A stretch of 38,162 nucleotides of DNA from a virus (lineage: Duplodnaviria > Caudoviricetes), in the IMG/VR virus record IMGVR_UViG_3300049144_000026, positions 1 to 38,162 of that record. One strand, written 5' to 3'. The translations under genes and the position numbers were made by a program. Positions 1 through 38,162 of the stretch are shown here, in pieces. Position 1 is the first letter of the stretch. Every line of letters begins with the position of its first letter. The notes below the pieces were generated by a model. The model was not told the origin of the DNA, ran no database searches, and was given only the letters and a program-made list of their open reading frames with translations.

Positions 1-44
1 CTCCCACACCCGCAGGTTAGACATTTTTGATCAGGGGGTACCCC

Positions 45-644
45 ATGCCTGGACCATCTGGACGCCCTGCGCTCGCCGTTGTGCGCGATGGAAACCCCGG
101 GCACCGCCCTATTCCCGAGGCCGCAACCGTTCCGCCGGCCGATTTCCCGGAGCCGGACTGGACCAAGGAACTGCCCGAGTCCAAGGCTCCTCGGAAGCCG
201 GTAGAACCGGAGCGCGAAGAGGATGAAACGATCGAGCATTTCATCCAGCGTGAGTACCGCTACGAGAAGAAGCTGGAGGCTTACGAGCTGCGCCGGCAGG
301 CCATCAACGGGACGCGGTTCGTGAAGCGCAGAGCTGCGGCAGAGTGGGCCCGCGTTGTTCCGGTGCTCCAGAACTCCATCGGCCTGGGCAATCCGGATTA
401 TTCAGTTGTTGTGGACATGTGTATCTGCGTGGCCCGTCTCGAATGGTGCGAGCACGAGCTTTCCCGTGAAGGCCTCATCGTCATGGGCCAGCGCGGCCCC
501 TGCAAAAACCCGATGACAACCGTCGCCGGCCAGTACAGGACACAGCTCAAGACCTATATCCGGGAGCTGGGCCTGTCTCCATCCGCCCGGACGGGTCTGC
601 CGTCCAAGCCGGACGGCGGAGACGAAGATGACCCGTTCGATTGA
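45..644 (+). CDS. terS: Terminase small subunit (P27 family)
   Basis: N-terminal GNPGHRP, KNP motif and ELGLSPSAR motif typical of P27-family TerS; ATG at 45 after a G-rich RBS. Confidence 0.9.
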   Translation: MPGPSGRPALAVVRDGNPGHRPIPEAATVPPADFPEPDWTKELPESKAPRKPVEPEREEDETIEHFIQREYRYEKKLEAYELRRQAINGTRFVKRRAAAEWARVVPVLQNSIGLGNPDYSVVVDMCICVARLEWCEHELSREGLIVMGQRGPCKNPMTTVAGQYRTQLKTYIRELGLSPSARTGLPSKPDGGDEDDPFD

Positions 645-660
645 CCAGAAAGCAGACGCC

Positions 661-981
661 ATGGGCTCAACAGCAAAGCAGTACCGCAAGAAACCCGTTG
701 TCATCGAAGCCATCCGATGGACTGGGACAGCAATGAGCGCCACGGAAGTCATCGATTGGGCACTCTCCCACAAGGACGGGACTTCCATCCGTTACCACTC
801 CGCACAGGATGCCTACGACGACGGAGAGGAGGCCTGCCCCTACTCGCCAGCATCCCTCGCCGTGGACACGCTCGAAGGAACGATGTCTGCCATCGCCGGG
901 GACTTCATCATCCGCGGCGTGAACGGTGAGTTCTATCCCTGCAAGCCGGACATCTTCGCGAAGACCTACGAAGCCGTATAG
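661..981 (+). CDS. Conserved phage hypothetical protein (YRKKPVVIEA...GEFYPCKPDIF..TYE type)
   Basis: Recognisable widespread phage protein motifs; start 661 preferred over 628. Confidence 0.75.
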   Translation: MGSTAKQYRKKPVVIEAIRWTGTAMSATEVIDWALSHKDGTSIRYHSAQDAYDDGEEACPYSPASLAVDTLEGTMSAIAGDFIIRGVNGEFYPCKPDIFAKTYEAV

Positions 982-1001
982 AGACCAGGAGACCGGCAAA
1001 C

Positions 1002-1304
1002 ATGAGCCAGCAGCCAAGCGTCGGCCGCATCGTCCACTACCACTCCTATGGGACGCCGGGCGGCGAGTACCGCTCTGAGGCGCGCGCCGCAATCATCACG
1101 GCCGTTCATTGGAGCGACGCCGCCGATGAAGAGGACTGGCAGGGAATCGAACAGCCGGCCGCTTCCGGAGATGACCAGGCGGTGGACTACATCGACTCCA
1201 TTTCTCTGGCCGTGCTTAACCCCACCGGAATGTTCTTCAACGAGAACGTCCCCTTCAGCAGTGTTCCCGCTCCGGGGCATTGGTCGTGGCCGCCGCGCAG
1301 CTAG
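1002..1304 (+). CDS. Conserved phage hypothetical protein (PSVGRIVHY...W.WPP type)
   Basis: AGGAG upstream; motif common in actinophages. Confidence 0.75.
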   Translation: MSQQPSVGRIVHYHSYGTPGGEYRSEARAAIITAVHWSDAADEEDWQGIEQPAASGDDQAVDYIDSISLAVLNPTGMFFNENVPFSSVPAPGHWSWPPRS

Positions 1305-1343
1305 TCCCCAGTCTGAGTAATCCAAGAACACCGGAAGAGGATC

Positions 1344-1571
1344 ATGATGACCCAGATCACCGCATTTGCCACACTGACCCGAAAAGAGGCCGCTCCAGAC
1401 AACGGCCAGACGGAGCTTGCCTTCATCGCGGAGTATGGGGACGAGCGGAACAAGGAGTGGGCCGGCGTATACCCGGCACTGAGCCTCAGCATGAACGTGC
1501 TCGACTCAGTGGCCGAGCAGTTCGATCTGCAGGAAAGTTACCTGATCACCTTTCAGAAGCCCGAGGGGTAG
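1344..1571 (+). CDS. Hypothetical protein
   Basis: GAGG RBS, fills the gap before terL, normal codon usage. Confidence 0.7.
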   Translation: MMTQITAFATLTRKEAAPDNGQTELAFIAEYGDERNKEWAGVYPALSLSMNVLDSVAEQFDLQESYLITFQKPEG

Positions 1572-1601
1572 GGGTAACTCTCCAGCCACTCAGGAGGTCT
1601 C

Positions 1602-3338
1602 ATGCTCGCGGACTTCGACCAGTCAAGGCTTCCAGCCCCGTATGAGGCCCTGATCGAGCTGGGCATGACCCATGAGCAGATCAAGGATGCAGCGAGCAAG
1701 GAACCCCTGGTAGTCGCGAACCAAGCTGACCAGCAGGCCGGGGCGTGGTTCGATGTGGACCGTGCCCGAAAAGCGCTTCGCGCCCTGGGTACCTTCAGGC
1801 ACTCCAAGGGCCGCTGGGCCGGCACTCGCTTGCGTCTCGGTGAGGGTCTGGATCCGTGGCAGGTTGTCTGGGTTATGGCTCCGGTCTTCGGATGGGTCTA
1901 CCACGACGCAGAGATTGACCGGGTTGTTCGGGTAATCCGTACGGTCTGGATCGAGATTCCCCGAAAGAACGGCAAGTCCACCTTCGCGTCCGGCATTTCC
2001 GGTGTTCTGCTGCTCGCTGATGGCGAGATGGGTGCCGAGGTCTACAACGCAGCTGGCTCCGCATTGCAGGCCGGGCGTGTGTTCGAAGACGCCAAGCATA
2101 TGCTCATGACTTCCCCCGCGGCCAGGAAGCGCATTGAGCCGCTCAAGGAGGTTGTGCGGGTACCAAAGACCGCCGGCATACTGCGAGTCCTTTCCCGCGT
2201 CGCTGAGACAGCCCACGGACTGAACGTTTCCGGGGCCACCATTGACGAGATCCACACGCTGCGGCTCCAGCGGAAGCTCATTGAGGCCATCGAAACCGGC
2301 GTCGGAGCCCGGGACCAGCCTCTGATCGTGTTCATTACGACGGCGGATGAGGCTGAAGAAGGCACCCCGTACGACGAAAAGCATAACTACACCCGCAACG
2401 TTGCCAACGGCATCGTCCAGGACCCCTCTTTCTACGGTGTGATCTGGGCTGCGGGCCCGGACGATGACCCCTTCGCGGAGTCCACCTGGTACAAAGCGAA
2501 CCCCGGACTGGGCAAGTCACCCACGCTCGCCTACATGCGCGGGCAGGCGAAGAAAGCCAAGTCCTCCCCCACAACGCTCCCCGCGTTCCTTCAGCTGTCA
2601 CTAAACCGGCGCTCGCCGTCTCAAATGCGCTGGGTGGACATGGACAAGTGGAACGCGCTACGGATCGCTAAGCGAACGCCACTGCGGGGCCGGAGAGCAT
2701 GGGGCGGGCTTGACCTGTCCGCCACATCGGACCTCACAGCCTGGGCTGTATGGGCCGAGTCGAACCGGCCCGGGTTCGAGCTGGACCTCTTCACCCGCAT
2801 ATGGGTGCCGGCGGAACGCGTCATCGATCTGGAGAAGCAGCTGATGGTTCCCCTGCAGGACTGGATCGACCGCGGCTACGTCACCGCGACCGAGGGCGAT
2901 GTCATCGACTACTCGGCTGTGAAGTCGGCTGTGATCGGTGACTGTAACCACTTCGATATGCAACGCGTCTCCTATGACCGCATGTTCGCCGGCCAGCTGG
3001 TACAGGAGCTGGACGCGGAGCTGAAGGGCATCGAGATCACGCCTGTTGCCCAGACCTTCTACGGACTATCCCCCGCGGCCAAGGAAATGGAACGCCTGTG
3101 GCGGTCCAAGACCATGGGCTGGGACGGCAACCCCGCACTGAAGTGGATGGCGTCAGTGGTCGAGGTAAAGACCGATGACCTGGACAATATCCGGCCAGTA
3201 AAGCCCAACCGTAAAAAGTCCAGCACCCGAATCGATGGCTTTCAGGCCGCCGTTACGGGCATGGACGGCATCGTCCGTAGCGACTTGCGGAAACAAGAAT
3301 CCGTGATCCACACGGGATCAAGCACGAAGAGGAGGTGA
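1602..3338 (+). CDS. terL: Terminase large subunit (HK97-like, cos type)
   Basis: Walker A IPRKNGKST, Walker B TIDEIH, ITTA coupling motif, nuclease GGLDLS and RIDG motifs; AGGAGG RBS. Confidence 0.97.
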   Translation: MLADFDQSRLPAPYEALIELGMTHEQIKDAASKEPLVVANQADQQAGAWFDVDRARKALRALGTFRHSKGRWAGTRLRLGEGLDPWQVVWVMAPVFGWVYHDAEIDRVVRVIRTVWIEIPRKNGKSTFASGISGVLLLADGEMGAEVYNAAGSALQAGRVFEDAKHMLMTSPAARKRIEPLKEVVRVPKTAGILRVLSRVAETAHGLNVSGATIDEIHTLRLQRKLIEAIETGVGARDQPLIVFITTADEAEEGTPYDEKHNYTRNVANGIVQDPSFYGVIWAAGPDDDPFAESTWYKANPGLGKSPTLAYMRGQAKKAKSSPTTLPAFLQLSLNRRSPSQMRWVDMDKWNALRIAKRTPLRGRRAWGGLDLSATSDLTAWAVWAESNRPGFELDLFTRIWVPAERVIDLEKQLMVPLQDWIDRGYVTATEGDVIDYSAVKSAVIGDCNHFDMQRVSYDRMFAGQLVQELDAELKGIEITPVAQTFYGLSPAAKEMERLWRSKTMGWDGNPALKWMASVVEVKTDDLDNIRPVKPNRKKSSTRIDGFQAAVTGMDGIVRSDLRKQESVIHTGSSTKRR

Positions 3339-3342
3339 ACGA

Positions 3343-4770
3343 GTGGACCTGACACAAGCGAAGGCGAAGACAGAGCAGCTCAGCCGCGAACTCATGGCGC
3401 GCCGCCCGCAAATCGAAAAGCGGATCAAGTACTTCAAGGGCGAGACAGGCAAGCTCCACTACGCCTCCTCAAAATTCGCTGAGTACTTCGAAAAGCAGTA
3501 CGCCGGATTCTCGGATAACTGGTGCATGCCGGTCGCACAGGCGCCCGCAGAGCGTATGAACCTACTCGGGATCCGCCCCTATGGGAGGACAACTGGTGTT
3601 GACCGGGATCTTGAACGAGCTTGGCTAGGCAATGACGGCGACGCCGGCTCTTCAGAGGCCTTCCTCCTCTTCGGTGTGGCATCTCGGTCATACTCCCTGG
3701 TGCACCCTGCAAGCAGCCCCGATGGGATGCCCCGGCTGACGTGGGAGCACCCGGAGTCCGCCATCGTGGACACCGATCCAGCCACCGGGATTGACCGGTT
3801 CGGCCTCATCGTGTGGGCAGACGACAAGATGGACTACGCCACCCTCTACACCCCGGACCAGGTCTTCAAGTTCAAGAAGGTAACCGACCAGGACCGCCAC
3901 GAGCGCAACGGCCAGGCTGTGGACCTGACCGCAGGATGGGAGCTTCGCGACCCGAACGTTGAGGTCGAGCCCAACCCTCTCGGTGAGGTCCCACTTTCGG
4001 AGCTCCGGAACCAGACACTGCTGGACGATGAGCCCATATCGGACATCGACGGCGTAGGCGCACTGCAGGACACTGTGAACCTGATCTGGGCCTACCTGCT
4101 GAACGCACTTGACCAGGCTTCACTCCCTGCCCGCGTCGTCACCGGGGCAGAGCTTCCCAAGGTGCCGATCCTCGACAAGGACGGCCAGATCGCTGGATAC
4201 CGCGATGTGGAACTCGACGAGCTGATGAAGGAGCGCATCCTCTGGATCCCCAGCAAAGATGCAAGCATCGAGGAATGGACCGCGGCGTCTCTCGATGTGT
4301 TCTCCAAGGTCATCAACCAGCTGGTCGAGCACATCGCAGCCCAGACGCGTACGCCTCCTCATTACTTGGTGGCCAAGATGGTCAACACCGCGGCCGAATC
4401 TCTGAACATCGCAGAGGCAGGCCTGGTCTCCAAGACCGGGGAACGCATCACCTACGCGGGCCGGGGCCTGAAGAAGACGAAGCGGCTGATGGCAAAGGCC
4501 ATGGGAGCCGACGAGCGGCGATTGCTTGCCCTCAACGCAGGCAAGCTCATCTGGGCCAATGTCCAGTACCGCTCCGACTCCCAGATGGCCGACGTCGCCG
4601 TAAAGTTCCGTAGCGCTGGATTCCCAATGGAGTACATCGCGGAGAAGATCCTCGTTGACCCGGCAGAAGTAGCCCGTGTCATGAAGATGATCAAGCAGGA
4701 ACAACAGAATGATCCGCTGGCAGCAGCGCAGCGGGCAATGCAGGGAGCTCCGGATGGCTTCGGCGCTTGA
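3343..4770 (+). CDS. Portal protein (SPP1 gp6-like)
   Basis: Directly follows terL; 475 aa; NWC..V and IAAQTRTPPHYL motifs. Confidence 0.93.
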   Translation: MDLTQAKAKTEQLSRELMARRPQIEKRIKYFKGETGKLHYASSKFAEYFEKQYAGFSDNWCMPVAQAPAERMNLLGIRPYGRTTGVDRDLERAWLGNDGDAGSSEAFLLFGVASRSYSLVHPASSPDGMPRLTWEHPESAIVDTDPATGIDRFGLIVWADDKMDYATLYTPDQVFKFKKVTDQDRHERNGQAVDLTAGWELRDPNVEVEPNPLGEVPLSELRNQTLLDDEPISDIDGVGALQDTVNLIWAYLLNALDQASLPARVVTGAELPKVPILDKDGQIAGYRDVELDELMKERILWIPSKDASIEEWTAASLDVFSKVINQLVEHIAAQTRTPPHYLVAKMVNTAAESLNIAEAGLVSKTGERITYAGRGLKKTKRLMAKAMGADERRLLALNAGKLIWANVQYRSDSQMADVAVKFRSAGFPMEYIAEKILVDPAEVARVMKMIKQEQQNDPLAAAQRAMQGAPDGFGA

Positions 4771-5809
4771 CCTTGCAAACATCCACTACGAACAAGGCAA
4801 AGAACTCCAATCCAGCGCGGCCGGCAAACTGCTGGCGCTCTGGCGAGGGGTCAACCGCCGGCACATCCTCGCATCCTGGACTGACGCTCTACCAGAGGCC
4901 GTGGCAATCATCACCGCCACGCAGCTGGCAGCAGCCGAGGACGGCGCAGCCTACATGGGCGCCGCCCTCGCAGCCCAGTCCTTGGACCTCAAAGGCCCCA
5001 AGGTCGTCCCGCGAGCATTTGCAGGTTTTGCCTACCCTCTGGATGCAACCACTCCACCGATGGACCTTGCCGGGACACTGTCAGCACCGGCCTTTACCGC
5101 TCTCCGGGGCATCCGTGGAGGGTTGACGCTCGACCGGGCCATGGGGGGCGGCCTGAACGACCTCCTGCTGCGCTCGCAGATGCAAATCGCGGATGCAGCC
5201 AGGAACTCCGGCGGCGTGATGATGGCGAGCCGGGACAAGCCTGCCGGATATGTGCGGATGCTGAACCCGCCGTCGTGCTCGCGGTGCACCGTTCTGGCCG
5301 GGAAGTGGTTCAAGTACAACCAGGGATTCAGCCGCCACCCCGGGTGCGACTGCCGACACATCCCATCGAGCGAATCCATGGCTGAGGACGTCACCACGGA
5401 CCCCTACGAGTACTTCCGATCCATCCCCCAGACAGAGCAGAACCGGACCTTCACAAAGGCCGGCGCTCAGGCAATCAGGGAAGGCGCGGACATCTTCCAG
5501 GTCGTCAACGCCCGCCAGGGCATGTACACCAGCGCCGGCGGCTCCAAGGTCACCAGAGAGGGCGTCACACGCCGCGGCTATTGGGGATCCCAGCAAACGA
5601 CCAGGGACCGCAAGGGCAGCGAGCGTTACGGCGTCTCTGTCCGCCAGCGGATGATGCCCGAGGAAATCTACAAACGCGCCAAAACTCCTGAGAGGGCCAG
5701 AGCCCTTCTGGAGGAATACGGCTACATAACTCCCGCCGGACAAGCTCCGGATGGGGCGATAGCCGGAAGTGCTCGGGGATTCTCCGAACGCTACCGGCGC
5801 AACAGCTGA
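4754..5809 (+). CDS. MuF-like minor capsid / head maturation protein
   Basis: Between portal and scaffold; CSRC and HPGCDC motifs; GGAG RBS before ATG 4754. Confidence 0.8.
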   Translation: MASALDLANIHYEQGKELQSSAAGKLLALWRGVNRRHILASWTDALPEAVAIITATQLAAAEDGAAYMGAALAAQSLDLKGPKVVPRAFAGFAYPLDATTPPMDLAGTLSAPAFTALRGIRGGLTLDRAMGGGLNDLLLRSQMQIADAARNSGGVMMASRDKPAGYVRMLNPPSCSRCTVLAGKWFKYNQGFSRHPGCDCRHIPSSESMAEDVTTDPYEYFRSIPQTEQNRTFTKAGAQAIREGADIFQVVNARQGMYTSAGGSKVTREGVTRRGYWGSQQTTRDRKGSERYGVSVRQRMMPEEIYKRAKTPERARALLEEYGYITPAGQAPDGAIAGSARGFSERYRRNS

Positions 5810-5868
5810 CCGACAATCGACCAGCTGCCAACCATTTATCGCGCAATGCGAGAAACGGAGAAAGTCCC

Positions 5869-6594
5869 ATGCCTAAGAAGACCCTGCACGGCATCGACAT
5901 GAGCGCACCCGGCGCGGTTGCTCAGCTGCTCGCCTTCCACTACGCCACCTTCGGGGACGCAGAGATGAAGGATGACGACGACGCCGACGACCAGGACGAT
6001 GACGACGATTCCGACGACTCGGACGACGCCAACGACAACCAGGATGACGACGATTCCGACGACTCGGACGACGACGCCAAAGACCTGGGCGACAAGGGCA
6101 AGCGGGCACTGGACGCCATGAAAGCCAAGCTGAAGGCGGCCAAGGCCAGCGAACGAACAGCAAAGCAGGAGGCCGCACAGCTCAAAGCTGAAAAGGCCAA
6201 TGCTGGTAAGCCGGCGGACGAGCAGGCCATTGAAACCGCCAAGCGGGAAGCAACTGAGGCAGCTCTATCCACCGCAAACAAGCGCATCCTGCGCTCCGAA
6301 GTGAAAGCAGCAGCGGCGGGCAAACTCGCCAACCCTGCACTCGCCGTGAAGCTCATCGACCTTGACGAACTCGAAGTCGATGAAGACGGCAACGTCGATG
6401 AGGACGCCATCGCGGAAGCGATCAGCACACTCCTCGAAGACAATCCGTATCTGGCCGCGCAAGGCGGCGCAACCAAGTTCGACTCTGCCCGGGGCAAGCC
6501 CAAGCAGAAGACGAAACTCAGCAAAGCCGACCTCGAAAAGATGACGCCGGAGGCAATCGCCAAGGCGTACGACGAGGGACGCGTCCAGGCGTAA
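5869..6594 (+). CDS. Capsid scaffolding protein
   Basis: Asp-rich N-terminal region, Ala/Lys coiled coil, NPYLAA motif, directly before the capsid gene. Confidence 0.88.
   Translation: MPKKTLHGIDMSAPGAVAQLLAFHYATFGDAEMKDDDDADDQDDDDDSDDSDDANDNQDDDDSDDSDDDAKDLGDKGKRALDAMKAKLKAAKASERTAKQEAAQLKAEKANAGKPADEQAIETAKREATEAALSTANKRILRSEVKAAAAGKLANPALAVKLIDLDELEVDEDGNVDEDAIAEAISTLLEDNPYLAAQGGATKFDSARGKPKQKTKLSKADLEKMTPEAIAKAYDEGRVQA
6001..6073 (+). repeat. 28-bp direct repeat in the Asp-rich scaffold segment
   Basis: GACGACGATTCCGACGACTCGGACGACG at 6001-6028 and 6046-6073. Confidence 0.85.
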
Positions 6595-6636
6595 TCAACG
6601 CCGCCGCCAAACGCTCACAGAAAGCAGTAGAACACC

Positions 6637-7485
6637 ATGGCACTTGCAAATTTCATCCCGACCCTGTGGTCGGCAAAGATGCTGGTCAGTTTCCGCCAGC
6701 GGGCTATCTTTGCCGCCCTGGCGAACCGGGAATACGAGGGCGAGGCCCGTTCCGGCAACACGGTCAAGATCACGGGCGTCGTTGACGTCGCGGTCAAGGA
6801 CTACAAGGCCGGCGCACTCCCCGACGGTGCGGGCGGAACTCTGCCCCGCACCACCACCCCGGACGAGATCACCGACACCACGATCGATCTGCTCATCAAC
6901 CAGGAGAAGAACTTCGACTTCTACGTTGATGACATCGACCGCGCCCAGGCTGCCGGCAAGCTGACCCCCTACACGGACTCAGCCGCCGCGGGCCTCGTGG
7001 AGGACTCTGACAAGTTCCTCGCCGCCCTCCTGTACCTGCAGGGCACGGCTGTCGTCCCGGGAGCCCCGGCCACCACCGCGGCCACTGCATGGAACGTCAT
7101 CCGTGACCTCCGCAAGGCCCTCAACAAGGCCAAGGTTCCCATGGGTGAGCGCGTGTTCGTCGCGAACGCCGAGTTCTCCGCCCTCCTGGAGGAGAACGAC
7201 TCCAAGCTGATGCAGGCCAACACCAGCGGCACCACCAAGGGCCTTCAGGAAGCTGAGCTCCCCCGGATCCTCGGCTTCGACGGCTTCGGCTCGGAGAACC
7301 TGCCCACGACCAACAAGCCCTCCATCGTGGCCTTCCACAAGTCGGCCCTCGCCTACGTCTCGCAGATCGAGAAGACCGAGGCAATGAGGGCACAGAACAA
7401 GTTTGCTGACCGTCTGCGTGGCCTCCACGTCTACGGCGGCAAGGTTCTGCGCCCGACTGCCGTAGCTCACTGGACCGCAGCATGA
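6637..7485 (+). CDS. Major capsid protein
   Basis: NFIPTLWS, GNTVKI, F.VDDID and LRGLHVYGGKVLRP motifs; position after scaffold. Confidence 0.95.
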   Translation: MALANFIPTLWSAKMLVSFRQRAIFAALANREYEGEARSGNTVKITGVVDVAVKDYKAGALPDGAGGTLPRTTTPDEITDTTIDLLINQEKNFDFYVDDIDRAQAAGKLTPYTDSAAAGLVEDSDKFLAALLYLQGTAVVPGAPATTAATAWNVIRDLRKALNKAKVPMGERVFVANAEFSALLEENDSKLMQANTSGTTKGLQEAELPRILGFDGFGSENLPTTNKPSIVAFHKSALAYVSQIEKTEAMRAQNKFADRLRGLHVYGGKVLRPTAVAHWTAA

Positions 7486-7925
7486 GCCCCCGCATCATCG
7501 GCCCCTCCGGCGTAGAGCTGGATGTGGACCGCGAGATGGCAAGGGGCCTTGTGCGGGACGGATTCGCCAAGCTGGTTGAGGGCGAGCCGGAATCCAGTCT
7601 GGAACGGCCGGACCCGTCGAACATCCTCAATCCTGAGGGTTCGCCTGCTGTGGTCTACCCGGTTGGTAACAGCGTCTCCGACGTCGTGCCCAAAAAGGTA
7701 GATCCGGATGCCGGGGTGGATGGTCAGCCTCGCGGCAACGCCAGCCGTGACGAGTGGGTTGCCTACGCGCTTGCCAATGGCAAGACCGAGGACGACCTAA
7801 ACGGGCTGAAGCAGACCGAGATCCGGGCACTGTTCGCAGCGCCGGCCGCGGAGTCCTCCGAAGAGGACCCCAAGTCCCCTGAGGGGCAATCCACCGAAGA
7901 GGGCAACAAGCCCGCTGACGAGTAA
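7482..7925 (+). CDS. Head-associated hypothetical protein with small helical PRGNASRDEWVAYA module
   Basis: ATGA overlap with capsid stop; motif often seen in genes downstream of actinophage capsid genes. Confidence 0.7.
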   Translation: MSPRIIGPSGVELDVDREMARGLVRDGFAKLVEGEPESSLERPDPSNILNPEGSPAVVYPVGNSVSDVVPKKVDPDAGVDGQPRGNASRDEWVAYALANGKTEDDLNGLKQTEIRALFAAPAAESSEEDPKSPEGQSTEEGNKPADE

Positions 7926-7940
7926 GAAGGAGGTGACCCG

Positions 7941-8534
7941 GTGGCTGATCTGATCACCCCGGCGGATCTGGCGAAGTACGAGGTCGAAGGCCTCGACTTC
8001 ACCGGACTCCGCGCAGCAGTGTTTATCAGCAGCGCATCCGAGGCTGTCATTGAAGCCGCCGGGTCACCTATCCGTCAGACTCGTTCAGAGGTCGAGATCC
8101 CGGCCACGTCCTCCCGGATCCTCCGGCTACCAGGGCTGCCCGTCTCGGAGATTCACTCCGTGAAGATCGACGGGGTCCTGCTCACCGGATGGAAACGCGT
8201 CATGGCCGGCGTCTACCGTCCTGACGGCTGGTCAAGGTGCGAGCTGGAGACCGTAACGGTGGACTACACGCACGGCCTGCCAGCCGTACCAGCCGATATC
8301 AAGGACCTCGTGGCACGGATGGTCATCGCGGCCATGCTGTCCGCTCAGGACGGCGCTGACGGCCTCGCTCTGAACAACGGCAGGCTCTCATCCTTCGCCA
8401 TCGACGACTACCGCGAAGCATACGCAACCGGCGAGGAAGTCGAAGCGGTTACGGAAATGACCTTGCCTGAACGGACCAGGGAAAGACTCGCCAAGCGGTT
8501 CGGCGCCGGGGCGTCAGTACAGGGGCAGCTGTGA
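7941..8534 (+). CDS. Head-to-tail adaptor
   Basis: Synteny; VTVDYTHG..VPADI and AIDDYRE motifs; AGGAGG RBS. Confidence 0.85.
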   Translation: MADLITPADLAKYEVEGLDFTGLRAAVFISSASEAVIEAAGSPIRQTRSEVEIPATSSRILRLPGLPVSEIHSVKIDGVLLTGWKRVMAGVYRPDGWSRCELETVTVDYTHGLPAVPADIKDLVARMVIAAMLSAQDGADGLALNNGRLSSFAIDDYREAYATGEEVEAVTEMTLPERTRERLAKRFGAGASVQGQL

Positions 8535-8929
8535 GGGCCGCACGAGCCGCGCTCGCCAGAGGCCGGCGTAAAGCCAAGGCAATGATGATCGACGCCTGCA
8601 CTGTGCACCGGCCCGGGGACCCGGTTACTAACCCGGTAACAGGCAAAGTAACGAGGCCTGAAGAGCCGATCTACACAGGGCCCTGTCAGTTTCAGCAGAC
8701 CATCGCCCAAGCCGCTGAGTCCGAGGCTGGCGAGCACGAGTACACAACACAGGACGTGGTGTGGAAGACCCCAGTGACGGCTGGGCCATTCCAGGTCAAC
8801 GACGTCGTGAGAGTCACAGCCAGCGGCGAGGATCCGCACATGGTGGGAGGTGTCTACCGTGTGACTGATCTCTTCAACAAGACCTATGCCACGTCCCAGA
8901 GATGCAGAGTCGAGGTGGTGACGTCGTGA
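8531..8929 (+). CDS. Head-to-tail stopper
   Basis: Synteny; M.D.CTV.R and IYTGPC motifs. Confidence 0.8.
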   Translation: MRAARAALARGRRKAKAMMIDACTVHRPGDPVTNPVTGKVTRPEEPIYTGPCQFQQTIAQAAESEAGEHEYTTQDVVWKTPVTAGPFQVNDVVRVTASGEDPHMVGGVYRVTDLFNKTYATSQRCRVEVVTS

Positions 8930-9312
8930 TTATCGACGCATCGGATTTCAACGCTCTCGGCGATGATCTCCGTTCTGCGGCCGAGCAGCTGCACGCCGGC
9001 GTGGGCGGTGTCGTCTCCAAAGGGGCGCTGAACATCAAGCGCCAGATCCAGAAGGATTTCAGAGGAGACAAATCCTTCGAGGGCGTGACGGATATCCGGT
9101 ACAACCGGAAGGTCTCGACCAACAGCGTGGAAGCCGATATTGGCCCCTACGTTGATTCCGAGGGATTCGGTTCACTGGTGGGAATCGCCATCCACGGCGG
9201 TTCCAGGGGCGGCGGCGGGACGGTCCCGGATCCGCTGCTTGCTCTCCGCACCGAAGAACCGAAATTCATTGAGGCACTCCTCGGTCTGACCGGCGGAGTG
9301 CTCAATGACTAA
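8926..9312 (+). CDS. Neck/tail completion protein (HK97 gp10-like position)
   Basis: Synteny; VSKGALNIK and EADIGP motifs; GTGA overlap. Confidence 0.7.
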   Translation: MIIDASDFNALGDDLRSAAEQLHAGVGGVVSKGALNIKRQIQKDFRGDKSFEGVTDIRYNRKVSTNSVEADIGPYVDSEGFGSLVGIAIHGGSRGGGGTVPDPLLALRTEEPKFIEALLGLTGGVLND

Positions 9313-9709
9313 GGCCCACTACGACGCATTCGAAGCGCTCATGCCGGAAGGGCTGGAACGTCACAGAGGCTCAGCCCCGAAGGTTATCGCGGACGGGTAC
9401 CCGTACGTAGTCATCGGCGGAAACGCCGGCGATGAAAGCACAGAGGCTTACGCCGGTGATCCGGACTCTCTGGATCTCAGGTTCAAGGTGACCTATGCAG
9501 GGCTCAGTTTCGATTCTGTGCTGATGACCATCCAGAGTGTCCGCCTGAGCGTCTTAGGCGCGCGCCTGGTGGTCCCCGGTTGGACGACCACCGGGTTCCG
9601 GCATCAGGCCCTGTTGGATATCCGTACCGATTTTGATGTGACTGTCCCTGACATCACAGTTCATCCCGTTTATGCGGTCGATGAATTCAGCGTCTTCTCT
9701 GGACGCTGA
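9305..9709 (+). CDS. Tail terminator
   Basis: Synteny; YPYVVI motif. Confidence 0.75.
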   Translation: MTKAHYDAFEALMPEGLERHRGSAPKVIADGYPYVVIGGNAGDESTEAYAGDPDSLDLRFKVTYAGLSFDSVLMTIQSVRLSVLGARLVVPGWTTTGFRHQALLDIRTDFDVTVPDITVHPVYAVDEFSVFSGR

Positions 9710-9770
9710 CCCTCATAGCTCTATTCGCGGCTCCCGTCCTGGGGGCCTTCCTCATTTAAGGAGGCCCATC

Positions 9771-10055
9771 GTGGCACCCAGCAACAAGGCGACTCCACCT
9801 TCAGACGAAGTGGACAAGGTCGCAGAGTCCGAATCCACAGCGCCAACGGCCAGCGAGCCGACTCCGGCTTCCACGGAAGTGGACCAGTCGCAGGGCGAGG
9901 CCGAATCGGAGCAGCCCGAGTACGACCGCCGCAAGCGGATCTACGTCAGGGACAAGGAAACAAAGGTCGAGAATCCGAATCCGGTCCCGGAAACGTGGCT
10001 CGGCATATTCGCCAACCTTGAGGCCGTCCCCGCCTCATCGAAAGAAGGTAAGTAA
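9771..10055 (+). CDS. Hypothetical protein (acidic low-complexity N-terminus)
   Basis: AAGGAGG RBS before GTG 9771. Confidence 0.7.
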   Translation: MAPSNKATPPSDEVDKVAESESTAPTASEPTPASTEVDQSQGEAESEQPEYDRRKRIYVRDKETKVENPNPVPETWLGIFANLEAVPASSKEGK

Positions 10056-10057
10056 CC

Positions 10058-10576
10058 ATGGGTCAGAAAATGCTCACTGACGCTAACCGGCGTCTGGACT
10101 TCTTCCCTGCAATTGCCAACTACCACGCACCCACGTTGGCAGAGGCCGGAGCTGCGGGTGTCCTGCAACTCTCAACGCTGATCACCATCGCTGATTTCGC
10201 CCTAGGTTCGACCGGGGATGACTCGATCAACGACCCTGCCTATTCCGCGTCGTCCAACTCCACCGTCCCGGGCCGGACCAACTACGAAGCCGGAATGAAC
10301 TTCTTCCGGTGGAAGACCACCCTCGATGACAAGGCATGGACGACGTTCGACGGCAAGAACCTCCACGGTTTCCTGGTTGAACGCATCGGACAGATCGCAG
10401 ACGGAGAGAAGGCCCATGAGGTGCCCCTTGCTGTTGGTGACGAGGTCCGTGTCTTCGAAGTCCTCACGGGTACCCAGCAGGTCCTGAACCCGACAGGCGC
10501 CGGATACGAGAAGTTCCGTCAGGCCTTCTTTGTCCAGGACCTCGTGGACGAACGCGCGGTCATCGCGGCCGCGTAG
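10058..10576 (+). CDS. Major tail tube protein
   Basis: Synteny before the tail chaperones; APTLAE and TVPGRTNYE motifs. Confidence 0.88.
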   Translation: MGQKMLTDANRRLDFFPAIANYHAPTLAEAGAAGVLQLSTLITIADFALGSTGDDSINDPAYSASSNSTVPGRTNYEAGMNFFRWKTTLDDKAWTTFDGKNLHGFLVERIGQIADGEKAHEVPLAVGDEVRVFEVLTGTQQVLNPTGAGYEKFRQAFFVQDLVDERAVIAAA

Positions 10577-10585
10577 CAACAGACT

Positions 10586-10676
10586 GCCGGCCGGTGGGTT
10601 TTCCAAGGTTCCCACCGGCCGGCGCACCACCTCAAAAAACCTTGCCCCAATTCACACCAAAAACCTTGGAGGTTTT
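10586..10676 (+). promoter_or_regulatory. Structured leader of the tail assembly chaperone gene
   Basis: 13-bp stem 10586-10598/10611-10623; loop TCCAAGGTT is complementary to AACCTTGGA (10662-10670), which overlaps the GGAGG RBS. Confidence 0.6.
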
Positions 10677-10679
10677 GCC

Positions 10680-11330
10680 ATGACCGAATCATTCAATCTC
10701 GATAACTGGCTCGACGGCATTCAGCGCACCGAGCGCTCTGTCACTTTGTACGCCCGCCCTGACCTGTTGGCCGACATTGACGAGCTGGAGGCCAAGCTGC
10801 GCCTCGCGGGCGAGGTCCCGGAAGAGGATCGGGCTATGTCCGATTCCACCGGAGGGAAACTGCAGGAGCAGATCGACGCCCTGTACATCGCGCTGGACGC
10901 TTCCAAGCAGGTTTTTCGGGTGAGCTTCTTGGACGATGAGGAAGTGAACGCCATCCAGGAGACCGTCAAGGCTGAGTTGAAGGGCGTCGCAGACAAGGCC
11001 GCTGCTGATGCGCGCAAAGAGGCTCGCGAAAAGTGCAAGCGCCTGGAAATCACCCAGCCGAACGACATCAACAACGTCATGCGGACCATGGCGAATGCTG
11101 CTGCGGACAAGGTGATCGAACGGGAAGTTTCCGTCCGGACCCTCGCGGCCGCTGTGGTCTCCCCGAAGCTCTCTGTTGACCAGGTCAGGAAGCTCTACAC
11201 AAAGGTGGGCGACGCGCAGATAGCGCTGCTGTCCATGGCTTACAGTCGGGCAGCCAACGAGGCCCCTCAGGTGGCTGTCCCAAAATCGTCGAGGCCCTCG
11301 CAGACCGGCGAAACGAGCACATCCTCTTAG
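10680..11330 (+). CDS. Tail assembly chaperone (G)
   Basis: Between tail tube and tape measure; GGAGG RBS; slippery site near the 3' end. Confidence 0.88.
   Translation: MTESFNLDNWLDGIQRTERSVTLYARPDLLADIDELEAKLRLAGEVPEEDRAMSDSTGGKLQEQIDALYIALDASKQVFRVSFLDDEEVNAIQETVKAELKGVADKAAADARKEAREKCKRLEITQPNDINNVMRTMANAAADKVIEREVSVRTLAAAVVSPKLSVDQVRKLYTKVGDAQIALLSMAYSRAANEAPQVAVPKSSRPSQTGETSTSS
11279..11285 (+). promoter_or_regulatory. Programmed -1 frameshift heptamer C CCA AAA
   Basis: X XXY YYZ heptamer in the chaperone frame; the -1 frame is open to 11638. Confidence 0.85.
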
Positions 11331-11638
11331 AGGCACGCACCGCGAGGGATTGGAAGGTCCCGCAGACAGTGATGCGGGGCCGTCCTGACGACGGTAAGTG
11401 GTCATACGCGGACCGCGTCATGGCCCTTGCCCTAACGGCTTACGAGGACGGGCTGTGTAGCGGCTGCGGGCTCCACCATTCGGTAACCCGCGGGGATCAC
11501 AATGTTGGCCGGCACGAGACCGACGAGCAGGTCATCTGTCATGGCTGCGCCCCGCTCGAAGCCAAGCTGTCCGACAAGAACCGCAAGACGTTCCCCGGTC
11601 AGAAGATCGTGGTCCGCGAGGTCGATGGCTGGGACTAG
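11285..11638 (+). CDS. Frameshifted C-terminal extension of tail chaperone (GT fusion, 10680..11638)
   Basis: -1 frame reads IVEALADRRNEHILLEARTARDWKVP...WSYADRVMALA...CSGCG...CHGC, continuous with ORF 11369..11638. Confidence 0.85.
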   Translation: MVEALADRRNEHILLEARTARDWKVPQTVMRGRPDDGKWSYADRVMALALTAYEDGLCSGCGLHHSVTRGDHNVGRHETDEQVICHGCAPLEAKLSDKNRKTFPGQKIVVREVDGWD

Positions 11639-11673
11639 ACCCACAGAAAACTGAACAGTGATTGGAGGCTCAA

Positions 11674-14600
11674 GTGTCTGAACGCTCCGTCATTGTCCGG
11701 ATCAAAGCCGAGATCGGTGACTTCCGCAAGAACATGGCGGAGGCGTCAAAGGTCACGGCCGAAGTGGGCAAGACCGCGACCGAGACGGCGGCCAAGTCAA
11801 CGACTGCTCTGGGTCAGATGGTGCAGTCCGCCGACCGCCACGAGCGGGCATGGTCCACCTCCGGCGCTGCGCTCCTCGGATTCGGTACAGCCGTCTCCGT
11901 GGGCGTTGGCCTGGCAATCAAGTCCTACGCAGAGTTCGACAAATCCATGTCCGAAGTCAAGGCGGCAACACACGCCTCAGCTGGTGACATGGAGCTGCTC
12001 CGGACAGCGGCTATCAAAGCCGGGGCCGACACCTCCTACTCGGCTAAGGAAGCCGCGGACGCGATCACGGAGCTTTCCAAGGCCGGAGTTTCGACCAAGG
12101 AAATCCTCGGCGGCGGACTCGCTGGGGCGCTCTCCCTCGCCGCAGCTGGCGGGATAGAGGTTGCCGAAGCTGCCGAGCTGGCAGCTACCGCCATGACGCA
12201 GTTCAAGCTCAAAGGCGACCAGATCCCGCACCTCGCGGACCTCCTCGCCGCGGGCGCGGGCAAGGCCCAAGGTTCAGTACAGGACCTTGGGGCTGCCCTC
12301 GGCCAGAGCGGTCTGGTAGCCGCATCAACCGGCCTGTCCATCGAGGAAACCACGGGCGGTCTTGCTGCCTTCGCTTCCGCTGGTCTCCTCGGCTCAGATG
12401 CCGGCACATCGTTCAAGACCATGCTGCAGTCCCTAACCCCGAACTCGGCGGCCGCAGCCAGCGAAATGCAGCGCCTCGGCATCAACGCCTACGACGCCAA
12501 CGGCAAATTCATCGGCCTGTCCAAGTTTGCCGGGAACCTCAAAGACTCAATGAAGGGTCTCTCGGACGAGCAACGCAACGCCTCGATGAAGATCATCTTC
12601 GGCTCCGACGCCGTCCGCGCAGCGAACGTCCTCTACGAGCAGGGCGCAAAGGGCATTGCCGACTGGACAACCAAGGTCAACGAGTCCGGATACGCGGCCA
12701 GCACAGCAGCCATCAAGCAGGACAACCTGGCCGGCGACATCGAGAAGGTCGGCGGCTCTCTCGATTCCGTATTCCTGAAGTCGGGATCCGGAGCAAACGA
12801 GGTCCTCCGCGGACTCACCCAGGGCGCGGACAGGCTCATTGATTCCATAGGCCAGCTGCCGACCCCACTCCTTCAGAGCGGACTCGGCCTGACCGCACTC
12901 GCAGGCGGATCAGCGCTGGTCGTCGGCGGGTTCGTCACCATGTTCCCCAAGGTCATCGAGGCCCGTAAAGCCTTCGATGAAATGAAGATCTCCAACGAAA
13001 AGGGCGCGACAGCCCTCGGCAAGGTGGGCAAGGCAGCTGGTATCGCAGCCATCGCGCTCGCGGGCCTTCAGATTGCCGGAGCAATCCAGAAGTCATGGGC
13101 CCCTGGCGCGAAGACCATTGAGGACTTCGCTCAGGCGACGCTGGATAGCGCAACTTCGATCGACAGTCTGAACACCATCTTCCGAGAGAACGAGATCGGC
13201 GTCGAGGTGAAGGGAATAGGTGAGGCGCTCCTGCGTCTCAACGACAACCTGGTCTTCGACAACATCAACAACTTTGTCGGAGACCTCGCCGGCGGCACCT
13301 CCGCGACCCAGCGGATGCGCGACAACCTGCGAGGCCTCGATCAGCAGCTGGGCGTCCTCACCAAGGGCGGCGCCGGAGACAAGGCCGGCAAGGTCTTCCA
13401 GCAGATCAGAGAAGAGACCGACAAGACGGCCGACGCACAAGGCCGCGCTCGCCTGTCTACAGCTGATCTGCTCAAGCAAGTTCCTGAATACACCGCAGCA
13501 CTGAAGGCCCAGGCGTCAGCGCTCGGAGTGAAGCTGGAGCAGCACGAGCTGGAAGAGATGGCACTCGGTAAGATCCCTGCCCGACTGGCGGCTGTAACCG
13601 CAACGTCAGAGGGGCAAGCGAAGGCCGCGGAATTCCAAGCGAAGGCGACAGAGGAGGCAACCAAAAAACTCGAGGAGATGGGCCTCGGGGCTGATGGGGC
13701 TGTCCTGTCTCTGTCAAAGCTTCTGGATGCAATGTTCGCTACCGGACTGGCCACCATGTCAGCTCGTGACGCTGAAGCTGCCTATCAGGAAAGTCTCGAC
13801 GGGTTGCAGGCAAAGATCCAGGAGGTCATGGCAACCCAGACCGCAGGTAACGCAGTCTGGGATGAGGCTAAGGGTAGCTTCGATGTGACCAGCGAGGCCG
13901 GCCGTGCCGCTAACGCCGTGTTTGGGGATCTGCAACAGTCAGCCATCAACACCACCACAGCGATGGCTAACGCGGGCGCAAGCCAGCCGGACCTGCAGGC
14001 CAAGCTCGGGGAAACATACAAATCACTGTATGACACAGCCCGGGCCTTTGGAGCCTCGGAAGAAAAGGCCGACGCTCTGGCACGGTCAGCTCTGGGAATC
14101 CCTAAGAACGTCGATATCAACACTGCAATCCAGAACTACGCAGACACCATCGCGAAGGCTCACGGTGTCAAGGAGGCTGTTGAGGCCATCCCAACACGGA
14201 TAGGCACGACGCACTTCCTGACAACGGACTCCTCAGGGTTCATTGACCCCCGCAACATGCCGGGCAAAATTACCGGGCCGACAGCCTTCGCTAACGGCGG
14301 CATCGTCCGGGCATTTGCCGATGGTGGTCTCGTCCATGCGGCAAATGGCTTGAAGCGTGAATCGATGATCGCCAAGGGCGGCGCGAACATCCTGTGGGCA
14401 GAACCTGAAACGGGCTGGGAAGCCTACATCAGCGGGAAGCCCGGACAGGAGAGTCGCAACAAGGCAATCCTCGCGGAGATCGCGCCACGGTTCGGCCTCG
14501 AAGTATCTGCCCGCCACGGGGACAACGCACCGTCCAAGTCCATGGCAGGTGGACACGGGGCCGTCCATTCGTTCAGCGGCTTCAACCCCGGAACCCACGC

Positions 14601-14727
14601 CAGCAGATCCTCAGACCCAGCTGCTGGCGCAGGGATCTACATCGACAAGGTCGAACTCAATGAGCAGTCAGACCCAAGGGCCACGTTCATGGAATTCAAC
14701 CGAGACATGAAGCGTCGCCGCGTATAG
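11674..14727 (+). CDS. Tape measure protein
   Basis: Longest ORF (~1017 aa), Ala/Gly-rich; TP901-type motifs (ELSKAG, GSDAGTSFKTML); C-terminal FADGG and WAEPETG; GGAGG before GTG 11674. Confidence 0.97.
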   Translation: MSERSVIVRIKAEIGDFRKNMAEASKVTAEVGKTATETAAKSTTALGQMVQSADRHERAWSTSGAALLGFGTAVSVGVGLAIKSYAEFDKSMSEVKAATHASAGDMELLRTAAIKAGADTSYSAKEAADAITELSKAGVSTKEILGGGLAGALSLAAAGGIEVAEAAELAATAMTQFKLKGDQIPHLADLLAAGAGKAQGSVQDLGAALGQSGLVAASTGLSIEETTGGLAAFASAGLLGSDAGTSFKTMLQSLTPNSAAAASEMQRLGINAYDANGKFIGLSKFAGNLKDSMKGLSDEQRNASMKIIFGSDAVRAANVLYEQGAKGIADWTTKVNESGYAASTAAIKQDNLAGDIEKVGGSLDSVFLKSGSGANEVLRGLTQGADRLIDSIGQLPTPLLQSGLGLTALAGGSALVVGGFVTMFPKVIEARKAFDEMKISNEKGATALGKVGKAAGIAAIALAGLQIAGAIQKSWAPGAKTIEDFAQATLDSATSIDSLNTIFRENEIGVEVKGIGEALLRLNDNLVFDNINNFVGDLAGGTSATQRMRDNLRGLDQQLGVLTKGGAGDKAGKVFQQIREETDKTADAQGRARLSTADLLKQVPEYTAALKAQASALGVKLEQHELEEMALGKIPARLAAVTATSEGQAKAAEFQAKATEEATKKLEEMGLGADGAVLSLSKLLDAMFATGLATMSARDAEAAYQESLDGLQAKIQEVMATQTAGNAVWDEAKGSFDVTSEAGRAANAVFGDLQQSAINTTTAMANAGASQPDLQAKLGETYKSLYDTARAFGASEEKADALARSALGIPKNVDINTAIQNYADTIAKAHGVKEAVEAIPTRIGTTHFLTTDSSGFIDPRNMPGKITGPTAFANGGIVRAFADGGLVHAANGLKRESMIAKGGANILWAEPETGWEAYISGKPGQESRNKAILAEIAPRFGLEVSARHGDNAPSKSMAGGHGAVHSFSGFNPGTHASRSSDPAAGAGIYIDKVELNEQSDPRATFMEFNRDMKRRRV

Positions 14728-14741
14728 AGAAGGAGGCTGGG

Positions 14742-15650
14742 ATGCCATACCCAAGTCCTGTTACGTATCCCAGCCCCTCCCTCTACCCCGGATTCGCATC
14801 CGGCAGCAGTAACCGGATGATCAGCATCGGGGATCTCGTCCTAGGTGACTACGACGCCGATGGCGTCAAGTGGTCAATCAACGACTTCGACGGTTGGGAA
14901 GGCTCGCCCGCCTCAACCATCGAGTTCGAACAGCGCGCTCGTGACCACGGGTCAACCGCCTCGGAACCGTTCATGACCACCAGGTACATGACTATCGAGG
15001 GCAAGATCAGGGCACCTTCCGCTTCGCTCCTGGAAGCCGCATTCAAGAAGCTCAACGCAGCTGTAACGCTGGCCCCGTTTCAGATGCTTGTGTCCGAATC
15101 CGGCGGCGTACTCAACTGCATGGCGCAACGCCAAGGTGCCGTCATTCCGAAGCCAATCACCGACACTCTGGCAACATATTCCCTCCTGATTGCAGCCAAA
15201 GATCCCCGCAAGTACGGAAACCTTGAAACTTACTCAACCTTGCTGCCTTTCTCCCACGGCGGATTGATCCGGCCTTCAACGTGGCCTCGGACATGGACGG
15301 GCGTCTCCACCGAGGGGAAGATCCTGGTCAACAACCCCGGAGACACACAAGCACCTGTATGGCTCCGCATTGACGGGCCGGTACCGGCCGGGGGCTGGGC
15401 GGCAGCTCACATAGGAAAGCAGCAGACGCTCGCGTTCGCCACAAGTCTGGCGCTTGAGCCTGGCGAGTTCGTGACCGTTGACATGCAGCGCAGGGAAGTG
15501 ATGGCCCAAGGCCAATCAGCTCGTGCTGGATACGTGACCTCTCGTGGCTGGTTCTCTCTGGATCCGGGCATGAATGAAATCGGCTTCTCCGCAAACAGCC
15601 ACTCCTCTACTGCCTTACTCACTCTCACAACGAAACCCGCCTGGAGCTGA
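14742..15650 (+). CDS. Minor tail protein (distal tail/Dit-like)
   Basis: Follows tape measure; A.DPRKY, NPGDT.AP..IDGP and WFSLDPG.N motifs. Confidence 0.85.
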   Translation: MPYPSPVTYPSPSLYPGFASGSSNRMISIGDLVLGDYDADGVKWSINDFDGWEGSPASTIEFEQRARDHGSTASEPFMTTRYMTIEGKIRAPSASLLEAAFKKLNAAVTLAPFQMLVSESGGVLNCMAQRQGAVIPKPITDTLATYSLLIAAKDPRKYGNLETYSTLLPFSHGGLIRPSTWPRTWTGVSTEGKILVNNPGDTQAPVWLRIDGPVPAGGWAAAHIGKQQTLAFATSLALEPGEFVTVDMQRREVMAQGQSARAGYVTSRGWFSLDPGMNEIGFSANSHSSTALLTLTTKPAWS

Positions 15651-15652
15651 TT

Positions 15653-16669
15653 ATGACGATTACTTTTCTTGCCCCTGACGGTGTCCCGGTAACGGCCAAG
15701 CAAGAGCGTCAGGCGCACGCTGCACTCTATGGTGGGGGCGCTGACCGCCCTCTCGGTGGGCGCTCGGGCTTCCGGATTGATACGGCCTCGGACATCTTCA
15801 CAGTTACGTCCACAACCTGGACGCTAAAGCCCTGCGCGGCCATGATCGACCCTGCCGCGACCAACTATCAGGGAATGTACGGGTGGTCCACGGACGCGGA
15901 CGTCCAAGGTGTCAAGGCTCCAGCTGATGCCACTCTTCCGCGGAAGGATATCGCGTATATCCGGATCAATGACTCCAGTGCCGGGGATCTCTCTGGCTTG
16001 CTCTCGGCGCCAGTTGAGTATCTGGAAGGAGTGCCGGCCGCTTCACCGATTGCGCCGGGGCTGCCCCCGCGGTCGTTCCTCGTAGCCACGGTGACAGTCC
16101 CCCAGGTTGGTGGGGGATCTCCGACTGTTGTCCTGAACCCGGCAAGGTTTGTTGCAGCCGGGGCCCCACAGCTGGTGTCTTCTGATGCCGAGCGGGACGC
16201 CCTTTCCAAGTATCTGGATCTTCAGGTCATCCGGAGAGACAAGAACGGGCGGATCGAGACGTGGAACGGAACCACCTGGTGGTGGATCGGGCAGACGTGG
16301 GAGTTCAACCGCGGCGCCGGATCTGATGCTAGCTTCACGACCGCTAACACCGGACTTGTTTCCGGGACGATATCGAACGCGCCGGCAGGAACTTACGAGA
16401 TCTTAGGGCAGGCCGGCCTCTACGGGGCGACGTCGGCGCTCGGCCGGGTGTTCGTGGGCACGGGGCCCGCGGGATCGACCACCTATTACAAGCGCAGGCA
16501 GGACCTCACCAACACCGCGTCAACATACAACGTCCTCAAGAAGAATTTTGTTCACGCGGGCGGGAACCTGGTCGTCACGGTGGGCTACGACGTTACCACC
16601 GGCACGGCCACGGTCATGTCTGCCGGGTCAGGCGAAACCACCGTCACAGCAACACTCGTAAGCGTGTAG
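15653..16669 (+). CDS. Minor tail protein / receptor-binding candidate
   Basis: AD.TLPR.D motif, ETWNGTTW and beta-rich C-terminal domain. Confidence 0.8.
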   Translation: MTITFLAPDGVPVTAKQERQAHAALYGGGADRPLGGRSGFRIDTASDIFTVTSTTWTLKPCAAMIDPAATNYQGMYGWSTDADVQGVKAPADATLPRKDIAYIRINDSSAGDLSGLLSAPVEYLEGVPAASPIAPGLPPRSFLVATVTVPQVGGGSPTVVLNPARFVAAGAPQLVSSDAERDALSKYLDLQVIRRDKNGRIETWNGTTWWWIGQTWEFNRGAGSDASFTTANTGLVSGTISNAPAGTYEILGQAGLYGATSALGRVFVGTGPAGSTTYYKRRQDLTNTASTYNVLKKNFVHAGGNLVVTVGYDVTTGTATVMSAGSGETTVTATLVSV

Positions 16670-16683
16670 GGAGGACCAGACGT

Positions 16684-17016
16684 GTGGACGCAGCGACCAT
16701 CACCGCGATTGCCGGAGCGCTCGGACTGTTGGGCGGGGGCGCGTGGAAGCTAATCGACCGCGCGGACAAAAAGCGCGAACGGCGGGAGGTTGCCGTGGAA
16801 GAACTCCTGAAGCTGCAAATAGTCGGGCTGGAAGCGGACAAGCTCAAGCTCGAAGCGCAAAACCTGCAGGAACGGCAGGACTCCGAACGCCGCGAGAAAC
16901 GCTTGAAGAGGTACAACTCACAGATCAAGTCCCACGCCGGCAAATGGCGGGAGCAGTTGATCGCCAACAACATCGATCCCGAACCCGCCGACTGGCCGGA
17001 GGACAAAGATGACTGA
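16684..17016 (+). CDS. Single-TM membrane protein with coiled coil (lysis cassette)
   Basis: N-terminal hydrophobic helix, charged coiled coil; GGGAGG RBS. Confidence 0.75.
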   Translation: MDAATITAIAGALGLLGGGAWKLIDRADKKRERREVAVEELLKLQIVGLEADKLKLEAQNLQERQDSERREKRLKRYNSQIKSHAGKWREQLIANNIDPEPADWPEDKDD

Positions 17017-17869
17017 TCTACAGCAAGAGATAACAAAAGCATCAACCAAGGCTGCGACGTCGCGGAAGACTTCCAAACGCATTCAGCTCTGGCTGCTGAT
17101 CACGTCCGTTCTTCTCGCCGTTTCGGTCGCCGTCATCGTCGCGCTGCTCCACAATGCCGAGAACCGGGCCGATGTGTCCGGAGCCCAGGTTGTTACGGAG
17201 CAAGAGGAGAAGAAGGAAATCGCCAACCAGGCGCAGAAGGCGTTGTGTCAGGAGGGCGACAAGCTGGTCTTTGACCGCGAGCTGTGCGAGTACTGGGCGA
17301 CTGTCGCCCAGGAACCGCCCGTTCAGCTCCCGGAGGTGGCCAATAATGGGCCAACACAGGCCGAGCTGATCCTCGCATTCCGCGCCTACTGCGATGCCGG
17401 GAACTGCAGAGGCGAAGACGGGGAAACCCCCACCCCTGATGACATTGCTGCAGCCTTTGTGAAGTTCTGCGCAAACGATCGATGCACCGGCCCGGAGGGC
17501 AAACCGGGAGAGGCAGCGGAACCGTTGGCCCCAGAGTTTGAAATGGTCCTCGCCGCCGTCACCCAGTACTGCGCATCTGGCGCTTGTGTGGGCCCATCTG
17601 GAGCAGGCGGCGCAAACGCTACACAAGACATGGTCCTCGCGGCCGTCCAAGCGGTATGCGCCAACGACGCCTGCCGCGGAGAAAAGGGCGACGACGGCGA
17701 GAAGGGTGAGAAGGGCGACCCGCCGACAGTCATCCATGTGATTGATCCAGCAGGCAGGCCGCAGACATGCACGCCCAATCCGCCCGGCAGCACAGAGTAC
17801 TACTGCACCTGGGACGAAAAGCCCGGGCCGACATTGCCCATCGAACCACCTACTGGGGGAACGCCATGA
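17009..17869 (+). CDS. Single-TM membrane protein with Cys-repeat and collagen-like ectodomain
   Basis: TM helix at aa ~25-47; four C-x4-C-x-G repeats; GEKGDDGEKGEKGD. Confidence 0.8.
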   Translation: MTDLQQEITKASTKAATSRKTSKRIQLWLLITSVLLAVSVAVIVALLHNAENRADVSGAQVVTEQEEKKEIANQAQKALCQEGDKLVFDRELCEYWATVAQEPPVQLPEVANNGPTQAELILAFRAYCDAGNCRGEDGETPTPDDIAAAFVKFCANDRCTGPEGKPGEAAEPLAPEFEMVLAAVTQYCASGACVGPSGAGGANATQDMVLAAVQAVCANDACRGEKGDDGEKGEKGDPPTVIHVIDPAGRPQTCTPNPPGSTEYYCTWDEKPGPTLPIEPPTGGTP

Positions 17870-18756
17870 TCATCACCAAAGAAGCCTTCAGCGAGTGGAT
17901 GCAGTATGTCCTGGCTAACCGTTACATCAATGTAGACGGCGCTCACGGCGCCCAGTGCTGGGACCTGTTCGGTCACTTCTGTGACTGGTTCGGAATCCCC
18001 CGGGTGAACACCTACGGGGGGCGTTGGAGCGGCTGGGCTGGGGCTCTCGTGGACCAGTACGCGGTGAACGGGGCAGCTGCCAACTTCGAGTTGATCAGCC
18101 CTGATCAGCCCGCACAGCTGGCCGACACCGCAGTCTGGGGCGACAGCTACTGGTACTACCCGGCAACACACGTCGCCCAGGTAGTCAGTGACGCTGGCGG
18201 ACTCCTGCTGTGCCTGTCACAAAACTCCAGTCCATCCCTCCCTGACAACCCTTACCCCGGGGCCTCTACCGGCCCGACCATCTTGCAGCATCTCCCAAAG
18301 CAGGGGCTCATCGGCTACCTGCGGCCGCGCGGCGGCATCATCTACCAAGGCACCACCATCCCCGAGGAGGACGAAATGTCAGGCGTACACACAGAACGGC
18401 TCAACCAGGCCGTAGACCGCATTCTTGGGCGCGACGAACAGCGCTATATTTTCCTTGATACGGACAATCGGATCAAGCCATGCGATCCCGGAACACCCGG
18501 CTCATGGGCGGCCCGCTCCGCCGACGTCGGGGACATCGTGGGCATCCTCTACCTGCTGCAGGACGGCACGAAGCGCACCGTCGATGAGGTATCCGCCGCC
18601 TACCACCAGGGCGAGGCGTCAGCAGAGCGCAGGGCCTCGGACCTGAAGGGCCTCGTCGCAACGCTCTCCGCCGCCGATCTGGCAGAAGCGCTGCCCGACG
18701 AACTTGCCAGGGAAGTAGTGGACGAGCTCGTTGAACGCCTGAAAGTAGGTTCCTGA
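17866..18756 (+). CDS. Endolysin (CHAP-type peptidase domain)
   Basis: DGAHGAQCWDL (catalytic Cys), THVA (His), LSQN and IGYLRP motifs; ATGA overlap; followed by a holin. Confidence 0.9.
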   Translation: MIITKEAFSEWMQYVLANRYINVDGAHGAQCWDLFGHFCDWFGIPRVNTYGGRWSGWAGALVDQYAVNGAAANFELISPDQPAQLADTAVWGDSYWYYPATHVAQVVSDAGGLLLCLSQNSSPSLPDNPYPGASTGPTILQHLPKQGLIGYLRPRGGIIYQGTTIPEEDEMSGVHTERLNQAVDRILGRDEQRYIFLDTDNRIKPCDPGTPGSWAARSADVGDIVGILYLLQDGTKRTVDEVSAAYHQGEASAERRASDLKGLVATLSAADLAEALPDELAREVVDELVERLKVGS

Positions 18757-18758
18757 AC

Positions 18759-19187
18759 ATGGAGAACTTCCTCGCTCTCGACAACGCTTCCCTGTGGGCG
18801 CTCGCCGTCGGCTTCTTCAGCCCTCCAGTGATAAGCGTCATCCAGCAGTCCCGGTGGAGCGCCCGCCGGCAATCAGTCGTAGCGTTCGCCTTCTACGTCC
18901 TCGTCGCCGCTGTAACGGCATACGTGGCAGGACTGTTCAACACGCCGGACATACTGAGGCTGGCCCTGCTGATCTTCCTTGCCGCTGGCACGAGCTACAA
19001 AACATTGTGGAAGCCAACGGGGATCAGCCCGGCCATTGAAGCAGCGACGTCGCCCAAACAGGATGACACCCCGCCCAGGCATTCGGCCGCCGGAACGGTG
19101 AATCTTGTCATCCACACAAGCGCAGACCCAGACCAGGTGGCCCGCAATATTGCCCAGAGGCTGGGAGGAGAGGAGCCCAATGTCTGA
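18759..19187 (+). CDS. Holin
   Basis: Several hydrophobic helices; SY..LWKPTG motif; directly after the endolysin. Confidence 0.85.
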   Translation: MENFLALDNASLWALAVGFFSPPVISVIQQSRWSARRQSVVAFAFYVLVAAVTAYVAGLFNTPDILRLALLIFLAAGTSYKTLWKPTGISPAIEAATSPKQDDTPPRHSAAGTVNLVIHTSADPDQVARNIAQRLGGEEPNV

Positions 19188-19365
19188 GCAACTCACGGAC
19201 CTCCTCGCCGCGACTCAAGAGCTTCCGGATCTGTTGACTGAGCATACGCCCACGGCGGCAACGCATCACATGAGCTGCGGGGCTCCGTGGATGACCTCGC
19301 AGACGGCGGAAGAAGACGGGACGGTTACCAGCAGGCTGGTCTGCCCTGTCTGCGCGACGTCTTAG
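19180..19365 (+). CDS. Small hypothetical protein with possible Zn ligands (HHMSCG...CPVC)
   Basis: GAGGAG RBS; ATG overlaps the holin end. Confidence 0.55.
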   Translation: MSEQLTDLLAATQELPDLLTEHTPTAATHHMSCGAPWMTSQTAEEDGTVTSRLVCPVCATS

Positions 19366-19757
19366 AAAATAACGTGCGTTGATTCGTTGATGAGCTGGTG
19401 AGCCCGCTGAAATGAGACTCCGAGGACAATGCCAACCTCCCGCACAGTCAGGCCTTCCGTGTTGTGAAGTTCCTTCGCTGCCTCGCGTGCCTCTTTGGCT
19501 GCCAGGGCGTTGGCGACTTTCGCCTGACGGGCGTGTTCCTCGGAGTCTCGAATCAATTCCTGCACACGCTCCGGGACTCGTGGAACGACTTCGATTTCAA
19601 AGGAATCCTCTGGATCACCGGTTAACAGTGCCGCGGCGTCCCTGACCATTACCTCCACGTCCCGGAGGCGCTTGGCCTGTGTGAACAGGCCCTTCACCTC
19701 CGGGACCTCTATGGTCCAGACGCCTTCCGTGCGCTCGGCGTGTGCTGTGAGTTTCAT
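19362..19757 (-). CDS. hicB: HicB-family antitoxin with C-terminal HTH
   Basis: W.IEVPEV.GLFTQA..L.DV..M.RDA N-terminal fold; GLTVREVG.VLGVSFQRAHQL HTH; coupled to hicA. Confidence 0.88.
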   Translation of the reverse strand: MKLTAHAERTEGVWTIEVPEVKGLFTQAKRLRDVEVMVRDAAALLTGDPEDSFEIEVVPRVPERVQELIRDSEEHARQAKVANALAAKEAREAAKELHNTEGLTVREVGIVLGVSFQRAHQLINESTHVIF

Positions 19758-19948
19758 TCGGACTCTTCCATCTCTTTGAGGATCTTGCGGGCCAAGATCT
19801 CGTTGATCTCGCTGTGCCGGGGAACTGCGGTTTGCTTGTCGCCTACCCGGACGACTGTATGTCTTCCACCTTCGCGAAGCTCCAGTTCCTCGCCTGCGTC
19901 CTTGGCGATCCTGTCGAGCTTCTTCATTAGGTCCCGTCGCTTCATCAT
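19754..19948 (-). CDS. hicA: HicA-family mRNA interferase toxin
   Basis: 64 aa basic protein, MKRRDL, REGGRH (catalytic His), VPRHSEI...LARKILK. Confidence 0.92.
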   Translation of the reverse strand: MMKRRDLMKKLDRIAKDAGEELELREGGRHTVVRVGDKQTAVPRHSEINEILARKILKEMEESE

Positions 19949-19954
19949 GAGTTT

Positions 19955-19984
19955 AGTCTAGTGGCACTAGACAGATCAAGTCAA
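19955..19984 (-). promoter_or_regulatory. Leaderless hicAB promoter with operator palindrome
   Basis: Minus strand TTGACT-N18-TAGACT-N6-ATG; palindrome GTCTAGTG-G-CACTAGAC at 19956-19972 overlaps the -10. Confidence 0.75.
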
Positions 19985-20051
19985 GCCCAGACTAGACAAA
20001 GTTTGAAGTATGCATCTGACCACCTAGAACTAAGACAACAGGAGGCCACAG

Positions 20052-21179
20052 TTGCTCTCGTGGGTATCAGTCAACGCCAGCACCGGGGACATCATCGCTG
20101 ACCTTCCAACACTGCGCGTTCAGGGGTCATTGAAGCAGACGCTCATGCGCTACGAGTCGCAGCAAGCACACCTGCCAATGGGCGACCGAACCGATGAGGC
20201 CATGACTGACTGGCCGCCGCCGAACTGGCTTACTGCCACACGCAAGGGCGCCGCCTTTCTCGTGGCTCTGAGCGAGCCCACGGAGAACGAGCCCCGAGGC
20301 CTGCCTCTCTGGGGCGGTATGGTGGTCCTCCGGTCCCGTGAGGTGGGCGACGGTGCGAGGATGAACCTCGTTACCGCGGAGGCCTACTTTGACCGGGTCT
20401 ACGTCGGGGACGAAGACTTTGTCGCTGACGCCCAGAACATCATCGTGAAGACCCTGGCGGAGAAGTACGCCAAGACCGGCGCAAAGCGGGGACTTCCGCT
20501 GCGGGTGGAGATCATTGGCGGGGACGGCGTAGCCCGCACCAAGGAGTTCAAGGACGCCGAAGACAAGACTCTCTATTCGGTCATGACGGACATGTCCGGG
20601 GAGTTGGGCGGATCAGAATGGACCGTCCGATGGGAGTGGGTCAACGAGCGGCAGCTCGGACTGGTATTGACCGTGTCCGACCGGATCGGCTCTCCTGCCC
20701 CATCCGGACTGCAGCCGGCAGCACAGTTCTACCTTCCCGGATCTGTCACTAAGGCTGAACTTGTAGAGGGCTACAGCTCCGATGAGGCCGCAAACGACGT
20801 CATGGCTGTGTCCTCCGGGCTGGGCGAGGCTCGGCCCCAATCACCCCACCAGACCAACGCAACGGACCTGCGTCCGAGGTTTGAGTACCGATGGACGCCC
20901 GAGACCAACGTCTCCGATGTGAACACTCTTATTTCCCATGCGAAACGCGCCCTGGCCGCCATGAAAGACGGATCTCTTGCGCTAACCATGACGGCCAACC
21001 GTGAGGAAGCCCCCCGGCTGGGCGTGGACTGGCATATCGGTGACGATATCGGGTTCAGCATCTCCGCTCCAGAGTTCCCAGGCGGCCTCACTGGCGTAGC
21101 CCGGGCCGTCGGGTGGGAGCTCACGGACAACACCATCACACCGCTGATCGACGTGACCGACATCGAAGGAATCGACTGA
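20052..21179 (+). CDS. Minor tail protein (baseplate hub-like)
   Basis: AGGAGG before TTG; P.WGG.V..R, A.YFDR.Y and DW.IGD motifs typical of actinophage minor tail proteins. Confidence 0.82.
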   Translation: MLSWVSVNASTGDIIADLPTLRVQGSLKQTLMRYESQQAHLPMGDRTDEAMTDWPPPNWLTATRKGAAFLVALSEPTENEPRGLPLWGGMVVLRSREVGDGARMNLVTAEAYFDRVYVGDEDFVADAQNIIVKTLAEKYAKTGAKRGLPLRVEIIGGDGVARTKEFKDAEDKTLYSVMTDMSGELGGSEWTVRWEWVNERQLGLVLTVSDRIGSPAPSGLQPAAQFYLPGSVTKAELVEGYSSDEAANDVMAVSSGLGEARPQSPHQTNATDLRPRFEYRWTPETNVSDVNTLISHAKRALAAMKDGSLALTMTANREEAPRLGVDWHIGDDIGFSISAPEFPGGLTGVARAVGWELTDNTITPLIDVTDIEGID

Positions 21180-22129
21180 TGCACCAGCCCGGACTACCCG
21201 GTTCCCAGTTCCCCAGCGACGACGAAATCATGCGGGCAATCAAGGCGCTTCGCAGCGATATGCAGCAGTTCACCGCAGCGAACGTCCTCGCTACGGCAGG
21301 CATTGCCCCCTTCGATGGCGGAGTGATGGTCAAGGGGAAGATGCACTACCAGCGTGCTGATGGCACTCTTGGTGTGGCCGTTGACCCTGCCACGGGTACC
21401 TTCACCGCTTATGACGCGGCAGGGACATCCCCAGTAGCCCGGTTCGGTGAGCTTCTGGAGACGGACCCCGGCGCGTTCGGTGTCGAGGTCGATGTCGGTG
21501 GAACATGGGTCCAGCTGGGCGCCCAGGCGGTCACCTGGGATGGCGTCGCTGGCCGCCCCGGGATAGCCGGAGGGGCGACTCTCCCCGGAAGCTCCATCAA
21601 CTCCGCTGTTGCCAGCGCCACGACGGCCACGACAGCGGCACAAGCTGACGGCAACACAACCTCGGCCTTCAACCGTGACATCACTGGCCTGGTCGGTTCA
21701 TACAAGGCCGTGTACATGCACAGCACCAATGTGTTCGGGTACAACACATCCCACGAGAAGTACAAGAGGAATGTCCGGACCATATCCGTTGATCCCGCAG
21801 ACGGGACCGGCTTCATCATCACCCCGGACCAGCTCTTCGCCCTGCGTGGGGTCATTTACGACCGGAAGGCAACTGACGCTGACGACTACACACCTCCGGT
21901 CTCCGTTGACGAAATCGGGATGTTGGCGAAGGAAACGTACGGCGCGGTTCGGGAGCTGGCCCTGAAGTTCGACGGCGAGATTGACAGCGTCTTTTATGAG
22001 CGCCTCGCCGTGGTCCTCCTGCCGTTCGTCCAGAAGCACGAGCGGGAGATCTCGGAAGTGAAAGCCGACCACGCGAAAGAGATTGCGGAGCTGAAGGCAG
22101 CCGTGCGGAAACTTGGAGGAGATATCTGA
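21179..22129 (+). CDS. Minor tail/fibre protein with C-terminal peptidase S74-like intramolecular chaperone
   Basis: TSHEKYKRNV (S-x4-K), G.LA.E and YERLAV.LL...Q motifs, then a coiled coil. Confidence 0.8.
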   Translation: MHQPGLPGSQFPSDDEIMRAIKALRSDMQQFTAANVLATAGIAPFDGGVMVKGKMHYQRADGTLGVAVDPATGTFTAYDAAGTSPVARFGELLETDPGAFGVEVDVGGTWVQLGAQAVTWDGVAGRPGIAGGATLPGSSINSAVASATTATTAAQADGNTTSAFNRDITGLVGSYKAVYMHSTNVFGYNTSHEKYKRNVRTISVDPADGTGFIITPDQLFALRGVIYDRKATDADDYTPPVSVDEIGMLAKETYGAVRELALKFDGEIDSVFYERLAVVLLPFVQKHEREISEVKADHAKEIAELKAAVRKLGGDI

Positions 22130-22509
22130 TGGCCACCATCTGGGAGATTCTGCAGAAGCGGATTTGGAAGAACGGACTGCCTGGCAACACCCCTGTTGAG
22201 GAGGTCCGGCTGAACGGTCTGGAACAGGATGTCATCCAGTCGCTAGTACAGCTGGCAAGAAATCCGGAATCACTATTCGCCGGTTCCGTGGAACCGGACG
22301 GCAACGGGGCTCCCATTTCCGCCGTCGTGGAATGGCCTGACGGCGTGCCCGGCGTGTTCTCGGGGACTCCCTCCCCTGACTTCCCTGGCGCTTTGGATGG
22401 CTGGACCGTAACCCGTGTTGGCGCTCCGACCGTGACTTTCACGCAGCCAACGGTCACGCGCAACGGCTCCGGACATATCACCAGCCGGCCACCAATGACT
22501 ATCAGTTAG
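22129..22509 (+). CDS. Minor tail protein (fibre anchor-like N-terminus)
   Basis: W.NG..G.TP...RLN.LE motif; translationally coupled. Confidence 0.65.
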   Translation: MATIWEILQKRIWKNGLPGNTPVEEVRLNGLEQDVIQSLVQLARNPESLFAGSVEPDGNGAPISAVVEWPDGVPGVFSGTPSPDFPGALDGWTVTRVGAPTVTFTQPTVTRNGSGHITSRPPMTIS

Positions 22510-22517
22510 GAGGATCC

Positions 22518-23735
22518 ATGAGCTTGCTCGATATACCGGGTGTCCCGGAAGGGGACCTGACGAAAGCGATGGTTGGACTCTCCAACGTGGACAACACTGC
22601 CGACGACGACAAGCCGGTCTCAGACCAGCAGGCGGCAGCGATAGCCGGTGCAGGCACGGCCCTGGCAACACCCAACACTGTGATGAGACGTGACGCTAGC
22701 GGACGGGCCTCGGTGGCCGCTCCTGTGGCCTCGACCGACATTGCGACAAAGGGCTTTGTGGAGACGTCTCTCGGCCTTGATGTCTGGCCAGCCAACATAG
22801 GTGCGAAGATCGGCTTTGTCGGAGACTCAAACATGTCCGGCTTCGGGCTGGCCAACCCGGCCACGGAACGGTGGCCTAAGCTGTTCTCCACCATGGCCGG
22901 GGCGATAGAGAACAACGTCGCAGTCGCTGGCGCCGGGTACATCAACCAGGGATCTGGAGGGGCGTCCAAGTTCGCCAACCAGGCACCCCTCCTCGCCGCG
23001 GATTGTACCCACGTCATCATCAACGGCGGCATCAACGACGCCCCACTCACCTACACGGTGGCTGCTATTCAGGCGGAAGTAGCTGCAACCATCGCCGCGG
23101 TACGCACCGCGGCCCCGGCGGCTCGTATTACCGTCATCTCCCCATTCTGGATGGCGTCCGCCCCGTCCGATGGGCTCCTCCGCGTGGATTCAGAAATCCG
23201 CCCCGCCATACCTTCGGACGTCCGCTACATCGAGGGTGGCCCGTGGATCCGGCTGGACCGAACTGAGTGGCAGCAAGGAGACGGGCACCCGAACGTTGCC
23301 GGCGCTGCGGCTATCGCAGCGTGGGCCCGTGACCAGTTCGGCGGCACCCCTAAGGGTGCGGTGTTCGGGCAGTACATCCTTGCCGGAACGTCGGACGTGC
23401 TGGTCAGTTCCCGTAGCACCACCACTCCGACGGCCTACACCATCGCCTCAGGAACGGTGTTGGGGGCCAAGTCGGGGTGGTGGGAGGTTGAGGGTCAGCT
23501 GGTCCTGTACAGTGCGGCCAACGGTTTCATATGGGTGATGGAGACGGCACGCAAAGTTTCGATCAGAAGCGACGTCACGGCGGCTCCGCTCGTTCATCGG
23601 CAGAAGATCAAGTTCTACCACCCTGGCGGGGACCTGATCGTCAAGGTCGGCTATGACCCCAGCACCGGGGCCGCACAGATCATCACATCTGCACAGTCCA
23701 AGGTGACCGCCCGATGGGTAGGTATCCAGCCGTGA
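22518..23735 (+). CDS. Tail-associated SGNH/GDSL esterase
   Basis: Tail-fibre motif TKAMVGLSNVDNTADDDKPVS; SGNH blocks GDS, AGAG, GIND and DGHPN; AGGAGG RBS. Confidence 0.85.
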   Translation: MSLLDIPGVPEGDLTKAMVGLSNVDNTADDDKPVSDQQAAAIAGAGTALATPNTVMRRDASGRASVAAPVASTDIATKGFVETSLGLDVWPANIGAKIGFVGDSNMSGFGLANPATERWPKLFSTMAGAIENNVAVAGAGYINQGSGGASKFANQAPLLAADCTHVIINGGINDAPLTYTVAAIQAEVAATIAAVRTAAPAARITVISPFWMASAPSDGLLRVDSEIRPAIPSDVRYIEGGPWIRLDRTEWQQGDGHPNVAGAAAIAAWARDQFGGTPKGAVFGQYILAGTSDVLVSSRSTTTPTAYTIASGTVLGAKSGWWEVEGQLVLYSAANGFIWVMETARKVSIRSDVTAAPLVHRQKIKFYHPGGDLIVKVGYDPSTGAAQIITSAQSKVTARWVGIQP

Positions 23736-23779
23736 CAGAAATGCCCCCACCAGCCAAGTGCCGGTGGGGGCATTTTGTC
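23734..23779. terminator. Bidirectional terminator between the convergent SGNH genes
   Basis: GACAGAAATGCCCCCACC...GGTGGGGGCATTTTGTC inverted repeat. Confidence 0.85.
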
Positions 23780-23800
23780 GTTTCCGTTCAGCGCACGGTA

Positions 23801-24442
23801 CTAGATCCCGAGTTTGCTCAGAGCTGCACTGATGTTGGCGGCCAGTGCAGCAGCGCCGGCGTCGTTCGGGTGCATGTGGTCCCCCGCGAGCAGTGAAGGG
23901 TCGCCCAGCCAGTTACCGGGCAGGGCATCGATGAAAGTCGCGCCGGCGTCTTTCGCGGCAGCAGCCAGTTCGCTATTGGCTACACGGATTGAAGGAGCTG
24001 GTTCGGTGTTGTCCCACATGGGGCCGATAACGACCAGGCGCACGTTAGGAAATCTTTCCCTCAGTCGGTTGAAGACGTCAGTCGCTTCAGCACGCACCAG
24101 GTCGGGGCGATGGATATCGTTCCGGGAGCCAGCCAGGATAATCAGATCGGGGCGTCCCGTGATGCGGTCAACTTCCCTGCCGAAGCCGCCGTTTGCGTAG
24201 CCCAGCCCTCCGATGGCCACATTCTGCACCGTGAAGTCTCTGGACTCATCGAGCATCGCGGGCCACGCTTTGGTGTACCGGTCGGGGCTTGAGTAGGAGT
24301 CACCGATGACGGCGACCGTCTCAATCTTCTGCGACGTGGCCACCCACCCCATGCCGAGGCAGAACAGCATCCCTGCGAGTACGACGAAATGGGGAGAACT
24401 GCTGCGCCTGGGTCCGCGGGAAGAATGCCGTGCGTTATCCAA
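23801..24442 (-). CDS. Membrane-anchored or exported SGNH/GDSL esterase
   Basis: TTG start after a G-run RBS; basic N-terminus plus hydrophobic helix; GDS, GGLGY, GSRND and DHMHPN blocks. The longer ORF call to 24634 runs through the tRNA. Confidence 0.85.
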   Translation of the reverse strand: MDNARHSSRGPRRSSSPHFVVLAGMLFCLGMGWVATSQKIETVAVIGDSYSSPDRYTKAWPAMLDESRDFTVQNVAIGGLGYANGGFGREVDRITGRPDLIILAGSRNDIHRPDLVRAEATDVFNRLRERFPNVRLVVIGPMWDNTEPAPSIRVANSELAAAAKDAGATFIDALPGNWLGDPSLLAGDHMHPNDAGAAALAANISAALSKLGI

Positions 24443-24499
24443 ATTTCCCCCCCAATAGTCACAAACCACATAAGAATACCCGAGCCCGCACGCATTGTT

Positions 24500-24529
24500 T
24501 TGTTCCGCGTATTCGTGCGGCGTTACACT
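24500..24529 (+). promoter_or_regulatory. Putative tRNA promoter
   Basis: TTGTTC-N18-TACACT, ending 12 nt before the tRNA. Confidence 0.6.
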
Positions 24530-24541
24530 TGATTCCGCTGG

Positions 24542-24614
24542 GCCCCAGTAGCTCAGGGGATAGAGCAGAGGCTTTCTAATCCTCCGGTCGGGGGTTCGAT
24601 TCCCTCCTGGGGCA
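24542..24614 (+). tRNA. tRNA-Arg(TCT), complete, no encoded CCA
   Basis: Acceptor GCCCCAG/CTGGGGC, D-arm GCTC/GAGC, anticodon arm GAGGC-TT TCT AA-TCCTC, T-arm GGGGG-TTCGATT-CCCTC. Confidence 0.92.
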
Positions 24615-24619
24615 CGCGA

Positions 24620-24658
24620 AGGGCCGGACACCATTTGGGTGTCCGGCCCTCTTTTCTT
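24620..24658 (+). terminator. Intrinsic terminator after the tRNA (also faces int)
   Basis: AGGGCCGGACACC-N5-GGTGTCCGGCCCT followed by CTTTTCTT. Confidence 0.88.
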
Positions 24659-24661
24659 GTG

Positions 24662-25543
24662 TCAGGCCGCTACAGGTTCGGCCCTCCGCCGGCCGGAGCG
24701 CTCAGGGACGATGATGGCGGGAAGCTTATCGAAGCCGTGACGGATACCTTCCGGCCGCAGCTTCAGATACATCGTGGTGGTGTCCATGTTCGAGTGACGC
24801 ATACTCCTCTGGACCACAAAGTCACTCACTCCGGCATCGTGCATCTCCGTTGCCAGGGAAGCCCGGAGGTCGTGCGGGCGGTGATTCAGGCCGGCGCGCT
24901 TTATTGCCTCACCGATCAACCCGGAAACCGAGTTCCCCATGATGTGTCCCTCTCCCGCAGCGTGAAGCCGGTTTGCTGTCCTGTTGGGGAACCAGTACTT
25001 ATCGCGAGGCATCTGAAGGAACAACGGCCACGCGGCCTCCGGGATGGGCAGTGTGGCCTGCTTCCTCCCTTTGCCGACTGTCGTAAGGGTTCGCTTCTCC
25101 CAGTCGATGTCAGCGCCATGCACGGCCGCGATCTCCGAGACCCTCAACCCGAGGTAATAGTGAAGCGCTACCATCATCCTGGTCTTCCTGTAGATCCCGC
25201 CCTCAAGCAGCGCGTTGATCTCCTCCACGGTGAACGGATTCGGCTCACGCTTCCGAGTAGCAACCCTTGGCAACCGATAGGCCGGATTATCAAGACGCAG
25301 ACCCTCATCCTGCATCCAGGCAAAGAACGTATGGAGCCCTGAGCGACGATGGACACGCGTTGAATTGGACCAGTTCTGCTTAGCCGTCCAATGGATCAGA
25401 TCCCGCCGGCTAACCGTCTCCAAGCTCTCGACATCACGAGCCAGCTGCCGAATGAAGATCAGGCGCTCGCGGATTGTCTTGTCCGTGAGGTCTGCCGCTT
25501 TCATGCACGCTGTCCAGTAGTTAAGTGTGTCGTCGGTGTTCAT
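24662..25543 (-). CDS. int: Tyrosine integrase lacking an N-terminal arm-binding domain
   Basis: GLRVSE, GKGRK, HDLR, RHS and TMY catalytic motifs; only 293 aa; C-terminus ...AEPVAA; AGGGGG RBS before ATG 25543. Confidence 0.93.
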   Translation of the reverse strand: MNTDDTLNYWTACMKAADLTDKTIRERLIFIRQLARDVESLETVSRRDLIHWTAKQNWSNSTRVHRRSGLHTFFAWMQDEGLRLDNPAYRLPRVATRKREPNPFTVEEINALLEGGIYRKTRMMVALHYYLGLRVSEIAAVHGADIDWEKRTLTTVGKGRKQATLPIPEAAWPLFLQMPRDKYWFPNRTANRLHAAGEGHIMGNSVSGLIGEAIKRAGLNHRPHDLRASLATEMHDAGVSDFVVQRSMRHSNMDTTTMYLKLRPEGIRHGFDKLPAIIVPERSGRRRAEPVAA

Positions 25544-25656
25544 CTTGCCCCCTGCAATTTGTCGTACCCCCATGGGTTACTTGTTTTTCGGACCAACAGT
25601 GTTTTTACACGTAAATTCTTTTTGATGTTTTTATAGCCTGAAAGGTTGACCAATCT

Positions 25657-25693
25657 CAGGGCCTGCATTTGCAGGCCCTGGTTTCTTTGTTTT
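25657..25693 (+). terminator. Hairpin plus U-tract upstream of int (antisense-direction terminator)
   Basis: CAGGGCCTGC-ATTT-GCAGGCCCTG followed by GTTTCTTTGTTTT. Confidence 0.75.
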
Positions 25694-26181
25694 GACCAAT
25701 ACCGCAGAGGGAAGCAGAGTGAGTTGGGAGGGGAGACTTCTGCCTTCTGGTCCGGACCAAAAGCACAGGGCTGTGCTGGTGGTGACGGACTAAAAGACAG
25801 GAGCGTTTACGTTGACACCGCGTCGGTTGCGTCGGTCGTCGGTCGTATCGCAGCTGGCTCAGGGCATTACTCCTGGGCAGTGGCGGCATCCTCCTGCTGT
25901 GGAGCTGGAGGGCGGTATGTGTGCAGATCTGGCGGCCCGGCTGGGCCCACTGTAGGTGCTGGCACTTCTTCGATTCCACGGGATTGCTCTTCCGGGTGAA
26001 CACCCTGCCTGCACACGCGACATTGGAACTGGCTCTAACCCAGTAAGCAGCCCGCAGGTGAGGGCTTAGCGTGTTTTGAGGCGCGACAAAGCACCAGGCG
26101 GGGTAGCCGTACCGCCTCGGTATTTGAGGCAGCACAGCAGCGGGTATGGAGTATGGGCGGATCAACAGTTAGACTGATGCC

Positions 26182-26261
26182 GCAGCCAGAGTTCCGTAGC
26201 CGGGAGCTGGTTGCCTAGCCGGTCCGGATGTGTGAAGACATCCGGCCGGCTCTTTACTTTT
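26182..26261 (+). ncRNA. Putative ~80-nt antisense RNA to the leftward early transcript
   Basis: -10 TAGACT at 26170-26175; hairpin 26182-26214 pairs better on + (G-U); terminator hairpin 26217-26251 plus CTTTACTTTT. Confidence 0.45.
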
Positions 26262-26331
26262 AAGTTGCTCGACGAACTCGCAGCTCCGCGTATAGCTGGA
26301 GCAGCTCGGCGAGGCGGTCCTCGCGGGTCAC
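26260..26331 (-). CDS. Putative 23-aa peptide MTREDRLAELLQLYAELRVRRAT
   Basis: GTG start overlaps the upstream TAG by 1 nt; amphipathic helix-like. Confidence 0.4.
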   Translation of the reverse strand: MTREDRLAELLQLYAELRVRRAT

Positions 26332-26675
26332 TAGTTTCCGTCGGTCCAGGGATGTTCCCATGACGGCGAACCAAGCAGGTCCAGATACGCATTGACGCCA
26401 CCGACGTGACGTTCACGGCGGTCTCTTTCGTTGCGTACGGCGACGAGCCGTGCCACCCACTTCTCAAAACCGTCTGCGCGACGTTCCTCCGGTGTCCGGA
26501 CTCGCCATGCTGGACTATCGACTACCCCAAACCTGACAGTCAGGTTGCCGATATGGGCGGTGAGACCTCTGTCGTGCTCTGCCAGGGCTGCCGGACTCGA
26601 AATGGTCAGATCGCCGGCCCATGCGGGTGCTCCCGGATGCCGTCCGGCGCTGTCACGTTCCTCGTTGGCGATCAT
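26331..26675 (-). CDS. Hypothetical protein coupled to the repressor stop
   Basis: ATGA overlap with the repressor stop codon. Confidence 0.6.
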   Translation of the reverse strand: MIANEERDSAGRHPGAPAWAGDLTISSPAALAEHDRGLTAHIGNLTVRFGVVDSPAWRVRTPEERRADGFEKWVARLVAVRNERDRRERHVGGVNAYLDLLGSPSWEHPWTDGN

Positions 26676-27085
26676 GCTGCTATCTCCAGTGGGAGGTCAT
26701 CCTCAACGAGGCGTCGGAAGGGCAGGTGCGTTACATTGGATTCAATGCCTGAACCGGCAACCTTGTAATCCAAAGGCATGGGGTTTGAGACCGCCTTAGG
26801 TTTTGGGTGACTTTCGCCGCCTCCAGGATCGGACGGGAACACTGCGGCATCCGCCCTTCCCGTCTTCAGCCATTCAACATCGACGTCGCACACGACGGCC
26901 CAGGCATTGATGACCAACTTGCCCGGCATGGTGACGCCACGCTCGTAGTTCGACACCGTAGCCCGGCTGATTCCCAGCTCTGCGGCAATATCGACCTGTT
27001 CAAAGTTCTTCAGTTCTCGCGCTAAGCGCAGCCGGTCTTTCAACTGAAATTCCGGAACTCGACTGTGCAACGGTTGAATGCTCAT
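26672..27085 (-). CDS. Immunity repressor (XRE HTH), virally encoded long form with ssrA-like C-terminus
   Basis: RLRLARE..QVDIAAELGISRATVSNYERG HTH; divergent from a Cro-like gene; ends ...LPLEIAA. Confidence 0.92.
   Translation of the reverse strand: MSIQPLHSRVPEFQLKDRLRLARELKNFEQVDIAAELGISRATVSNYERGVTMPGKLVINAWAVVCDVDVEWLKTGRADAAVFPSDPGGGESHPKPKAVSNPMPLDYKVAGSGIESNVTHLPFRRLVEDDLPLEIAA
26761..26802 (+). other. Putative attP inside the repressor gene (degenerate tRNA 3' half)
   Basis: 25/42 ungapped identity to 24572-24613 of the phage tRNA, including CTTGTAATCC vs TTTCTAATCC and GGGGTTTGA vs GGGGTTCGA. Confidence 0.7.
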
Positions 27086-27224
27086 GCGTCAAAGCTATGC
27101 CACTGTCAAAGCTTTGTCCAGAATCAAAACAACAATGTTTTATGTAATTCACAACACACGTCTTGATCTTTCCTTGTGGCAACCCTTTGACATATGCCAA
27201 TCGTGCGCTATCTTTGACATATGC
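27086..27224. promoter_or_regulatory. Divergent leaderless Prep/PR promoters with repeated operators
   Basis: +: TTGACA(27187)-N16-TATCTT-N6-ATG. -: TGGACA-N17-TAGCTT-N6-ATG. CTTTGACATATGC at 27185 and 27212; inverted CTTTGAC copies at 27088 and 27105. Confidence 0.8.
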
Positions 27225-27430
27225 AAAAAACCGAGCCCCTGATCACGACTGCACAAGCAGCAGAAGTCTCGGGTAAGAGCTTGCGGACCATCATCCGGCT
27301 TGTCGAGAAGGGGAAGTTGAACCCCGCTCAAAAGCTCCCTGGTCTGCGTGGAGCCTTCCTGTTTGACGCAGGAGACATAGAGGCCCTGAAGCCCGTCAAA
27401 AGCCCGGAGGCCCTAACCGACTCCGCCTGA
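27221..27430 (+). CDS. Cro/excisionase-like HTH protein
   Basis: LITTAQAAEVSGKSLRTIIRLV..GKL.P..KLPGLRGAFLFD; first gene of the rightward operon. Confidence 0.85.
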   Translation: MQKTEPLITTAQAAEVSGKSLRTIIRLVEKGKLNPAQKLPGLRGAFLFDAGDIEALKPVKSPEALTDSA

Positions 27431-27449
27431 CTTGCCTTTAGCTGCAAGG

Positions 27450-27551
27450 CAACAAAAAGCGGCCCAGTGCATTCCGCCAAGAACCTCACTGGACCGCTTG
27501 TAACCCAACCCAAACGCCAGCTTCCCAAAGAGACAACTGGCGCTCGAATCA
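27450..27551 (-). ncRNA. Putative ~100-nt antisense RNA to the rightward early transcript
   Basis: Minus-strand extended -10 TGaTACACT (27558-27566); hairpin 27515-27542; hairpin 27457-27499 (G-U on minus) plus TTTGTT tail. Confidence 0.45.
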
Positions 27552-27566
27552 GAATCGAGTGTATCA

Positions 27567-28094
27567 ATGGATACTTCGCGCTCACAGGAAACCCCCGTCC
27601 TCCCCCGCAACATGTTCTTCGGCGCTGAAGACCGTAGAGCGGGACGTACAAAGGTTGAAGAGAAGGTCCTCGCCCCGGAGAGGGGTTACCGGCAAGGTCT
27701 GGCCGAGCATGTCATCACCGAGGCCAACCATCTCATCAATGCAGTCCGAACCCTCCGGGCCTTTGACCGGACGGGCAACGCTGAAATGGCGCTGGATCAT
27801 CTGCAGCGGACTCTCCTTGATCTCCGGAGACACACTGCGAACCTGGTCGACGAAGTCAAAGCTTCGGTGGACCGCTGCGGGGCGAATGACGCTCCGCCCA
27901 TGAACTCGGCAGCCGTCGTTGAGCCAATCCCCCAGGCTCCGGCGGCTGCCGACCAAACCAAACCGGCCGAGCCTAAGCTCAGGATCATCCACGATGAGCC
28001 GGTCCACATCGAACCGCGGATCACGCCCCTGACGATGATCAAGAGCATCGATGCTGCCCTGACTCACGCAGGGCGCAACCGTGCTGGCCGTTGA
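27567..28094 (+). CDS. Hypothetical protein
   Basis: 175-aa ORF in the early operon. Confidence 0.65.
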   Translation: MDTSRSQETPVLPRNMFFGAEDRRAGRTKVEEKVLAPERGYRQGLAEHVITEANHLINAVRTLRAFDRTGNAEMALDHLQRTLLDLRRHTANLVDEVKASVDRCGANDAPPMNSAAVVEPIPQAPAAADQTKPAEPKLRIIHDEPVHIEPRITPLTMIKSIDAALTHAGRNRAGR

Positions 28095-28459
28095 GCATGG
28101 TCCCCGGGAAGCCGCCGGCGCTGAAGCAGCGGTCTGGTCAGTCCAAGAAGCAGACGGCCATCGAGGACGCCCCGCCCCCAAAGCAGGAGGAATGGGAACT
28201 CGAGGAGCTGTTCACGTTCGGCAGCGGACCACTGGAAAACCAGTGGCTGACCAAGGATCAGGTTCAGACCAGGTCAACGGCCCAGCGGCGAATGAGGTCC
28301 TTGGGCTCAGTGAGTTCCTACGGGCCGTTGGACTACGCGCCGACAGCCAAGCAAGTCCCGCACCCGGTGAAGCCGTGGATCCTCGGGACGCTCTGCGTGA
28401 TGCTGCCGGAGTCGAAGTGGCACCGACGAATCCAACCCGCCCCGGACGACAAGAAGTAA
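28091..28459 (+). CDS. Hypothetical protein
   Basis: TTGA overlap with the previous stop; GC3-rich codons. Confidence 0.6.
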   Translation: MSMVPGKPPALKQRSGQSKKQTAIEDAPPPKQEEWELEELFTFGSGPLENQWLTKDQVQTRSTAQRRMRSLGSVSSYGPLDYAPTAKQVPHPVKPWILGTLCVMLPESKWHRRIQPAPDDKK

Positions 28460-28644
28460 GACGGCCATCGGCGCGGGTCGGCCGGAATCGCCGCTGCGCC
28501 TACCTCTACGCTCCCCTGGTCGTCCTCGGGGCGCTCGCGGTCCTCGCTTCCTTCCCCGTTATGAATGCCGCCTATCTGGTCGGCGTCACCTTCCTTATTG
28601 CCGGCGCGGCCGGATTCGTATATGAGACAGGAACACCAAAATGA
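28417..28644 (+). CDS. Small two-TM membrane protein
   Basis: GGAG RBS before GTG 28417; two hydrophobic helices. Confidence 0.6.
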   Translation: MAPTNPTRPGRQEVRRPSARVGRNRRCAYLYAPLVVLGALAVLASFPVMNAAYLVGVTFLIAGAAGFVYETGTPK

Positions 28645-28958
28645 CTGAACAGCCCCCGGAACCGAAGACTGAGCAGGAGTTCCTTGGCAACTCCCCGTTC
28701 AGGCGAGGACCAGCGCCTCGATTCGATAGCCGACTTTGGACGGTGGATCCCGTCGAGGTGGGACCAGTGCAGGAGCCGAGTACGGACCTGCTGGAAGAGG
28801 CCCAGGTCTCGGCGGGACACGGCATCAAGTCGATTGAGAAGGGCGAACTGGATGCGGGTATCGCGTGGCTACAGTCCGCTCTGGCTTTTGCCCAGAACGC
28901 ACGCCATGCCCGCCTCAGCGCACCGGTCAAGGTAGTCATGCCGGGGGTCTCCGAGTGA
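28641..28958 (+). CDS. Hypothetical protein
   Basis: ATGA/GTGA coupling at both ends. Confidence 0.65.
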   Translation: MTEQPPEPKTEQEFLGNSPFRRGPAPRFDSRLWTVDPVEVGPVQEPSTDLLEEAQVSAGHGIKSIEKGELDAGIAWLQSALAFAQNARHARLSAPVKVVMPGVSE

Positions 28959-30433
28959 GCCCGCACAACCTCCAGATGGTCGCAGTCACTGACCTGGTCC
29001 CCCACCCGGACAATCCCCGTGATGACCTAGGCAACCCACAGGAGCTGGCCGAGCTGGCCAACGACCTCGCGGCCAACGGCAACACCATCCGCCTCCGCGT
29101 CTACCCGATCCAGGACGGCCCCAACGCCGGCAAGTTCCTCCTGATCGAGGGGCACCGACGGACTGAGGCGGCAAAGCTGGGCGGCGTGACGGAGCTGGAG
29201 TGCTGGATCGACCCGTCATGCGACACCCTGGCCAAGCAGATCGAGGCCATGCTTCGGGAGAACACCCACCGCGTGGGCATCACCGCTTCCAACGAGGCCA
29301 AGGCCATCCAGACTCTCCTGGACTGCGAAGGCATGTCCGTGAAGAAGGTAGCGAAAGCCATCCACCGGTCCGAGTCATTCATCCGCAAACGCGCCCGACT
29401 GGCGACGCTGCCCGACGTCGCCCACCAGCTGGTGGATCACGGACGGCTGACACTTGAACAGTCGGACGCTTTTGACGAGTTCAAGGACGACCACGAGGCG
29501 TACCAGGAACTGATGCAGCTCGCTGCTTCACCTCACCGCCGCTCCGACGACTGGGACCGCATGGTGAGGTCCCTCAGGACGAAGCGGGACGCACCTGCGA
29601 AGAAGGCCGAGTCCGAGACCCTTATCAAGGAACTGGGTGTGCCCGTGCTGGACCGGAACCAGACTTACAGCGGCCACTACAACCGGGACTACCAGTCCGA
29701 CAGGCTCACCGATGAGGAGCACGCAGCCGCCGGGAAGTCCGCTTACATCAACGAAAGCAGTGGCCGGATCGAGTGGTACGTCAAAAGCCAGCTCGGCTCT
29801 ACACCGAAGAAAGTCCTGACGGAGGAGGAGCGCGAAGCCAAGCGGAAACTCAAAGACCTTGAGGCTGGCCTGGAGCAGGATCTCGCCATCTGGGATGAGC
29901 ACCTGCGCCGCTGCCTCACCGACGCCGGCGGCGGGCTTCCGCTCACACCGGCAGAGAAGATCCTTCAGGCCGGACTCGCGCCGAACGTCCTCGGCTCCTA
30001 CTACGACTACGACCGGGCCTGTGACCTCGTCCTCGGGAAGACCTACACCTCCTCCAACGAAGGAGCCATTGAGGTGAGGGAAGCCGTTGCCAAGCTCCGC
30101 CCCCTCCAGCTCGTAATGCTCATGGCAGAGCTACACCTCAAACCTTCCCAGCTGCACAAGCCGGGAACCTGGGACCCGACGTCCTACAGCTGGCGAGAGT
30201 CTGAGGGGATCGCCCGCTGGATCATCGTCCGCAACGACGTCTTCAACTACCCGCCCTCGGTCTTCGAACGCGAAGCAATGGACCACTTCACTGCCCTGGC
30301 AACAGCCCGTGAGCTGGCAAAAGCAGGCGTAGCAAAGGGAGACGAGATGGACGCTGCCCTGAAGACAACCATGGCCCTTGCTGCGGGAGCCTCGGCCGAC
30401 GACCAGGAAGACGAGGACGAAGACCGTGACTGA
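28955..30433 (+). CDS. ParB-like N-terminal domain protein with HTH
   Basis: L.PHPDNPR, LIEGHRR..A and ENTHR motifs, then HTH SVKKVAKAIHRSESFIRKR. Confidence 0.88.
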   Translation: MSPHNLQMVAVTDLVPHPDNPRDDLGNPQELAELANDLAANGNTIRLRVYPIQDGPNAGKFLLIEGHRRTEAAKLGGVTELECWIDPSCDTLAKQIEAMLRENTHRVGITASNEAKAIQTLLDCEGMSVKKVAKAIHRSESFIRKRARLATLPDVAHQLVDHGRLTLEQSDAFDEFKDDHEAYQELMQLAASPHRRSDDWDRMVRSLRTKRDAPAKKAESETLIKELGVPVLDRNQTYSGHYNRDYQSDRLTDEEHAAAGKSAYINESSGRIEWYVKSQLGSTPKKVLTEEEREAKRKLKDLEAGLEQDLAIWDEHLRRCLTDAGGGLPLTPAEKILQAGLAPNVLGSYYDYDRACDLVLGKTYTSSNEGAIEVREAVAKLRPLQLVMLMAELHLKPSQLHKPGTWDPTSYSWRESEGIARWIIVRNDVFNYPPSVFEREAMDHFTALATARELAKAGVAKGDEMDAALKTTMALAAGASADDQEDEDEDRD

Positions 30434-30851
30434 CCACTTCCTCAAGAGGAGCCCTGACCTCGAACCCGTCTGCGTCTGCGGGTACCGTCCGGAGATCCTG
30501 GATACTCCCGCAGCTCTGGCCCCGATGGCGAAAGCCAAGACAGCCGTCCTGAACCACGTTGACGCTTTGAGCGAGACGCCCACTGATCTGTGGAAGCAAG
30601 GCCCCGTCCCGTGCTCTCCGGATGCCCCGTTCCGCCGTCACGAAGAGCAGAAGTACCCAAGGGCCGGCGTCCGCCGCACGCCCTCGGGCGTATGGAAGCT
30701 GACGCTATGGGACGAACCCGACGTCGTCCATGCCTGGGACGACCCCGCAGACGGTGTCCACCCGGACAGGTACACGGCGTGTGCTACCGGCCAGCTCATC
30801 ATCGGGGCCCACCGTCAGTCTGATACCAGGCTCAACGGAATGCCCCGGTAA
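30426..30851 (+). CDS. Hypothetical protein
   Basis: GAGGA RBS before GTG; CVCG motif. Confidence 0.65.
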   Translation: MTDHFLKRSPDLEPVCVCGYRPEILDTPAALAPMAKAKTAVLNHVDALSETPTDLWKQGPVPCSPDAPFRRHEEQKYPRAGVRRTPSGVWKLTLWDEPDVVHAWDDPADGVHPDRYTACATGQLIIGAHRQSDTRLNGMPR

Positions 30852-31252
30852 TGGGACGGCCAAAAGCTGGCGAGACGTTCGACTACGAACGCCTCACGAT
30901 ACTGGTCAGCGAAGGCCGCAGCATCGTCCAGATAGCCGAAGCAATGGGCGTGACAACCCGGACCATCAGCCGCCACAAACGCGCGATAGGGCTTTCCCAA
31001 CCAAAGCCCCCAAGCCGCCCTCTCGAAGAGTGGGCACCCACAGCCGCCCAACTCTTCGCTGAGGGCTACAGCCAACTGTCAGTAGCCGAACTCACAGGTG
31101 TATGCGACCAGACCGTCAGCCGACACTTCCCCGGACACGGATGGACGAAACACCAAATCGGACACTACGCCGCCGAAGTACGCCGCCTCAACCAACTCCC
31201 CAGCTTCCCCCAAGCCGAACGCCGAAACCACCACACACAGGAGTGCAAATGA
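30851..31252 (+). CDS. Tandem HTH DNA-binding protein
   Basis: GRSIVQIAEAMGVTTRTISR and GYSQLSVAELTGVCDQTVSR. Confidence 0.8.
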   Translation: MGRPKAGETFDYERLTILVSEGRSIVQIAEAMGVTTRTISRHKRAIGLSQPKPPSRPLEEWAPTAAQLFAEGYSQLSVAELTGVCDQTVSRHFPGHGWTKHQIGHYAAEVRRLNQLPSFPQAERRNHHTQECK

Positions 31253-32520
31253 CTCTGATCACTACCTACCCTGCCCCTGCGCCGGTCCTGGCCCCTGCAG
31301 CGCTCGCCGATCTCGAAGTCACGGCGACCAGTGAGGAATGGCTGAAGAAGCTCCGCGCCCTGGGCGCCGGGGTTTCGAGTCGTCCGCCCATCCCCATCCT
31401 CGGCTGCGTCCTGATTGAGTGCAGGCAGGGCAAGGCGACCGTCTCGGCGTACGACTACGAGACTTCCGCTGTCGCCAAGCTTCAGCACGAGCCTAAAGGC
31501 CGGCTGAAGGACGCCCGGGCGCTGCTGCCCATCTCTTGGCTTGTCCGGACGATCCGGGCAATCACCGTTCGGCAGCCAAAGGCCTTGGTGACGCTGGCTG
31601 CGAAGGAGATGCTTGGCCAGCGGTTGCTGACGGTCAGCTCAGAGGGTTACACGATCCCGATCGTGAACCACTTCAACGTGGACGAGTATCCGGCGCTGCC
31701 GGAACACGCGGCCTACGAGAGCTTCAAGTTGGACCGCCGAACCCTTGTCTCCGCCCTGAACCGTTCACTGGTGACCGCTTCCACAGATGACACGCTGCCG
31801 ATTCTGACCGGGATAGATCTGTTGGGCGGCGGGAAGCACCTGAGGATCCAGGCGACCGATCGTTACCGGCTCTCCTCTGAGCGCATCGTCAGCAAGCAGG
31901 AGCTCCCCGACTTCCGCTTCCTGCTCAAGTCCCGCGTGTGGAAGGGCATCAGCCGTCACCTCGACGGCGACAAGGTCACGGTGGGCGTCCTTGTTTCCAC
32001 GGATCAGCCAGGACGCTCTGGCGGCCAAACATCGCTGAGCCTCAGCTCGGGCGACCTGACCTACACGCTGGAGGGAGTGGGCGGCGAGTACCCGAAGATC
32101 GAAGGGCTGTTCGTTGACAAGGCAGAACGGTTTATCGAGGCGGACAGAAGAGCGCTGATGGACCAGGTGGGCGTCGCCGTTCAACTCAACGAGCGGAACA
32201 CCCCGTGCACCGTCGTCATGTCAGACAGCTCCATCACCGTCCGGCCGAGCATGCCAGAAGTCGAAGCCATCGCAACCCCAGAACTGGCGGCCACCGTAAG
32301 CAATGCAGCTGACTGGGCCGACAACCCGGCAGTGGCGTACAACCCCCACTACCTGCTGGAGGCCCTTCAGACCATCGACGCGGAGAAGGTCCGTCTGTCC
32401 TTCACAACACTGCCGAAACCTCTGTGCCTTACCGGAGGCGGCATCCCGTGCGGGACCAAGAACACCTACCGCCACCTCATCATGCCCGTTCGTATGCCTG
32501 AACGCCTGGTCACCTCATGA
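31249..32520 (+). CDS. dnaN: DNA polymerase III beta sliding clamp homologue
   Basis: PIPILG, EYPALP, STDDTLPILTGI, ATDRYRL, GEYP, AYNPHYLLEAL and HLIMPVR motifs; AGGAG RBS. Confidence 0.92.
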   Translation: MTLITTYPAPAPVLAPAALADLEVTATSEEWLKKLRALGAGVSSRPPIPILGCVLIECRQGKATVSAYDYETSAVAKLQHEPKGRLKDARALLPISWLVRTIRAITVRQPKALVTLAAKEMLGQRLLTVSSEGYTIPIVNHFNVDEYPALPEHAAYESFKLDRRTLVSALNRSLVTASTDDTLPILTGIDLLGGGKHLRIQATDRYRLSSERIVSKQELPDFRFLLKSRVWKGISRHLDGDKVTVGVLVSTDQPGRSGGQTSLSLSSGDLTYTLEGVGGEYPKIEGLFVDKAERFIEADRRALMDQVGVAVQLNERNTPCTVVMSDSSITVRPSMPEVEAIATPELAATVSNAADWADNPAVAYNPHYLLEALQTIDAEKVRLSFTTLPKPLCLTGGGIPCGTKNTYRHLIMPVRMPERLVTS

Positions 32521-32639
32521 CCGCGAACTTCGAGCGGCACGACACCTCGCTGCAATCCAAGCCAGCGAAGAAGGAGACGTGCCCCTCTTGCGAGGCCGTC
32601 CTCAGCCCTCATAACGGAGAGTGCAGGTGTTCACCATGA
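32517..32639 (+). CDS. 40-aa Cys-rich microprotein (CPSC...CRC)
   Basis: ATGA overlaps at both ends; below the ORF-track cutoff. Confidence 0.6.
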   Translation: MTANFERHDTSLQSKPAKKETCPSCEAVLSPHNGECRCSP

Positions 32640-33004
32640 TCAAGACCTATCCCCGGGCGCGCATCAGCCGGCACCCAAGCCTCAACGGTTGGGTCATCGA
32701 CCTGATCCAGCGCGAAGGGGCTAAGGCCAAGCGCGTGGCCGCGACCTACTCCACCATCCCCTGGGCTGACCGGGCAGCCCGGGCCAAGCTCCCGGCCGGC
32801 AGTGCAGCCAGGATTGTCCAGGCCCGTCCAGCACCACCAATCTCCCCTTCTCCCGCACCTCGGGGCAAAGGCGATGCCGGTAAGTGTGACCCCTGCGGCC
32901 GTCCAATGCGCCGCCCGGGAGAGAAAGCGGCAGATCACCCGGACACGGTGCTCCGTCAAAGAGAAGGTTTGTGCCAATCATGCAACCGGAAGCCGCGCAC
33001 GTAG
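32636..33004 (+). CDS. Hypothetical protein with C-terminal zinc finger
   Basis: CDPCGRPMR...GLCQSC. Confidence 0.7.
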   Translation: MIKTYPRARISRHPSLNGWVIDLIQREGAKAKRVAATYSTIPWADRAARAKLPAGSAARIVQARPAPPISPSPAPRGKGDAGKCDPCGRPMRRPGEKAADHPDTVLRQREGLCQSCNRKPRT

Positions 33005-33020
33005 TCAGGAGCCCCAACGG

Positions 33021-33143
33021 ATGTGGCTTTGTAACAGCTGCGGCCACTATCACGGCGCCAACAGGTGCCAAGCGATCACCGAAACGGAAACCGGAGGTGC
33101 GAGGAAATGCTCCTGCACCGGACAAGAAGGAAAAGAGAACTGA
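33021..33143 (+). CDS. 40-aa Cys/His microprotein (CNSCGHYH...C...CSC)
   Basis: AGGAG RBS; fills the gap exactly. Confidence 0.6.
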   Translation: MWLCNSCGHYHGANRCQAITETETGGARKCSCTGQEGKEN

Positions 33144-33144
33144 C

Positions 33145-33381
33145 ATGGCCCGGAACAAAACGGTGAAGCCCCAGATGCCCGCTGCCTTCACCTATCACCC
33201 CAGAACGGCCGACCAGCTCGACATCAGCCCGATGCCGGACGGCCTGGGCGTCCTGATCGGAATCTACAACAACCAGGACAACGGGCAGTACACCACCATC
33301 GAGGTGGCAATCCCCGACGTCGAAACGGTTGTCGGTGCCCTCCGCGCCGCAAAGATGCAGGCGCAGGAGACCGCACAGTGA
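33145..33381 (+). CDS. Hypothetical protein
   Basis: ATG 1 nt after the previous stop; GTGA overlap downstream. Confidence 0.65.
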   Translation: MARNKTVKPQMPAAFTYHPRTADQLDISPMPDGLGVLIGIYNNQDNGQYTTIEVAIPDVETVVGALRAAKMQAQETAQ

Positions 33382-34211
33382 CCATCACCTCGGACCTGCT
33401 GGAGAAGCTGCGGGACCACTACATCGAACCCGGAGCAACGTGGCCCGGCGGCGTCTTCGCGGACGAGATAGGCAACAACGGGGAATGGGGCAAGGGCCGC
33501 CGGTGTGACGCCCTGTACGCCGGCTTCACCAGCCAGTCCGGCCGGATCCTGATCGGACACGAGGTCAAGGTCTCCCGCGCCGACTGGAACCACGAACGGG
33601 ATAACCCAGGCAAAGCTGACCAGTGGGCCGACCAATGCCACGCTTGGTACCTGGTCGCCCCCTCCGTCGCGATCATCCCCGCCGACGAAGTCCCCCCAGG
33701 CTGGGGCCTCATGGTCCCCAATCCACGGGCAAAGCGCCGCTTCCAGATCGTAGTCAAAGCCGCGATCCACAAAGACCGTAACCCGTCATGGCCCGCCGTC
33801 CGATCATTCATGGCACGGATGGACACCATGCGCGAGAAGGCCATGGAACGCGCGATCTCCGAACAGGTAGAACGTCGGGTGAAGCCGATAGAGGACAGAT
33901 ACAGAAACCTCGAAGCCAACCCTGCCGACCGGAGGGAGCTGGAGGCTCTCCGGTCCCAACACAGCAAGATCGAGGAAGCCCTGGGCATCAAACTCGGAGA
34001 CTGGGACAACACCTGGAGTAACACCATCGGCCCGGAAACTCTCGCCGTCGCCGTCAAACTGACCCAAGCAATACAAGCGCTCGCCGGCCCCCACCGAACG
34101 GATGGTTTGGAGGGCCTCCTGGAGAGACTCGCCACCGTCAGCGCCAGCATCGGCAACACCCACAAAGCCACGACAGATCTCCGCGCGCATCTTCTGGAAC
34201 TCGCAAAATGA
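33378..34211 (+). CDS. MmcB-like PD-(D/E)XK nuclease with coiled-coil C-terminus
   Basis: RRCDAL, GHEVKVSRADW and EVP.GWGL motifs. Confidence 0.8.
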   Translation: MTITSDLLEKLRDHYIEPGATWPGGVFADEIGNNGEWGKGRRCDALYAGFTSQSGRILIGHEVKVSRADWNHERDNPGKADQWADQCHAWYLVAPSVAIIPADEVPPGWGLMVPNPRAKRRFQIVVKAAIHKDRNPSWPAVRSFMARMDTMREKAMERAISEQVERRVKPIEDRYRNLEANPADRRELEALRSQHSKIEEALGIKLGDWDNTWSNTIGPETLAVAVKLTQAIQALAGPHRTDGLEGLLERLATVSASIGNTHKATTDLRAHLLELAK

Positions 34212-34348
34212 GCGAGCTGGCTGTGACGCCCATCCTCACGGAGGCCGAACGTCTTGCCAACGCGATACGTACCCGCAGACTGCGCAAATGCATAGCCGAA
34301 GGTGCGCACCAGTCTGAGGAGATCACATGCCCGAGGTGCGGACTATGA
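34208..34348 (+). CDS. 46-aa microprotein (C...H...CPRC)
   Basis: ATGA overlaps at both ends. Confidence 0.55.
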   Translation: MSELAVTPILTEAERLANAIRTRRLRKCIAEGAHQSEEITCPRCGL

Positions 34349-34836
34349 CAGCGCCTCTCGTGCTTGACCCTGCTTCAGGGTCACGGATGTTCTATTTCGA
34401 CAAACTGGACGACAGGGTGCTCTTTGGCGACATCCGATCCGAGCAGCACGTCCTGTGCGACGGACGCTCCCTGAAGATCAATCCCGACATGCAAATTGAC
34501 TTCCGAAGACTGCCCTTCGCGGATGAATCGTTCCGCGTCGTAGTGTTCGATCCCCCTCACTTGGTGCGTGCTGGTCCCCGGTCGTGGCAGGCAGCCAAGT
34601 ACGGACGACTCGACCCTGTGGCGTGGCAGGACGATCTCCGTTCTGGCTTCGCTGAGTGCTTCCGGGTGCTCAAGCCTGAAGGTGTACTCATCTTCAAGTG
34701 GAATGAAACCCAGATCCCGGTCAGTCAGATACTCGCTTTGACTCCGGCGAGGCCACTCATCGGTCACAAAAGCGGCAAGGCAAGCAAGACGCACTGGATC
34801 ACATTCATCAAGCCGGAAGAAGGACAAAGTGCCTAA
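34345..34836 (+). CDS. Small SAM-dependent methyltransferase (DPPH motif)
   Basis: LDPASGSRMF.FDK, VVFDPPH and FRVLKPEG.LIFKW motifs. Confidence 0.88.
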   Translation: MTAPLVLDPASGSRMFYFDKLDDRVLFGDIRSEQHVLCDGRSLKINPDMQIDFRRLPFADESFRVVVFDPPHLVRAGPRSWQAAKYGRLDPVAWQDDLRSGFAECFRVLKPEGVLIFKWNETQIPVSQILALTPARPLIGHKSGKASKTHWITFIKPEEGQSA

Positions 34837-35452
34837 GCAAGAATGCGCGGGAGGAGTCCCAGTGAAAACTATGGCCGAGGTGCTGACGGAGCACCAGCGC
34901 CAGAACGCGAGCTCCTGCCTGTGTGGGTGGGCCAAGCTCGGACACTCACACCCCGAACACCAAGAGGCCATGCTGGCGGCTGCGGGGTTTGGGTTGGTCA
35001 AGGAAGCGGGGTTTGGGCCGGTTAAGGAAGCCGTGTGGATCCACGTCCACCACGACGCAGAGGCTCACGCCCGGAGCTACAACGACGGCTACGAAGCCGC
35101 CGTCACGCATGGCCTCGCGGATGACCCCACACTTGCCGATGACTGGTTCCAAGGCAAGCTGCGAGAAGCCAAAGCCCAGGCGCTTGAAGAGGCGGTGGAA
35201 GCCTTCCCTTTGGAGACCATCACCGCTCCGGACAACGCAGTCGTCTGGCTGATGGAACGGGCTGGCACCATGCGGGGAACATCACCCGCGGCTGGGACCA
35301 CTACAGAGTGGGGAGTCCGCCGGGACGCAGACTCAGCAGTGCACTCGCTCGACTACGCGCTACAAACCATCAAGACCCAGCGGAAGCGCGGGCTCAAGCC
35401 CTCCCTCATCAAACGGCAGGTCGGCCCCTGGGAACTGGCGCAGGAGCCATGA
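34829..35452 (+). CDS. Mosaic hypothetical protein
   Basis: EH...C.CG...H..HQ module, AKAQALEEA module and TEWGVR...RQVGPW module; start may be GTG 34862. Confidence 0.65.
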   Translation: MPKQECAGGVPVKTMAEVLTEHQRQNASSCLCGWAKLGHSHPEHQEAMLAAAGFGLVKEAGFGPVKEAVWIHVHHDAEAHARSYNDGYEAAVTHGLADDPTLADDWFQGKLREAKAQALEEAVEAFPLETITAPDNAVVWLMERAGTMRGTSPAAGTTTEWGVRRDADSAVHSLDYALQTIKTQRKRGLKPSLIKRQVGPWELAQEP

Positions 35453-35518
35453 CCCGACACACCTCATCCAGTCCGGCGCTCGCCGATCCAGAAGAACTAG
35501 AGAAAGCAGGACCACCCA

Positions 35519-36532
35519 GTGCCATGGCTGAAAGAGGGCGACGCGGCGGCGAATCATCCGATCGTGTTGGCGGCCATGGAAATGGAGGACGCTGATGACC
35601 GGATCCTGAATGAGTGCTTTGGGTGGGTGAACCGGTGCGCCACGCAATCCGCCGCTTACGAGAAGGACTACATCATCACCATCGGCACTGCCAAGCTGAT
35701 GGCCGGATCCATGGGCAGGTACCACGCCCTGGTGAAGGCGGCGAAGTTCTGCGGCTACATCAGCGATACGGAGATCGTGGTCGATGGTGAACGGCGCCAG
35801 GCGTTCAAGCTGGTTGAGGACAACGACCTCTTCCACATGATCCTGAAGGATGAGCGGGCATGGACGAACCAGCGGAAGAAGGACCAGCGTAACCCCAAGC
35901 TGACCGCGCCGGTCCGTCTCCGGGACGGCGACGCCTGCCGCTATTGCGGCAAGACCGTCAGCTGGTCCGACCGTGTCTCTGGCCGTGCCGGCTCCTATGA
36001 CCACACCCGCCCAGGCGAACCAGCAACGGTGGACACTTACGTTGTCTGCTGCAAAGAATGCAACGGACGCCGTAACAGTGACCCGGACAGCATCTGGCGC
36101 ACAGTACCCGCGCCGGAGGAACCGCTCTACGGCCCACAGACCGTGGAGTTCCTGGCAACCCACAACATCACCGTCACCCCCACCTATGTAAGACCCGCTC
36201 CACCCACAACCAAGACCAGCGCAGCAGAGAACACGCCGCCCGTTGAGACGCCCTCAAAGGCCACTCCGGGATCGGACGAGGCAACGGTACCTTCCGGCCC
36301 GTCCAGCGACTCCGCAGCCCCCACGGACTCCGAGGCAACGGCACCACCGGCCTCGGACCAACGTAGGTCATCTGGCACCGGGCTTGGTCAGAGGTCTCCC
36401 GGACCAAGCCATGTCGGGACGGGGCGGGGCGGGACGGGTCAGGTAGGGAAGGGAGCCCAGCTCTCAACCCCAGCTGAATCTCCAACGCTCAAGCCCAGAA
36501 GAAGACGGCCCAAGAAGAGAGGCAGTAACTGA
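35519..36532 (+). CDS. Putative replication initiator with internal HNH domain
   Basis: MPWLK.GD...HP N-terminus as in actinophage Rep-like proteins; RDG..CRYCG, DH, C..CN; Pro/Thr-rich tail with GTGRGGTG. Confidence 0.7.
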   Translation: MPWLKEGDAAANHPIVLAAMEMEDADDRILNECFGWVNRCATQSAAYEKDYIITIGTAKLMAGSMGRYHALVKAAKFCGYISDTEIVVDGERRQAFKLVEDNDLFHMILKDERAWTNQRKKDQRNPKLTAPVRLRDGDACRYCGKTVSWSDRVSGRAGSYDHTRPGEPATVDTYVVCCKECNGRRNSDPDSIWRTVPAPEEPLYGPQTVEFLATHNITVTPTYVRPAPPTTKTSAAENTPPVETPSKATPGSDEATVPSGPSSDSAAPTDSEATAPPASDQRRSSGTGLGQRSPGPSHVGTGRGGTGQVGKGAQLSTPAESPTLKPRRRRPKKRGSN

Positions 36533-36534
36533 AC

Positions 36535-36867
36535 ATGCCCTCCAAACAACTTTCATCACACAACTCTCTGACCGAAGAGCAGTTCCAGTCACAGGTAATC
36601 CAGCTCGCACAGCTCCATGGTTACCTGCTGATCTATCACACCCACGACAGCCGGCGCTCTCAGCCTGGATTCCCTGACTTGGTGCTGGTCAGTCTTCGCC
36701 GTGGCCGCTGCCTGTTCCGGGAGCTGAAGACAGCGAAGGGCAAGCTCTCCCCCGCCCAAACGCTCTGGATTCAGGGCATGCAGAACGCCGGACTCAACGC
36801 CGGCGTCTGGCGCCCAGAGGATCTATCCAACGGCCACATCCTCAACGACTTGAAAGGCTCAGCGTGA
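36535..36867 (+). CDS. VRR-Nuc domain nuclease
   Basis: TEEQFQ, GFPDLVL, FRELKT.KGKLSP.Q..W and VWRP motifs. Confidence 0.9.
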   Translation: MPSKQLSSHNSLTEEQFQSQVIQLAQLHGYLLIYHTHDSRRSQPGFPDLVLVSLRRGRCLFRELKTAKGKLSPAQTLWIQGMQNAGLNAGVWRPEDLSNGHILNDLKGSA

Positions 36868-37613
36868 CGACCTGCACCACTGAGGATTGCTTCCGGGCAA
36901 CTACGCTCTACCTCTGCACCAACTGCATTGTGGAGCTCGACGGGCTTCTCGAGGATGTACACGCCATCGTCCGCCTGTTGGATGGACCAATCAGCCGGAC
37001 CAGCGTCACCAGGAATCCGGGCTCAGGTGGTGCTGGTGGGCACCAAGGGTCTAAGCCGGCAATCAATCTCGACGCGATGTTGCTGAAAGCGTGGTTGTGC
37101 CAGCTGCCGAATCGCGCGTATGAGGAAGCGATGGACAACCCCAAGGCTGGTGAGACTCTGTACATGGCGCGCATCTGGGTCAAGCAGGGTCGAGACTTGG
37201 TGTGGGGCCCGGAAGAGAAGAGGGTGTACGGCCAATGCGAGGAGCGGTTGGACGGCGAGGACAACGAGTACATCCTTTGCACTGGTCGGCTGACCGCACA
37301 CCCTGACGATGTGTCAGTGAAGTGCCCAGAGTGCAACACCGTTCACCACATCCATGACCTGCTGCACCGCCTCCGGCTGAAGGCAAGAGGCGAACCGATG
37401 ACGCCAAGGGCGGTGCGCGAGTACCTCCAGAAGAAGGCCAAGGTTGTTATCTCGAAGTTCGACTTCGAGAATTGGGTGAAGCTGGGGAAGCTGGTCTATG
37501 TCCTTGAGCGTGTAAACACTGAGGGCAAGCCGCGACGCATCTACTACCCAGGCGATGTGCTCCAGGTATCCGAAGACATGCGCGCAAGAAGGAGAACCTA
37601 CCGCGAAATGTAG
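36864..37613 (+). CDS. Zn-finger/HTH protein, candidate late transcription regulator
   Basis: Several CxxC pairs; C-terminal W...GKL...Y..GDV; last early gene before the terminal HNH. Confidence 0.65.
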   Translation: MTTCTTEDCFRATTLYLCTNCIVELDGLLEDVHAIVRLLDGPISRTSVTRNPGSGGAGGHQGSKPAINLDAMLLKAWLCQLPNRAYEEAMDNPKAGETLYMARIWVKQGRDLVWGPEEKRVYGQCEERLDGEDNEYILCTGRLTAHPDDVSVKCPECNTVHHIHDLLHRLRLKARGEPMTPRAVREYLQKKAKVVISKFDFENWVKLGKLVYVLERVNTEGKPRRIYYPGDVLQVSEDMRARRRTYREM

Positions 37614-37655
37614 TACAGTAAATCCGACGGGATAGCTGTCCCCAAACACGTGAGC

Positions 37656-37693
37656 GAAGGCCTTGCTGGTAAATCCGGCAGGGCCTTTGTTGT
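37656..37693 (+). terminator. Terminator-like hairpin before the HNH/late operon
   Basis: GAAGGCCTTGCTGG-TAAAT-CCGGCAGGGCCTTT plus GTTGT. Confidence 0.7.
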
Positions 37694-37719
37694 GTCCGCC
37701 TGAACATCGGAGGCGTCAT

Positions 37720-38079
37720 GTGCCAAGCGCATTGAAGAAGCCTTGCCCGGTACCTGGTTGTTCGGAGCTGGTCAGTTCTGGCAAGTGCGAGGACCATCGT
37801 CGGGCAGCAGACCAGCACCGTGGCACAGCAGCCGAGCGTGGGTACACCAGCGTCGGACACTTCATGTTCCGTGATGAAGTGTTGGCACGAGACCCGATCT
37901 GTGTCTTGTGTATGCGGAGACCATCTCAAGAAGCCGATCACTTCCCGGTCTCGCGAAAGGGACTGATAACGCTCGGCCTGAACCCTGACGATCCTAAACG
38001 GGGCCGCGGACTATGCAAGCCGTGTCACTCGTCTGAAACAGCTAAACATCAGCCCGGAGGGTGGAATCGGCCTCAGTGA
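37720..38079 (+). CDS. HNH endonuclease (HK97 gp74-like packaging partner)
   Basis: GGAGG before GTG; KPC...GC, RG.A.ERGY, RDPICVLC, ADH and LCKPCHS motifs; terminal position next to terS. Confidence 0.92.
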   Translation: MPSALKKPCPVPGCSELVSSGKCEDHRRAADQHRGTAAERGYTSVGHFMFRDEVLARDPICVLCMRRPSQEADHFPVSRKGLITLGLNPDDPKRGRGLCKPCHSSETAKHQPGGWNRPQ

Positions 38080-38102
38080 AGGCCTGTTTCAGCCCTAGAA
38101 TC

Positions 38103-38162
38103 CGGCCCCAAAGGGGTGGGGGTACCCCCTTTGGGGCCGTCGCAAATAGCCACCGGGCAGGG
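38103..38162. other. Putative cos/packaging region
   Basis: 14-bp inverted repeat 38103-38116/38126-38139; GGGGGTACCCC at 38118 recurs at position 34 across the end junction. Confidence 0.6.

What the first reader, a model, noticed from the sequence alone, without database searches (positions are those of the whole stretch)
24500..27085. Integration-dependent immunity with a decayed attP and a stand-alone replacement tRNA
Seen: repressor positions 26761-26802 align without gaps (25/42) to the 3' half of the phage's own tRNA-Arg(TCT). The T-stem and acceptor strand are degenerate (TTAGGTT vs CTGGGGC), so integration there could not rebuild a tRNA. The phage has a complete tRNA-Arg(TCT) with promoter and terminator just past int. 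Known: tRNA-targeting phages normally restore the tRNA through attP, and compensation by a separate phage tRNA is described for some cluster K mycobacteriophages. Inference: this phage breaks the host tRNA-Arg(UCU) gene on integration and complements it in trans, which freed attP to drift. I do not know of this arrangement combined with an attP-in-repressor switch.
Basis: partly seen in the sequence, partly recalled or inferred. Interest (0 to 1): 0.9.

Follow-up and report, generated by a model that had tools for sequence, protein, structure and literature searches.

The report
Phage breaks host tRNA, brings spare
This soil phage of Arthrobacter-type bacteria inserts through a 6-base site inside its own repressor gene into the host's arginine tRNA(UCU) gene and splits it, which would clip a likely degradation tag off the repressor and leave the phage's own tRNA copy as the likely only working one, so two switches so far described for different phages appear joined in one.

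Summary
The window is a cluster FF-like Arthrobacter phage. attP is a 6-bp core, TAATCC (26766-26771), inside the repressor gene. A soil metagenome holding this phage has both host-phage junctions at that core. In 8 lysogen genomes and 1 decayed remnant, the host tRNA-Arg(TCT) is split there, and the only intact copy found lies beside int. The host anticodon base creates a stop that would cut the repressor from 137 to 106 aa, removing its ...LEIAA tail. This combines integration-dependent immunity with tRNA-dependent lysogeny. Each is published; a tandem M. abscessus prophage pair is a partial precedent. New here: 20 of 20 phage tRNA copies differ from the host tRNA in the integration target and almost nowhere else, likely so they are not attB sites. 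'Decay freed by the tRNA' is only partly supported: the 16 bp around the core are conserved. Earlier scan notes had each system separately; none shown had both. No bench test exists.

The parts
24524..24529 (+). Predicted -10 element (TACACT) of the tRNA promoter
   Evidence: TANNNT kept in 13 of 13 aligned loci; missed by the consensus scan; not tested
24542..24615 (+). Phage tRNA-Arg(TCT), the replacement gene; differs from the Arthrobacter-type host tRNA at positions 28, 32 and 42 only
24620..24650 (+). Intrinsic terminator-like hairpin after the tRNA
   Evidence: arms conserved with varying loops
24662..25543 (-). Tyrosine integrase, 293 aa, no N-terminal arm-binding domain seen, C-terminus ...EPVAA
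   Evidence: PF00589 at 106-263 only; 83-87% to FF phage and prophage integrases, 34-36% to listed mycobacteriophage integrases such as Fishburne's; 19 of 19 complete relatives end in AA
25544..26330 (.). Spacer between int and the repressor operon, partly conserved in relatives, with a terminator-like hairpin at 25656-25681; function unknown
26331..26675 (-). 114-aa ORF coupled to the repressor stop; no family match
   Evidence: 72% match in prophage L004
26672..27085 (-). Immunity repressor (HTH), 137 aa in the virion, predicted 106 aa in the prophage; the 31-aa tail ending LEIAA is lost on integration
26761..26776 (+). attP core region CCTT-GTAATCCA-AAGG: inverted repeat around 8 bp; predicted integrase binding sites
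   Evidence: single site in the window within 3 mismatches; present in 12 of 12 virion-form genomes
26766..26771 (+). 6-bp common core TAATCC shared with host tRNA-Arg(TCT) positions 36-41
   Evidence: attL/attR of 5 of 5 Arthrobacter-type lysogens; junction contigs of this phage in run X3
26772..26804 (+). attP right arm: weak vestige of a tRNA 3' half (16/33 to host); cannot rebuild a tRNA
27086..27220 (.). rep-cro control region with repeated operator-like motifs and a rightward promoter-like site at 27187-27214
27221..27430 (+). Divergent 69-aa HTH gene (cro/xis-like)
   Evidence: PF12728, phrog_66 and phrog_2474

Best explanation
The phage integrates at a 6-bp core inside its repressor gene into the anticodon loop of the host's single tRNA-Arg(TCT) gene, leaving two halves that form no tRNA; this is predicted to switch on a shortened, stable repressor and likely makes the lysogen depend on the phage's own tRNA-Arg(TCT). 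Shown: the core, the junctions, the split host gene, the stop codon made by the host's middle anticodon base (repressor ...PLD-Tyr becomes ...PLD-stop), and the prophage tRNA as the only intact copy found. Inferred: that the ...AA tails are ClpXP-type tags and the long repressor is unstable; that the host needs tRNA-Arg(UCU) to read AGA codons, so a phage without its tRNA would kill lysogens; that the listed integrase alone does the reaction; that the phage tRNA's anticodon-arm changes stop it acting as a second attB 2.2 kb from attP.
For: Run X3 (soil metagenome, 0.94 of sampled words) has 54-nt contigs for attP (depth 43.5), host 5' half + phage right arm (34.1) and phage left arm + host 3' half (15), and its long phage contigs end at 26771 and start at 26766; 54 nt is what a 31-mer graph gives for a 6-bp core. 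In 5 of 5 Arthrobacter-type lysogens found by the integrase the host tRNA is split at TAATCC, 35-36 kb apart in the three with both halves on one contig, followed by host sugar-metabolism-like genes in the two read. No tRNA at 10 of 10 junction loci. Repressors end ...PLD* at attL and regain an AA/TA tail when attP is rebuilt in silico, 5 of 5. The same layout in G406 (Leifsonia), G048 and G261 with 56-64% identical integrases. G122 keeps a 1.8-kb remnant: both host halves mutated, int truncated, phage tRNA intact and the only TCT copy found. tRNA-Arg(TCT) is single-copy in 327 of the 329 matching genomes, of 401 searched. The second FF integrase was found in 1 of 5 lysogens and not in the window.
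Against: No experiment on protein stability, immunity or tRNA dependence. The X3 junction contigs carry only 24-30 bases per side, under the tool's 31-base bridging rule, and X1, X2 and X4 show no junction. The lysogen genomes are drafts, so a second host copy could be missed; in G003 and G005 the halves lie on different contigs. Microbacterium phage Min1 has the same layout but is reported to integrate into plasmid pMN1 (PMC7302621, passages). The cassette is not the compact three-gene unit of BPs: 1.1 kb lies between rep and int. L005's integrase has an internal stop. No RNA evidence that the phage tRNA is expressed.
Confidence: 0.88

Rival explanations
1. The intact phage tRNA beside int is itself the attP, and the host tRNA is rebuilt in the usual way; the repressor match is chance.
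For: A tRNA next to int is a usual attP position (established knowledge). 25/42 alone is chance-level.
Against: All 8 lysogen junction pairs lie in the repressor gene, with the phage tRNA intact inside the prophage; X3 branches at 26766-26771.
Confidence: 0.02
2. Integration and repressor clipping are as described, but the phage tRNA is kept mainly for lytic growth (AGA codon supply or escape from anticodon nucleases) and lysogens could live without it.
For: AGA is 17 of 417 Arg codons in 17 phage ORFs against 1 of 132 in 6 host ORFs (small sample). Phage tRNAs with anticodon-loop changes are proposed to evade nucleases (PMC10264068, title and start of abstract only).
Against: In 9 of 9 elements with a split host gene, the element's tRNA is the only intact TCT copy found. 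G122 lost most of the phage but kept the tRNA. Only a U34 anticodon reads AGA (established). int and rep hold no AGA codon.
Confidence: 0.08
3. The anticodon-arm differences of the phage tRNA are only ancestry (taken from another host genus) or nuclease escape, not avoidance of the phage's own integrase.
For: The anticodon stem varies among Micrococcaceae genera. The 20 copies fall into only 3 haplotypes and are related. G264 has T32 in its single listed copy and was not checked.
Against: Outside positions 28-44 the copies equal the host (2 single exceptions in 20). G261's phage tRNA shares its own host's letters elsewhere yet differs at 28, 29, 32, 41, 42, 44. T32 occurs in 4 of 150 listed rows, and all 4 proved element-borne. 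Stem changes are compensatory. Haplotype B was in none of the other 149 listed rows.
Confidence: 0.4
4. The attP right arm is not a decayed tRNA half; a short core was used from the start and the arm is ordinary repressor coding sequence plus an integrase site.
For: Most arms score 12-14/33, within 1-2 sd of null; no close relative with a full 3' half was found; the 2024 paper leaves the order open (PMC10865867, Discussion).
Against: All 11 distinct arms lie above their null mean (13.1 against 9.2), matches cluster at T-loop positions, and Fishburne, with a 34% identical integrase, has a full tRNA 3' half in the same place and frame of its repressor.
Confidence: 0.3

Closest known systems
Integration-dependent immunity of mycobacteriophages BPs (G), Brujita (I), Charlie (N) and cluster P (Broussard and Hatfull 2013, PMC3694055; Villanueva 2015, PMC4557955)
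   Same: rep and int leftward, cro-like gene rightward; attP in rep; integration removes a C-terminal ...AA tail (BPs 136 to 103 aa, here 137 to 106); int also ends in AA.
   Different: 6-bp core that does not rebuild the tRNA (39-40 bp in PMC6109161 and PMC9934374; full 3' half in Fishburne); own tRNA next to int; 1.1 kb with an extra ORF between rep and int; Arthrobacter-type host.
tRNA-dependent lysogeny: Fionnbharth (K4), Cain (K6), LeBron (L), Gaia (X), BrutonGaster/OneUp (CQ2), Mollymur (DL) (Guerrero-Bustamante and Hatfull 2024, PMC10865867)
   Same: Tyrosine integrase, short core in a host tRNA gene, no tRNA rebuilt, same-isotype phage tRNA.
   Different: Their Table 2 lists Lys-TTT, Ile2-CAT and Leu-CAA, cores 8-17 bp, no Arg and no FF phage; their Fionnbharth-type integrases have arm-binding domains; the Discussion treats integration-dependent immunity as a separate system. 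The Fionnbharth tRNA is not close to its host's; here it is near-identical except at the target.
Tandem prophages prophiT36-2a/2b of Mycobacterium abscessus (Amarh 2023, PMC9934374)
   Same: Integration-dependent immunity plus a prophage tRNA-Thr speculated to make up for an impaired attL tRNA.
   Different: 40-bp core with two acceptor-stem mismatches; the tRNA is on a second prophage and absent from other MabB prophages. Here one phage does both, as a fixed lineage trait, with the host gene fully split.
Arthrobacter cluster FF phages (QuinnAvery, Nandita, Ryan, Popper, Cole, Zaheer, Elesar, Gusanita)
   Same: 8 of 8 carry the 83-86% identical integrase, the same core in the repressor and tRNA-Arg(TCT) past int; QuinnAvery forms lysogens (PMC13097055).
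   Different: 7 of 8 have a second integrase that the window lacks. The three FF papers read give no attP, attB or role for the tRNA and leave open which integrase works.

Membership tests
Integration-dependent immunity | rep and int co-oriented, divergent cro-like gene | tested here: met
Integration-dependent immunity | attP core inside the repressor ORF | tested here: met
Integration-dependent immunity | Integration truncates the repressor and removes its C-terminus | tested here: met
   Stop at attL in 8 of 8 lysogens; predicted 137 to 106 aa for the window
Integration-dependent immunity | ssrA-like C-terminal tags on Rep and Int (sequence) | tested here: met
   Rep ends AA in 8, TA in 3, VA in 1 of 12 virion forms; Int ends AA in 19 of 19 complete copies
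Integration-dependent immunity | Long repressor degraded; immunity needs integration | not testable with these tools
   needs protein stability and int-mutant tests
Integration-dependent immunity | Compact ~2-kb unit of only int, rep, cro (typical of BPs) | tested here: not met
   114-aa ORF and ~790-bp spacer between rep and int; tRNA gene after int. Hence filed as a variant
tRNA-dependent lysogeny | Tyrosine integrase uses an attB overlapping a host tRNA gene | tested here: met
tRNA-dependent lysogeny | Short core; no functional tRNA rebuilt | tested here: met
   6 bp; ARAGORN 0 of 10 junction loci; no acceptor stem in 3 of 3 folded attL
tRNA-dependent lysogeny | [quoted passage not shown] | tested here: met
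tRNA-dependent lysogeny | Disrupted host tRNA has no other copy | tested here: met
   One copy in 327 of 329 matching genomes; no other intact TCT copy found in 9 of 9 draft lysogen genomes
tRNA-dependent lysogeny | Phage tRNA is required for viable lysogens | not testable with these tools
   comparative support only (9 of 9; remnant G122)

The most novel reading that the evidence does not exclude
One recombination event both flips the phage's lysis-lysogeny switch and destroys an essential host gene, and the rescuing phage tRNA has been recoded in three or more ways exactly at the integrase target so that the phage cannot recombine with its own spare. The lysogen is thereby addicted: when the prophage decays, the recoded phage tRNA permanently replaces the host gene (G122), which would also make that lineage resistant to re-lysogenisation at this site.
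Probability: 0.5. Interest if true: 0.75.

Novelty: new variant of a known kind. Interest (0 to 1): 0.62.

Why it matters
It joins two actinophage life-cycle systems that the papers read describe separately, and does so in cultured teaching phages (cluster FF on A. globiformis B-2979), so it is testable now. It names the attachment site and the likely working integrase for cluster FF, which recent genome papers leave open, and gives their tRNA a role. A 6-bp core explains why such attB sites are missed by BLAST. An Arthrobacter integration vector built from these phages would be predicted to need the tRNA gene. The recoded tRNA and the G122 remnant suggest a route by which phage tRNA genes replace host genes.

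Tried and rejected
tRNA-Thr(TGT) as target, suggested by the TTGTAA in attP: rejected; all junctions are in tRNA-Arg(TCT), and that base must differ from the host's or the virion repressor would already stop there. The second FF integrase as the agent: found in 1 of 5 lysogens, absent from the window. Ancestral form with full 3' half and close integrase: not found in the scans made; G017 rebuilds its tRNA-Arg but has only a distant integrase-like match (26%) and no repressor match. L011, L012 (25-31% integrases) have no tRNA nearby; G407 has an intact host tRNA elsewhere. G778 (42% integrase, tRNA-Val(TAC) right after it): no split halves found. Of 10 genomes with two 5'-half matches, G001, G048, G261 are this system; G065, G091, G134, G270, G156, G286 are not; G311 was not examined. 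One search scored only two candidates per genome and was not used for copy counts. Rfam found nothing but the tRNA in 23500-28000. Paper searches with no hit for the combination; one search listed 4 papers, of which 2 were read in part and treat the systems separately, 2 were seen as listings only. Broussard 2013 Mol Cell is not held. One search gave nothing on the integrase overlap length.
Full report
Setting. The window is a whole 38,162-base virus record. Its 24000-28000 region is 72-78% identical, over 38-67% of its length, to Arthrobacter cluster FF phages. The central region holds tRNA-Arg(TCT) at 24542-24615 (+), int at 24662-25543 (-), a 114-aa ORF, an HTH repressor at 26672-27085 (-) and a divergent HTH gene at 27221-27430.

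Observation. The 25/42 match is real, but the same 42-mer scores 26/42 elsewhere in the window, so alone it shows little. The terminator is there. The promoter is inferred from a TANNNT kept in 13 of 13 loci; the consensus scan missed it.

Junctions in relatives. The integrase scan of genome contigs gave 9 loci. Five (L004, L006-L009; 83-87% identity) carry a repressor tail fused to the 3' half of a host tRNA-Arg(TCT). Whole-genome searches found in each one 5' half, one 3' half and one intact copy, the intact one beside int. The halves are 35-36 kb apart where they share a contig (G001, G002, G004). ARAGORN calls no tRNA at any of the 10 junction loci. The shared core is TAATCC. At attL the host's middle anticodon base turns the repressor's Tyr codon into TAG, so all five repressors end ...PLD*; rebuilding attP in silico restores tails ending LEIAA, LRKTA or SEIAA. 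A sixth locus, L010 (Leifsonia, 56%), shows the same with core TAATCT. Of the other three, L005 is a short contig with the tRNA but no junction in reach, and L011 and L012 are distant integrases without a tRNA. Among 401 Micrococcaceae genomes, G048 and G261 are further cases with 64% and 56% integrases, and G122 holds a 1.8-kb remnant with mutated host halves, a truncated int and an intact phage-type tRNA, the only TCT copy found there. With G001 that is 4 found of 401. These are draft genomes. G136 is unpublished and enters only the tallies.

Junctions for this phage. Four soil metagenomes were laid on the region. In X3 the long phage contigs end at 26771 and begin at 26766, and three 54-nt contigs give attP (depth 43.5), host 5' half + phage (34.1) and phage + host 3' half (15); a fourth 54-nt contig centred on the tRNA's core with 3 differences (19.2) is probably the host attB. 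They carry 24-30 bases per side, below the tool's bridging rule, and depth is not a share of cells. X1 (possibly the source), X2 and X4 show only the attP form.

Host copy number. A pattern for the intact tRNA matched 329 of 401 genomes, two of them twice. AGA needs a U34 anticodon (established knowledge), so loss of the gene is inferred to be lethal or crippling.

Which integrase. Seven of eight FF phages have a second integrase (PMC13097055, part 1 of 2 read). It is absent from the window and found in 1 of 5 lysogens. The leftward integrase is therefore likely sufficient.

Is attP decayed? After the core, the window matches the host 3' half at 16/33 (null 8.9 +/- 2.5); 11 distinct but related arms average 13.1 against 9.2, with matches at T-loop positions. 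Fishburne, with a 34% identical integrase, has a full tRNA 3' half at the same place in its repressor. Descent from a full half is likely, not shown. The region CCTT-GTAATCCA-AAGG is conserved in 12 of 12 virion forms; G048's rebuilt attP has a different inverted repeat with the same 8-bp spacing (read), while G261, G406 and Min1 show no clear one.

The recoded tRNA. In 20 of 20 phage copies (21 loci examined; L055 ends before the tRNA; some loci may be the same prophage) differences from the Arthrobacter-type host tRNA fall at positions 28-44, with 2 single exceptions, in three haplotypes: 32 only; 28, 32, 42; and 28, 29, 41, 42, 44. Each alters the left inverted-repeat half or the core, and the stem changes are compensatory. 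27 listed host rows share one unchanged arm, and the 4 listed rows with T32 are all element-borne. An unchanged copy would be an attB 2.2 kb from attP in direct orientation, and recombination would delete int. I infer avoidance at about 60%; ancestry or nuclease escape remain open, since the stem varies between genera.

Mechanism. Shown: site, core, split host gene, created stop, sole intact phage copy. Inferred: tag-dependent instability of long Rep and Int, tRNA dependence, recoding purpose.

Literature. PMC10865867 (abstract, sections 6, 10, 11, passages; its one supplementary file searched without a hit) defines tRNA-dependent lysogeny, lists no Arg or FF case and treats integration-dependent immunity as separate. 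PMC3694055 (part 1 of 3) and PMC4557955 (passages) define the latter. PMC12582341 (passages) lists the two as separate examples. PMC9934374 (passages) is the partial precedent. PMC13097055 (part 1 of 2), PMC12766476 and PMC12821334 (passages) give FF phages no attP and no tRNA role. PMC7302621 and PMC9030533 (passages) report Min1 integrating into a plasmid. PMC6109161 was read in passages; PMC10264068 as listing and a term search without hits. Searches found no paper stating the combination in one phage; subscription papers, Broussard 2013 and the SEA cluster FF annotation report were not visible. Cluster labels for Fishburne (P) and ClpXP tag logic beyond the passages read are recalled.

Verdict. 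Real, well supported by sequence, untested at the bench. A new variant combining two known systems, with one new feature. Interest 0.62.

Noticed in passing
L076 (Microbacterium phage Min1, EF579802) 42-117 and 1066-1413: Unannotated tRNA-Arg(TCT) at the end of int (listed with 0 tRNAs in PMC7302621) and a TAATCC core in the repressor frame ...KDYK, although Min1 is reported to integrate into a plasmid.
   Followed up: partly
G122:C1:1111886-1113641 (L110): 1.8-kb prophage remnant whose intact phage-type tRNA-Arg(TCT) is the only copy found; both host halves are mutated.
   Followed up: yes
G065, G091, G134, G270 (L098, L100, L101, L103-L107): An orphan 5' half of tRNA-Arg(TCT) lies 7.6-29 kb upstream of an intact copy (different contigs in G134), without repressor or related integrase match: possibly elements that duplicate the 5' half of the tRNA, the reverse of the usual rule.
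   Followed up: partly
G156:C56:148000-156000 (L113): Array of 19 tRNA genes in 8 kb, including a second tRNA-Arg(TCT) with T32.
   Followed up: no
G778:C10:15947-16878 (L079): 42% identical integrase followed after about 10 bp by tRNA-Val(TAC), the only such copy found; no split halves seen.
   Followed up: partly
window 25544-26330: Spacer between int and the repressor operon is 75-86% conserved in parts in 13 of 13 relatives tested; 25928-26041 also matches unannotated DNA in phages Aoka and EvenBluerMoon. No Rfam match.
   Followed up: partly
window 23801-24436 (-): GDSL/SGNH hydrolase gene left of the tRNA, where most FF phages have a second integrase; FF phages carry an esterase/lipase gene nearby.
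   Followed up: partly
window 27087-27227: Four operator-like motifs (two TGTCAAAG-type, two CTTTGACA) as direct and inverted repeats between rep and cro.
   Followed up: no
L005:349-1224: Integrase with an in-frame stop at about codon 52, next to an intact tRNA and an intact second integrase.
   Followed up: no
L002 1474-1719, 3901-4344: In Popper the gene with the attP core is annotated as Cro and another gene as immunity repressor; the junction evidence suggests gene 41 is the repressor.
   Followed up: partly
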